Part shown: one piece after another, positions 1 to 51,002 of the stretch
Layout of the letters: each line of letters opens with the position of its first letter
Numbering within the stretch: the stretch's first letter is position 1
Assembly (NCBI GenBank): GCA_944390295.1
Contig: CALXPV010000001.1
Span: forward strand, 1 to 51,002
From: an uncultured Clostridia bacterium
GTDB lineage: Bacteria > Bacillota > Clostridia > TANB77 > CAG-508
Direction of reading: 5' to 3'
Length of the DNA: 51,002 bases
Made by a program: the position numbers and the translations under genes
The notes under the pieces: generated by a model
Seen by the model: the letters and a program-made list of their open reading frames with translations, nothing else
What the model was told of the DNA's origin: nothing
Database searches by the model: none

Positions 1-72
1 CGAGGTGACAGGGATCGAACCTGCGACCTCATGGTCCCAAACCACGCGCGCTACCAACTGCGCTACACCTCG
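1..72 (-). tRNA. tRNA-Pro (anticodon UGG); the discriminator base and any CCA lie beyond the window edge
   Basis: The reverse complement folds as a cloverleaf: acceptor CGAGGTG/CACCTCG, D arm GCGC-AGTTGGTA-GCGC, anticodon arm CGTGG-TTTGGGA-CCATG (anticodon TGG), and T arm GCAGG-TTCGATC-CCTGT. Confidence 0.9.
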
Positions 73-91
73 ATTTACAGAGTACCAATAT

Positions 92-120
92 AATATAGCA
101 TACAAAAAAAGAAATTTCAA
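92..120 (-). promoter_or_regulatory. Candidate sigma-A promoter for tRNA-Pro
   Basis: On the minus strand: TTGAAA (rc of 115-120), a 17-nt spacer, then TATATT (rc of 92-97). It sits about 20 nt upstream of the tRNA 5' end. Confidence 0.4.
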
Positions 121-148
121 GACTTTTTTGATAAAATTTTGAAAAAAC

Positions 149-177
149 TTGAATATTATACAAATGACTGGTATAAT
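149..177 (+). promoter_or_regulatory. Candidate sigma-A promoter for tRNA-Arg
   Basis: TTGAAT (149-154), a 17-nt spacer, then TATAAT (172-177) preceded by TGg (extended -10). It lies 12 nt upstream of the tRNA start. Confidence 0.5.
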
Positions 178-189
178 ATAAAAAGTTCT

Positions 190-267
190 GCACCAGTAGC
201 TTAGCCCGGATAGAGCAGTCGGCTACGAACCGGAAGGTCGGGGGTTCAAATCCCTCCTGGTGCACCA
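190..267 (+). tRNA. tRNA-Arg (anticodon ACG) with encoded CCA
   Basis: Acceptor GCACCAG/CTGGTGC, anticodon loop CTACGAA, T arm GGGGG-TTCAAAT-CCCTC, discriminator A plus CCA. The sequence is close to the classic bacterial tRNA-Arg(ACG). Confidence 0.92.
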
Positions 268-304
268 AGCCAAGGATTAGTAATAATCTTTGGCTAATTT
301 TTTT
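268..304 (+). terminator. Rho-independent terminator after tRNA-Arg
   Basis: 12-bp stem AGCCAAGGATTA/TAATCTTTGGCT (one G-U pair), 4-nt loop, followed by a T-run. Confidence 0.7.
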
Positions 305-372
305 GAATAAATTATCAAAAATTGTAACGAATTATAGTTTTATACGTTATATATTCAAAGGGGGACAATGTT

Positions 373-861
373 ATGCAGGATATTGAAAAAATATATAAAG
401 AATATTTTGAAGCAATAAATAAATATTTATTCTGTTTAACTCATAACAAAGATATAGCAGAAGAACTAACCCAAGAAACCTTTTATAAAGCTGTAAAACA
501 TATTAACACTTATAATGGTAAATGTAAAATATCGGTTTGGTTATGCCAAATTGCTAAGAATTTATGGTATGACGAGTATAGAAAAAACAAAAAAATTATT
601 TTCGTTGAAGAAAATGAAATAAACGAAATTAAAGACTTAGAAAATGTGGAAGATATAGTTATACTTAGAGATGAACGAGATAAGTTATATAAAGAGATGC
701 AAAAACTAGACGAAAAAACAAGAGAAGTAGTGTATTTAAGGATAGAAGGAAATTTAAGCTTTAAGGAAATAGGAGATATATTAGGAAAAAATGAAAACTG
801 GGCTAGAGTAACATTTTATAGAGGAAAATGCAAATTAAAGGAAGGTGATAAAAATGGATAA
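373..861 (+). CDS. ECF-type RNA polymerase sigma-70 family factor
   Basis: 162 aa. A region-2-like segment (ELTQETFYKA...WLCQIAKNLWYDEYRK) and a region-4 HTH (LSFKEIGDILGKNENWARVTFYRGK) are present. The SD AAGGGGGA precedes the ATG. Confidence 0.85.
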   Translation: MQDIEKIYKEYFEAINKYLFCLTHNKDIAEELTQETFYKAVKHINTYNGKCKISVWLCQIAKNLWYDEYRKNKKIIFVEENEINEIKDLENVEDIVILRDERDKLYKEMQKLDEKTREVVYLRIEGNLSFKEIGDILGKNENWARVTFYRGKCKLKEGDKNG

Positions 862-1765
862 TAAGAAAGTTTGTAAAATAGTACAAGATTTATTGCCAAA
901 TTATATTGATAAATTGACTAGTGAAGACACAAATAGATATATTGAACAGCACTTAAAAGAATGTAATGAATGTAAAAGGCTTTTAGAAGATATGAAGCGA
1001 GATATAAAATTAAAAGATGAAAGCATGCAAAAAGAAGAAGTAAATTATATGAAGAAATTTAAAAATAAAATGAGAGGTCTAAAGTCAATAATTATACTTT
1101 TTGTTATATTTATAATAATTATTAGTGGATTAATAATAGGAAGAAAATTTGCTATTGTTTTAGAAATATCTAATAAGGCACAAGCAAATAAAGAGACTGA
1201 TAATATTCATATTGTAGAGTATTACTATTATGAAGGAAATATCACTAAAATGGAACAATTTAAATTAGCAGATAAAATTAAATATTCATATACTATGGAA
1301 ACTCCAGAAGGAATAATCACAGAAACAACTTATACAAATGAAACAGAAAAGGGATTTTTGAGACACACATATTTAGAAATTGATAATAAAAAATATGCAT
1401 GTTTAAATAGTGGAGTAAATAGAGATTTTATAACAGAAAATTTATTATATTCAACAAACTGGGGAGAATTACTAAAATATTCAATTAATACGACAATTGA
1501 ATCTACAACATTCAGAGGAAAAGAATGTTATTATTTAACTAATATTCCCGCATATGTTGGTGGAAGATATGAAAGACTTTATATAGATAAAGAAACCGGT
1601 CTTATGGTAGGTTCAAGTAAAATAGATACTTCAATAAATTCAGCAATGCCAATCGAGTCTGTTTATGAATATAATATAGTAACTGAGAGCGATTTTAAAG
1701 AACCAGAGATAGAAGATTATAAAATTGTTGATAATTTAGAAGGCTTATTAGAAAGAGAACAATAA
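854..1765 (+). CDS. Zinc-finger (ZAS-type) anti-sigma factor with one TM helix and an extracytoplasmic domain
   Basis: Contains the HLKECNECK (HxxxCxxC) motif, then a TM helix (LKSIIILFVIFIIIISGLIIG). ATG 854 overlaps the sigma gene stop (ATGGATAA) and follows the SD GGAAGGTGA. The ORF-track GTG start at 845 is less likely. Confidence 0.75.
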   Translation: MDNKKVCKIVQDLLPNYIDKLTSEDTNRYIEQHLKECNECKRLLEDMKRDIKLKDESMQKEEVNYMKKFKNKMRGLKSIIILFVIFIIIISGLIIGRKFAIVLEISNKAQANKETDNIHIVEYYYYEGNITKMEQFKLADKIKYSYTMETPEGIITETTYTNETEKGFLRHTYLEIDNKKYACLNSGVNRDFITENLLYSTNWGELLKYSINTTIESTTFRGKECYYLTNIPAYVGGRYERLYIDKETGLMVGSSKIDTSINSAMPIESVYEYNIVTESDFKEPEIEDYKIVDNLEGLLEREQ

Positions 1766-1890
1766 ATTAAAGATTCTATAAAAATTCACACAAAATTGCT
1801 ATGCAATTTTGGCGAACGAACAAAGACGGGGCATGTAAGATATTAAAAAAGGTGTAAAACTTTAATCATGCCCCTTTTGTTCTAGTAATT

Positions 1891-2529
1891 TTAAATAATA
1901 TTTTCTTTTTGCTTAATATTATCAACAAAGTTAGGATTATATTTTTCCAATAAATATTTATTAGTAGTTTTATCAAATGAGATTACTTTTGAAGAAATAA
2001 CTTTTTGACCTGCTTTATAAGCTTTTATTATATAGGTATAACATGCTATTAATATGGAAATAAAAGCAGTATCCCTAGATTCACAATAAATAATATAATT
2101 GTGTAAATCATTATAAATAGTGTTATCATGTTCAATTTGAGCAATTTGGATATTATCACAATATATTGCAGAAATTGTTTTTTTGCCTAAGCCAATTGGA
2201 TATGAAATATATTCTTTATTATTATAAGTACATAAATGATAATAGCTTCTTAAAAATAAAGTATTTTTTATTATTGATTGAAAAATATTTCCTACCACAT
2301 TATTGTTTTCTAATATATTATAAGGTCTGAAATTTTTCTTAGGACCAGGGAAGAATTTATTCACACATTCAAAAGAAAAAGATTTATCATAAAAAGATCC
2401 ATTAAGGCTAACTTCCATACTACCTAATTGTCCTTTAAAATAAATATTTCCTATAACTTGATTATTATCTATAATTTCAAATTCACCACTATACAAATCT
2501 TTATTTTTTTGTTTTAATAATAATTCCAT
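1891..2529 (-). CDS. Hypothetical protein (212 aa)
   Basis: Long ORF with the SD GGGGGA upstream of the ATG. No family was recognised. Confidence 0.6.
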   Translation of the reverse strand: MELLLKQKNKDLYSGEFEIIDNNQVIGNIYFKGQLGSMEVSLNGSFYDKSFSFECVNKFFPGPKKNFRPYNILENNNVVGNIFQSIIKNTLFLRSYYHLCTYNNKEYISYPIGLGKKTISAIYCDNIQIAQIEHDNTIYNDLHNYIIYCESRDTAFISILIACYTYIIKAYKAGQKVISSKVISFDKTTNKYLLEKYNPNFVDNIKQKENII

Positions 2530-2672
2530 ATTTAATCCCCCATTATCATAAATAAATTACAATTTAATTTTAACATATATAAATTTATTTGGAACAAAAT
2601 AAAAAAATTAATTTACACAAACAAATATTTGTGATATATTATCAAAAACAAATGTTTACAAAGGAGGAAAAA

Positions 2673-3731
2673 ATGAAATTTGTACATATTGCAGATATGC
2701 ATTTTGATAGCCCTTTTACAAGTTTATCAAGAATAGAAGGATTATCTGATACAAGAAGATTAGAGCAAAGAAAAGTATTTAAAAATATAATAGAATATAT
2801 AAATGAAAATAATATAGAGTATTTATTCATTTCAGGAGATTTATATGAAAATGAATATGTAAAATATAGCACAATAGAATATATAGACAATTTATTTAAA
2901 ACAATTCCAAATACTAAAATATTTATAGCACCAGGAAATCATGATCCATTTTTAATTAATTCATATTATGCAAAATATGAATGGAGTGATAATGTTTATA
3001 TATTTAAAAATAAATTAGAAATGATTAATTTAGAAAATATAAATATATATGGTTATGGTTTTTCAAGATTTTATTCAGATGGAATAGATTTAAACATTCC
3101 ATTAAATAAAGAAAAGATAAATATATTAATTACTCATGGGGATTTAAATGCAAGCAAAAGTGGAGATGAATTATACAATCCCGTAGATAATAGAGACTTA
3201 CTAAAGTTTGATTATATTGCACTAGGTCATATTCATAAACCAAAATATGATGATAAAATAGTATATCCTGGTTCACCAATTTCATTTGGTTTTGATGAAT
3301 TAGGAAAACATGGAATGATTGTTGGAGAAATAAATGATAAAAAAATAAAAACAGAATTTATTCCATTAGATAATAGAGAATTTATAAAATTAAATTTTGA
3401 TATTTCTGAAATTAATTCACAAGAAGAATTAATAGAAAAAATAAATGAATTAAAAATAAATAAAAATAATTTTTACGAAATTATTTTTACTGGAAAAAGA
3501 AATTTTTCTATTAATTTATTTTTATTAAATAAATTAATAGAAAATAATAATATTTTAAAAATAAAAGATTTTTCAAAAATAAAATATGATTTAGAAAAAA
3601 TAAAAGAAGAAAATAATTTAAAAGGATTTTTTGTAAAAAATATTTTAGAAAAAATAGATACAATTGATACAGAAGAAGAAAAACAAAAATATTTAAAAGC
3701 AATAGAAATAGGACTAGAAGCATTAAATTAA
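2673..3731 (+). CDS. yhaO: SbcD/Mre11-like metallophosphoesterase (DNA repair exonuclease, YhaO/SbcF-like)
   Basis: Calcineurin-like motifs are present: HIADMHFD, GDLY, GNHD, and GH at LGHIH. The start is set at ATG 2673 after the SD AAGGAGG; the ORF-track start at 2589 lacks an SD. Confidence 0.8.
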   Translation: MKFVHIADMHFDSPFTSLSRIEGLSDTRRLEQRKVFKNIIEYINENNIEYLFISGDLYENEYVKYSTIEYIDNLFKTIPNTKIFIAPGNHDPFLINSYYAKYEWSDNVYIFKNKLEMINLENINIYGYGFSRFYSDGIDLNIPLNKEKINILITHGDLNASKSGDELYNPVDNRDLLKFDYIALGHIHKPKYDDKIVYPGSPISFGFDELGKHGMIVGEINDKKIKTEFIPLDNREFIKLNFDISEINSQEELIEKINELKINKNNFYEIIFTGKRNFSINLFLLNKLIENNNILKIKDFSKIKYDLEKIKEENNLKGFFVKNILEKIDTIDTEEEKQKYLKAIEIGLEALN

Positions 3732-3747
3732 TTTGGAGGAAATAAAC

Positions 3748-5622
3748 TTGAAGATAAAAGAATTAAATATAAATGGTTTTGGAAAATTAAAAAATAAAAA
3801 TATAAAATTTGATGAAGGAATAAATGTAATAATAGGAGAAAACGAAAGTGGTAAATCTACATTATTAAAATTTATAACTAGTTCATTATATGGAGTTTCA
3901 AAAAATAAAAGAGGAAAAAGCATTTCTGATTACGAAAAATATAAGCCATGGGATACTGAAAATTATTCTGGAAAAATAAAATATAAATTAGACAATGAAA
4001 ATGAATTTGAAGTATATCGTGATTTTAATAAAAAAAGTCCAGAAATATATAATAATTTTGGAGATGATATAACCGCACTATATAATGTAGGAAAAAATAA
4101 AGAAATTCCATTTTTTTATGAGCAAACTAAAATAGATGAAGAATTATTTGTAAACAGCACAGCCGTAATGCAAAATGATGTTAGAATAGATAAATCAACA
4201 CAAAATATGATAATTCAAAAAATATCAAATTTAGCAACAACAGGTGCAGATAATATTTCTTATAAAAAAAGTATAGAAAAATTAAATAAAAAACAATTAG
4301 AAGAAATAGGATCAGACAGAAGTCAAGATAGACCAATAAATAAAATTAATAATGAATTAATTAATTTAAAAAATGAAAAAAATAATTTAGAAGAAATTAA
4401 TGATGAAAAATATGAAATTGAAAAAGAATTAAAATTAATAAAAAATAATTTAAATAATTTAGAAAATGAAAATAATTTTTTAAATAAATTAAAAAAAATA
4501 AAAAATAATTATTTAATAGAAAATCAAAAAATAAAATTAAATAAAGAATTAATAGAAGAAATAAATAATAAAATAAATAATTTAGAAAAAGAGAAAGAAA
4601 AAATAAATATTAAAAAAATTAATTTAGAAAAAATAAAAATAAATAAATATATTTTAATTAATTTATTTTTATTAATAATTATTTTTTTAATTAATTTATT
4701 TATTAAAAATAATTATTTTAATTTTTTATATTTAATTTTATTAATTCCATTTTTAATTTATTTTTCTAAAAAAATAAAAATAAAAAATAAAAATAAAAAA
4801 ATAATAGAAAATAATAAATTAGAAATAAATAAAATAAATAATGAAATTAATTTATTATTAGAAAATAAAAAAGAAAAAATAAATGAATTAAATAATTTAG
4901 AAATTAATGAAGAAAATTATTTAAAAAAAGAATTAGAAAATAATTATAAAGAAAAAATAAATTATTTAAATATTGAAGATTTAAAAAAAGATTTTTTTAC
5001 AGAAAAAATAGAAAATAAATTATCAGAATTAAATAATAAAATAAATGAAGAAAAATTAAAAATGCATAAATTAGATTTAGATAAAAGAAATATTTTTAAT
5101 AAATTAGATAATTTATCAAAAATAGAAGAAAGAATAGAATATTTAAATGAAGAAGCTGAAGAGTTAAAAAATAAAAATGATATTATAGAAATTGCAAAAG
5201 AATATTTAAATCTTTCATATAAACAAATGAAGGAAAACGTTACGCCTACTTTTTCTAGAGAGTTATCTAATACAATTTATGAAATATCAAATGGAAAATA
5301 TAAAAATGTAAAAATAACTGATAATGATATAGTAGTAGAAATAGAAAATGGAAAATATATTCCAATTGATTTATTAAGCACAGGAACAATAGACCAGCTA
5401 TATTTTTCATTAAGAATGGCAATATTAAAAGAAGTAACCGAAGAAGAATTACCAATTTTCCTTGATGAAGCTTTTGTATTTTATGATAAAAATAGATTAA
5501 TAAATACAATTAATTATTTATCTAAAAAATTAAATAAACAAATAATTATATTTTCTTGTACAGAAAGAGAATTAAATATATTAAACAATTTAAACATTAA
5601 ATATAATCTAATTAAAATATAA
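3748..5622 (+). CDS. yhaN: SMC/SbcC-like AAA ATPase with a central coiled coil and two TM helices (YhaN/SbcE-like)
   Basis: Walker A GENESGKST sits at the N-terminus and a Walker B/D-loop (PIFLDEAFVFYD) at the C-terminus. The K/N/E/I/L-rich coiled coil is interrupted by the hydrophobic stretch YILINLFLLIIIFLINLF...LILLIPFLIYF. The TTG at 3748 lies 8 nt after GGAGG; a 3733 start is also possible. Confidence 0.75.
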   Translation: MKIKELNINGFGKLKNKNIKFDEGINVIIGENESGKSTLLKFITSSLYGVSKNKRGKSISDYEKYKPWDTENYSGKIKYKLDNENEFEVYRDFNKKSPEIYNNFGDDITALYNVGKNKEIPFFYEQTKIDEELFVNSTAVMQNDVRIDKSTQNMIIQKISNLATTGADNISYKKSIEKLNKKQLEEIGSDRSQDRPINKINNELINLKNEKNNLEEINDEKYEIEKELKLIKNNLNNLENENNFLNKLKKIKNNYLIENQKIKLNKELIEEINNKINNLEKEKEKINIKKINLEKIKINKYILINLFLLIIIFLINLFIKNNYFNFLYLILLIPFLIYFSKKIKIKNKNKKIIENNKLEINKINNEINLLLENKKEKINELNNLEINEENYLKKELENNYKEKINYLNIEDLKKDFFTEKIENKLSELNNKINEEKLKMHKLDLDKRNIFNKLDNLSKIEERIEYLNEEAEELKNKNDIIEIAKEYLNLSYKQMKENVTPTFSRELSNTIYEISNGKYKNVKITDNDIVVEIENGKYIPIDLLSTGTIDQLYFSLRMAILKEVTEEELPIFLDEAFVFYDKNRLINTINYLSKKLNKQIIIFSCTERELNILNNLNIKYNLIKI

Positions 5623-5650
5623 AGACCTATATTTTGATAGGTCTTTTATC
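5621..5650 (+). terminator. Rho-independent terminator
   Basis: Stem AAAGACCTAT/ATAGGTCTTT with loop ATTTTG. Confidence 0.65.
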
Positions 5651-5877
5651 ATGTAGATATAACAAAATAAAATATGACAAAAGCTTGTAATTTCTACGGA
5701 TATATAATAAAATAACAATGGAAAATAGAGAGAAAACAAACAAAAGAAAAAATAAATAATAAAGATATCACAAAATGTAAAAAACTTTTTTAATATACAT
5801 TCCTTAAAATGACAAAAAAAGTTAATACAATATATTAAAATAACAATTATATTAAAGAAGTTATGGGGTGGTAAAGG

Positions 5878-8364
5878 ATGTTTCAAAATATAAATGTAGA
5901 TACGGGCTACATAGACGAAAATGAAATTAAGACAAAAAGAATAAAACAAAAATTTATTAAAGAAAATCTATCTAAGCAGAATATTATACTGTATTTGATA
6001 TCGTTTATGGTATCAACAGTTCAATTTGGAAATGGATTAGCACCATTTGCTATTGCAATTATTGCAGCAATGCTTAGTAATAATATACCAATAATAATTA
6101 CATATTTACTTACGTGTATAGGAACTTTTATAGGATTTGGAGGATCTGGTTTACTTATATATATATTAACTAGTTTAATATTAGTAGCCTTTTCAATATT
6201 CTTAACACCAAAAATTGATGAAAGTACAAATCAAAAGAATTTAACTCCACATTTAATTGTTTCATGTTTTATAGTACAAGTTTTAAAAATAATGATGGGA
6301 CCAGTATTAATTTATGATGTATTACTTGCTGTTGTATATACAATAGTAACAGTTATATTTTATAAAATATTTTTAAGTTCTGTTTTAGTAATAAAAGAAT
6401 CTAAAATAAAAAAAGCTTTTTCTATAGAAGAAATAATTGGGACAAGTTTAATGGTTGCTATCGCAGTTTCAGCTTTTAAGGATATAACTATTTTTAATTA
6501 TTCTGTAAGAAACATATTAAGCGTATTTATAGTATTATTTTTAGGCTGGCAAAACGGAATGTTAATTGGAGCTACATCAGGAGTAATAATAGGTTCAGTA
6601 ATTGCCGTAGTTCAAAATGGAGATCCTATCTTAATTGCAGCATTTGCAATATCTGGTATGATTGCAGGACTATTAAATAAGATAGGAAAAATAGGAGTAA
6701 TAATAGGTTTTATATTAGGAACAGTAATATTAACATATGTGGCAAATGGAAATACAGAATCAATAATAATGATACAAGAAATACTAATTGCTTCTATTGG
6801 ATTACTTGCAACACCTAAAAACATAAAAATTAATATAGAAGACATGTTTGATCATTTTAAATATTTACCTAAAGCTCCAACAAATAGATTAGAACCAACT
6901 ACAGATATGGCATATAAATTAAATAATGTTTCGAATGCAATTTCAGAAGTTGCAAAATCTTATAAAGAAGCAGCAGCTACAGTATTGGAAGACGAAGAAA
7001 TTGAAGAAGAAAGAAATAAAGAGATATTCGTTACAGAGCTAGAAAACAATATTGCAGATTTAAAAGATAATGTAATATATGATGATTTAATAAATGAAGA
7101 TTCGCCAATAGTTAATGATATTTTTAAATTCTTAATAGATAAAAATGAAATAAATGTAGAACAACTTATAAAAATATTTGAAAATCATAACAATTATATA
7201 TTGGGATTTGATGATTCAGAATTAAGTAAAAAAATAACAGAAGAAATTGAAAAAATGGTTAAGGCAATAAATTCTTCATATAGAATAAGTAAATTGAATT
7301 TTATTTGGAAAAAGAAAATAATAGAAAATAAAGAAGCAATGGGAACACAATTAGATGGAATTTCAAAAACTATATCAGATATTGCTGAAGGAATAAATAA
7401 AGACTTAGACCAAGAAAATGTAATGACAGAAAAAGAGAAAATAAAAAAATTATTAGAACAAAAAAATATTATTGCAGAAGATATTAATATAAAGAAACAA
7501 AAAAACAATAAGTTAGAAGTTACATTATATGTTAAACCTTGTAATGAATATGAGGATAATAATAGCCTAGAAGTAGAAGAATGCTTAACAGATAAAATAA
7601 GACCAATACTTTCAAAATTTTTTAAACAAGAATTAGATATTCAATTAGTTGATTGTGCAATACAAAATGACAAAGAAATTTGTTATTTTAAATATACAAG
7701 TAAAAATAAATATTCTTTACAAATAGGACTAGCAAAAACTACAAAAAATGGTAGCCCAGTAAGTGGTGATACAAGCTTAAAAATGAAATTACAAGATGGA
7801 AAGCAATTAATTGCTATAAGTGATGGTATGGGATCTGGCCCCAATGCTAGAAAAAGCAGTAGAATTGCTACGCAAATGCTAAAAAGATTATTAGGATCAG
7901 GTTTTAATAAAGAAACATCACTAGATATAATAAATTCTAATATGTGCTTAAATTCAGAAGATGATTCATATGCTACATTAGATATTGCAATATTTGATTT
8001 GTTTGAAGGAAATGTGGAATTTATAAAAAGTGGAGCATCACCAACATATATAAAGAATAGAAAACATGTAGATATAATAAAAAATTTAACATTACCAGCA
8101 GGTATATTAAATGATATAGATTTAAAAATATCTGATAGAGATTTAGAAGAAAATGAAATTCTAGTAATGTGTAGTGATGGAATAATAGAGTCAAATACTG
8201 AATACGAAAATAAAGATTTATGGCTTAAATATTTACTAGAAGAAATGGACACACAAAATCCTCAAAAGATAGCGGACATAATACTTGCAGAATCAATAGA
8301 TAATAATTTTGGAATACCTAAAGACGATATGACTGTTATAGTTTGCAAGTTAGTAAAAAATTAA
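5878..8364 (+). CDS. spoIIE: Stage II sporulation protein E (membrane PP2C phosphatase)
   Basis: 828 aa. The N-terminal third is polytopic. The C-terminal PP2C domain carries SGDT, ISDGMGSG and MCSDGI motifs. Confidence 0.9.
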   Translation: MFQNINVDTGYIDENEIKTKRIKQKFIKENLSKQNIILYLISFMVSTVQFGNGLAPFAIAIIAAMLSNNIPIIITYLLTCIGTFIGFGGSGLLIYILTSLILVAFSIFLTPKIDESTNQKNLTPHLIVSCFIVQVLKIMMGPVLIYDVLLAVVYTIVTVIFYKIFLSSVLVIKESKIKKAFSIEEIIGTSLMVAIAVSAFKDITIFNYSVRNILSVFIVLFLGWQNGMLIGATSGVIIGSVIAVVQNGDPILIAAFAISGMIAGLLNKIGKIGVIIGFILGTVILTYVANGNTESIIMIQEILIASIGLLATPKNIKINIEDMFDHFKYLPKAPTNRLEPTTDMAYKLNNVSNAISEVAKSYKEAAATVLEDEEIEEERNKEIFVTELENNIADLKDNVIYDDLINEDSPIVNDIFKFLIDKNEINVEQLIKIFENHNNYILGFDDSELSKKITEEIEKMVKAINSSYRISKLNFIWKKKIIENKEAMGTQLDGISKTISDIAEGINKDLDQENVMTEKEKIKKLLEQKNIIAEDINIKKQKNNKLEVTLYVKPCNEYEDNNSLEVEECLTDKIRPILSKFFKQELDIQLVDCAIQNDKEICYFKYTSKNKYSLQIGLAKTTKNGSPVSGDTSLKMKLQDGKQLIAISDGMGSGPNARKSSRIATQMLKRLLGSGFNKETSLDIINSNMCLNSEDDSYATLDIAIFDLFEGNVEFIKSGASPTYIKNRKHVDIIKNLTLPAGILNDIDLKISDRDLEENEILVMCSDGIIESNTEYENKDLWLKYLLEEMDTQNPQKIADIILAESIDNNFGIPKDDMTVIVCKLVKN

Positions 8365-8467
8365 CATTCAGCTTAAACGAAGAATTTAAAAGGGATTTAG
8401 AAAAATAACATTTTTTATACTAGGAAATTTCTCCTAGTAAGAGGAATTTCTGTAGTAGATAATTATG

Positions 8468-8528
8468 GCGAATATTAGATTTTCTAGCATTTACTAATGC
8501 GTAGAAAATTTTGTATTCGCTTTTTTTT
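8468..8528 (+). terminator. Long imperfect hairpin plus T8 terminator downstream of spoIIE
   Basis: GCGAATA...TATTCGC encloses TTTTCTAGC/GCGTAGAAAA and is followed by TTTTTTTT. Confidence 0.6.
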
Positions 8529-8609
8529 ATGTTTATGTTGTAATTTATTGTAGAAATATGATATTATGTATGTGTGAAAAAATGAATTAATTCTTACGGA
8601 GGAACTAAA

Positions 8610-10133
8610 ATGGGAAGAGGAAGAAGATATAATGGAGAAGCAAAATTAAACATGAAAAAAGTTTTTGCGGTAATAATAGCTATACTAGTTATAATCATGT
8701 TTATTTTTATAATATATAAATTAGTGGCAAATGGACAAGGAACAAGAATGACTAGTGTATATTATTTTACAGCATTAGAAGATAATAAATATGGAGTAAT
8801 AAATAATAAAGGAGAAACAATAATAGACCCTGCATATCAAGAATATATAGTAATACCTAATAGTGGAAAAGATATATTCTTATGTACTTATGATGTAGAT
8901 TATGAAAATAATACATATAAAACAAAAGCATTAAATTCAAAAAACGAAGAAATATTTACTGATTATTCACAAATAGAAGCAATATCAAATTATGATAAAA
9001 ACAATAATTTAACATATGAACAAAATCTTTTAAGAGTACAAAAAGATGGAAAATATGGAATGATAGATATAAATGGAAATGAAATCTTACCATGTGAATA
9101 TGATAGATTATATTCTTTAAAAAATACAGATAACAGTATAATTGTCGAAAAAGATGGAAGAAAAGGATTAGTAGATAGTACAGGGAAAAAAGTAATAGAT
9201 ACAGAATATAAAGATATAAAAGCTTTAGGAACAGATTATAAATTAGGCTATATTGTTATTGACGAAGATAATAATTATGGTGTTGTAGATTGTAATAATC
9301 AAAAAGTTTTAGAAACAAAATATAAAGACATTAAACAAATGACAGATGATGGAAAATATATAGTAAAAGAAAAAGATAATTGGGAATTAGTAAACAAAGA
9401 TGGAACAGCACAAGAAAATAAAGCATTAGAAGATGCAAGAGATGTAACTGGAATAAAATTAGGAAATATAATAATTGAAAATGACAAAAACAAATTTGGA
9501 GTAATAAACCAAGACGGAGAAGAAATAGTTTCAACAGATTATGACAGCATAGCATTTGCATTTACAGATACATTTATTGTAGAAGAAAAAGGAAAATTTG
9601 GATTAGTAAATGCTGAAAACAAAATGGTAATAGACCCAATATATGAATCAATGAGTTATGTAGAATCATCGGATTTAATAGAAGCTTCAGAAGATGGAAT
9701 AACATCTAATTTAATAAATAATAGTTTAGAAACAAAATTATCTGGAATAGTTTCAGAAATAAATACAAGTAAAAGTTATATAAAAATAAGAGTAAATGAC
9801 CAAGATAAATACTATAATTTTAGATTTGAAGAACAATCAGAAAAAGATATTAATACATCAAATACATTATTCTTAACAAAACAAGCTGGAAAATACGGGT
9901 TTGTTGATAAAAACGACAAAGAAGTTGTAGAATGTATTTATGATGATGCAAAAGCACAAAATGCATATGGTTATGCTGCTGTTCAAAAAGATGGAAAATG
10001 GGGAGTAATAGATCAAACAGGAAAAGTAGTTGTAGAACCAACATATGATTTATCAGATAGTATGCAAATAGACTTTATAGGAGAATGGCACTTAGGAAAT
10101 GTAGATTCTAATGCTACATATTATACAAAATAA
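8610..10133 (+). CDS. WG-repeat (KWG-type) protein with an N-terminal membrane anchor
   Basis: Repeated units such as KYGVINNKGETIIDPAYQ, KYGMIDINGNEILPCEYD, RKGLVDSTGKKVIDTEYK, KFGLVNAENKMVIDPIYE and KWGVIDQTGKVVVEPTYD. A TM helix lies at residues about 17-37. The SD GGAGG precedes the ATG. Confidence 0.8.
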   Translation: MGRGRRYNGEAKLNMKKVFAVIIAILVIIMFIFIIYKLVANGQGTRMTSVYYFTALEDNKYGVINNKGETIIDPAYQEYIVIPNSGKDIFLCTYDVDYENNTYKTKALNSKNEEIFTDYSQIEAISNYDKNNNLTYEQNLLRVQKDGKYGMIDINGNEILPCEYDRLYSLKNTDNSIIVEKDGRKGLVDSTGKKVIDTEYKDIKALGTDYKLGYIVIDEDNNYGVVDCNNQKVLETKYKDIKQMTDDGKYIVKEKDNWELVNKDGTAQENKALEDARDVTGIKLGNIIIENDKNKFGVINQDGEEIVSTDYDSIAFAFTDTFIVEEKGKFGLVNAENKMVIDPIYESMSYVESSDLIEASEDGITSNLINNSLETKLSGIVSEINTSKSYIKIRVNDQDKYYNFRFEEQSEKDINTSNTLFLTKQAGKYGFVDKNDKEVVECIYDDAKAQNAYGYAAVQKDGKWGVIDQTGKVVVEPTYDLSDSMQIDFIGEWHLGNVDSNATYYTK

Positions 10134-10150
10134 CAAAAGAAGGAGATTAA

Positions 10151-11392
10151 ATGGAACTAAAGACAAGGTATCAATATACGTATTTTATATATCCGTATAT
10201 TATTGAAAAAAATAAATATACCAAATATATACAAAAATTATTAAAAAATAAAAATTGTAACCTTAGATTATTTGAAAAACAAAAGGATTTAGACATATAT
10301 AATAAATTTCTGCCAAAAGTTAGAAGATTCATGTTTCCTACATTCGAGTTTTCAGATAACAAAAGGAAGAAGTTTGAAGAATTAGATATAGGACTTAAAT
10401 CAACAATTCTTCAAAAATATCCTTGTTCAATATTTGAATATAACTTAGAAAAAAATATACAAGGTAAAGCAGGAAGAGCAGAAGGAATTTTCTTTAGAAT
10501 AGAAAAAATAGAAATTATATGTTTTAATACAGGAGAATGTTTTATATTATTAAAAACAATGGTAGAAGATTCAGAACATTTTGAAGATGTACTAAATTTT
10601 AATTATAAATTTAAAGATATAAAATCTGAATTTATAGCAATGAAGCAATTTGATAATATAAAAATACAAGCAGATAAATTTTCTAGTATAAAAAAATTAA
10701 CAGATTTTATAGAAGATTTAGCTGGAGGAAGTTTAAAAAAGAATAATTCTATAACAGAAACAAATAAATTTTTAACTTTTTCATATACATGTGTTGATCA
10801 AAATGCATGGAATAAAACTAGAGGATTTGATGAAATAAAGCATCAGTTTTATAAATATATAAATGTATTACCAAATAATTATAATCTAAACATAGAACTT
10901 AATAGTGCAGATAGAAAAGTAGATATAATGGATAAATGGGAATATATAAAAATAGGGTTTTCTAAGCAAACAACAGCGTTATTAACATCTGGAATAGACA
11001 CATTTAACTATACAAAATTACCATTTTTATATGAAAATGTATACATTTATATGTATGTACTAGAATTATATAAGAAAATTTATATTCAAAAAATGACTGA
11101 ACAATATAAAATAACTACAAACTATAAAAAACTAAGAAAAGAATTTTTAGAATTTACACAAAATATATGGCTACAAGAAATAACAACTGATGATATAGGA
11201 AGTTTGCTATGTAATAGTTGGGCATTAAATTTAGAACTAGACAAAGTTTATTGGAAATTAAAAAATGAATATGATATTTTATATAAGGAAAGCAATATAG
11301 AAAAGACAGCTAAGACTAATAAAATTATACTTATAATATTATTAATTTCATTAATATTAAATATAATAAATTTTGTAGAATTATTATATTAG
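10151..11392 (+). CDS. Hypothetical protein (413 aa) with a single C-terminal TM helix
   Basis: The SD AAGGAG precedes the ATG. The gene is probably co-transcribed with the WG-repeat gene (17-nt gap). The C-terminal hydrophobic tail is KIILIILLISLILNIINFV. The family is not identified. Confidence 0.6.
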   Translation: MELKTRYQYTYFIYPYIIEKNKYTKYIQKLLKNKNCNLRLFEKQKDLDIYNKFLPKVRRFMFPTFEFSDNKRKKFEELDIGLKSTILQKYPCSIFEYNLEKNIQGKAGRAEGIFFRIEKIEIICFNTGECFILLKTMVEDSEHFEDVLNFNYKFKDIKSEFIAMKQFDNIKIQADKFSSIKKLTDFIEDLAGGSLKKNNSITETNKFLTFSYTCVDQNAWNKTRGFDEIKHQFYKYINVLPNNYNLNIELNSADRKVDIMDKWEYIKIGFSKQTTALLTSGIDTFNYTKLPFLYENVYIYMYVLELYKKIYIQKMTEQYKITTNYKKLRKEFLEFTQNIWLQEITTDDIGSLLCNSWALNLELDKVYWKLKNEYDILYKESNIEKTAKTNKIILIILLISLILNIINFVELLY

Positions 11393-11426
11393 GGATTTTA
11401 GAAATAGTTCTAAAATCCCTATTTTT
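11391..11426 (+). terminator. Rho-independent terminator
   Basis: Stem AGGGATTTTAGA/TCTAAAATCCCT followed by ATTTTT. Confidence 0.7.
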
Positions 11427-11448
11427 AAAGATATAGGAGCTGGGAAAA

Positions 11449-11823
11449 ATGTTAAGATGTGGAACAGATATAATAGAAGTTTCAAGAATAAAAGATGGAA
11501 TAGAAAATATAGGAAATAAGTTCCTAGAAAGAATATATACAGAAAAAGAAATAGAATATTGCAATAGTAAAAATGTACAAAAATACCAAAGCTTTGCTGG
11601 AAGATTTGCAGCTAAAGAAGCAATATTTAAAGCGTTATCAGATATTATAGAAAATAAATTTAAAATAGAGTGGAAAGATTTCGAAATATTAAATGATAAT
11701 GCGGGAAAACCTATTGTTATAATAAATAACGAAACAATAAAACAAAGAATAAAAGATATTAGTATAAGCATATCTCATTGCAAAGAATATGCAGAAGCAG
11801 TATGTATTGCAGAAATAGAATAG
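11449..11823 (+). CDS. acpS: Holo-[acyl-carrier-protein] synthase
   Basis: 124 aa. GTDIIEVSRI at the N-terminus and FAAKEAIFKA are typical AcpS motifs. Confidence 0.88.
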   Translation: MLRCGTDIIEVSRIKDGIENIGNKFLERIYTEKEIEYCNSKNVQKYQSFAGRFAAKEAIFKALSDIIENKFKIEWKDFEILNDNAGKPIVIINNETIKQRIKDISISISHCKEYAEAVCIAEIE

Positions 11824-11832
11824 GAGGAAAAA

Positions 11833-12612
11833 ATGAAATTATTTGATTCACATTGTCACTTAAATGATGAAAAATATAATGAAGATAGAAAAGAACTTAT
11901 AGAAAATTTAAGAAAGCAAGGTGTAAAAAGATTAGTAACTGCTGGGTACAGCATAGAAAGTTCAAAAGAAGCAATAAAGTTAAGCAAAGAATACGACTTT
12001 ATTTATGCAACAATTGGTATTTCTCCTAATGATGTTCCAAAAACACTAGAAGATTTAGATAAAGATTTAAACAATATAAAAGATTTATATAAAGAAGGCG
12101 AAAAGATTGTAGCCGTAGGAGAAATTGGGTTAGATTATTATTGGAATACTGAAAATAAAGAGATACAAAAAGAGGCTTTTAAAAGACAGATAGAATTAGC
12201 TAATAATTTAAATTTGCCAATCCAAATTCACACAAGGGAAGCAATTGCAGATACATTGGAAATACTTAAAGATAATAAAGTCAATAGAAAAGGAATATTC
12301 CACTGTTGTCCTTTTAACAGAGAACTAGTCAAAGAAGGACTAAAACTTGGATTTTATATATCTTTTGCAGGGCCAACTACTTTTAAAAATTCTAAGAACG
12401 CAGTAGAAATAATAAAAATGGTTCCAGATGATAAAATGCTTGTAGAAACTGACAGTCCATACTTATCACCAGAACCTTTTAGGGGAAAAAGAAATGATCC
12501 TAGTAGAGTACAATATATTATAAAAAAGATTGCAGAAGTAAAAGAAAAAAGCTTTGAAGAAATAGAAAAAATGGTATATGAAAATGCAAATACAATATTT
12601 AATTTAAAATAG
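11833..12612 (+). CDS. tatD: TatD-family metal-dependent DNase/hydrolase
   Basis: FDSHCHL, GEIGLDYYW and ETDSPYL motifs. The SD AGGAGG precedes the ATG. Confidence 0.88.
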   Translation: MKLFDSHCHLNDEKYNEDRKELIENLRKQGVKRLVTAGYSIESSKEAIKLSKEYDFIYATIGISPNDVPKTLEDLDKDLNNIKDLYKEGEKIVAVGEIGLDYYWNTENKEIQKEAFKRQIELANNLNLPIQIHTREAIADTLEILKDNKVNRKGIFHCCPFNRELVKEGLKLGFYISFAGPTTFKNSKNAVEIIKMVPDDKMLVETDSPYLSPEPFRGKRNDPSRVQYIIKKIAEVKEKSFEEIEKMVYENANTIFNLK

Positions 12613-12635
12613 ACATCTTTTGGATGTCTATTTTA
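12610..12635. terminator. Bidirectional hairpin between convergent tatD and htpX
   Basis: Stem TAGACATC/GATGTCTA with A/T runs on both sides. It overlaps the htpX stop codon. Confidence 0.55.
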
Positions 12636-13512
12636 AGTTTTTAATTGCTTCTATTCTATCCTCTGTGGAAGGATGAGTAGAAAACCAATTTGTAGATTTT
12701 TTCTTTTTATCCTTAAAAGGTGAAACTATATACATGTTTTCTGTAGAATTATTAGCTTGTTTCATTGTGGAAGTATCTGCTTCTAGCTTTGTTAGAGCAG
12801 ATATTAATGCATCTGGATTTCTTGTAAATTCAACAGAAGATGCATCTGCCATAAATTCACGTTTTCTAGAAATTGCTAGTTTCATTAATTTTCCGAATAC
12901 AGAAGCTAGTAATAATAAAAGAAGACTTATTAAAACCATAATACCATTTGAATTTTTACTGTCCGAATCTCTCCATAAAAACGCTCTAGAAAAGAAGTCG
13001 GAAAGTATTACTACTAAACCTACCATAACAGTTAAAACAGCAGATAGTCTTATATCATAATTTTTAATATGTCCCATCTCGTGTGCAACTACAGCTTCAA
13101 GTTCATAATAATCTAATTTTTCTATTAATGCAGTAGTTACACAAATAACAGAATGTTCTGGATTTCTACCGGTTGCAAAAGCATTAGGTTGGTTAGATTC
13201 CATAACATAAAGTTTAGGTTTTGCTTTCAAACCAGAAGATATCATTAATCCATCTAAGATATTTATAAGTTTTTTGTTTTCTTCTTCTGTTGCAGGTCTT
13301 GCATTATTTAAAGATAAGATTATTTTATCACTATAATAATATGAGCCCCAAGCAGATGTAATAGAAAATATTAAAGCAAAGACAATGGAAAAGATTCCAA
13401 AATCTAATGCATAGCAAATATAATAAACTATTAAAGTAACAATAATTATATAAATGGATATAATAAGTCCGGTTTTCATTTTATTCCTTTTTATATCTTC
13501 ATACATCGTCAT
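12628..13512 (-). CDS. htpX: M48-family zinc metalloprotease HtpX
   Basis: HEMGH zinc motif, four hydrophobic segments, and a C-terminal STHPSTEDRI motif. Confidence 0.88.
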   Translation of the reverse strand: MTMYEDIKRNKMKTGLIISIYIIIVTLIVYYICYALDFGIFSIVFALIFSITSAWGSYYYSDKIILSLNNARPATEEENKKLINILDGLMISSGLKAKPKLYVMESNQPNAFATGRNPEHSVICVTTALIEKLDYYELEAVVAHEMGHIKNYDIRLSAVLTVMVGLVVILSDFFSRAFLWRDSDSKNSNGIMVLISLLLLLLASVFGKLMKLAISRKREFMADASSVEFTRNPDALISALTKLEADTSTMKQANNSTENMYIVSPFKDKKKKSTNWFSTHPSTEDRIEAIKNLK

Positions 13513-13564
13513 ACAACCTTTCTTTATATTGAAAAAGATTTCTTTTAAAAAAAGAAATCTTTAA

Positions 13565-14116
13565 TTATTTAGAAAAATCAATTTTTATATTTTGCTTAGT
13601 TGCTTCATCTTTCACTTCAAATAATTCATCTGGTTTGAATTTAAAAATACTAGCTATTATATTTGAAGGAAAAGTTTCAAGCTTTGTATTATACATTGTT
13701 ACAGTGTCATTGTAAAATTGTCTTGAATAAGCAATTTTATTTTCTGTATTTGTAAGTTCATCTTGTAATTGAGTAAAGTTTTGGCTTGCTTTTAAATCTG
13801 GATAGTTTTCAGAAACAGCCATAATTGTTTTTAAGGCTTCTGTTAATTGATTAGAGATATCTGCTTTGGCAGCAACTGTTTCTGCTGAAGCCCATGCACT
13901 TCTTAATTCTGCAATTTTTGCAAATACATCACTTTCATGTTCCATATAACCTTTTACTGTTTCTTGTAGGTTTGGAATTAAGTCAAATCTTCTTTTTAAT
14001 TGAACATCAATTTGACTCCAAGCATTTTTTACTCTTTGTCTTAAAGTAACTAATTTGTTATACATTGCAATTACTGCGACAACTAAAACAACTAAGATAA
14101 CTATTGCGATTATCAT
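13565..14116 (-). CDS. lemA: LemA family protein
   Basis: An N-terminal TM helix followed by the LemA signature region ([41 protein letters not shown]). The SD is AGGAGGAG. Confidence 0.85.
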
Positions 14117-14254
14117 AGATTAATCTCCTCCTTTAAAAAATATTTTATCATATAGAAAAAATATATACAATAAAAAAGATAAATATTAGCATAAAATTAG
14201 CTTAGATCAAATATAATAATAATATATGGAAGAATTATGTAAATTCTGTAAAAT

Positions 14255-14283
14255 TTGACAGAATTAAAATTATATAGTATAAT
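14255..14283 (+). promoter_or_regulatory. Consensus sigma-A promoter
   Basis: TTGACA (14255-14260), a 17-nt spacer, then TATAAT (14278-14283). It lies about 70 nt upstream of the G5-protein start. Confidence 0.6.
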
Positions 14284-14354
14284 AATGGTGTTGCTTATAA
14301 GAAATTGCCTATATATCAGGCAAAACAGCCATAGGCTGGTTTAAGGAGGTAACT

Positions 14355-15317
14355 ATGATAAAAAGTAACGATAATGAAACAGCATCAATATCGGTAAAAA
14401 GAATAATAGGAATTTGCTTAATATTCTTATTTATCACAAGTATTTGTGTGTTTGCAGCCAATAAACAAGTAAAAAATGTAAAAATAGTATTATCAAATGG
14501 TTGCGAAATGGATGTTGTTACATCAAAAACAAAGGTATCAGATATTTTAGAAGAAAAGCATATAATATTATTACCTGAAGAAAAAGTAACTCCAGATGAA
14601 GACCAAACAGTTGGTGCTAATGGAGAAATTATAATAACAGAAAGAACTGCACAAGAAGAAGTAGCAGAAGCTGTTACAACTTCTAGTGAAGAAAATACAG
14701 TAAGCTTAGATTTAGAAACAGTTTCACAAGCGTATAACCCTATTACAGAAAAAATAGTTGTAGAAACAGTAGAAATACCTTATGAAACAATTACTAAAAA
14801 AGCAACAAATTCATCTAAAACTAGAGAACAAGTAATTCAAAAAGGTAAAAACGGAAAAAAAGAAGTTACTTATAGGGTAAAATATCAAAATAATAAAGAA
14901 ATAGAAAGAAAAGAAATTAGTTCTAAAGTTATAGAAGAACCAGTAAATAAAGTTGTACAAGTAAAAGCAAAAGAAACATCAAGAGGTAGTGGTGCAATTA
15001 GAGCAACAGGAACAAAAGCACAATATCAAGCTTATGCAAAATCTAGATGTAAAGCATATGGTTGGTCTGATTATGATTTTGATTGCTTGGTATCTTTATG
15101 GAACAAAGAAAGTGGATGGAATCCTACTGCACATAACTCTAGATCAGGTGCACACGGAATTCCACAAGCATTACCAGCAAGTAAGATGGCTAAATACGGA
15201 TCAGATTATATGACAGATTATAAAACTCAAATTGATTGGGGATTAAACTATATTAAAGGAAGATATGGATCACCATCAAAAGCTTGGAGTCATTCAAAAT
15301 CTAAGGGATGGTATTAA
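14355..15317 (+). CDS. Membrane-anchored G5-domain protein with a C-terminal lysozyme/transglycosylase-like domain
   Basis: N-terminal TM helix. A G5-like segment (IQKGKNGKKEVTYRVKYQNNKEIERKEIS). The C-terminus (LWNKESGWNPTAHNSRSGAHGIPQALP) resembles cell-wall glycosidase domains. Confidence 0.7.
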   Translation: MIKSNDNETASISVKRIIGICLIFLFITSICVFAANKQVKNVKIVLSNGCEMDVVTSKTKVSDILEEKHIILLPEEKVTPDEDQTVGANGEIIITERTAQEEVAEAVTTSSEENTVSLDLETVSQAYNPITEKIVVETVEIPYETITKKATNSSKTREQVIQKGKNGKKEVTYRVKYQNNKEIERKEISSKVIEEPVNKVVQVKAKETSRGSGAIRATGTKAQYQAYAKSRCKAYGWSDYDFDCLVSLWNKESGWNPTAHNSRSGAHGIPQALPASKMAKYGSDYMTDYKTQIDWGLNYIKGRYGSPSKAWSHSKSKGWY

Positions 15318-15327
15318 TAAAAATAAG

Positions 15328-15356
15328 GACGCACAATTAAATTGTGCGTCTTTTTC
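15328..15356 (+). terminator. Rho-independent terminator
   Basis: Stem GACGCACAAT/ATTGTGCGTC followed by TTTTT. Confidence 0.75.
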
Positions 15357-15406
15357 TTGTCTACACAAAAATTCTATAGTATAATTGAAAAAATTAGGAG
15401 GTAAAA

Positions 15407-16174
15407 ATGAAATTAATATCATGGAATGTAAATGGCTTAAGAGCAGTAATGAATAAAGGATTTAAAGATTTTTTTGATAAAATAGATGCAGATATTTTTT
15501 GTATCCAAGAAACAAAGATGCAAGAAAATCAAGTTGATGACAACATAAAAGAGATCGTAAAAGAATATAATGCATATTGGAACAGTGCTGAAAAGAAAGG
15601 ATATTCAGGAACAGCGATATTTTCTAAAGAAAAACCAATAAATGTAACATATGGAATTGGAAAAGAAGAACATGATAAAGAAGGAAGAGTTATAACATTA
15701 GAGTTTGAAAAATTTTATATGGTAAATATATATACTCCGAATTCAAAAAGAGAACTAGAAAGATTAGATTACAGACAAATTTGGGAAGATGAGATTAGAA
15801 AATATTTATTAAAATTAAATGCTGATAAACCAGTAATTATGTGTGGAGATTTAAATGTAGCACATAAAGAGATAGATTTAAAAAATCCTAAAACAAATAG
15901 AAGAAATGCAGGATTTACAGATGAAGAAAGAAATAAAATGACAGAATTACTTAATGCTGGATTTACAGATACATTCAGATATAAATATCCAGATGTAGAA
16001 GGTAAATATAGTTGGTGGTCATATATGTTTCATGCAAGAGAAAAAAATGCTGGATGGAGAATTGATTATTTTATAGTATCTAATTCACTAAAAGAAAATA
16101 TTATAGATGCAAAAATACTAGATGATATTTATGGAAGTGATCATTGTCCAGTAGAACTAGATATTAATATATAG
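15407..16174 (+). CDS. xth: Exodeoxyribonuclease III (AP endonuclease)
   Basis: MKLISWNVNGLRA, CIQETK, GDLNVAH and SDHCPV motifs. Confidence 0.9.
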   Translation: MKLISWNVNGLRAVMNKGFKDFFDKIDADIFCIQETKMQENQVDDNIKEIVKEYNAYWNSAEKKGYSGTAIFSKEKPINVTYGIGKEEHDKEGRVITLEFEKFYMVNIYTPNSKRELERLDYRQIWEDEIRKYLLKLNADKPVIMCGDLNVAHKEIDLKNPKTNRRNAGFTDEERNKMTELLNAGFTDTFRYKYPDVEGKYSWWSYMFHAREKNAGWRIDYFIVSNSLKENIIDAKILDDIYGSDHCPVELDINI

Positions 16175-16184
16175 GGAGAATATT

Positions 16185-17294
16185 ATGAAAGAGAAAAAAT
16201 GGAAAAATTGGCTATATTGGTTTAGCCTTGCATTAGCAATAATTATAGTATTTAACTTTTTTAATAATTTTGAAAATTTAAAAACAGTTATTGGGAATTT
16301 TTTTAATGTTTTAAGCCCATTTTTGGCAGGTCTTTTAATTGCATATATACTATTTTTACCAACAAGAGGAATAGAAAAGAAAATTGAAAAGAGTAAGGTG
16401 AAATTTATTAGTAAAAAAGCTAGACCTCTTAGTGTTTTGCTAATTTATATAATAATTTTAGTAATTATTGTAATTGCAATGAAATTTTTAATACCAAAAG
16501 TATATGAAAGTATAGTAGAACTTATAAACAACTCCCAAAGTTATGTTACAAATATGATTAATAAGTTTTCAGAATTACCAGAAGATTCTTTCTTAAAGAA
16601 AGACTTTTTACAAGAAGCTATACAACAACTAAAGAATATAGATATTATGCAAGTTTTAAATTATATTGCCGGAATATTTAGTGTAGCAACAAGTGTATTA
16701 AATGTTTTTGTTGTAATAATAGTATCTGTATATGTTTTAGTAGAAAGAAGCAAATTAGTAAAAGCATTAAAAAGATTTGTTTATGCAATATTTAAAGATG
16801 ATACTGCTAATAAAATAATAAGATATTTTAATAATAGTAACGAATACTTTTTTAAATTCTTATCTAGTCAGGTTTTAGACGGAATAGTAATTGGTATATT
16901 AACATCTATTGCAATGAGTATATTAGGTGTAAAATACGCAGTATTATTAGGATTCTTTATAGGATTATTTAATTTAATCCCATACTTCGGAGCAATATTT
17001 GCAGTAGCAATTTCTGCAATAATAACATTGCTTACAGGGGGATTGGTACAAGCAATCTGGATGCTTGTTATAGTTATAATTTTGCAACAAATAGATGCCA
17101 ATATTATAAATCCGAAAATAGTTGGTGGATCATTAAAATTAAGCCCATTATTAGTAATATTTGCAGTAACCATAGGTGGAGCATATTTTGGAATTTTAGG
17201 AATGTTTTTAGGAGCACCAGTTGCAGCAATAATAAAACTTGTATTAACAGATATTATTGATTTTAAATTGGAAAAAAAGAAGATAAAAGAATAA
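16185..17294 (+). CDS. AI-2E family transporter (PerM-like permease)
   Basis: 369 aa and polytopic. The LIPYFGAIFA and INPKIVG motifs are typical of this family. Confidence 0.8.
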   Translation: MKEKKWKNWLYWFSLALAIIIVFNFFNNFENLKTVIGNFFNVLSPFLAGLLIAYILFLPTRGIEKKIEKSKVKFISKKARPLSVLLIYIIILVIIVIAMKFLIPKVYESIVELINNSQSYVTNMINKFSELPEDSFLKKDFLQEAIQQLKNIDIMQVLNYIAGIFSVATSVLNVFVVIIVSVYVLVERSKLVKALKRFVYAIFKDDTANKIIRYFNNSNEYFFKFLSSQVLDGIVIGILTSIAMSILGVKYAVLLGFFIGLFNLIPYFGAIFAVAISAIITLLTGGLVQAIWMLVIVIILQQIDANIINPKIVGGSLKLSPLLVIFAVTIGGAYFGILGMFLGAPVAAIIKLVLTDIIDFKLEKKKIKE

Positions 17295-17299
17295 AATTA

Positions 17300-17348
17300 A
17301 AGGATATAAAGGAATTAAGAAAATATTAATACTTTATATCCTTTTTTC
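17300..17348 (+). terminator. Rho-independent terminator
   Basis: Stem AAGGATATAAAG/CTTTATATCCTT followed by a T-run. Confidence 0.65.
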
Positions 17349-17408
17349 TTAAGTTTTAAGATGATATAATATATACGAAATGATAAAAGAAAGAAAAGGG
17401 GTCATAAC

Positions 17409-18107
17409 ATGTATAATATTTTAGTTTGTGATGACGATAAAGAAATAGTAAAAGCAATAGAAATATATTTAGAAAAAGAAGGATACAAAATATATAAAGC
17501 TTATAATGGAAAAGAAGCACTAGATATAATAAATAAAACAGAATTACATTTGGTTATATTAGATATTATGATGCCAGAAATAGATGGAATATCAGTTGCA
17601 GAAACAGTAAGAGAAGACAAGGCAATTCCAATAATAATGCTTTCTGCAAAATCAGAAGATTATGACAAAATAAAAGGATTAAATGTAGGAGCAGATGACT
17701 ATATTACTAAACCATTTAATCCTATGGAGCTAGTTGCAAGAGTAAATTCGCAAATTAGAAGATATACAAAATTGGGAAGTATTAATGCAAAAGAAGAAAG
17801 TGATAATATATATAAATCCGGAGAACTAATTATAGATGATAGTAAAAAAGAAGTAACAGTTGATGGAAAAAACATAAAAGTAACACCTACAGAGTATAAT
17901 ATTTTAAAATTTTTAACTAAAAACAAAGGAAAAGTATTTTCTATATCACAAATATATGAAAATGTGTGGGAAGAAGAATCATATGGAGCAGAAAATATAA
18001 TTGCTGTACATATAAGACATATAAGAGAAAAAATAGAAATAAATCCACGCGAGCCTAAATATCTGAAAGTGATTTGGGGAATTGGATATAAAATAGAAAA
18101 TATTTAA
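17409..18107 (+). CDS. OmpR-family response regulator
   Basis: A receiver domain (DD...LDIMMP...K) plus a winged-helix C-terminus (LTPTEYNILKFL...VWG.GYK). Confidence 0.9.
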   Translation: MYNILVCDDDKEIVKAIEIYLEKEGYKIYKAYNGKEALDIINKTELHLVILDIMMPEIDGISVAETVREDKAIPIIMLSAKSEDYDKIKGLNVGADDYITKPFNPMELVARVNSQIRRYTKLGSINAKEESDNIYKSGELIIDDSKKEVTVDGKNIKVTPTEYNILKFLTKNKGKVFSISQIYENVWEEESYGAENIIAVHIRHIREKIEINPREPKYLKVIWGIGYKIENI

Positions 18108-18113
18108 AAGGAT

Positions 18114-20186
18114 GTGAAGATATGCGGAGAAAAAGAATTATTAACCAATCCGTTGTTAAAAATTATTTCTTTTCTAACATTACCAATTTTCTTGATGATT
18201 ATTGCGATAGATGTAATTGTTATAGCATATTCTATAGATAATCCAGAAGTAAGGGAATCAACAAACTTTTATGATACAGATATGTTTATTTCTTCTTATA
18301 TGGATGAGGTAACAAGAATAAGTACAAATGTTAATGATGAAATTGAAAATAATTTTGTATATGATGAATATGGATATATTATAGAGGAAGACGGAGAGAA
18401 CATTAATAATAGCACACCAGTATATGTTCAAGATGGAGAATATAGAATATATTATCAAAGTAATCATATAAAAAAGAAATTTATTTATTTAGTAGTAGAC
18501 TCAGAGAAAAAAATAGCATACACCAATATACAACAAACAGAACAAACTAATTCTATAAATGAATTAAAACAAGATTTAATATCAGAAAATAAGTATTGGT
18601 CAATTGCAGATAATAATATACAAACAAATATAGAAAGATTGTCAAAAGAAAATATAGTTTATAATCAAGATTTACAAGAGCTACAAACATTTTCTGAAAA
18701 TAAAGAATATTATACCGCATATGATGAGACTGTTAAAAATTGGGACTCGTCAAATGACATAGGAATAACTAGTGCAGTATATTATCAAATGCAAGAGTTA
18801 TATGGATTTTCATATACGACATTGATAGTAAGTATGATAATTGGAATTATAGAATTAATTTATTTAATATATAGTGTAGGACATTCAAAAGAAAAAGAGG
18901 GTATTAGTTTAACTTGGATAGATAAAATTCCATTAGAGATTTTAACAGTAATATATTTTATAATGTTATTTATAGAAACAATGCTTATGGCAAGTTGTGT
19001 GGTTATCTTAACTGTAGATGTTAATTTATCTTTAATGCTTATAGTAATGAGTGGATATTTTACAGCCCTTAATGCGTTATATATTGCGGGAACTTTATTA
19101 AAAAGAATTAAATCAAATACAATTATAGCAAATACAATTTGTTATAGATTCCTTAAATGGGTTGGTAGAAAATTATCTAATTTAAAAAATGCTATTTTTA
19201 CAAACTTAAAAATTAGTAGAAAAGTAGGAATATATTTTGCAGGAATAGTGATTGTATCGGCATTATTAATAGGAATATTTAGAGATTTTGGAATATTGCT
19301 AGATATAGTTTTTTGGATATGGTGCTACTACAAAATTATGAAAGAAGTAAATAAATTTAAAGAAATACATGATGCTACAGAAAAAATATATAAAGGCGAT
19401 ACAAATATAAAAATAGATGAGCATTTATATACAGGTCTTTTAAAAGAACTTGCTATGTATATAAATGATATTGCTGGAGGATTTACAAATGCGGTAAATG
19501 AGAGCATTAAAAGTGAAAGAATGAAAACAGAATTAATAACAAACGTTTCACATGATATAAAAACACCATTAACATCAATAATAAATTATGTAGATTTGCT
19601 AAAACAGGAAGATATTAAAGATGAAAAAGCAAAAGAATATATAGAAGTATTAGATAATAAATCACAAAGATTAAAAAAATTAATAGAAGATTTAGTAGAA
19701 GCATCAAAAGCTTCATCTGGAAATATAAAAATAACAAAAGAAGTCTTAAATGTTAATGAACTACTAAATCAAATAACTGGAGAATTTGAAGACAAATTTG
19801 AAAAAAGAGGCTTAAGAATAATTAGTAAATTACCAGAAGAAAAAGTATTTATTAAAGCTGATAGTAGATATTTATATAGAGTATTAGAAAATGTATATAG
19901 CAATGTTGCAAAATATGCAGAAGAAAATTCTAGAGTATATGTAGATTGCGTAATAGAAAATGATGACATAGCTATATATGTTAAAAATATATCGAAAGAT
20001 GAATTAAATATTTCAGCAGATGAATTAATGCAAAGATTTGTAAGAGGAGATAAATCTAGAAATACAGAGGGAAGTGGACTAGGACTTTCTATTGCAAAAA
20101 GTTTAACAGAACTACAAGATGGAACATTTAATATACATTTAGATGGTGATTTATTTAAAGTGGCAATTAAATTTAAAAAAGTATAA
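18114..20186 (+). CDS. Sensor histidine kinase (large N-terminal sensor, multiple TM helices, HisKA plus HATPase_c)
   Basis: H-box SHDIKTPLTSI, N-box NVAKYA and G-box GSGLGLSIAK. The start is uncertain: GTG 18114 sits only 1-2 nt after the AAAGGA SD. Confidence 0.82.
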   Translation: MKICGEKELLTNPLLKIISFLTLPIFLMIIAIDVIVIAYSIDNPEVRESTNFYDTDMFISSYMDEVTRISTNVNDEIENNFVYDEYGYIIEEDGENINNSTPVYVQDGEYRIYYQSNHIKKKFIYLVVDSEKKIAYTNIQQTEQTNSINELKQDLISENKYWSIADNNIQTNIERLSKENIVYNQDLQELQTFSENKEYYTAYDETVKNWDSSNDIGITSAVYYQMQELYGFSYTTLIVSMIIGIIELIYLIYSVGHSKEKEGISLTWIDKIPLEILTVIYFIMLFIETMLMASCVVILTVDVNLSLMLIVMSGYFTALNALYIAGTLLKRIKSNTIIANTICYRFLKWVGRKLSNLKNAIFTNLKISRKVGIYFAGIVIVSALLIGIFRDFGILLDIVFWIWCYYKIMKEVNKFKEIHDATEKIYKGDTNIKIDEHLYTGLLKELAMYINDIAGGFTNAVNESIKSERMKTELITNVSHDIKTPLTSIINYVDLLKQEDIKDEKAKEYIEVLDNKSQRLKKLIEDLVEASKASSGNIKITKEVLNVNELLNQITGEFEDKFEKRGLRIISKLPEEKVFIKADSRYLYRVLENVYSNVAKYAEENSRVYVDCVIENDDIAIYVKNISKDELNISADELMQRFVRGDKSRNTEGSGLGLSIAKSLTELQDGTFNIHLDGDLFKVAIKFKKV

Positions 20187-20194
20187 ATAAAGAT

Positions 20195-20226
20195 ACAGTA
20201 TAGTTTTGGCTATACTGTTTTTTTTC
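20195..20226 (+). terminator. Rho-independent terminator
   Basis: Stem ACAGTATAG/CTATACTGT followed by T7. Confidence 0.75.
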
Positions 20227-20365
20227 GGTCGAAAACTTAAATTGGCAGAAACAAGGTGCTAGTGAGTTATATTGTTTGATAAAAATAATTTATAAAAAAT
20301 ATTGTTAAATTACAGAATTATGATATAATTTGCAGGAGAACAAATTATCGCTAAAGGAGAGAAAA

Positions 20366-22639
20366 ATGCAAGAATTATTAGAAGGTTTAAATGACAAACA
20401 ATATGAAGCTGTAGTAAATACAGAAGGACCATGTTTAGTAATAGCAGGAGCTGGAAGTGGAAAAACTAAAGTTTTAACACATAAAATAGCATATTTAATG
20501 GGAGAAAAAGATATAAAACCATGGAATATATTAGCAATAACTTTTACAAATAAAGCTGCAAACGAAATGAAAGAAAGAGTAGATGGATTAGTAGAAGGTG
20601 CAACAAAAGATATGTGGATTGGAACATTCCATTCTATTTGTGTAAGGATTCTAAGAAGATTTATAGATAGAATAGGATTTGATCATTCTTTTGTAATATT
20701 TGATACTTCAGACCAAAGAACACTTATTAAAGAATGTTTAAAAGATTTAAATATAGATGATAAGATGTTTACAGATAGAATTGTGCAATTTGAAATAAGT
20801 AATGCAAAAAATGATATGAAAGAGCCTGAACAATACGAAGCCCTAGCTAAAGGTGATTATAGAAAAGAAAAAATAGCATCTGTTTATAAACTATATCAAA
20901 GAAGATTAAAAGAAAATAATGCTATTGATTTTGATGATATAATCAATTTTGCAATAAAAATATTTAAAGAAAATGAAGATGTATTAGAATATTATGCAGA
21001 TAAATTTAAATACATATTAGTAGACGAGTATCAAGATACAAATAAATCTCAATTTACTTTAATAAAGTTATTAGCACAAACACATGGAAATATAACAGTT
21101 GTGGGTGATAATGACCAAGGTATATATAGCTTTAGAGGTGCAGATATTAGCAATATTTTAAATTTTGAAAAAGATTTTAAAGGTACAAAAATAATAAAGC
21201 TAGAACAAAATTATAGATGTACTCAAAATATTTTAAATGCTGCAAATTCTGTAATAAAAAATAATGAAGTTAAATATAAAAAGAAATTATGGACAGAAAA
21301 CGAAGAAGGAGCTTTACCTACATTTCATGTTTCAGATGATGAGTATGATGAAGGAAGATATATTGTTCAAGAAATAAACCATTTAAAAAGAGAAGAATAT
21401 TATAAATACTCAGACTTTGCAATTCTTTATAGAATGAACTCACAATCAAGAGCTATAGAGGAAATTCTAAGAAGAGAAGACATTCCATATAAAATTGTTG
21501 GAGGACTAAAATTCTACGAAAGAAAAGAAATTAAAGATATAATTGCATATTTAAGATTAATTAATAATACATCAGATAATTTAGCATTAAAGAGAATTAT
21601 AAATGAACCAAAAAGAGGAATAGGAAAAACAAGTTTAGATAAAATACAAGCAATTTCAGAACAATCTGGAATACCAATGTATGAAATTATAAAAGAAGCA
21701 GATAATTATGGTTTGACAAGAGTATATACAAATGCAAAACCTTTTATAGATGTAATAGAAGATTTAATAAGTAAAAAAGACGAATATACAATAACAGAAT
21801 TAATTAAACATACATTAAAAGAAACAGGATACACAAAAGCATTAGAAGATGAAAATTCTATAGAGGCAGAAAATAGAATAGAAAACTTAGAAGAATTCTT
21901 AACAGTTGCAGTACAATTTGAAGATGAAGAAGCAGAAAATGATTTAAGTTCTTTCTTAGAAGGAATAACACTTTCAAGTGATATTGATGGAATGGATGAT
22001 GAAGAAGAATCTGTAACACTAATGACATTACATTCTGCAAAAGGTCTAGAATTTCCCGTAGTATTTTTAGTAGGTATGGAAGAAGGAATATTCCCAGGAT
22101 ACAAATCTATTGGAGAACCAAAAGAACTAGAAGAAGAAAGACGTTTATGCTATGTTGGAATAACTAGAGCTAAAAACAATTTATATTTAACTTGTAGTAG
22201 ACAAAGAACGATGTTTGGTTCAACAAGTTGTAATCCAGTATCTAGATTTATAAAAGAAATTCCAGAAGAAATGATGCTAGGAGCAGAAGAATTAGAAGAA
22301 AAACCAAAGAATTCGTTTGCAGATAGCAATTATGAATGGAGTTATGGAGGAACTACAAAATCATATAAAGTAGATATACCAAAAACAAAACAAGAACCAA
22401 GTTTTGCATTTAGATCTGCAGAAAGCTTTTTAGCGAAACTAAATAATAAAAACAAAGAACAAAATGTAGATTTAAGCAAATATAAAGAAGGACAAAGAAT
22501 TTACCATAAAAGATTTGGCGAAGGAAATATTAGCAAAATCGAGCCAGAAGGTGATGACTTAAAATTAGATATACAATTTGATAAAGCTGGACATAAGAGA
22601 TTAATGGCAAAATTTGCAAACTTAGAAGTTATTGAATAA
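20366..22639 (+). CDS. pcrA: ATP-dependent DNA helicase PcrA (UvrD family)
   Basis: AGAGSGKT, VDEYQDTN, QNYRCT and TLHSAKGLEF motifs. ATG 20366 follows the SD AAAGGAGAG; the ORF-track TTG at 20330 is unlikely. Confidence 0.9.
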   Translation: MQELLEGLNDKQYEAVVNTEGPCLVIAGAGSGKTKVLTHKIAYLMGEKDIKPWNILAITFTNKAANEMKERVDGLVEGATKDMWIGTFHSICVRILRRFIDRIGFDHSFVIFDTSDQRTLIKECLKDLNIDDKMFTDRIVQFEISNAKNDMKEPEQYEALAKGDYRKEKIASVYKLYQRRLKENNAIDFDDIINFAIKIFKENEDVLEYYADKFKYILVDEYQDTNKSQFTLIKLLAQTHGNITVVGDNDQGIYSFRGADISNILNFEKDFKGTKIIKLEQNYRCTQNILNAANSVIKNNEVKYKKKLWTENEEGALPTFHVSDDEYDEGRYIVQEINHLKREEYYKYSDFAILYRMNSQSRAIEEILRREDIPYKIVGGLKFYERKEIKDIIAYLRLINNTSDNLALKRIINEPKRGIGKTSLDKIQAISEQSGIPMYEIIKEADNYGLTRVYTNAKPFIDVIEDLISKKDEYTITELIKHTLKETGYTKALEDENSIEAENRIENLEEFLTVAVQFEDEEAENDLSSFLEGITLSSDIDGMDDEEESVTLMTLHSAKGLEFPVVFLVGMEEGIFPGYKSIGEPKELEEERRLCYVGITRAKNNLYLTCSRQRTMFGSTSCNPVSRFIKEIPEEMMLGAEELEEKPKNSFADSNYEWSYGGTTKSYKVDIPKTKQEPSFAFRSAESFLAKLNNKNKEQNVDLSKYKEGQRIYHKRFGEGNISKIEPEGDDLKLDIQFDKAGHKRLMAKFANLEVIE

Positions 22640-22687
22640 AAGATTTTTAGGAGGGTTAAGCCCTCTTAAAAAATAAAAGGAGATAAA

Positions 22688-23245
22688 ATGAAGAAAATAT
22701 TAGTTGATATGGATGATGTAATTTGCGCACATGGTTTTATTGGCATAGTTAATGATTTTTTAGGAACAAATTATACAGAATATGATGCAAAATCATATTA
22801 TATAAATGATTTAGTACCAAAAGAAAAAATGGATGACTGGGTAGAGTTTTATAAAACAAAAAATGTATATGACTATATGGAATTAAACCAAGATGTACAA
22901 GAAATATTAAAAAAATTAAATGATAAATATGAAGTATACATAGTAACTGCATATATTTTTAGAGATGATCCAAGCATATCTGGAGACCAACTAAAAAATA
23001 AATTTGACTACTTACAAAAGAATTTACCATTTATAAATCCAGAGAGATTTATATTTTTAACTGATAAATCACTTATTAAAGCAGATGTTAGAATAGATGA
23101 TAATATTGAAAAATTAAATGGACCAGCAGAAACAAAACTACTATTTACTGCATATCATAATGAAAATATAAGTGATGAAGAGCTAAAGAAAGAGAGTATC
23201 CAAAGAGTTAATAATTGGAAAGAAATTGAGCAAATATTATTATAA
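22688..23245 (+). CDS. 5'(3')-deoxyribonucleotidase-like HAD hydrolase (NT5C type)
   Basis: HAD motif I DMDDV sits at the N-terminus. Size and layout match NT5C-like proteins. Confidence 0.65.
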   Translation: MKKILVDMDDVICAHGFIGIVNDFLGTNYTEYDAKSYYINDLVPKEKMDDWVEFYKTKNVYDYMELNQDVQEILKKLNDKYEVYIVTAYIFRDDPSISGDQLKNKFDYLQKNLPFINPERFIFLTDKSLIKADVRIDDNIEKLNGPAETKLLFTAYHNENISDEELKKESIQRVNNWKEIEQILL

Positions 23246-23253
23246 GTTGGGTT

Positions 23254-23287
23254 AAAAGAGCTAATTTTTAAAATTAGCTCTTTTTTG
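23254..23287 (+). terminator. Rho-independent terminator
   Basis: Stem AAAAGAGCTAATTTT/AAAATTAGCTCTTTT followed by a T-run. Confidence 0.75.
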
Positions 23288-23335
23288 AATAAAAAGGAAA
23301 ACATAGGAAATAATAAACTTGAAGGAGTGATTAAT

Positions 23336-23524
23336 ATGCCAAATTTAAGTCAAATGGAATTACAAAATTTAAGACATTTTATAGGTGCACATGATACTGC
23401 TTATCAAAAATTAAATGAATATTCTGCACAAGCAGTAGATCCACAAATTAAACAAATCTTTGCAAAGTCTGCACAAGATGCCCTAAATACAAAACAAAAA
23501 TTAATAAATTTTTTAAATAATTAG
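23336..23524 (+). CDS. Small spore-coat-like protein (paired with the CotF-like gene)
   Basis: 62 aa from ATG 23336 after the SD GAAGGAG. Helical; the LRHFIGAHDTAYQKLNEYSAQAVDPQIKQIF segment resembles small coat proteins found next to CotF-like genes. Confidence 0.55.
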   Translation: MPNLSQMELQNLRHFIGAHDTAYQKLNEYSAQAVDPQIKQIFAKSAQDALNTKQKLINFLNN

Positions 23525-23530
23525 GAGGAT

Positions 23531-23776
23531 ATGATGAACGAGAAAGTAATGGTAAACGATATTTTATCAAATGTTAAATCTAGTCTTACAGCGTATCAAA
23601 CCGCTATAACAGAAACAGAAAACATGGAACTTAGACAAACATTCCAACAATTAAGAAATAATGATGAGACTTTTCAATATGAGCTTTTTAAAGTAGCACA
23701 AGCAAAAGGTTATTATAAACCAGCGGCAAAAGCTACAATAACAGAAATTGATGAAGTTAAGAATAGCGTACAATAG
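23531..23776 (+). CDS. Coat F domain (CotF-like) spore coat protein
   Basis: The pattern NDILSNVKSSLTAYQTAITETENMELRQTFQQL is typical of the Coat F domain. Confidence 0.7.
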   Translation: MMNEKVMVNDILSNVKSSLTAYQTAITETENMELRQTFQQLRNNDETFQYELFKVAQAKGYYKPAAKATITEIDEVKNSVQ

Positions 23777-23783
23777 TATATTG

Positions 23784-23824
23784 CTAAGGAGACAGCAAAT
23801 TTTAAAAGCTGTCTCCTTAGTTTT
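23784..23824 (+). terminator. Rho-independent terminator
   Basis: 13-bp stem CTAAGGAGACAGC/GCTGTCTCCTTAG followed by TTTT. Confidence 0.75.
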
Positions 23825-23972
23825 CCGTAAGGGAAAAACACATAAGGAAGAAAAAGTAAGGAAAACGAAGAATAAATAAGCAAATAAGCAAAAAAATAAA
23901 AAAATAAGCAGATTTTACATTTTGAAGAAATAAACAAATTATTATAATATGTAATCATCGTGATAAAAAGGA

Positions 23973-24995
23973 GTGTTTACAATTATTAAGGGAAAGAAAT
24001 TATTAATAAAATGTAGATCTTTAATGAAATTATTAGCAATATTAGCTATTGGAGGTTTAATAATATTTGCTGCAATAATGCTTATATATAAACCTATATA
24101 TAGTGTTACATTAAATGGTGAGTTTATAGGATATTGTACAGATAAAACAGAAATGCAAAACAGAATAAATGCATATATGGATGAAGGTTCTGGAGAAAAT
24201 GTTGCTTTCGTAGAAATTAGCGATTTGCCAGAATATAATATGTGCTTATTAAAAAAAGGATTAACAACAGATGATAATGGAATATTTAATAAAGTAATTT
24301 CTGGTGGAAAAAATTATTATACATATTATGCGTTAGTAGAAGATGATAAAGAAAAACTATATGTAAAGACTCTAGAAGAAGCAGAAAAAACACTTGAAGA
24401 ATTAAAAGATAAAAAAAGTGCGAATATAGATGATATAACAATAGAAGAAAAATATGATACAGAACTTGCTAAATTAAGTTCTAAAGAAGATGCAGTATCA
24501 AAATTATATAAAGAAGAAAAGAAAGACTATAACAGAGTTATGCTAGCATCTACAAATAGAAGTATTAGTACTAGAGTAAGCACATCTACTAAAATAAGTA
24601 GTGGAAAAGCGAATTTAGGTATAAAACTAATAGAACCGGTAAAAGGAGTTATAACTGGAAGATATGCAGATATAAGTAGTGTAAGATCAAGTGCACATAC
24701 AGGATTAGATATAGCAGCACCAAGAGGAACTAAAATTTCTGCAGCAGCATCAGGAACTGTTGTATTTGCAGGAACAAAAGGTTCTTTTGGAAAAATGGTA
24801 GTAATTTCTCATGGAAATGGAGTACAAACATATTATGCACATTGTAGTAGTTTATTAGTTTCAAAAGGAGATACTGTTAAACAAGGACAAGCAATAGCAA
24901 AAGTTGGAAAAACAGGAAATGCTACGGGAAATCACTTACATTTTGAAGTTAGAGTTAATGGACAAAGTTATAATCCACAAAAATATATATATTAA
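23973..24995 (+). CDS. Membrane-anchored M23 (LytM) peptidoglycan metalloendopeptidase
   Basis: Intact HTGLDIAAPRGT (HxxxD) and HLHFEV (HxH) motifs plus an N-terminal TM helix. The start is uncertain: the GTG at 23973 overlaps the SD, an ATT at 23982 is well spaced, and there is an ATG at 24018. Confidence 0.8.
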   Translation: MFTIIKGKKLLIKCRSLMKLLAILAIGGLIIFAAIMLIYKPIYSVTLNGEFIGYCTDKTEMQNRINAYMDEGSGENVAFVEISDLPEYNMCLLKKGLTTDDNGIFNKVISGGKNYYTYYALVEDDKEKLYVKTLEEAEKTLEELKDKKSANIDDITIEEKYDTELAKLSSKEDAVSKLYKEEKKDYNRVMLASTNRSISTRVSTSTKISSGKANLGIKLIEPVKGVITGRYADISSVRSSAHTGLDIAAPRGTKISAAASGTVVFAGTKGSFGKMVVISHGNGVQTYYAHCSSLLVSKGDTVKQGQAIAKVGKTGNATGNHLHFEVRVNGQSYNPQKYIY

Positions 24996-25002
24996 AATAC
25001 AA

Positions 25003-25034
25003 AAAGACTTTACAAGTAATTGTAAAGTCTTTTA
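25003..25034. terminator. Bidirectional terminator between the convergent M23 peptidase gene and mecA
   Basis: Stem AAAGACTTTACA/TGTAAAGTCTTT flanked by A- and T-runs. Confidence 0.7.
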
Positions 25035-25048
25035 TATAGTAGGAATTT

Positions 25049-25678
25049 TTATAAGAAGTGTTTATTTAATGTTTTTAATATATTAGATTTTATAACAATA
25101 GATCCATATTCTGTTAGTTTATGTCTAAACAAAGATGGACTATTGATACTTTTACCAAATTCAGTAATTGTAAATAAAAAAGTTTTTATATATGGATAAT
25201 CTAAATTAATATCATCCATTAATAAATAATAATGGCTTTTGTATGTATAAAGAGAAAATTGTTTAGTAAAAGTAATAATATTTTTTAGATTTAAAGAATC
25301 TAAATGCTTTAAAAAGTCACAAAAATCATCAAATTTACTAAATTCATAAATAAGTATGTTAGAATCTAATTTATGCTTTTTTCTCTTAATTTGAATATTA
25401 CGTTTTTTTGGTACAGGAGGTAAATCTATATCAGGCAAAGATCTAGTAACAGTGATAATAAAATTACCATCAATTGTTGCTAAAGCTTCAACCATAATTT
25501 TATAATCTTTTGTTGTAAAGCCAATCTGTTCTTCTGCTTCGTCTAGCATATCCATAAAAAGCCTTTGTGTATCTGAAGAATTAGACATAAAAGATTGATA
25601 ATCTATATCATTGTCTTGTAAGTCTTGAAGATCCAAAATAATTCTTATTTTGTCATTATTTAATTTTTCAAACTTCAT
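25049..25678 (-). CDS. mecA: Adaptor protein MecA
   Basis: MKFEKLNNDKIRI...DRGQ-like N-terminal domain layout, with LFMDMLDEAEEQIGF and MVEALATIDGNFIITVT segments. The SD is AAGGAGG. Confidence 0.8.
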   Translation of the reverse strand: MKFEKLNNDKIRIILDLQDLQDNDIDYQSFMSNSSDTQRLFMDMLDEAEEQIGFTTKDYKIMVEALATIDGNFIITVTRSLPDIDLPPVPKKRNIQIKRKKHKLDSNILIYEFSKFDDFCDFLKHLDSLNLKNIITFTKQFSLYTYKSHYYLLMDDINLDYPYIKTFLFTITEFGKSINSPSLFRHKLTEYGSIVIKSNILKTLNKHFL

Positions 25679-25870
25679 TACAATACCTCCTTGTAATATA
25701 TTTTTATTATACTACATATAAAGCACATTTAAAATGAGTAATATATGGTAATAATATTATATTCTTCCTGTTTTAAAAGGTACATTTAATATAGCATAAA
25801 AACAATTAAAATAAAAGAAAAAAATGGAAAAAAACATAGAAATTTATTTAGGTAAAATGTTAAATTTGTC

Positions 25871-25899
25871 TTGAAAAAAGACCTTAATATATATATAAT
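25871..25899 (+). promoter_or_regulatory. Candidate sigma-A promoter of the DUF4321-radC-mre operon
   Basis: TTGAAA (25871-25876), a 17-nt spacer, then TATAAT (25894-25899). Confidence 0.5.
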
Positions 25900-25947
25900 A
25901 TTATGGAATTTAATTGTTAGTTTCCGTAAGGAAAGGGAGGAGCAATA

Positions 25948-26205
25948 ATGGCAACAAAAGACAAAAATATATGGGTATTAATATTATTTATATTAGCAGG
26001 ATTAGTAGTAGGAGGTTTACTAGGGGAACTAGCTTCTAGAGTAGATTTCTTATGGTGGTTAGGATATGGACAAACATTTGGCCTACAAGAACCACTAGTA
26101 TTAGATATTAATTTACTAAAAATAACATTTGCATTAGTTGTTAAAGTAAATATTGCAAGTATTATAGGAATGCTATTAGCTATATTAATATACAAAAAAG
26201 TTTAA
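25948..26205 (+). CDS. Small membrane protein, DUF4321-like
   Basis: 85 aa with two TM helices. Its position directly upstream of radC/mreB and the LDINLLKITFAL pattern match my memory of DUF4321. Confidence 0.55.
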   Translation: MATKDKNIWVLILFILAGLVVGGLLGELASRVDFLWWLGYGQTFGLQEPLVLDINLLKITFALVVKVNIASIIGMLLAILIYKKV

Positions 26206-26233
26206 TTTATAATGGGGGCAGAAAGGATTAAAT

Positions 26234-26935
26234 ATGATAATGAAAAAGCTCCCAAATTTAGAAAGACCATATGAAAAATTGGAATTGTATGGCGAAGCAA
26301 ATTTGTCGAATTCGGAATTGTTGGCAATAATAATAAAGAATGGAACAAAGGATGAATCTGCTATTGGATTAGCACAAAAAGTATTAGATATAGGAAATGA
26401 GTGTAACAAAAACGATATTACATTTTTAGAAGAACTCTCTATCCAAGAATTAACAAAGATTAAAGGAATCGGACGAGTTAAAGCAATACAAATAAAAGCA
26501 GTATGCGAACTTGCAAAAAGAATAGGAAAACCAATTTATAAAGAAAGAATTACTATAAAAGGATCTGAAGATGTAGCCGAAATCTTTATGCAAGAATTAA
26601 GAAATGAGCGAAGAGAAGTAGCAAAGCTAATAATATTAAATAACAAAAATGTAATTATAAAAATAAAAGATATATCATTTGGTGGACAGAATTTTGTAAT
26701 GATAGAGCCAAAGGAAATTTTTACAGATGTAATAAAAATGCAAGCACAAAGAATAATACTTATACATAATCATCCAAGTGGTGATCCTACGCCAAGTAAA
26801 GAGGACATAATACTAACAAGAAGAGTAAATGAAGCATCAAGATTACTTGGAATATCTTTTTTAGACCATATAATAATAGGGAACAATAATTACGAAAGTA
26901 TTTTTGCAATAATGAGAAAGAAAGGACTGTTTTAA
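26234..26935 (+). CDS. radC: RadC-family JAB-domain protein
   Basis: An HhH region (LTKIKGIGRVKA) and the JAMM motif HNHPSGDPTPSKED. Confidence 0.9.
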   Translation: MIMKKLPNLERPYEKLELYGEANLSNSELLAIIIKNGTKDESAIGLAQKVLDIGNECNKNDITFLEELSIQELTKIKGIGRVKAIQIKAVCELAKRIGKPIYKERITIKGSEDVAEIFMQELRNERREVAKLIILNNKNVIIKIKDISFGGQNFVMIEPKEIFTDVIKMQAQRIILIHNHPSGDPTPSKEDIILTRRVNEASRLLGISFLDHIIIGNNNYESIFAIMRKKGLF

Positions 26936-26936
26936 T

Positions 26937-27971
26937 ATGTTTAATTTTTTAAATCTTAATTCTAAAGATATTGGTATAGATTTAGGAACAGCAAATTTAT
27001 TAGTAACTTTAAAAGGAAAAGGAATTGTACTTAAAGAACCATCAGTTGTAGCAATAGATAAACGTTCTGGTGAAATAATGGCAACTGGTTATGAAGCAAA
27101 AGAAATGCTAGGAAGAACACCAGAAACAATAAAAGCTGTTAGACCATTAAGAGACGGAGTTATAGCAGATTTTACAGCTACAGAGTTAATGCTTAAAAAT
27201 ATAATAAAAAAAGTATGCAGACAAAATAATGTTGGAAAACCAAGAGTATTAGTTGGAGTGCCATCAGGTATAACAGAAGTAGAAGAAAGAGCTGTAGAAG
27301 AAGCAGTTATGCAAGCAGGAGCAAAGGAAGTATATTTAATAGAAGAACCAATGGCTGCTGCGATAGGTGCAAATTTAGATGTATCAGAACCTAGTGGAAA
27401 TATAATTGTAGATATTGGTGGAGGAACAACAGAAGTTGCAGTAGTTTCTTTAGGAGGAATTGTAATTAGTCATTCCCTAAGGATTGCAGGAGACGAATTA
27501 GATGAAGATATTATAAATTATGTAAAAAGAGAATATAACTTAGCTATAGGAGATACAACAGCAGAAGACATTAAAAAAGAAATTGGATGTGCACTTCCAC
27601 TTATGACAGAAATGACAATGGAAGTTACAGGAAGAGATTTAAATACAGGTCTTCCAAGAAATATTGTTATTACATCTAGTAATGTACAAGAAGCTATAGC
27701 AGTTTCAATAAATGAAATTATAGAAACAGTAAAAACAACATTGGAAAAGACGCCACCAGAACTTGCATCAGACATAATGGAAAAAGGAATTGTTTTAGCA
27801 GGTGGAGGAGCATTAATTAAAAATCTAGATAAATTATTAAGCGAAAAAACTGGAATGCCAGTATATGTAGCTGAAGATCCATTAGATTGCGTTGTAAAAG
27901 GAACAGGAAAAACATTAGAGAATATAGAAAAACTAAGAACAGTATTAATAAATGCAAGAAAAAGATCTTAA
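26937..27971 (+). CDS. mreB: Rod shape-determining protein MreB
   Basis: Actin-fold motifs IGIDLGTANLLV, DIGGGTTEVAV and LAGGGALIKNLD. Confidence 0.95.
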   Translation: MFNFLNLNSKDIGIDLGTANLLVTLKGKGIVLKEPSVVAIDKRSGEIMATGYEAKEMLGRTPETIKAVRPLRDGVIADFTATELMLKNIIKKVCRQNNVGKPRVLVGVPSGITEVEERAVEEAVMQAGAKEVYLIEEPMAAAIGANLDVSEPSGNIIVDIGGGTTEVAVVSLGGIVISHSLRIAGDELDEDIINYVKREYNLAIGDTTAEDIKKEIGCALPLMTEMTMEVTGRDLNTGLPRNIVITSSNVQEAIAVSINEIIETVKTTLEKTPPELASDIMEKGIVLAGGGALIKNLDKLLSEKTGMPVYVAEDPLDCVVKGTGKTLENIEKLRTVLINARKRS

Positions 27972-27999
27972 ATTTTACATTAGAGAAAGGAAGTAAGGA

Positions 28000-28815
28000 A
28001 TGTATAAAAATAAAAAAAGTGGTGCTATAGGTATAGTAGTTACAGTAATAATATTAATTTTATTAGTGGTCTTATCAAATATTAATATAGAAAAATTAAC
28101 TGTTGTAGAAAACGTATTTAGCACAATAGTAATGCCTTTCCAAAATGGTTTTACAATGCTTAAAAATAAAATTTCTGGGAATGATACATTTTTTACAGAT
28201 TTAGATAATTTAAAAACAGAAAATGAAGAACTAAAACAAAAAAATAGTGAATTAGAACAATCTTTAAGAGAATTAGAGATAATTAAAGCAGAAAATGCAA
28301 CATTAAAAGAACAAATGAATTTAAAAGAGAAATATGGAGAATATCAAACAGTTTCTGGATATGTAATTAATAGAGATATAAGTAATTATACTGGAATGGT
28401 TGTTATAAATGTTGGATCAAACGATGGTGTTAAACCAAACATGACAGTAATTGCAGATAAGGGACTAGTAGGAAATGTAGTATCTGTTACAGAAAATACA
28501 GCAAAAGTTCAAACAATAGTAGATCCAGCAAGTTCAGTAAGTTGCATAATAAATACATCAAAAGATGCTTTTATAACAAAAGGAAGCATAAATAGTGGAA
28601 GAGAGATAAAAGCAACATATATTCCAACAGATGCAGTTTTAGTACAAGATACAAGCGTTGAAACATCTGGATTAGGTGGAATATATCCAAAAGGAATACA
28701 TGTTGGAACAATAAAAGAAGTTGTAAATACTCAAAACCCAACAGATAAATATGCAATAATAGAAACAGCTGTAGACTTTTCTAAATTAGATACAGTCTTA
28801 GTAATATTAAACTAA
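28000..28815 (+). CDS. mreC: Rod shape-determining protein MreC
   Basis: N-terminal TM helix, a coiled coil (ENEELKQKNSELEQSLRELE) and a C-terminal beta domain (GLGGIYPKGIHVGTI). Confidence 0.9.
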   Translation: MYKNKKSGAIGIVVTVIILILLVVLSNINIEKLTVVENVFSTIVMPFQNGFTMLKNKISGNDTFFTDLDNLKTENEELKQKNSELEQSLRELEIIKAENATLKEQMNLKEKYGEYQTVSGYVINRDISNYTGMVVINVGSNDGVKPNMTVIADKGLVGNVVSVTENTAKVQTIVDPASSVSCIINTSKDAFITKGSINSGREIKATYIPTDAVLVQDTSVETSGLGGIYPKGIHVGTIKEVVNTQNPTDKYAIIETAVDFSKLDTVLVILN

Positions 28816-28829
28816 TGAAAGGAGCTAAA

Positions 28830-29363
28830 ATGAAAAAAACAGTATCATTTTTAATAATATTTTTAGTTTTCCTTATAATTTACTTTTTGCAAGTTAATTT
28901 CTTTACATGGTTTAATATTGCAGGAGTAAAGCCAAACTTATTTGTAGTATTAATATTAGTTGTAGGATTATTTGCGGGAAAAAATGTTGGAACGTCTACA
29001 GGAATCGTTGTAGGTCTGCTTTTAGATATATTTATAAGCAAGAAGATAGGAATTACAGCGATTACGCTTGGAATAATAGGTTTTATAGGTGCATTATTAG
29101 ATAAGAACTTTTCAAAAGATAGTAAACTTACTATAGTTTTAATGGTTATTTTAACAACAATAATTTTCGAGGTTTTAAACTATTTTATTAATGCAGTTAT
29201 ATTTTCTTATTCATTAGAAATTGCAACATTCGTAGTAAAATTATTAATAGAAATAGTGTTTAATATATTAATAACAATTATATTTTATCCATTAATACAA
29301 AAATCTGGATTTGCATTAGAAGAAAGATTTAAAGAAACAAGAATCTTAACAAGATATTTTTAA
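28830..29363 (+). CDS. mreD: Rod shape-determining protein MreD
   Basis: A polytopic small membrane protein after mreC. ATG 28830 follows the SD AAAGGAG; an ATG at 28815 is also possible. Confidence 0.8.
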   Translation: MKKTVSFLIIFLVFLIIYFLQVNFFTWFNIAGVKPNLFVVLILVVGLFAGKNVGTSTGIVVGLLLDIFISKKIGITAITLGIIGFIGALLDKNFSKDSKLTIVLMVILTTIIFEVLNYFINAVIFSYSLEIATFVVKLLIEIVFNILITIIFYPLIQKSGFALEERFKETRILTRYF

Positions 29364-29463
29364 AATGCAATTACTGAATTTATTATCTATATAAAAAGAT
29401 GATAATAGATACGCTATAGGGTAAATTTAAAACAATAAATATAACAAGATTGGAAGTGATTAA

Positions 29464-31557
29464 TTGAGCTACAAACCAAATTTTAAATTAAGGTTTAACT
29501 TTCTAACCACAGTCATTTATATACTTGGTATAGTATTGTTGCTACAGCTTTTTAATCTGCAAATTGTACATGGGGAAGAATATAGGGAACAATCAAATAC
29601 AAGATTAACTAGAGAAAGTACAATAAAAGCTGATAGAGGTTCAATTTTAGATAAATCTGGAAATACAATAGTAGGAAATAGTATGGGATTTAGTGTTGAT
29701 TTATATAAAACGAAAATAGATGATAAAACATTAAATGAAACTATACTAAAGATTATTACAGTACTAGAGCAAAACGGAGATTCATATATAGATGATTTCA
29801 TTATAAATGTAAATCCATATACATTTACTACTGATAATGCGGAAACGATTAGTAAATTTAAAAAGAAACATGACATAGACGAAAATGCAACAGCAGAACA
29901 ATGTTTTAATGCAATGAAAGAAGAGTACGAAATAGAAAATACAGATCCTATAGAAGCAAGAAAAATAATGGCAATAAGATATGCAATACAAACAGAAGGA
30001 TATAGTAGTACTAGACCATTACAAATTGCTAACAATATAACAAGACAATCTGCATTAATATTTAATGAAAGGTCAGCTGAGTTTCCAGGGATTAATGTTG
30101 TGGTAGAACCGATAAGAAATTATACTCAAGGTACAACAGCTTCACATATTGTTGGTTATACAGGAAAAATCAGTTCTGAAGAATTGAAAACAAGAAAAGA
30201 TACTTATGATCAAGATGATATAATAGGAAAAACAGGAATAGAATCAGCTTTTGAAGAGTATTTAAAAGGTGAAGATGGTGTAAAACAAATAGACATGACA
30301 GTTGAAGGAACTGTTCAAGAGGAATATGTAACAAAAGAAGCTGTAAAAGGGTCAGATGTAGTACTTACAATAGACTTGAATTTACAAAAAGTTACAGAAG
30401 AAGCACTAGCAAATAGTATAAATAAGATAAATAGTGGAGGATATTCTAAAAGATATGAAACTAACGCAGGTGCTGCAGTAGTTATGGAAGTTAAAACTGG
30501 AAAAATTTTAGCAATGGCAAGTTATCCAACTTATAACCCACAAGATTTTGTTGGAACGATTTCAACTGACACATGGAATTCATATATAAATAACCCAGAT
30601 AAACCGCTAAGAAATAAAGCTGTTCAAGATGCTTATCCACCAGGATCAATATTCAAAATGGTTACAGCGATAACTGGACTAGAAACAGGAGTAACAAATA
30701 CAAAAGAAAGGGTTAGAGATACAGGAGTATTTCATAAGTATAACGAAAGTTGGAGATGCTGGCAAAGAGGTGGACATGGTTGGGTAAATATAACAACAGC
30801 AATAGAAAAATCTTGTAACTATTTCTTTTATACAATAGGTACTAGAATGAATATAGATGATCTTGAAAAATATGCTAGATATTTCGGACTTGGAGAAAAG
30901 ACAGGAGTAGAACTACCGAGTGAATCAGCAGGAACAGTTGCTTCTAAAGGAGCTGCAGAAAAAGCTGGTAGAGGTTGGTATGCTGGAGATATGATGTCTG
31001 CTGTAATTGGTCAAAGTTATAATTCTTTTACACCTCTACAAATGGCAAAATGTATAAGCATGATTGCAAATGATGGTAAAGTAGTAAATCCAACAATAGT
31101 AGAATCTGTAATAAAAGCAGATGGAACTGAAGTGAATAAAGATGAAGTAGAAAAAACAATAAATGAAAAATTAGGAATAACAGATACAGGAACAGAAGAT
31201 TTAAATATTTCTAAAGAAAGTATAAATGTTGCAAAAGAAGGTATGAAGTCTGTTACTTCTGATGAAGCTGGTACAGCATATAGTGTATTTAAAAACTTCC
31301 CAATAGAAGTAGGAGGTAAAACAGGTTCAGCAGAAACTGCAAGTGGTGCTGGAAATGGTAAAACACATGCATGGTTTGCAGGATTTGCACCATATGATGA
31401 TCCAGAAATTGCGGTAGTAGTTTTTATAGATAATGGTGGACATGGTTGGTATACAGGAGAAACAGTAAGAACTATTATGGAACAATATTTTGGAATGAAT
31501 ACAACTCAAGTTCAAGAAGACATGACTCAAACACCTTATGTTGAAACCTACAGATAA
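29464..31557 (+). CDS. mrdA: Penicillin-binding protein 2 (class B transpeptidase)
   Basis: SxxK (GSIFK), SxN (SCN) and KTG (GKTGSAE) motifs plus an N-terminal anchor. The TTG start follows GGAAGTGA. Confidence 0.88.
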   Translation: MSYKPNFKLRFNFLTTVIYILGIVLLLQLFNLQIVHGEEYREQSNTRLTRESTIKADRGSILDKSGNTIVGNSMGFSVDLYKTKIDDKTLNETILKIITVLEQNGDSYIDDFIINVNPYTFTTDNAETISKFKKKHDIDENATAEQCFNAMKEEYEIENTDPIEARKIMAIRYAIQTEGYSSTRPLQIANNITRQSALIFNERSAEFPGINVVVEPIRNYTQGTTASHIVGYTGKISSEELKTRKDTYDQDDIIGKTGIESAFEEYLKGEDGVKQIDMTVEGTVQEEYVTKEAVKGSDVVLTIDLNLQKVTEEALANSINKINSGGYSKRYETNAGAAVVMEVKTGKILAMASYPTYNPQDFVGTISTDTWNSYINNPDKPLRNKAVQDAYPPGSIFKMVTAITGLETGVTNTKERVRDTGVFHKYNESWRCWQRGGHGWVNITTAIEKSCNYFFYTIGTRMNIDDLEKYARYFGLGEKTGVELPSESAGTVASKGAAEKAGRGWYAGDMMSAVIGQSYNSFTPLQMAKCISMIANDGKVVNPTIVESVIKADGTEVNKDEVEKTINEKLGITDTGTEDLNISKESINVAKEGMKSVTSDEAGTAYSVFKNFPIEVGGKTGSAETASGAGNGKTHAWFAGFAPYDDPEIAVVVFIDNGGHGWYTGETVRTIMEQYFGMNTTQVQEDMTQTPYVETYR

Positions 31558-31642
31558 CAAAAGAAAAAAGGAATTATCCTAAAGAATTTATAGTATGGGA
31601 ATACTCCCATACTATAAAAATGAAGTTAAATGGAGGTAGAAG

Positions 31643-32257
31643 ATGGCACAGTATGTAACGATTAACTTGAAAAAAGATGTAATAGTAATGAAAATAAGTG
31701 ATAAAGCAAGCGAAGAAGATACATTAAAAAGTTTAAAAAAGAAATTACCAGAACTTAAGAAACTATATCAAAAAGAAAAAACACCAATATTTGTAACTGG
31801 AAAAATTTTAAGAAATAAAGAATTAAGAGAAATTCAAGAACTTATTCAAAAAACTATAGATGTAGAAGTAGAATTTGATACACCTAAAGCATTAGGGCTA
31901 CACGGAATTAAAAGAACATATAATCAAGATGTTGGAATTTCAGAAGCTAAAATTCATAGAGGATCATTAAGGTCTGGACAAAGATTAGAATTTGAAGGAA
32001 CATTAATTATATTAGGAGATGTAAATGATGGAGCAGAAGCAATAGCTGGAGAGAATGTAATTGTTGTTGGAACTTTAAGAGGACTAGCACATGCAGGAGC
32101 TAAAGGAAACAAACAAGCAATTATAGCTGCAAATAAAATAGAAAGCCCACAAATAAGAATATCTAATATAATTAAAGAAATGGAAAGAAATGACGATGAT
32201 TATAATGTTGCATTAACTTATGCATCTGTAGAAGATGATAGAATTATTGTTGAATAA
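31643..32257 (+). CDS. minC: Septum site-determining protein MinC
   Basis: The C-terminal beta-helix region RSGQRLEFEGTLIILGDVNDGAEAIAGENVIVVGTLRGLAHAGAKGNKQAIIAA aligns by eye to Bacillus MinC. Confidence 0.88.
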   Translation: MAQYVTINLKKDVIVMKISDKASEEDTLKSLKKKLPELKKLYQKEKTPIFVTGKILRNKELREIQELIQKTIDVEVEFDTPKALGLHGIKRTYNQDVGISEAKIHRGSLRSGQRLEFEGTLIILGDVNDGAEAIAGENVIVVGTLRGLAHAGAKGNKQAIIAANKIESPQIRISNIIKEMERNDDDYNVALTYASVEDDRIIVE

Positions 32258-32260
32258 ATA

Positions 32261-32293
32261 AAAACGAACAGAAAAAGATTCTGTTCGTTTTTT
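32261..32293. terminator. Bidirectional terminator after minC and the convergent small-ORF operon
   Basis: Stem AAAACGAACAG/CTGTTCGTTTT followed by a T-run. Confidence 0.75.
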
Positions 32294-32317
32294 GCATAGT
32301 AAGGTTACATATTAAAA

Positions 32318-32563
32318 TTAAGATAAAAGAAGTAAAACAAGACAGAAAAAAACACCTTTATCGCTACTTTTTTCATTATATAGAATAAATAATAAAACAA
32401 TAATTAATAAATCATCAAAAGAAATAGAAAAGCCTAGCAAAGATATTTTTTCTACATCTTCTTCTAGTTTGATATCTTTTGATGTATTATTATTTTTTTT
32501 AGTATGACTTTCTTCATGGTAAGAAAAATGATTTTGCTTTAAATAGGGTGGATATCTATACAT
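32318..32563 (-). CDS. Hypothetical small membrane protein (about 81-86 aa)
   Basis: C-terminal TM region (LLIIVLLFILY...FFCLVLLLLS). The ATG at 32563 follows GGTGGTGA. A GTG at 32578 overlaps the upstream stop and is an alternative start. Confidence 0.5.
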   Translation of the reverse strand: MYRYPPYLKQNHFSYHEESHTKKNNNTSKDIKLEEDVEKISLLGFSISFDDLLIIVLLFILYNEKSSDKGVFFCLVLLLLS

Positions 32564-32571
32564 TATTATTA

Positions 32572-32943
32572 TCACCACCGGTTAGTATCATTATCGTTTT
32601 TAAACATTTCTAGTAAAGGTGCTAGCTTTAGTAGCTGAACATATTGATCTACTTTACTTTGTCTACTTTGTCGTAAAAAAGGCTTTAAAGCTAAAAGTAA
32701 ATTAGAACTTGAATTAGATTTAGAAGAATTCATCTTTTCCATAATAGTTTTCATTTTTAAGATTGTATCTAAATCTATATCTGGATTAGAATTATTATCA
32801 TTTTTATTAGAGTCATTAGAACCATTAGAACTATTAAAACTATCTAAAAGCTGTTTTAACATGTCTGGATTTATATTGTTTCCATCAGATGAATTAATAT
32901 TTTTCGAAAGATTATTTAATAAATCAGATAAATTATCATTCAT
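32572..32943 (-). CDS. Hypothetical N/S/D-rich protein (123 aa)
   Basis: A strong SD (AGGAGGTG) sits 7 nt before the ATG. The N-terminal two-thirds is low-complexity; the C-terminus is conserved-looking and helical (LLLALKPFLRQSRQSKVDQYVQLLKLAPLL). Confidence 0.6.
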   Translation of the reverse strand: MNDNLSDLLNNLSKNINSSDGNNINPDMLKQLLDSFNSSNGSNDSNKNDNNSNPDIDLDTILKMKTIMEKMNSSKSNSSSNLLLALKPFLRQSRQSKVDQYVQLLKLAPLLEMFKNDNDTNRW

Positions 32944-32967
32944 AATGGTTCACCTCCTATTTTTAAA

Positions 32968-33129
32968 TTATTTATTTTCGTTGTTTAAATTATCTTTCAA
33001 TTTTGCTATAATTTCATCTTTGTTTTCAGATTTCATAATTTTATTTGCTATTTCCATACTTTTATTTAAATCTTCTTTGCTTACAGTAGAGAAGAGTTTC
33101 ATTAATTTTGCCATATCAATATTATCCAT
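32968..33129 (-). CDS. Small hypothetical protein (53 aa), not in the supplied ORF track
   Basis: My manual translation: MDNIDMAKLMKLFSTVSKEDLNKSMEIANKIMKSENKDEIIAKLKDNLNNENK. GGAGG lies 5 nt upstream. It is the first gene of a three-ORF minus-strand operon. Confidence 0.5.
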   Translation of the reverse strand: MDNIDMAKLMKLFSTVSKEDLNKSMEIANKIMKSENKDEIIAKLKDNLNNENK

Positions 33130-33308
33130 AAAAACCTCCATTTAAAATCTTAATATAATATATGTTATTATATTAAGAAATAAGAATAAATGTTAATTTT
33201 TTTAAAAGAAATATAATTGTAAAAAATGTCGAAAATTCTATTTCCGTTAGGAAAAATTTTCAAAAAAAATAGAATTAACATAAAAAAAGAAGAAATCTCG
33301 TAAAACCA

Positions 33309-33337
33309 TTGAAAAATAAGGAAAAAAAGTTTATAAT
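33309..33337 (+). promoter_or_regulatory. Candidate sigma-A promoter of the giant surface-protein genes
   Basis: TTGAAA (33309-33314), a 17-nt spacer, then TATAAT (33332-33337). Confidence 0.5.
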
Positions 33338-33376
33338 GGTATTATATGGAGTATTATATTTTTTAGGAGGAGAAAT

Positions 33377-36300
33377 ATGAAGAAGGATCTATTAAACAAG
33401 TTAATTGCAGCAATTACAGTAGTTTGTTTAATGATGACATATGTTACAACATTAACTAACTCTGTTTTCGCAGCATACGAAGAATTAGAAAAACAAGGAA
33501 TTGTATCAAATAACAAAAATGTTGAGTTTGATGCATACTTCAAGGAAGGGGAAACAAATAAACACAGCATAAGTGCAGATATATTTACAGAACAAAAACT
33601 TTATGTGAAAGTAAATGTTAAAAATGTGGGATATCTAGCAAATGCAGTAATTAGTATTGATTCTCCAAACTATGCAATAAAAAATACTTTCGCAGGAAAT
33701 GAAAATGTAAAATCAATTGATTATGCAAATAATCAATTTACATTAAATCAAATTGAAGCTGGCAAAGATGTAGAAATAGAAATACCAGTTCAATTTGTAA
33801 GAAATGACAATATGAATTTAGATTATTTTGCTAAAGAAACAAAATTAAATTTAACCGGTACATATTTTGATGAGAATGGAAAAGAAAGAAATATCAAATC
33901 TAGCATAGACACTAGATTAGATTGGAGTGCGAACAAAAATGCAAAAATTTTTCAAGATGTAAGAAAATATGGAAGATATGAAACAGAAGATGCTTCTGGA
34001 GTATATATGCAAACAGAATTAACTTCATTATTAGAAAACAATGCACTTCCTATTAAAAGTACTAAAATTAATGTTAGTGTTCCAAAAATTGCGGATAAAT
34101 TACCAGAAGAAATCAGAATATTTGTAAATACAACAGCAACAAATGGTGATTCAGATGGAATAATGTTTACAAACGATATGTGGTCATATAACAAAGACAC
34201 AGGAATGTTAGAAGTAAATATTAATAATGAAGAAACAGATAATCAAGTAGTATGGAAACAAGGAGAAGACAAGCTTTATATAACATATATCTATAAAGAT
34301 ACTGAACTTGCACCTGTAAAAGTTAATTTAAATGCAGATGTAACAATACAAACATATGTAGATGAATCTGAAGTAAAAGCAAACGAAAACAAAGAAATTG
34401 AACTTAAAGAAGAAAAAAATAATCTTGTAGATTTACAAACATCTGCAACACAAGAAATAAACAAAGGTTATATGTATGCAAATAATAAATATGAGACTAC
34501 ATATAGCTCTATAATTAATGCAAATATAGCATATGCTGATGCAGTAGAAAGAATTGTAATAAATGATAAAAATCCACAATTTATAATGGATGAAGATGAG
34601 ATGATCCAAGCTTCAAATAATATATATTATAAATCTATTTCTTTAAAGAAAAATATATTTGACAAACTATTAGGAGAAAATGGAACAATAGAAATATTTG
34701 ATCAAAATAATAAAAAAATTGGAGGAATAGATAAAAATACAGAAGCAGACGAAAATGGTAATATTAATATAGAAATTAATAACCAAAATGTTTCTGAAAT
34801 AAGAATTGAAACTTCAAAACCATTGACAGAAGGAATTTTAACATTAAATTTAAATAAAGCTGTAAAATCTAAAACATCATTAAATAGAGCTACAGTACAT
34901 GCAATTAAGTCAATGGACACAATTGCAAGTGGTGAAATCCAATTTAAAGATATGATAATGAAATTAGCAGAAGTAAAAGCTACTACAAATTTAAAAGAAA
35001 CATCAACAAGAGCAGAATTATATATAAATAATACAAACTTAACAACAACTGCTAAAAATGAAAATGTAGAAATAAAAGTAATATTAAAATCAAATGACAA
35101 CACATGTGATTTATATCAAAATCCAACAGTAGAAATTAGATTACCTAACGAAATAGAAAATTTAGAAATAAAGACAATAAACTTATTATATAATGAAGGA
35201 ATTACGATAAAATCATATGATGTTATTACAAATAAAAATGGAGAAAAAGTTATAAGAGTAAATATGCAAGGTGAACAAACAGAATTTGTTACAGACATAA
35301 GTAAAGGTATAAACCTTGTAATAAATACAGATATTACATTAAAAAGAACAGCGGCAAGTAATAATAAAGAAGCAACTTTAAAAATAACAAACGAAAAAGC
35401 TATACAATATGAAAATGATGGAACATACAAATTACCAATGAACATATATGCTCCTCAAGGAGTTGTATTATTAAGTAGTGTTTCTAATTTTGATAATGAT
35501 AATGATGAAGTAGTATCTTTGGCAAATAAAGAACAAGCTGGAAAAATAGAAACAATGGCAAAAGCTAAAGAAGTAACATTAAAAGCTACAGTAATCAATA
35601 ACTATGGAAAAGATATTAAAAATCCAAAAATATTAGGAAGAATTCCTTTCGAAGGAAACAAAAAGACAAATGGTGAAGATTTAGGAACAACATTAAATAC
35701 AGTAGTAACATCTGGTATAGGAGTTTCTGGAATAGATTCAAAATATGTAACTATATATTATAGTGAAAATGGAGAAGCTACAGAAGACTTGAATAATGCA
35801 GAAAACGGATGGACTACAAAAGTTTCAGATTGGAGCAAAGTAAGATCTTATTTAGTAGAATTAAAAGATTATACAATGCCACAAGCAACATCATTTGATA
35901 TGGCTTATAAAGTACAAGTACCAGGAAACTTAAATCATAATGAAAATGCTTTTGGAACATATACAGTATTTTATGATGATGTCGAAGGAGACCAAGTAAT
36001 TCCTCAAAAAACTATAGCACCAACAGTTGGTGTATCAACAGGAAAAGGCCCAGAATTAAACGCTGAAGTAATTGCTAATGCAGAAAATACAGCATCAACA
36101 CAAGATGTAATAGAATACAAAGTAAAAGTTAAAAATGATGGAGAAGTTGATGCAACAAATGCAAAAGTAAGAGTAAATCTTCCAGAAATGGTTGATTATG
36201 CAGAATTTATTCAAGAAGCAATGGGAAGCAGATATGAAGTAAGACCAGAAATAAGAACTGTAGAAGTAAGTGTAGGAGATATAAAAGTAGGTGAAACTAA

Positions 36301-38206
36301 AGAAGCTTCATTTACAATAAAAGCAAATAAAGAGGGAAACTTTAAATTAACAGTTGAACTTGTAGCAGATAATTTAGAAAAACCATCACAAGTAGAAACA
36401 GCAGAATTACAAATAACAAAAGCAAGCTTTTACATTGAATTCTTAACACCAACAGAAGAAAATTCAAGTGTTGGTAGTCAAATAGAATACTATTTAAATA
36501 TTTCTAATGCAACAGAAGAAAAAATAAATAATGTAGAAGCTACAGTAAATCTTCCAGAAAATGTTGAATATGTTGAAGCATTTTCACAAGGATATGCAGG
36601 TGATGACCAATCAACAGATGGTGTAAAATACGATGAAAAAGAAAAGAAAATAACATTTGATGTTGGAGATATAGAAGCAAACTCAGGAGCTGCTAGAAAC
36701 TTCATATTTAGAGTAAAACCAACTAAAGAAGAAACAGTTAATATGCAAGTAGAAGTTTCTGGAAATAATGTAGCAAATCAAAAGAGTGAAATAATTAGAC
36801 ATACAGTTGGTAAAGGAAAATTAGATGTTACAACATCAACAGACGTAGATAAAGAATACTTACAACTTGGAGATGAAATTACATACACTGTAAGAGTAAA
36901 AAATACAAGTTCAGGTATAATTAAAAATGTTAAAGTATCAGTAACATTACCAGAAAACTTAAAATATTTAAATACTACTTATTCAATAGATGACTTACAA
37001 ATATTTGATGGATACTTACTAGAAAACAGAGTTTCAAGTGCTACAGTAGATTTAAATGCTGGAGAAACACTTATATTTGTAGTAAAAGCAGCAGTAAATA
37101 AAATTACAGATCCATCAAAAGAGGAAGAAGATTCAACAGTAGAAATAGATGTTGAAGGAGACGACACAGATAAGTTTGAAGATGAAATAACAAACAAAAT
37201 AGAAAATGACGATGTTCAAGATGGAAGTACATTTAGAATTTCTGGTAGCGTATGGTATGACGAAAACAGAAATGGAACTAAAGATAATAACGAAAGATTA
37301 CTTTCTGGAATACCAGTAGAACTAGTTGATGCAGAAACAGGAAAGTCTGTAAGAAATTCAAATGGTGATGACATTACAGCAACAACAGATAATAATGGTG
37401 AATACATATTATCAGACATAATAAAAGGTAAATATATAGTTAAATTCCAATATGACAATTCTACATATTCTATTACAGAATATAGAAAACAAGGAATTGA
37501 CGATGATGTAAACTCAGATGCAATTAATACTACAGAAAATAATGGAATTGCTATTACAGATAGTTTAGATATTACAGATTCTAGTATGAGTAATATAGAC
37601 TTAGGATTAACAACAAAAGGTATATTTGATTTAGAACTTGATAAATCAATAACTAAAGTTCAAACAGCAGATGGAAAAAATACAAAATCAACAGATCTTG
37701 AAAAAGATAAAATTACAAAAATTGATGTAGATGGAAAAAGAGCAGATAGTACAAATGCAGTTATCGAATATACAATTACAATTACAAACAAAGGTAATGT
37801 ACCAGGATATGCTAAGAAAGTAGTAGACTATATACCAGAACAATTAGAATTTAGCTCAAACTTAAATAAAGATTGGTATATGTCAGGTGACGTTGCTGTA
37901 AATACAAGCTTAGAAAACGAAATAATTAATCCTGGAGAATCTAAAGAACTTAAATTAATCTTAACTAAGAAAGTAGGAGAAGAAGTAATAGATACTATTA
38001 CAAACAAAGCAGAAATAACAGAATCTTATAATGATCAAGGTTTACTTGATGAAACATCAAATGAAGATCAAGAAAGATCATCAGCAAACGTAATTGTGGG
38101 AATAAAAACAGGTGGACCTGTAACATACATAACATTAACATTAGCAATATTCGCAATTATCGGATGCGGAGCATACCTAATAAATAAAAAGGTATTAAAT
38201 AAGTAA
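33377..38206 (+). CDS. Giant secreted surface protein (1609 aa) with DUF11-type repeats, an SdrD-B/Cna-B-like domain and a C-terminal sorting-signal-like anchor
   Basis: Signal peptide (LIAAITVVCLMMTYVTTLTNSVFA). At least four DUF11-like modules (for example VIEYKVKVKNDGEVDATNAKVRVNLPEMVDY, ITYTVRVKNTSSGIIKNVKVSVTLPENLKY and IEYTITITNKGNVPGYAKKVVDYIPEQLEF). An SdrD-B-like segment (ISGSVWYDENRNGTKDNNERLLSGIPVELVD...TTDNNGEYILSDIIKGKYIVKF). The C-terminus has IKTGG, then a hydrophobic helix, then NKKVLNK. Confidence 0.85.
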   Translation: MKKDLLNKLIAAITVVCLMMTYVTTLTNSVFAAYEELEKQGIVSNNKNVEFDAYFKEGETNKHSISADIFTEQKLYVKVNVKNVGYLANAVISIDSPNYAIKNTFAGNENVKSIDYANNQFTLNQIEAGKDVEIEIPVQFVRNDNMNLDYFAKETKLNLTGTYFDENGKERNIKSSIDTRLDWSANKNAKIFQDVRKYGRYETEDASGVYMQTELTSLLENNALPIKSTKINVSVPKIADKLPEEIRIFVNTTATNGDSDGIMFTNDMWSYNKDTGMLEVNINNEETDNQVVWKQGEDKLYITYIYKDTELAPVKVNLNADVTIQTYVDESEVKANENKEIELKEEKNNLVDLQTSATQEINKGYMYANNKYETTYSSIINANIAYADAVERIVINDKNPQFIMDEDEMIQASNNIYYKSISLKKNIFDKLLGENGTIEIFDQNNKKIGGIDKNTEADENGNINIEINNQNVSEIRIETSKPLTEGILTLNLNKAVKSKTSLNRATVHAIKSMDTIASGEIQFKDMIMKLAEVKATTNLKETSTRAELYINNTNLTTTAKNENVEIKVILKSNDNTCDLYQNPTVEIRLPNEIENLEIKTINLLYNEGITIKSYDVITNKNGEKVIRVNMQGEQTEFVTDISKGINLVINTDITLKRTAASNNKEATLKITNEKAIQYENDGTYKLPMNIYAPQGVVLLSSVSNFDNDNDEVVSLANKEQAGKIETMAKAKEVTLKATVINNYGKDIKNPKILGRIPFEGNKKTNGEDLGTTLNTVVTSGIGVSGIDSKYVTIYYSENGEATEDLNNAENGWTTKVSDWSKVRSYLVELKDYTMPQATSFDMAYKVQVPGNLNHNENAFGTYTVFYDDVEGDQVIPQKTIAPTVGVSTGKGPELNAEVIANAENTASTQDVIEYKVKVKNDGEVDATNAKVRVNLPEMVDYAEFIQEAMGSRYEVRPEIRTVEVSVGDIKVGETKEASFTIKANKEGNFKLTVELVADNLEKPSQVETAELQITKASFYIEFLTPTEENSSVGSQIEYYLNISNATEEKINNVEATVNLPENVEYVEAFSQGYAGDDQSTDGVKYDEKEKKITFDVGDIEANSGAARNFIFRVKPTKEETVNMQVEVSGNNVANQKSEIIRHTVGKGKLDVTTSTDVDKEYLQLGDEITYTVRVKNTSSGIIKNVKVSVTLPENLKYLNTTYSIDDLQIFDGYLLENRVSSATVDLNAGETLIFVVKAAVNKITDPSKEEEDSTVEIDVEGDDTDKFEDEITNKIENDDVQDGSTFRISGSVWYDENRNGTKDNNERLLSGIPVELVDAETGKSVRNSNGDDITATTDNNGEYILSDIIKGKYIVKFQYDNSTYSITEYRKQGIDDDVNSDAINTTENNGIAITDSLDITDSSMSNIDLGLTTKGIFDLELDKSITKVQTADGKNTKSTDLEKDKITKIDVDGKRADSTNAVIEYTITITNKGNVPGYAKKVVDYIPEQLEFSSNLNKDWYMSGDVAVNTSLENEIINPGESKELKLILTKKVGEEVIDTITNKAEITESYNDQGLLDETSNEDQERSSANVIVGIKTGGPVTYITLTLAIFAIIGCGAYLINKKVLNK

Positions 38207-38225
38207 GGAAAGGAGGATGGAAATT

Positions 38226-41200
38226 ATGAAAAGATTAAGAAATATTATACTTGCAATATCAATAATATTACCAATGATAATAACATTAATGTATTTTTCA
38301 ACAATTTCAACAGCTAGCTCTTTTACATATAACTATGATAGAAATGGAGCTCCTCCTTTTACAACGACTATAAATGGAAGAAGCACAGAAGTTTATTGTT
38401 CACAACATGGTGGATCACTATGGTCAGCATTTGGAGATATAACTTTTACAAGCCAAGCTACAAAAACAATGAGTGCAGGGCTAGCATATGCATTTTCACA
38501 ATGTTCAAACATAAATTCTAGACAATATTTAGTATGGCTATCAAACATATCAAACAATATAGCTGATATAACTGGAAATGAACATGGAAAAGGAAACCTT
38601 GATGATGCAAAAGTACAATATGCTAAAATAGACGGTTTTAATTCATATTACAACAATTTACAAAGTTATGGAAAAGATATAACTTTTGAAGATACAGATG
38701 CAGGTTTACAAAGTTCTTCAGATGATACATTTAAATTGGGCCCATTTAAATTAAACTTTTATAAGAGTGAATATTCAAAAATTTCTAGATTATATTTACA
38801 AACAGATGATAATAGACAAATAGATATAAATCAAGTTAACTTTGGAGGATATACAGGAACTGTAGCAGATATAGATTCTGGTGAAGAATTTTATATAATA
38901 TTATCAAAATCTGAAGCAGGAAATTCAACAAAAGTAAGATTGAAAGCAGATTATTCATACATAGAAGCATCTGGTACATATACACAATATATACCAAACA
39001 AAGAAACTATGTATGGAAAAACAGTACAGCGTTTAGTAACAATTGACTATCATTCAGAAGGTAAAAGTGATACTGCTACTGGAGAAGAAATAGTATTAAC
39101 GATTGACTTGGCTGGTAAAGTATTCATAGATTATCCAGCAGGAAAAAATTTGGATCCAGACGGTATTTTAAGTTCTGGAGACAAAATGCTACCAGACATA
39201 GAAGTAACATTATTTGATGCTTCAGGAAAACAAGTAGAAAAAGACGGATTACAAAATCCAACTAAGACAGATAATGATGGTTACTATGAATTTAAGGACT
39301 TACCAGCAACACAAGAATACTATGTAAGATTTAAATATAATGGTCAAATTTATGAACCAACAACATATCAAAGAGTAAGTAAAGTAATAGATACCCAAGG
39401 AAATATGGGACCAACTACAATTGCAGAAAGATCTTATGCTACAGATGGTAAACAAAACAGAAAAGACTTCAACAATAAATTTACACCAGTAGATAGTACA
39501 CATACTGTACCAGATAGAGATGATGTAAATAATGAAGCATTTAAGATTTATGCTTATACAGGTCCAAATGGTATGGAAGACTTATTATACTATGGTGTTA
39601 AAAATTCTAAAGAAGAATTAATGAATATCAACTTTGGTATTATCGAAAGAGAAAAATTTGATATGAACTTAAGAAAAGATTTAGTAAAAGTTGATATGAC
39701 AATAAATGGTAAGAGCCATACATATGAATATAACGGAACTGATCAAGTATTAGATATATCAATAAGAGGTGTTGATATTCCAGATTACAATAGAGCAATA
39801 AGATCATCAGACTTAGCTTATAAAGCAAATGATGACAATGCAGACGATAAGTTAAAAGTATTTGTAACATACAAGATTCAATTATTTAATGAATCAATGG
39901 GGGAAATCTCAGGACATATAACAGACTTAAATGATTACTATGATACATCATATGAATATCTAAGATCTTGGGATGAAAACAACAAAGAAATAACTTGGGA
40001 ACAAGTAGGAGATATTTCAGGAAATAGAAAAACATATCATAAAATGCATACAACTTCATTAGCTAATGAAGGAATTACAGATAGAAAATGGATATTTGTT
40101 GAGTACAAAGTATCTAATGATACATTAAGAGACTTATTAGAGAAAAACGATGGTGAAGGCGAAACAGAAGAAAACTTTGCAGAAATTGCCGGATATAGAA
40201 ATACTTATACAAATGATAAGAAAGACCTAAACGGACAATTAATAGTAAGTGCTGGAGAGAATGCAGGATTAATAGATATAGATTCTACACCTGCTAATAT
40301 GAATCCAACAGATAAAGAAGTTCAAGACTTTGTTGCATACTCAAAAACAGATGAATATCAAAACTTAGGTGGAGAAGAAAAAACTTCAATGAGAAACGAA
40401 GTATTTGAAGATGATGCGGATGCTGCTCCTGGATTAAGAATAACTAAAGACGATACAAATAAAAGACAATTAACAGGAAGCATATTTGAAGATGCAGCAC
40501 TTGAAGAAAAATTAAAAGAAAATGAAAGAATTGGTAATGGTTCACTAGATAATGGTGAAAATATGGTAGAACAAGTAAAAGTAGAATTAATATGTACAAA
40601 TCCAGATGTGGCAACGAAAGAAGTTAGAGCAGATGCAGATGGAAATTACTTAATTACAGATTATATTCCAGGAGACTACACTATAAAATTCACATATGGA
40701 GATTATGAAGTATTAAAATCTACAAATAATAAAAATATGTATACTGGACAAGATTATAAATCTACATTATATTATGAAGAAAATTATCAAGATGATGCAA
40801 AACACTGGTACAATAATAATGTAGATACAAGAGCAAATGATGCTAAGGATGATCAAACTAGAAGAGAAGAAGTTAATAATTATAGTAAAGACTTAAAATA
40901 TACGAATGCAACATTATTAAATTCTGAAAATACTGCTGACGAAGCAACATTAAGAGCTTTAGCAGAAAAAACTCAAATGACAGCGAATACAGCAGAAATG
41001 GCAATGGAAATTGAGTATGTAGGACAAGAAAAAACAAATTATTTAGTTAAAAATATTGACCTTGGTATTATAGAAAGACCTCGTTCAGATATATTAGTTG
41101 AAAAGAGAGTTGCAAACTTAAAATTAACAACAGCAGGAGATGGACAAACAATATTTGATACAAATCAAAGTGTAACAGACTTAACATGGAAGGCAAATGA

Positions 41201-41969
41201 AAGAAATGCTAGAGATAAAACAAAAATTGACAGGGGATTAATTCAAGCAACTATAGATGAAAACTTAATCCATGGTGCTAGTCTAGAAATAATATTTGCT
41301 ATTAAAGTAACAAATACTGGTGAAACAGATTATACAGATGAAACTTATTACAATACTGGTGTTATAACAAATAAAAATAATATAGTAACATTAGATACAG
41401 CAAATGTTATAGATTACGTTTCAAACAACTTATCTTTTGACCAAACAAGAAATACAGAATGGCAAGAAGTAGCAGATAAAACAACATTAACATCAGGAAC
41501 AGACCCATATATTAAACCAATAGATGCTACTGCAGAACAATTTAATGGATTACAAAAAGTTGTTATAGCAAATGCTAATAACCCAATTTTACAAGCAGAT
41601 CCATTAGTTCCTGAGAATGCCAAAAATAAGGCTGGAAAACAATCTTCTACACCAGAATCAACAATCTTATTAACTCAAGTAATAGCTTCTGATGGAACTA
41701 CAGCAGATGACACAGAATATGAAAACACAACAGAAGTTTATGAAACAATAACAACTAATGGTAGAAGAACATATAATGCAAGAATTGTATCAATACCTGG
41801 TAACTTTAATATAGATGAACCAGATACAGCAAAATCTGAAAGAGTATCAATTGTACCACCATTTGGTGCAATGGATGTATTAAAATATACATTAATAGCA
41901 GTATTTGCAATTGGAGTATTAGCTGTAGGTATATTTGTAATAAAAAGAAAAGTTGTTGACAAAAAATAA
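38226..41969 (+). CDS. Giant secreted surface protein (about 1247 aa) with two SdrD-B/Cna-B-like domains and a C-terminal TM anchor
   Basis: Signal/anchor peptide. SdrD-B-like segments (LAGKVFIDYPAGKNLDPDG...TDNDGYYEFKDLPATQEYYVRFKY and LTGSIFEDAALEE...ADADGNYLITDYIPGDYTIKFTY). C-terminal hydrophobic helix plus KRKVVDKK. ATG 38226 is 9 nt after AGGAGG, whereas ATG 38217 abuts the SD. Confidence 0.85.
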   Translation: MKRLRNIILAISIILPMIITLMYFSTISTASSFTYNYDRNGAPPFTTTINGRSTEVYCSQHGGSLWSAFGDITFTSQATKTMSAGLAYAFSQCSNINSRQYLVWLSNISNNIADITGNEHGKGNLDDAKVQYAKIDGFNSYYNNLQSYGKDITFEDTDAGLQSSSDDTFKLGPFKLNFYKSEYSKISRLYLQTDDNRQIDINQVNFGGYTGTVADIDSGEEFYIILSKSEAGNSTKVRLKADYSYIEASGTYTQYIPNKETMYGKTVQRLVTIDYHSEGKSDTATGEEIVLTIDLAGKVFIDYPAGKNLDPDGILSSGDKMLPDIEVTLFDASGKQVEKDGLQNPTKTDNDGYYEFKDLPATQEYYVRFKYNGQIYEPTTYQRVSKVIDTQGNMGPTTIAERSYATDGKQNRKDFNNKFTPVDSTHTVPDRDDVNNEAFKIYAYTGPNGMEDLLYYGVKNSKEELMNINFGIIEREKFDMNLRKDLVKVDMTINGKSHTYEYNGTDQVLDISIRGVDIPDYNRAIRSSDLAYKANDDNADDKLKVFVTYKIQLFNESMGEISGHITDLNDYYDTSYEYLRSWDENNKEITWEQVGDISGNRKTYHKMHTTSLANEGITDRKWIFVEYKVSNDTLRDLLEKNDGEGETEENFAEIAGYRNTYTNDKKDLNGQLIVSAGENAGLIDIDSTPANMNPTDKEVQDFVAYSKTDEYQNLGGEEKTSMRNEVFEDDADAAPGLRITKDDTNKRQLTGSIFEDAALEEKLKENERIGNGSLDNGENMVEQVKVELICTNPDVATKEVRADADGNYLITDYIPGDYTIKFTYGDYEVLKSTNNKNMYTGQDYKSTLYYEENYQDDAKHWYNNNVDTRANDAKDDQTRREEVNNYSKDLKYTNATLLNSENTADEATLRALAEKTQMTANTAEMAMEIEYVGQEKTNYLVKNIDLGIIERPRSDILVEKRVANLKLTTAGDGQTIFDTNQSVTDLTWKANERNARDKTKIDRGLIQATIDENLIHGASLEIIFAIKVTNTGETDYTDETYYNTGVITNKNNIVTLDTANVIDYVSNNLSFDQTRNTEWQEVADKTTLTSGTDPYIKPIDATAEQFNGLQKVVIANANNPILQADPLVPENAKNKAGKQSSTPESTILLTQVIASDGTTADDTEYENTTEVYETITTNGRRTYNARIVSIPGNFNIDEPDTAKSERVSIVPPFGAMDVLKYTLIAVFAIGVLAVGIFVIKRKVVDKK

Positions 41970-41979
41970 CATAAATAAG

Positions 41980-42011
41980 AAAAGGTAGATTTTTAAAATC
42001 TACCTTTTTTT
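41980..42011 (+). terminator. Rho-independent terminator
   Basis: Stem AAAGGTAGATTTT/AAAATCTACCTTT followed by a T-run. Confidence 0.75.
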
Positions 42012-42061
42012 AATGTATACTATTGAAAAAGATATTATGGTGTGATATAAAATTGTCATTA

Positions 42062-42217
42062 GCAGATGTATCAGTATATGCAAAATTTGTAAGAAAATGA
42101 AGAAAAAAAAGATGAAACACCAAAAAACAGGTGTTGCAAGTTATTTAACAGTAGGCGTAGGAGTTGCAGTTATTTCAACAAATAGCTGTAGTTTATTTAA
42201 GAAAAAGAAATGCTTAA
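42062..42217 (+). pseudogene. Decayed 3' remnant of a paralogue of the 43257-44429 surface-protein gene (frameshifted sorting signal)
   Basis: 42099-42217 aligns by eye almost base-for-base with 44313-44429 (GATGAAAC.CCAAAAA(A)CAGGT.TTGCAAGTTATTTA...GGAGTTGCAGTTATTTC...GTAGTTTATTTAAGAAAAAGAAATGCTTAA). An extra A in the CCAAAAAACAGG run and a second indel break the frame. There is no upstream ORF body. Confidence 0.7.
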
Positions 42218-42275
42218 GTAAAGTGTTAAAATAAAAGGGATAGACTTGCTATATAAGTCTATCCTTAATATTTTG
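42099..42275 (+). repeat. Copy A of a duplicated segment (gene 3' end plus terminator hairpin)
   Basis: See the pseudogene entry. The hairpin GGATAGACTT...AAGTCTATCC (42238-42264) is homologous to GGATAGAC...GTCTATCC at 44493-44516. Confidence 0.7.
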
Positions 42276-42284
42276 GAGAGGATT

Positions 42285-43058
42285 ATGGCAAAACATTTTA
42301 AAGAGAAAGAAAAGAAGCCACATAGATTGCTTCGCATAATTTTAATTATGCTAATTATAATATCTGTTACATACATAATTAAATATTTTATAGATAGAAA
42401 TGCAACAAATCATGAAAGTGACGTGTTAGATTCTATAGAAATTGATGAAAAACAGATAACAGATGATACAACCGAAAGAATGTTACAAATAAAAGAACTT
42501 CAAAAAGAAAATTCGGATATAGTTGGCTGGCTAGAAATAGAAGGAACTAATATAAATTATCCTGTGCTACAAGGTGATGATAATAGTTATTATATGACTC
42601 ATAATTATAAAAGAGAAACAACATCATCAGGCTCATTATTTTTAGATAAAGACTATGATTGGGATATACCAAGCAGTAATTTATTAATTTATGGACATAA
42701 TAATCTAGATGGATTAATGTTTCAAGAATTATTAAAATATGAAGATGAAGATTTTTATAAAGAGCATCCAACATTTAGATTTACAACAGCAGATGAAGAT
42801 TCAGAATATGAGATAATATCTGCATTTAGATCAAAAGTTTATTATAAATCTGAAAAAAATGTATTTAGATATTATTATTTTATAAATGCAGAAAATGAGA
42901 AAGAGTACAATGAATTTGTTGATTCTGCAAAAGAAAACTCACTTTATGATACAGGAAAAACAGCCGAATATGGAGACCAATTAATGACTTTATCTACTTG
43001 TGCATATCATATAGAAGATGGTAGATTTGCAGTGGTGGCAAGGGAAAAAGAAGATTGA
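42285..43058 (+). CDS. srtB: Class B sortase
   Basis: N-terminal TM anchor. DIVGWLEIEGTNINYPVLQGDDNSYYMTH, LIYGHN and the catalytic MTLSTC motif, then a conserved Arg (RFAVVARE). It aligns well by eye with S. aureus SrtB. ATG 42285 follows GGAGAGG; the ORF-track TTG at 42246 lies inside the terminator hairpin. Confidence 0.88.
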   Translation: MAKHFKEKEKKPHRLLRIILIMLIIISVTYIIKYFIDRNATNHESDVLDSIEIDEKQITDDTTERMLQIKELQKENSDIVGWLEIEGTNINYPVLQGDDNSYYMTHNYKRETTSSGSLFLDKDYDWDIPSSNLLIYGHNNLDGLMFQELLKYEDEDFYKEHPTFRFTTADEDSEYEIISAFRSKVYYKSEKNVFRYYYFINAENEKEYNEFVDSAKENSLYDTGKTAEYGDQLMTLSTCAYHIEDGRFAVVAREKED

Positions 43059-43256
43059 TAGAATTTTTGGTAGATAAAAAGTATTTTTTCTAAATCTATT
43101 TTTTTATTGCAAAAAAAATATTGTTATGATATAAAGTTAATAAATAGATAAAAGTTTATGAATAACGAAAGAAAATAATAACTCTTTTCAAAATTTAATT
43201 ATTGGTATTTATATTATATATATAAATATAATTGTGTTGAAAGGGGAGGTGAAAAA

Positions 43257-44429
43257 ATGAGCAAAACACTAAAAATAGCTTTATTTACAGTATTATTAGT
43301 AGCAAGTCTATTATTATTTACTAATGTTAGTAAAGCTGCAACAAAAGATGTTGGAACAGAAGCTGATTTAAGAAGTGCTTTAGCAGATTCAAGTGTAACT
43401 GAAATAACATTAACTGATGATATCACAATGAATGCTCCTATAGAAGTAAATCATACTGTTACTATAAATGGAGATTATCATGATTTAATTGGTTCAGATG
43501 AATGGAATACTAAAGTAGAAAATAAAGAACTTACTGGAAACCAAACAATTTTAACATCTACTGCAGGAACATTAACATTACAAAATATGAGTATAAGTAA
43601 TTCACCAAAATATGGTGTACAAGCTTTTGATGGAAGTGTTGTATTAAGTAATGTTAGCATTAGTGACTGTGGCTTTGGTGGAGTTTTACTTAATGGAGGA
43701 ACTGTTACTGTTAAATATTTACATTTGGGATATAATGGTGCAGCAGCTAACAATGGTATAGAAATAGATCAAGGAACTTCAACAGGAACACCAAAATTAG
43801 TAATGGATGGTTCTATTACAACTAGCCAATCTGAAAATGTAGTTCGTACAGCTGACAATGCTAATTTAAAATCATTTATTGTAGAAAATACAGAGGATTC
43901 AAGTTATAAAGTAGTTATTGCAGATGGACAACTTACTTTAAAAAATAGCCTTAATCAAGTAGTTTCACAAAGTGCTATTACAGATGGAGTAACAGCAGAT
44001 GTAGACCAAGATTCTGATATTGTTTTAACAATTCTTACAGAGGATAATCAAGTTGTTGAATTAGCTTTAGAACCAGGTACAACTGTTTCTAAAGATTATA
44101 TATCAAAATTTGTTTCAGTTCCATCAGGAATGGTAGTTGGAACAATATATAACAGTGATCAAGCATATTATGAATTTGATTTCTCACAACCATTAAATTC
44201 TAATGCTATGGCATATGTAACATTTACAAAAGCTGTTGACGAAGGTAATACACCTGTAGATGACGAAGAAAAAAATGAAGAAGATAAAACTTCAGATGAA
44301 GAAGCTAAATCTGAAGAAGAAAAAGATGAAACTCCAAAAACAGGTATTGCAAGTTATTTAGCAGTAGCACTAGGAGTTGCAGTTATTTCTACAGTAGGTG
44401 TAGTTTATTTAAGAAAAAGAAATGCTTAA
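43257..44429 (+). CDS. Cell-wall-anchored surface protein with a beta-helix-like N-terminal domain and a TPKTG sorting signal
   Basis: Signal peptide ending VSKA. G/N/T/V-rich repeats (SNVSISDCGFGGVLLNGGTVTV) suggest a parallel beta-helix. An acidic E/K/D linker follows. The C-terminus has TPKTG, then a hydrophobic helix, then RKRNA. Confidence 0.8.
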   Translation: MSKTLKIALFTVLLVASLLLFTNVSKAATKDVGTEADLRSALADSSVTEITLTDDITMNAPIEVNHTVTINGDYHDLIGSDEWNTKVENKELTGNQTILTSTAGTLTLQNMSISNSPKYGVQAFDGSVVLSNVSISDCGFGGVLLNGGTVTVKYLHLGYNGAAANNGIEIDQGTSTGTPKLVMDGSITTSQSENVVRTADNANLKSFIVENTEDSSYKVVIADGQLTLKNSLNQVVSQSAITDGVTADVDQDSDIVLTILTEDNQVVELALEPGTTVSKDYISKFVSVPSGMVVGTIYNSDQAYYEFDFSQPLNSNAMAYVTFTKAVDEGNTPVDDEEKNEEDKTSDEEAKSEEEKDETPKTGIASYLAVALGVAVISTVGVVYLRKRNA

Positions 44430-44527
44430 ATTATACATATTAATAATTTTTAAGAAATTAAAAGCTTTTAAAAGCTAAAAGTATAGAATAGAGGATAGAC
44501 TTAATATGGTCTATCCTTAAATTTTGT
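44313..44527 (+). repeat. Copy B (intact) of the duplicated gene 3' end plus terminator hairpin
   Basis: Homologous to 42099-42275. It includes the terminator stem GGATAGAC/GTCTATCC (44493-44516). Confidence 0.7.
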
Positions 44528-44671
44528 AAAAATATTAATATAATACAATGATTTATTAAGTTAAACAATATTAATAAAAACAACAAAAATGGGAAAAATA
44601 TTAGAAAATTTAGACATTTAAAAAAAAGAATGATACAATAGGTAAAACGAAAAAGAAAGGAAGTAGATAAA

Positions 44672-46072
44672 ATGACATATGGTGAAGAGCTAAAAGAGAA
44701 ATTATTTTCTAAAAAAACAAATGGCTGGTTAAAATTATCAGACGAATTAAAGAAGGAAATCTTTGATTACAATGATAACTATATGAAATTTTTAAATGAA
44801 TCAAAAACAGAAAGAGAAATAGTTACAAGTGCTAAAAAAATTGCAGAAGAAAATGGATTCAAAGATATAAACGAAGTAGAACACTTAAATGTAGGAGATA
44901 AAGTATATTATATAAATAAAGAGAAAAGCATGTATTTAGCTGTAATAGGCGAAGAAAAAATGGAAAACGGAGTAAATATAATAGGTTCACATGCAGATTC
45001 TCCTAGACTAGATTTAAAGCCAAATCCAGTATATGAAGATCAAGAATTAGCATATTTTAAAACACATTACTATGGAGGAATTAAAAAATATCAATGGACA
45101 ACAATTCCACTTAGTATACATGGTGTTATAATAAAAGAAAATGGAGAAAAGGTAACAATAAAAATTGGAGAAGATGAGAATGATCCAATTTTTACAATAA
45201 CAGATTTATTACCACATTTAGCAGTAGAACAACAAAATTCTAAGCTAAGAGAAGCTATAAAAGGAAAAGACTTAAATCTATTAGTAGGAAGTATTCCTTT
45301 TGATGAAGATATTTCAGAAAATGTTAAACTAAATTTATTAAATATCTTAAATAAAAAATATGGAATAGTAGAAAAAGACTTTAGTAGTGCAGAACTAGAA
45401 GTAGTTCCAGCATATAAAGCAAGAACACAAGGATTTGACGAAAGCATGGTTGCAGGATATGGTCAAGATGATAAAGTATGTGTATATACATCTTTAACAG
45501 CAATGATGCAACTTAAAAATATTAAGAAAACAGCAGTATGTATAATTGCAGACAAAGAAGAAATTGGAAGTATGGGAAATACAGGTATGCAATCACAAGC
45601 ATTTGATACATTTATGTCATACTTATTAAATAAAACAGGAGAAAACAGAGTAAACTTATTAGAAAAAGTATATTGTAATTCTAAAATGCTTTCAGCAGAT
45701 GTTGATGCAGCAGTAGATCCAATATATGCAAGCGTTTCTGATAAAATGAATGCAGGATATTTAGGATATGGAATTGCACTAAATAAATATACAGGTGCTG
45801 GTGGAAAATACGACGCTTCAGATGCAAATGCAGAATATATTGCAGAAGTAAAAGGCATATTTGATAAAAACAATATTAAATATCAAGTTTCAGAATTAGG
45901 TGAAGTAGATATAGGAGGAGGCGGAACTATTGCATATATCCTAGCAAACAAAGGAATAGATGTAATAGACTGTGGAGTTCCAGTATTATGTATGCATTCA
46001 CCATATGAAGTAACAAGCAAATATGACGTATATACAGCATATAAAGCATATCAAGCATTCTGGAATGCATAG
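44672..46072 (+). CDS. M18-family aminopeptidase
   Basis: 466 aa. GSHADSPRLDLKP, a DKEEIGS-type motif (ADKEEIGSMGNTG) and a C-terminal MHSPYE are typical of M18 aminopeptidases. Confidence 0.82.
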   Translation: MTYGEELKEKLFSKKTNGWLKLSDELKKEIFDYNDNYMKFLNESKTEREIVTSAKKIAEENGFKDINEVEHLNVGDKVYYINKEKSMYLAVIGEEKMENGVNIIGSHADSPRLDLKPNPVYEDQELAYFKTHYYGGIKKYQWTTIPLSIHGVIIKENGEKVTIKIGEDENDPIFTITDLLPHLAVEQQNSKLREAIKGKDLNLLVGSIPFDEDISENVKLNLLNILNKKYGIVEKDFSSAELEVVPAYKARTQGFDESMVAGYGQDDKVCVYTSLTAMMQLKNIKKTAVCIIADKEEIGSMGNTGMQSQAFDTFMSYLLNKTGENRVNLLEKVYCNSKMLSADVDAAVDPIYASVSDKMNAGYLGYGIALNKYTGAGGKYDASDANAEYIAEVKGIFDKNNIKYQVSELGEVDIGGGGTIAYILANKGIDVIDCGVPVLCMHSPYEVTSKYDVYTAYKAYQAFWNA

Positions 46073-46093
46073 AAATTAAATAAAACTAAGAAT

Positions 46094-46131
46094 TTTGAAC
46101 TTTAGGGACGGTCCTTAAAGTTCAAATTTTG
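46094..46131 (+). terminator. Rho-independent terminator
   Basis: Long stem TTTGAACTTTAGGGAC/GTCCTTAAAGTTCAAA followed by TTTT. Confidence 0.75.
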
Positions 46132-46172
46132 CTTTAAACTAATGAACTTTTAGAACTGTACTAAAGTACATC

Positions 46173-46201
46173 TTGAAAAAATAGGCAATATTGTGTATAA
46201 T
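46173..46201 (+). promoter_or_regulatory. Candidate sigma-A promoter of prfA
   Basis: TTGAAA (46173-46178), a 17-nt spacer, then TATAAT (46196-46201). Confidence 0.55.
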
Positions 46202-46235
46202 AGGAAATAGAGTTTATAAAAAAGAGGAGATAAGT

Positions 46236-47297
46236 ATGTTTGATAAGTTAGACGCGGTAGAAGAAAGATATGAGGAATTAACAAGATTAATTAGTGATCC
46301 AGAAGTTATTAGTAATCATTCAGAATGGCAAAAATATGTAAAGGAACATGCAGAATTAACTGACGTTGTAGAAAAATACAGAGAATATAAAAAAGTAGAA
46401 CAAACAATGAAAGAAGCCGAAGAAATGATGCAAGATAAAGAACTTAAAGAACTTGCAGAGGCTGACTACTATTCTGCAAAAGAACAATTACCAAAAATAG
46501 AAGAAGAACTAAAAATGTTATTAGTTCCAAAGGACAAAGACGATGATAAAAACATAATCTGTGAAATAAGAGCAGGTGCTGGAGGAGATGAAGCAGCACT
46601 ATTTGCTGGTACATTGTTTAGAATGTATAGTATGTATGCAGAAAGAAAACATTGGAAATTAGACATATTAAATGAGAATGAAACAGAACTTGGTGGATAT
46701 AAAGAAATTTCATTTATGATAACAGGAAAAGGCGCATATAGTAGATTAAAATATGAAAGTGGTGTACATAGAGTACAAAGAGTTCCAGATACAGAAAGCA
46801 GTGGAAGAATTCATACATCTACAGCAACAGTTGCAGTACTTCCTGTAGTAGAAGATGTTGAAATAGAAATTAACCCTGCAGATATAAGAATGGAAGTATT
46901 TAGAGCTTCAGGAGCAGGTGGACAACATATTAATAAAACATCATCAGCAGTAAGACTTATTCATGAGCCAACAGGAATTGTTGCAGAATGCCAAACAGAA
47001 AGATCACAATTCCAAAACAGAGAATATGCTATGAAAATGCTACGTTCTAGATTATATGAAATAGAAAAAGAAAAGCAAGATAGTGAGCTTGCAAATGAAA
47101 GAAAATCTCAAATAGGAAGTGGAGATAGAAGTGAAAAGATAAGAACTTATAATTACCCACAAGGAAGAATAACAGACCACAGAATTGGACTTAGCATATT
47201 CCAAATGGAAGACTTCTTAAATGGAAATATTGACAATATGATAGATAGTTTAACAGCTGCAGATGTTGCAGAAAAATTAAAAGGTGAAGAAGAATAA
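46236..47297 (+). CDS. prfA: Peptide chain release factor 1
   Basis: GGQ motif ([11 protein letters not shown]) and an RF1-type PxT tripeptide region ([22 protein letters not shown]). ATG 46236 follows the SD AGAGGAG. Confidence 0.92.
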
Positions 47298-47476
47298 GAA
47301 AAGTGGCTTCGCCACATGTACAGATTGCTTCGCAATCGTACAGACATAGGTAACTTAACCTTGTTATATACGTAAAAATCTGGCGATTTTTCCTATACAA
47401 TAAGAAAAGTGGCTTCGCCATATGTACAGATTGCTTCGCAATCGCACAGACATAGGTAACTTAACCTTGTTATATA
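47293..47476 (+). repeat. Two tandem copies of a 78-bp element (47293-47370 and 47399-47476) separated by 28 bp
   Basis: The copies differ at 2 positions (47315 C/T and 47339 T/C). Each carries two hairpins with TTC loops: GTGGC-TTC-GCCAC and GATTGC-TTC-GCAATC. The element is more GC-rich than its surroundings. Copy 1 overlaps the prfA stop codon. Confidence 0.85.
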
Positions 47477-47478
47477 GG

Positions 47479-47513
47479 AAAAAGGACGAAATTTTAAAAA
47501 TTTCGTCCTTTTT
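47479..47513. terminator. Bidirectional terminator between prfA/repeats and the convergent HD gene
   Basis: 17-bp stem AAAAAGGACGAAATTTT/AAAATTTCGTCCTTTTT. Confidence 0.8.
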
Positions 47514-47518
47514 AAAGT

Positions 47519-48427
47519 TTATCTACTTGTTTGAATAGAAGAAATTAATTTTTCTTTTTTTGCCTGTAGTAAGGTGATTTGTGCCTGTAGTTCAGAGGTG
47601 ATTGCGTTTCTTTCACTTTCAGGTTTTGACATCCATTCATCCCAGTTATCTAATTGGTTCTGGTTTACAATTCCTCTTCCTTTAATTATAGGCTTAGGCT
47701 GAAATGTAAGAGAATTTAATTTCTTTTGTGCTTTTGTAATTTCAGAATCTATGCTCTGAAGATCTTTATAAATTCTAGCTTCTGGTAAAAGCGCTAAAAT
47801 TTGATTATATTTATTTAGTCTATTCTGCCTTGTATCCTTTACCTCATCATTTTCTTGTATGACTTCACTTTGAGCAGAAACATCTGCCTTACATAAATCA
47901 ATTAGCATTACTTGGTCTTTTTCTGTTGGAGAATAATCTTCACTTTTCATTTTTTCTAAAATTTTAGAAACTTTACTAACAGTTTTATCATCTATTGCAG
48001 AAATATTTAAAAAATCATCATGATGCTTAATAAAAAAAGAAATTCTTTTTACTTCTGTTTCTGAATACCCCATTTCTTGTAAAATTGGAGTAGCAATGAT
48101 TTCTGATTCTTTTGCATGATTTATAAATGTAGTTTTACCATTTTTATCTTTTGCAACATGAGGTTTACCTACATCATGGAAAAATGCGGCTATTTTTAAA
48201 GTAGTTAAATCTTCTGAAGAGTATTTATCTTTAGGTAAATTATCTAAAACTGATAATGTATGGTCAAATAAATTTAAATGGTGGTTAGGATTATTTTGAT
48301 TATAACCTACCATATTTGCAACATCTGTTCCAAATGATTGCTCAATACTTTCTTTAGAGCTTTTTTGTAAAAAGCTTGTACAATCTGTTCTTTTTAGAAT
48401 AGATTCAAAAACATCTTTACTAATCAT
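47519..48427 (-). CDS. HD-domain phosphohydrolase with a C-terminal coiled-coil extension
   Basis: NHHLNLFDHTLSVL and AAFFHDVGKP (the H...HD signature) lie in the N-terminal approximately 190 aa. The last approximately 100 aa are helical/coiled (ITKAQKKLNS...ELQAQITLLQAKKEKLI). The SD is AAGGAGG. Confidence 0.75.
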   Translation of the reverse strand: MISKDVFESILKRTDCTSFLQKSSKESIEQSFGTDVANMVGYNQNNPNHHLNLFDHTLSVLDNLPKDKYSSEDLTTLKIAAFFHDVGKPHVAKDKNGKTTFINHAKESEIIATPILQEMGYSETEVKRISFFIKHHDDFLNISAIDDKTVSKVSKILEKMKSEDYSPTEKDQVMLIDLCKADVSAQSEVIQENDEVKDTRQNRLNKYNQILALLPEARIYKDLQSIDSEITKAQKKLNSLTFQPKPIIKGRGIVNQNQLDNWDEWMSKPESERNAITSELQAQITLLQAKKEKLISSIQTSR

Positions 48428-48496
48428 AAAATATCCTCCTTATAAATAAAATTATAACATAAAAAAAGCTTGAACAAGCAAAAGACTTTACATAAT

Positions 48497-48525
48497 TTGC
48501 GAAAATGCTGAAAATATGTTATAAT
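48497..48525 (+). promoter_or_regulatory. Near-consensus sigma-A promoter upstream of the orphan gene
   Basis: TTGCGA (48497-48502), a 17-nt spacer, then TATAAT (48520-48525) with a TGt extended -10. Confidence 0.55.
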
Positions 48526-48590
48526 AGATATGATAAGCACAAATTGAATAAAAGTCCTCAAGTCTAACGACGAGGCAGAAAGGGAAAAAA

Positions 48591-49241
48591 ATGACACTTA
48601 ATGAAAAAATGGCAAAAAAAGGTATCAACATCAACGAAGAAAACAGCTGGAACACAATGTGTCATCCGGCAAAAGATGGTGAAACACGTTGGGGACTTAT
48701 CCGGAAAGAGATTCGGATAAAAAGTCCTGCAACATGGGGGACATCCAATGAGGAGTATTCAATTGTAGGTCTTGAGGTTAACACCTGGGACAATACAATT
48801 GGAGTAGTGCATTTGAAGGGAACAATGCCCCTTGCAAAAGAGCTGTTCTGGGCACTTCTTGCGGACCGTGACGTTCGCCGACTGATACGTGAGTATCAGA
48901 AGAAGGAACGCCAGGAAAAGTATAAGATGTGGGACAAAACCGGAATATCTGGTTGTCAAGACATCTTTATGACATTCGGTGAGCAGGTGGGTAACTTCGC
49001 CGTTACCAGAACAATAAAGCTCTGCCACATTTCGTGTTTCGAGCGCCTTAACGAAGGTTTTGGCGACGAGAACGACAGAATGTACATCGGAGATTTTGTC
49101 GAACTCTGTGTGTATCTTGGCCTGACCAAGAACATGAGAGTAAGAGACTTGAGAAAGAAGGCAAAAGTGAAATATCTTTTGCCGAGACTGGCAGAAGAGA
49201 TCGATGACTCCTACGATACAAAGGTGTCGCAGATTCTCTAA
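48591..49241 (+). CDS. Orphan protein (216 aa) of foreign base composition; function unknown
   Basis: The SD AAAGGGA sits 7 nt before the ATG, and the ORF is bounded by a promoter and a terminator. Hand-counted 60-nt lines inside the ORF give 33-55% G+C (48601: 20/60; 48841: 33/60; 49021: 30/60). Flanking genes give 22-32% (50221: 13/60; 47881: 19/60). It uses CGT/CGC/CGA/CGG Arg codons (48868-48900). I recognised no family motif. It has two CH dipeptides (MCHP and LCHISC). Confidence 0.7.
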   Translation: MTLNEKMAKKGININEENSWNTMCHPAKDGETRWGLIRKEIRIKSPATWGTSNEEYSIVGLEVNTWDNTIGVVHLKGTMPLAKELFWALLADRDVRRLIREYQKKERQEKYKMWDKTGISGCQDIFMTFGEQVGNFAVTRTIKLCHISCFERLNEGFGDENDRMYIGDFVELCVYLGLTKNMRVRDLRKKAKVKYLLPRLAEEIDDSYDTKVSQIL

Positions 49242-49247
49242 TGCAAA

Positions 49248-49290
49248 GAAAAACATGGAAACAGTGATGTGTCCATGTTTTTTCTTTTTT
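49248..49290 (+). terminator. Rho-independent terminator of the orphan gene
   Basis: Stem GAAAAACATGGA/TCCATGTTTTTC followed by a T-run, 7 nt after the stop codon. Confidence 0.75.
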
Positions 49291-49364
49291 ACTAAAAATT
49301 TATTTCATAATAATTACTAATATCGAATATAAATAAAACAAAAAAGATATGGGAGTGATTAGTT

Positions 49365-50099
49365 ATTGGAAATATATTAAAAACATTTCTGATAGGAACT
49401 TTTTTTGGAACATTTGGAACCACAATTGGTGGAATTATAGGAGTTAATATTAAAAATAATTCAAATAGATTTTTAGGATTTATATTATCTTTTGCATCTG
49501 GACTTATGATGGCAATAATATGTTTTGATTTAATCCCAGAAGCATTAGAAATATCTAGTATTTTTGCAGTACTACTGGGTATTATATTTGGAATAATTAC
49601 AATGATAATTTGTGATTTAATTGTTCAGGAGAAAATAAATAAAAAAAGCAATATGAAAAGTCTACTAAAAGTTGGAATTGTAGTAAGTATAGGCCTTGCA
49701 CTTCACAATATTCCAGAAGGATTAGCAATAGGAACAGGCTTTCATGCTTCTTTAGAATTAGGATTATCACTTGCAATCACAATAGCACTACATGATATAC
49801 CAGAAGGAATTTCTATGGCAGTTCCTATGAAAAATGGTGGAATGAAAAAATCTAAAATAATAATGTATGTAATAGGTTCTGGACTAACAACCGGAATAGG
49901 TGCTTTAATAGGACATTTTTTAGGTGAGATATCACAAACTGTAATTGCTATATCACTAAGTTTTGCAGCAGGTGCAATGATATATATTGTATCAGGAGAA
50001 CTAATTCCAGAGGCTAATAATATGTATAAGGGCAGAATTATTAGTTTAGGAAATATTTTAGGATTATTACTTGGAATATTTGTGCTTAATATAATTTAG
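49365..50099 (+). CDS. ZIP-family metal transporter (ZupT-like)
   Basis: HNIPEGLAIG and HDIPEGISMA motifs. The ZIP-like N-terminus (IGNILKTFLIGTFFGTFGTTIGG) continues in-frame upstream of the first ATG (49506) back to a stop at 49356. The only well-spaced start after the GGGAG SD is an ATT at 49365, so the 5' end is uncertain. Confidence 0.75.
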   Translation: MGNILKTFLIGTFFGTFGTTIGGIIGVNIKNNSNRFLGFILSFASGLMMAIICFDLIPEALEISSIFAVLLGIIFGIITMIICDLIVQEKINKKSNMKSLLKVGIVVSIGLALHNIPEGLAIGTGFHASLELGLSLAITIALHDIPEGISMAVPMKNGGMKKSKIIMYVIGSGLTTGIGALIGHFLGEISQTVIAISLSFAAGAMIYIVSGELIPEANNMYKGRIISLGNILGLLLGIFVLNII

Positions 50100-50118
50100 A
50101 TATATTATTATATAATAG

Positions 50119-50162
50119 AAAGTGGAAAACATTTAAATAAAAATAATGTTTTCCACTTTTTT
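50119..50162. terminator. Bidirectional terminator
   Basis: 15-bp stem AAAGTGGAAAACATT/AATGTTTTCCACTTT followed by a T-run. It lies between convergent genes. Confidence 0.8.
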
Positions 50163-50189
50163 GAATCGAAATCTGCTTTAAATCATAAA

Positions 50190-50735
50190 TTAATTATTTT
50201 CTTTAAAACTTTTTGCGATTTCATCAAATTCTTCTACATATTTATCTTTATTTTCCATAACTACTTCAAAATCTATGATATAAATATTTTTTTCTGTTTG
50301 AATCCATACAACTTCAGAGTATAAATCTGAAGACAATGTTGAATCATAATAAGTAAAAGTATATTTATAAGATTCAGTATTAGGGATATCTATTTTACTA
50401 GTTTCTGAAATATCTCTAACATTTTCTTTTATAGAAGAAAGTCCTTCTTTTTCTGAATTTATAATTTCTTCCATATTAATGTCTACAGTTTTTTCAAGTT
50501 TTGATGTATATAACATCATTTCATCTTTTAAAGAATACAAATCTAAAATATAACTTGAAGAACCAGATGCAGATTCTTTACAATTAGCACTTCCAGGAAG
50601 AGTTATTGAAAAAGAGTTATCATTAGAAGTAAAAGTAACTGGTGTTACATATTTATAAATAGAAAAACCAGCAAATCCTAATAAAGCAATAAGTAGAATA
50701 ACAACAATAATTATTATAATTTTTTTAGCTTTCAT
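50190..50735 (-). CDS. Hypothetical membrane-anchored protein (about 181 aa)
   Basis: N-terminal TM helix (IIIIIVVILLIALLGFAGFSIY) plus an extracytoplasmic domain. ATG 50735 is 5 nt after GGAGG, and ATG 50747 is an alternative start. Confidence 0.6.
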   Translation of the reverse strand: MKAKKIIIIIVVILLIALLGFAGFSIYKYVTPVTFTSNDNSFSITLPGSANCKESASGSSSYILDLYSLKDEMMLYTSKLEKTVDINMEEIINSEKEGLSSIKENVRDISETSKIDIPNTESYKYTFTYYDSTLSSDLYSEVVWIQTEKNIYIIDFEVVMENKDKYVEEFDEIAKSFKENN

Positions 50736-50921
50736 AATTTCCTCCATCTATAATAGAAATCTATCTAATATTGTAATATAAAAGAAAGTATATTACAACT
50801 AAAAATTTTATAAAATGTATTTGTTTTATGATAATATCACCTTAAAAGTTTAGAAGCGAATATTTCACCTTAAGTGCATAAAAATAGAAAATATAGGCAA
50901 AATAGGAAGGTGGAATATTTA

Positions 50922-51002
50922 ATGTTAAAACAAAAAGATTTAAAAAGAGTTACTTTAATTGAAGCATGTATAAAAGGACAATGTACTGTTAAACAAGTTG
51001 CT
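50922..51002 (+). CDS. 5' fragment of an ORF (27 codons) running off the window; possibly an HTH N-terminus
   Basis: The ATG follows GGAAGGTGG. The peptide MLKQKDLKRVTLIEACIKGQCTVKQVA resembles N-terminal HTH segments of some transposases or regulators, but it is too short to call. Confidence 0.35.
   Translation, partial: MLKQKDLKRVTLIEACIKGQCTVKQVA

Follow-up and report, generated by a model that had tools for sequence, protein, structure and literature searches.

The amelioration concept of Lawrence and Ochman reportedly treats atypical base composition as a marker of recent horizontal transfer, and genes with atypical G+C content or codon usage are routinely read in this way. G+C-rich islands in AT-rich genomes are also often RNA genes. 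Some Firmicute genes carry 5′ stem-loops that stabilize the mRNA or control translation, the ermC and aprE leaders being examples, and among conjugative elements Tn5397 carries the large serine recombinase TndX. Tn916-like elements are organized into conjugation, accessory, regulation, and recombination modules and carry cargo such as tet(M) (PMC7288454). Proteins of the MYG1/UPF0160 family (PF03690) are 3′-5′ RNA exonucleases that are antiviral in yeast (PMC10089162).

The gene described here, which we call gene X, is the open reading frame of 216 codons at 48591–49241 on the + strand of the window, by which we mean the full 51-kb stretch of DNA that was analysed. Like compositionally atypical genomic islets, gene X is unusual in G+C content and codon usage, is inserted between conserved neighbours, and has an empty site as its counterpart in relatives. 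Unlike them, its anomaly persists through a dS of about 1, its G/C-ending codons outlast those of the adjacent genes, its borders lack mobility genes, tRNA, and direct repeats, and its composition does not date the event. A homologue with 66% amino acid identity resembles Tn916/Tn5397 cargo in lying between the conjugation and the regulation/recombination modules, with its own leader and terminator and a composition unlike that of the backbone. However, X is unlike any resistance determinant or known family, and in the window it stands alone, with no element backbone, having been chromosomal across speciation. The leader shares with the Firmicute 5′ stem-loops a short predicted hairpin at a fixed position just 5′ of the Shine-Dalgarno sequence, compensatory stem changes, and free loops, but its stem is only 4–6 bp. 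MYG1/UPF0160 is a frequent neighbour only, since gene X has no sequence similarity to it, and in contrast to MYG1-bearing loci the window has no MYG1 gene, an unrelated HD-domain gene adjoining X instead.

The account that we favour, and that we think on balance probable, is that X is a real gene from an unnamed family of mobile-element cargo, that it was inserted long ago, that its composition has been kept by a fixation bias, and that, as a guess at function, its product is an enzyme. Gene X would then be a counter-example to the routine reading of atypical composition as recent transfer (z = 12 at a dS of about 1), and it would offer a tractable setting in which to study the forces that hold synonymous composition off the genome equilibrium.

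A G+C-rich gene in the prfA–ZIP junction

The locus contains the following features.

46236–47297, + strand: prfA (peptide chain release factor 1), the left flank, with PCRF and RF-1 domains in an identical conspecific gene
47293–47483, + strand: prfA 3′ end and G+C-rich hairpins, duplicated in tandem (106-bp period, 95% identity) at the left insertion edge
47298–49364, no strand: inserted interval from prfA stop to ZIP start, about 2.07 kb against 45–170 bp in related contigs
47519–48427, − strand: HD-domain gene, 302 aa, divergent from gene X, GC3 0.10 (host-like)
48591–49241, + strand: gene X, predicted 216-aa soluble protein of an unnamed family, G+C 44.4%, GC3 0.50
49365–50099, + strand: ZIP-family transporter gene, the right flank, with a probable ATT start at 49365 from alignment with TTG-start orthologues

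Gene X has a G+C content of 44.4% (GC1/2/3 of 0.48/0.35/0.50) against 26.6% for the window overall, and sliding 651-bp windows (mean 0.266, sd 0.043) reach their window-wide maximum of 0.45 on this gene. Its GC3 of 0.50 compares with 0.121±0.031 (maximum 0.19) in the 37 other open reading frames of at least 120 aa, giving z = 12.1, so that on the basis of these 51 kb of host sequence the composition and codon usage are clearly atypical, as the original prediction had claimed. Of its codon claims, the use of CGN for Arg (9/15, against about 3% in the host) and of CTG for Leu stood (TTA is used for 0 of 19 Leu codons, replaced by CTG, CTC, and CTT, while the host uses TTA for 70%), but the preference for GCC at Ala was weak, with 1 GCC and 1 GCG to 7 GCA. 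When the protein is re-encoded with host codon usage, the expected G+C content is 29.9% rather than the observed value of about 44.4%. The anomaly therefore lies at synonymous sites, and amino acid composition does not explain it.

Alignment of the prfA-to-ZIP interval with relatives yielded both empty and filled sites. In four related contigs (L042, L044, L045, and L056), prfA (79–86% aa identity) is followed directly by ZIP (58–75%) with neither the HD gene nor gene X between them, which bears out the earlier view that X is foreign to the locus. The HD gene, which matches PF01966 at 1.8e-7 with weaker matches to Cas3-HD and HDIG, varies by lineage: the segment 47302–48471 is missing in L009, where the tandem duplication is also partly inverted, and the gene is present in L122 at 81% aa identity. 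Spacers are not alignable between lineages, and the borders of the insertion are approximate. No flanking repeats, target-site duplication, or border tRNA were found around gene X, and no integrase or transposase occurs within ±6 kb of it in conspecific contigs, so that the absence of mobility features noted earlier extends to these longer contigs. In sister species (L056 and L052), ZIP itself is interrupted by a serine-recombinase element. The prfA–ZIP locus displays cargo turning resident: it occurs both empty and filled, the HD gene has been lost from it, and serine-recombinase elements target ZIP. Unannotated neighbours of about 210 aa were considered as paralogues of gene X and rejected, and the HD gene and MYG1, both 302-aa neighbours of X-family genes, are not homologous.

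Orthologues of gene X occupy this locus in three lineages, that of the window, L009 (93% aa identity), and L122–L125 (81%), the last of which share the HD<>X>ZIP arrangement with identities of 81% for HD, 81% for X, and 77% for ZIP. Between the window and L122, gene X has a dS of 0.93 and a dN of 0.128, and HD a dS of 0.81 and a dN of 0.107; between the window and L009, nucleotide identity is 90.5% for gene X and 91.8% for ZIP. The three gene X lineages are separated by dS values of 0.41, 0.93, and 1.20, HD and ZIP having diverged in step with gene X, and GC3 stands at 0.50–0.52 in all three after a dS of about 1. At least 22 contigs, assembled from different samples, encode an identical protein in the same context. 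The comparison shows that gene X was inserted, with or next to the HD-domain gene, into a tight prfA–ZIP junction in an ancestor of at least three lineages, and that it has passed down vertically under purifying selection since then, retaining its G+C-rich synonymous usage for much longer than neutral decay would lead one to expect. This history makes it old domesticated mobile-element cargo and not a recent import.

Apparent maintenance of synonymous G+C

All X homologues in AT-rich hosts are G+C-rich, with GC3 from 0.29 to 0.58; the highest value (0.58) belongs to the copy borne by an integrative conjugative element (ICE), and values as low as 0.29 occur among chromosomal copies. Relatives in elements or hosts of 44–48% G+C have 40–42% G+C. 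This richness is family-wide, persists in every AT-rich host examined, and is no timestamp of arrival.

The adjacent genes offer a direct contrast. Gene X retained 57 of 83 G/C-ending synonymous sites where HD retained 1 of 17 (Fisher p = 8e-7; memory factor 0.44 versus −0.01), and 74 of 91 where ZIP retained 4 of 23 (p = 4.5e-10; 0.70 versus 0.15), and it also gained G/C at 17% of A/T sites compared with 9% in ZIP. A parsimony count of the flux in gene X (16 GC>AT to 15 AT>GC) was discounted since its AT>GC counts are inflated by parallel GC>AT changes, and it was replaced by a likelihood model together with the contrast with neighbour genes. The model gives gene X an equilibrium GC3 of 0.59 and rejects the host value at p = 0.02, but it also permits parallel decay from an ancestral GC3 of 0.70. 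Within species, gene X SNPs comprise 7 GC>AT and 1 AT>GC. The retention bias is compositional and not site-specific: observed over expected synonymous constraint is 1.11, with none past the first ~20 codons. Taken together, these results point to a fixation bias at synonymous sites that holds the G+C-rich usage, as opposed to a fading import signature, with moderate support from the likelihood model (p = 0.02). The cause is likely to be selection on mRNA or expression, which together with the conserved 5′ hairpin would maintain the codon usage of gene X. Biased gene conversion is another possible cause, and the contrast with HD and ZIP could also arise if host genes are selected for A/T-ending codons and gene X escapes this selection.

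If, instead, gene X were an old import in slow neutral decay from a donor of much higher G+C content, acquired once or a few times, no maintaining force would be needed, and the family's GC3 range of 0.29–0.58 could be read as a decay series, with the ICE copy at its top and chromosomal copies falling towards 0.29. The recent SNPs run in the expected direction, the parsimony counts of AT>GC changes are inflated by parallel GC>AT changes, and the likelihood test speaks against a host-like equilibrium only at p = 0.02, such an equilibrium fitting if ancestral GC3 was about 0.70. However, this value lies above that of every family member, including the relatives in hosts of 44–48% G+C. Over the same divergences the G/C-ending sites of HD and ZIP have nearly all turned over while gene X kept most of its own and gained new ones at about twice the ZIP rate, and three lineages still stand at 0.50–0.52 after a dS of about 1. 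We therefore consider slow decay rather unlikely and prefer a fixation bias.

A broader reading, which we put forward tentatively and in which we have less confidence than in the account above, is that X, like the MYG1-family gene often found with it, is one of a class of genes derived from mobile elements in which selection in extremely AT-rich hosts acts on the G+C-rich synonymous composition itself, the X protein being a new-fold, metal-dependent enzyme that acts in conflict among conjugative elements, phages, and hosts. Such composition might be favoured because it gives a long-lived, well-expressed mRNA, or because it allows escape from AT-directed silencing or nucleases. If this is so, then "foreign" composition would be an adaptive and stable trait, and not a clock of horizontal transfer.

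Timing and vehicle of the insertion

The original prediction took gene X for a single gene that had been acquired horizontally not long ago and whose composition was still unadjusted to the host. The extreme GC3 anomaly, the sister species with an empty site, and the carriage of the family by mobile elements would all suit this view, but it is largely refuted by a locus that three lineages share at dS values of 0.41–1.20 in step with HD and ZIP, by the identical protein in the same context in so many contigs, and by the lack of a near-identical copy on any element, curated phage, or plasmid, and we now regard it as very unlikely. Syntenic orthologues of the same composition, which had been named in advance as speaking against recent arrival if they occurred throughout related genomes, exist in part: three lineages have them, and other relatives have empty sites.

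For old insertion of mobile-element cargo, the most informative relative is the homologue with 66% aa identity in L126/L127, which lies inside a Tn916/Tn5397-like conjugative element. The genes there run VirB4/TraG-type ATPase, sortase, CHAP, MYG1, a 288-aa gene, X, HTH_16, DUF6870, and two large serine recombinases, a layout that fits the Tn916-like module order with X in the accessory slot. The backbone of this element has 20–30% G+C, and MYG1 and X within it have 47%. More distant relatives (37–39% identity) occur in integrase-bearing elements, beside an integrase, HicAB, and DUF4317. Mobile-element cargo, one of the roles suggested earlier for gene X, is thus supported for the family as a whole. 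No ICE backbone gene adjoins X in the window, and because this locus also lacks an integrase and repeats, the vehicle must be read from the homologues. Gene X was probably brought in by a conjugative element of the Tn916/Tn5397 type with a serine recombinase, given that such an element carries the 66% homologue and a MYG1-family exonuclease gene in its accessory slot and that serine-recombinase elements integrate into ZIP itself in sister species.

A MYG1-family gene, also anomalously G+C-rich, is found a short way upstream of X homologues, both in the ICE and at six chromosomal loci, and a literature search for MYG1 borne by conjugative elements found none. Curated phage and plasmid records queried with gene X and with the L040 relative contained no relatives, and a wider scan of viral contigs with a narrower profile of remote members added nothing new, the superfamily being rare on viral contigs.

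Could gene X instead be an ordinary lineage-specific housekeeping or metabolic gene, perhaps regulated by the LysR gene that adjoins it in many species, that an ICE picked up once and whose composition follows from amino acid and expression constraints? A cluster of LysR, 160-aa, and Csx3-like genes is found repeatedly near X in four lineages, as is GH77, suggesting a conserved chromosomal neighbourhood, and both the long-term purifying selection and the scarcity of the superfamily on viral contigs, with its absence from curated phages and plasmids, would agree with this. However, the family is patchy, occurring in only 9 of 185,579 species representatives, and sister species have empty sites; it occupies at least 7 unrelated neighbourhoods; mobility genes (relaxase, MobC, and TnpV, or an integrase fragment) lie within a few kb at several loci; an ICE carries X in its cargo slot; and an anomaly at synonymous sites is not explained by amino acid composition. 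A housekeeping role is accordingly most improbable, and we return to a cargo family in considering the protein.

Protein family, predicted fold, and candidate function

The product of gene X was first described as an orphan, which is true only insofar as it matches no named family, since 82 close clusters of homologues were found at E < 0.01 and an exhaustive profile search gave 152 remote clusters. All of the homologues are unannotated. Their hosts are uncultured Clostridia known from metagenome-assembled genomes of 25–30% G+C, and the family is confined to such gut Clostridia, which are very AT-rich, and to the mobile elements that they carry. Searches of the protein against Pfam, PHROGs, and NCBIfam profiles returned 0 matches, and single-sequence and profile searches against PDB sequences returned nothing. 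PADLOC v2 (2023 library) matched neither gene X nor MYG1, the 288-aa gene, or other neighbours, apart from weak Cas3-HD-like matches to the HD gene. The toxin, immunity, or anti-phage roles suggested earlier thus found no match among these profiles. Among 57 remote or multi-domain relatives, Pfam gave only one-off, inconsistent matches. PHROGs matched 18 families in the remote relatives, each through one member, and because none of the ten closer single-domain members matched any PHROGs profile, a phage link by this route was dropped. A toxin–antitoxin module was also rejected: such a module consists of two small co-transcribed genes, whereas gene X is monocistronic, lies between a promoter and a terminator of its own, and has no conserved small partner.

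An AlphaFold2 model of the protein is confident (pLDDT 81, pTM 0.78), and Foldseek searches of the PDB and BFVD found no structural neighbour for it, with a best TM of at most 0.22, no hit at E ≤ 0.001, and no nuclease. With low confidence, we describe the product as a soluble alpha/beta protein for which no relative of known fold can be detected. Its conserved residues (D92, D94, R96, Y102, D124, H146, S148, N154, D168, and E171) make up a putative acidic/polar cluster in which H146...N154...D168/E171 may resemble a beta-beta-alpha-metal (HNH-like) or PD-(D/E)xK nuclease motif. Our best guess, and a doubtful one, is a metal-dependent enzyme that acts on nucleic acids or nucleotides in conflict between mobile elements and hosts, in defence or anti-defence. 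No homology speaks for this function, and no gene partner is common to all of the loci examined. On the evidence of the model, this unannotated family of uncultured small-genome gut Clostridia and conjugative elements is a candidate for both a new fold and a new activity.

Coding status and expression signals

Gene X and its L009 orthologue differ at 62 nucleotides, distributed over codon positions 1/2/3 as 11/8/43, with 36 synonymous and 16 non-synonymous codons, and dN/dS is 0.10–0.14 across comparisons, a pattern that indicates long-term purifying selection on a protein. The predicted expression signals and the opposing reading frame are as follows.

48497–48525, + strand: promoter TGTTATAAT, with −35 TTGCGA at 48497–48502, a 17-nt spacer ending in TG, and −10 TATAAT at 48520–48525
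48556–48575, + strand: leader hairpin CAGAAAGG, CCTC and GAGG separated by 12 nt, immediately 5′ of the Shine-Dalgarno block
48577–48584, + strand: Shine-Dalgarno sequence AGAAAGGG, 6 nt ahead of the ATG, read from the sequence
48759–49256, − strand: antisense open reading frame, 165 codons, a by-product of G+C-rich codon choice
49245–49293, + strand: intrinsic terminator of gene X, stem at 49245–49287 followed by a T-tract

The sense frame of gene X contains no TTA or CTA and one TCA. Depending on the homologue, the longest open stretch on the antisense strand covers 59 to 216 codons, being 59–70 in many and the entire frame of 216 in the ICE-borne copy. Since it is not conserved, the antisense open reading frame is spurious, as had been supposed, and an overlapping antisense protein gene was rejected. 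An RNA element embedded in the coding sequence was likewise rejected, there being no synonymous constraint and no Rfam match: Rfam 15 gave 0 matches at gathering thresholds for the G+C island and leader, with chance-level matches only at E up to 1, and none in the long leader of L016. That the island is primarily a structured RNA, or an antisense gene at 48759–49256 whose open frame forces the composition, is scarcely credible. The frequency of RNA genes among such islands in AT-rich genomes, the 165-codon antisense frame, the avoidance of TTA, CTA, and TCA in the sense frame, and the fully open antisense frame of the ICE copy would suit it, but substitutions fall mostly at codon position 3 with dN/dS of about 0.1, the antisense run shrinks in many homologues, synonymous conservation is absent after ~20 codons, and Rfam has no match even at E up to 1.

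The stretch 48497–49293 thus reads as a genuine monocistronic protein-coding unit with a predicted promoter, a leader hairpin and Shine-Dalgarno sequence, a 216-codon frame, and a terminator. Its description in the original prediction as a self-contained transcription unit agrees with these signals. The TTGCGA-17-TATAAT promoter proposed there is the best local consensus match (10/12 plus TG, an extended −10), and both hexamers and the TG are kept in the L009 and L122/L124 orthologues (93% and 81% aa); promoter-like matches in the AT-rich DNA of the window are no commoner than in shuffled sequence. The terminator, placed earlier at 49248–49290, holds with slightly wider bounds (stem 49245–49287 and U-tract): it folds at −17.4 kcal/mol (z = −4.0), a value that 0 of 200 shuffles equalled, and is conserved in L009 and L122.

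The conserved hairpin of the leader lies at 48556–48575 (CCTC/GAGG) and not at 48567–48586, where a small hairpin had been predicted. The folding energy of the hairpin is not significant by itself (z = 0.06), and neither a leader peptide nor an alternative pairing was found in the leader. The Shine-Dalgarno block CAGAAAGGA is conserved family-wide, and anchored extraction of leaders placed a hairpin at the equivalent position in 11 of 18 homologues, these being spread over 7 deep lineages. One subclade of homologues is without it. The loops of 3–12 nt are wholly different among homologues, and the stems show compensatory changes, to CCACG/TGTGG in L025 and to GTCTCA/TGAGAC in L011. The fifth pair of the stem is either T-A or A-T.

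Composition of gene X

With a G+C content of 44.4% versus 26.6% for the window, gene X is a compositional outlier, and among all 651-bp segments of the window (G+C mean 0.266, sd 0.043) the richest, at 0.45, falls on it. The foreign composition originally predicted for X is also evident in its third codon positions, where GC3 reaches 0.50 versus 0.121 ± 0.031 (maximum 0.19; z = 12.1) in the other 37 ORFs of the window that do not overlap and reach 120 aa or more. The anomaly is overwhelmingly synonymous, since GC1 and GC2 are raised only mildly relative to these ORFs (z = 1.8 and 1.2) and recoding the protein with host codon preferences gives 29.9% G+C, not 44.6%. The codon preferences described earlier hold for Arg (9 codons out of 15 are CGN) and for Leu (TTA is absent), and are weak for Ala, where GCC occurs once.

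Features of the X locus
48591–49241, forward strand: gene X, ORF of 216 aa
48497–48525, forward strand: predicted X promoter, TTGCGA-17-TATAAT with TG extended −10
48556–48575, forward strand: predicted leader hairpin of X, conserved in position
49245–49287, forward strand: predicted X terminator, stem plus U-tract
48759–49256, reverse strand: antisense ORF over X
47519–48427, reverse strand: HD, an HD-domain gene
47293–47483: tandem duplication with a period of 106 bp; the two copies, made up of the final 5 nt of prfA and G+C-rich hairpins, share 95% identity
49365: probable ATT start of ZIP, aligning with TTG starts in the L042, L045 and L056 orthologues
1–72, reverse strand, cut by the window edge, and 190–264, forward strand: tRNA genes

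X is a real protein gene. Compared with its 93% orthologue on metagenome contig L009, it differs at 11, 8 and 43 first, second and third codon positions; 36 of the affected codons are synonymous and 16 non-synonymous, and dN/dS is 0.10–0.14. The antisense ORF exists and was rightly called spurious, as it is not conserved among homologues, whose longest antisense open run varies from 59 to 216 codons. An Rfam search of the X region found nothing.

Insertion and age of the locus

Metagenome contigs were scanned with the ZIP protein, the transporter encoded to the right of X, for empty sites. In four related contigs prfA (79–86% aa identity) is followed directly by ZIP (58–75%), across a spacer of ~45–170 bp with one terminator hairpin. 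Because prfA adjoins ZIP in these contigs, the 2.07 kb from the prfA stop (47297) to the probable ZIP start (49365) is an insertion, with exact borders blurred because the spacers do not align; neither direct nor inverted repeats were found flanking X in the window. This comparison marks X as foreign to the locus, and together with the presence of its family on mobile elements it supports the foreign origin originally predicted.

The acquisition had also been described as recent, a claim we do not uphold, since the filled site recurs in two further lineages (L009 and L122–125), where X has co-diverged with HD and ZIP. Syntenic orthologues of X, as an older arrival would leave, do exist, and to that extent tell against recency. 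At least 22 contigs, drawn from different samples, encode the identical X protein, and in each of them the genes run sortase ... M18 peptidase, prfA, HD (divergent), X, ZIP. L009 is without HD segment 47302–48471 and keeps X and its promoter, with nucleotide identity to the window of 90.5% in X, 91.8% in ZIP and 91.5% in the upstream spacer. In L122–125, X (81% aa) has HD (81%) divergent from it and ZIP (77%) downstream, and between the window and L122 dS and dN are 0.93 and 0.128 for X and 0.81 and 0.107 for HD. Since X diverges in step with ZIP from L009 and with HD from L122, X has co-diverged with its neighbors since before these lineages split, and HD would most simply have been lost in the L009 lineage.

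Several minor features accompany this interval. HD is a presence/absence polymorphism, found in the window and the L122 lineage and not in L009; its product combines an HD domain, matching Cas3-HD and HDIG weakly, with a coiled-coil-like tail at the C terminus, and its composition is host-like (GC3 0.10). The tandem duplication, with its hairpins (GTGGCTTCGCCAC, GATTGCTTCGCAATC), lies where the inserted interval borders prfA on the left and occurs nowhere else in the window; its segment 47343–47406 is inverted in L009 (5783–5720). Gene callers begin ZIP at ATG 49509, losing the first transmembrane helix, so ZIP would either use a non-canonical start codon or encode a transporter truncated at its N terminus. 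Across 42001–50815, identity to L009 is a mosaic that goes from 97.3% on the left side of the HD segment to 92.4% over X and ZIP and up to 99.6% within a 181-aa gene (50190–50747), a pattern that points to recombination between lineages around the locus.

Links to mobile elements

X homologues at 52–66% identity occupy at least 7 unrelated neighborhoods in other AT-rich uncultured Clostridia MAGs. Some recur, with a LysR / 160-aa / Csx3-like cluster and GH77, which indicates that a subclade inherited them vertically. At LysR-type loci, genes for mobility are found a few kb downstream of the X homologue: L014 (10405–12645) has a relaxase together with MobC/NikA and TnpV, and L029 (8783–9251) has an integrase fragment, so these neighborhoods may also border integration sites.

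The predicted mobile-element link is most directly seen in a 66% homologue carried as cargo by an integrative conjugative element (ICE) on contigs L126/L127, which we regard as decisive, on gene order, for mobile-element carriage of the family. The order is VirB4/TraG-type ATPase, sortase, CHAP hydrolase, MYG1-family gene, 288-aa gene, X, and then HTH_16, DUF6870 and two large serine recombinases; Tn5397 likewise uses a large serine recombinase. The conjugation, accessory, regulation and recombination layout of Tn916-like elements (PMC7288454) is the same here, with the X homologue in the accessory slot. A MYG1-family gene precedes X in six chromosomal loci too. More distant relatives (37–39% identity) occur on elements of 42–46 kb that bear an integrase along with HicAB, a Cro/C1 repressor and DUF4317; the family is rare on viral contigs and was not found in curated phage and plasmid records.

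In sister-species contigs L056 (1320–6000) and L052, a ~4.7-kb element interrupts ZIP at the motif coding for HDIPEG; the element ends in a 508-aa large serine recombinase, 33–35% identical to those of the ICE, with a 14-bp core ACCAGAAGGTATAT duplicated at both junctions. ZIP thus resembles an attachment site of serine-recombinase elements, and since the splitting element has an ICE-like recombinase, elements of this class target the neighborhood of X. A plausible route is that such an element delivered X near ZIP and its backbone was subsequently lost, leaving X behind. On these comparisons, X appears to be stranded conjugative-element cargo.

Persistence of the G+C-rich composition

G+C richness is a persistent, family-wide trait of X. 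All homologues in hosts of 25–33% G+C are G+C-rich (34–47% overall, GC3 0.29–0.58), relatives in elements of 44–48% G+C have 40–42%, and on the ICE, whose backbone is 20–30% G+C, MYG1 and X reach 47% each with AT-rich spacers between them. MYG1/UPF0160-family genes beside X homologues are G+C islands too (G+C 0.43–0.47, GC3 0.33–0.48, hosts 26–30%); the window has no MYG1 gene.

MYG1/UPF0160 G+C islands
L126 3518–4429
L016 3904–4812
L019 4739–5647
L020 6631–7533
L021 6890–7798
L022 1550–2455

The strongest evidence on this composition is the contrast between X and its neighbors over identical divergences. Between the window and L122, G/C-ending synonymous sites are kept at 1/17 in HD and 57/83 in X (Fisher p 8e-7), with memory factors of −0.01 (95% CI −0.11 to 0.17) and 0.44 (0.29 to 0.57); between the window and L009, at 4/23 in ZIP and 74/91 in X (p 4.5e-10), with memory factors of 0.15 and 0.70. 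A/T-ending sites change to G/C about twofold more often in X than in ZIP (17% versus 9%). The contrast is not accounted for by X alleles having coalesced more recently, as third-position divergence is equal (0.18 versus 0.17) and X has the higher AT>GC rate.

If X were instead in slow neutral decay toward host composition, its equilibrium GC3 would be that of the host, 0.12. A non-stationary two-state likelihood model gives 0.59 (approximate 95% interval 0.30–0.82) and rejects the host value only at p = 0.02, a host equilibrium implying an ancestral GC3 of 0.70; we consider such decay unlikely, yet a live rival. This model replaced a parsimony count of polarized third-position changes (16 GC>AT to 15 AT>GC), whose apparent balance we discount because parallel GC>AT changes bias the method. 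A G+C-neutral mutational equilibrium at X is argued against by intergenic G+C of 0.25 and by within-species SNPs, which run 7 GC>AT to 1 AT>GC, so mutational input is AT-biased, as expected.

We conclude that X is under a synonymous-site regime unlike that of its neighbors, one favoring or tolerating G/C. The bias is compositional and not site-specific, with third-base matches between synonymously saturated lineages exceeding a within-amino-acid shuffle by 11% only and a mild excess in the first ~20 codons. Its cause may lie in selection for a stable or well-expressed mRNA, in evasion of AT-directed silencing or nucleases, in biased gene conversion involving mobile-element copies, or, conversely, in X being exempt from a selection that favors A/T-ending codons in native genes. 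A conspecific allele (L003 6001–6648) encodes an identical protein with 10 synonymous differences; at 7 of these sites the window has A/T where L003 has G/C.

Expression signals and leader

The promoter proposed for X is the best local match and is kept in orthologues, and promoter-like matches near X are no more frequent than in shuffled sequence. The proposed terminator likewise stands as a significant fold (−17.4 kcal/mol, z = −4.0), and a terminator after X is common to the ICE and chromosomal loci L016 and L019. Directly 5′ of the SD, 11 of 18 homologues from 7 deep lineages have a leader hairpin, laid out as AAGTCCTC, loop, GAGG, then CAGAAAGGA, with mutually unrelated loops of 3–12 nt and compensatory stem changes (CCACG/TGTGG in L025, GTCTCA/TGAGAC in L011, fifth pair T-A or A-T). 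The folding energy of the window copy by itself is unremarkable, and one subclade is without the hairpin, which may stabilize the mRNA or control translation.

Upstream of the hairpin, four lineages share a conserved non-coding segment, TTAGGTGAAAAGATATATCCTAA...CCAACTGCAGTAATT (L126 ~5900–5950; the equivalent 55–95 nt upstream of the X start in L016, L019 and L037), with no Rfam match. One possible stem covaries (TTAGG/CCTAA versus TTGGG/CCCAA), and the short leader in the window is without the segment.

The X protein and its possible function

X had been called an orphan, a description that does not fit a protein with 82 close clusters in a word-indexed search (48–100% identity, all ~205–230 aa) and 152 at E ≤0.001 when 1.84 billion representatives were searched exhaustively with a profile. 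None of these relatives has a name in any source, the 82 contain no Pfam domain, no consistent domain was found in remote and multi-domain relatives, and X itself has no match in Pfam, PHROGs, NCBIfam, PADLOC or PDB sequences. An AlphaFold2 model from a 58-sequence alignment (pLDDT 80.9, pTM 0.78) has no Foldseek match at E ≤0.001 in PDB or BFVD (TM 0.22 or less). What is unusual in X is this combination of a long-maintained compositional anomaly with a protein family without detectable relatives of known structure.

The conserved residues (D92, D94, R96, Y102, Q103, W114, D124, H146, S148, N154, E155, D168, E171) resemble those of an active site or a binding pocket, making X a candidate metal-dependent hydrolase or transferase. 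Given its cargo position, long-term purifying selection, strong stand-alone expression signals and enzyme-like residues, our tentative guess, which we think somewhat improbable as it stands, is a putative metal-dependent enzyme of defense or anti-defense in conflict between mobile element and host. No partner gene is universal to the homologues; L009 keeps X with no HD beside it, and the window keeps X with no MYG1. Enzymes that act in the metabolism of nucleic acids or nucleotides are frequent among the neighbors of X (HD-domain protein, MYG1-family, GIY-YIG, UDG, NUDIX), a hint at function that is suggestive only; a MYG1-family 3′-5′ RNA exonuclease is antiviral in yeast (PMC10089162).
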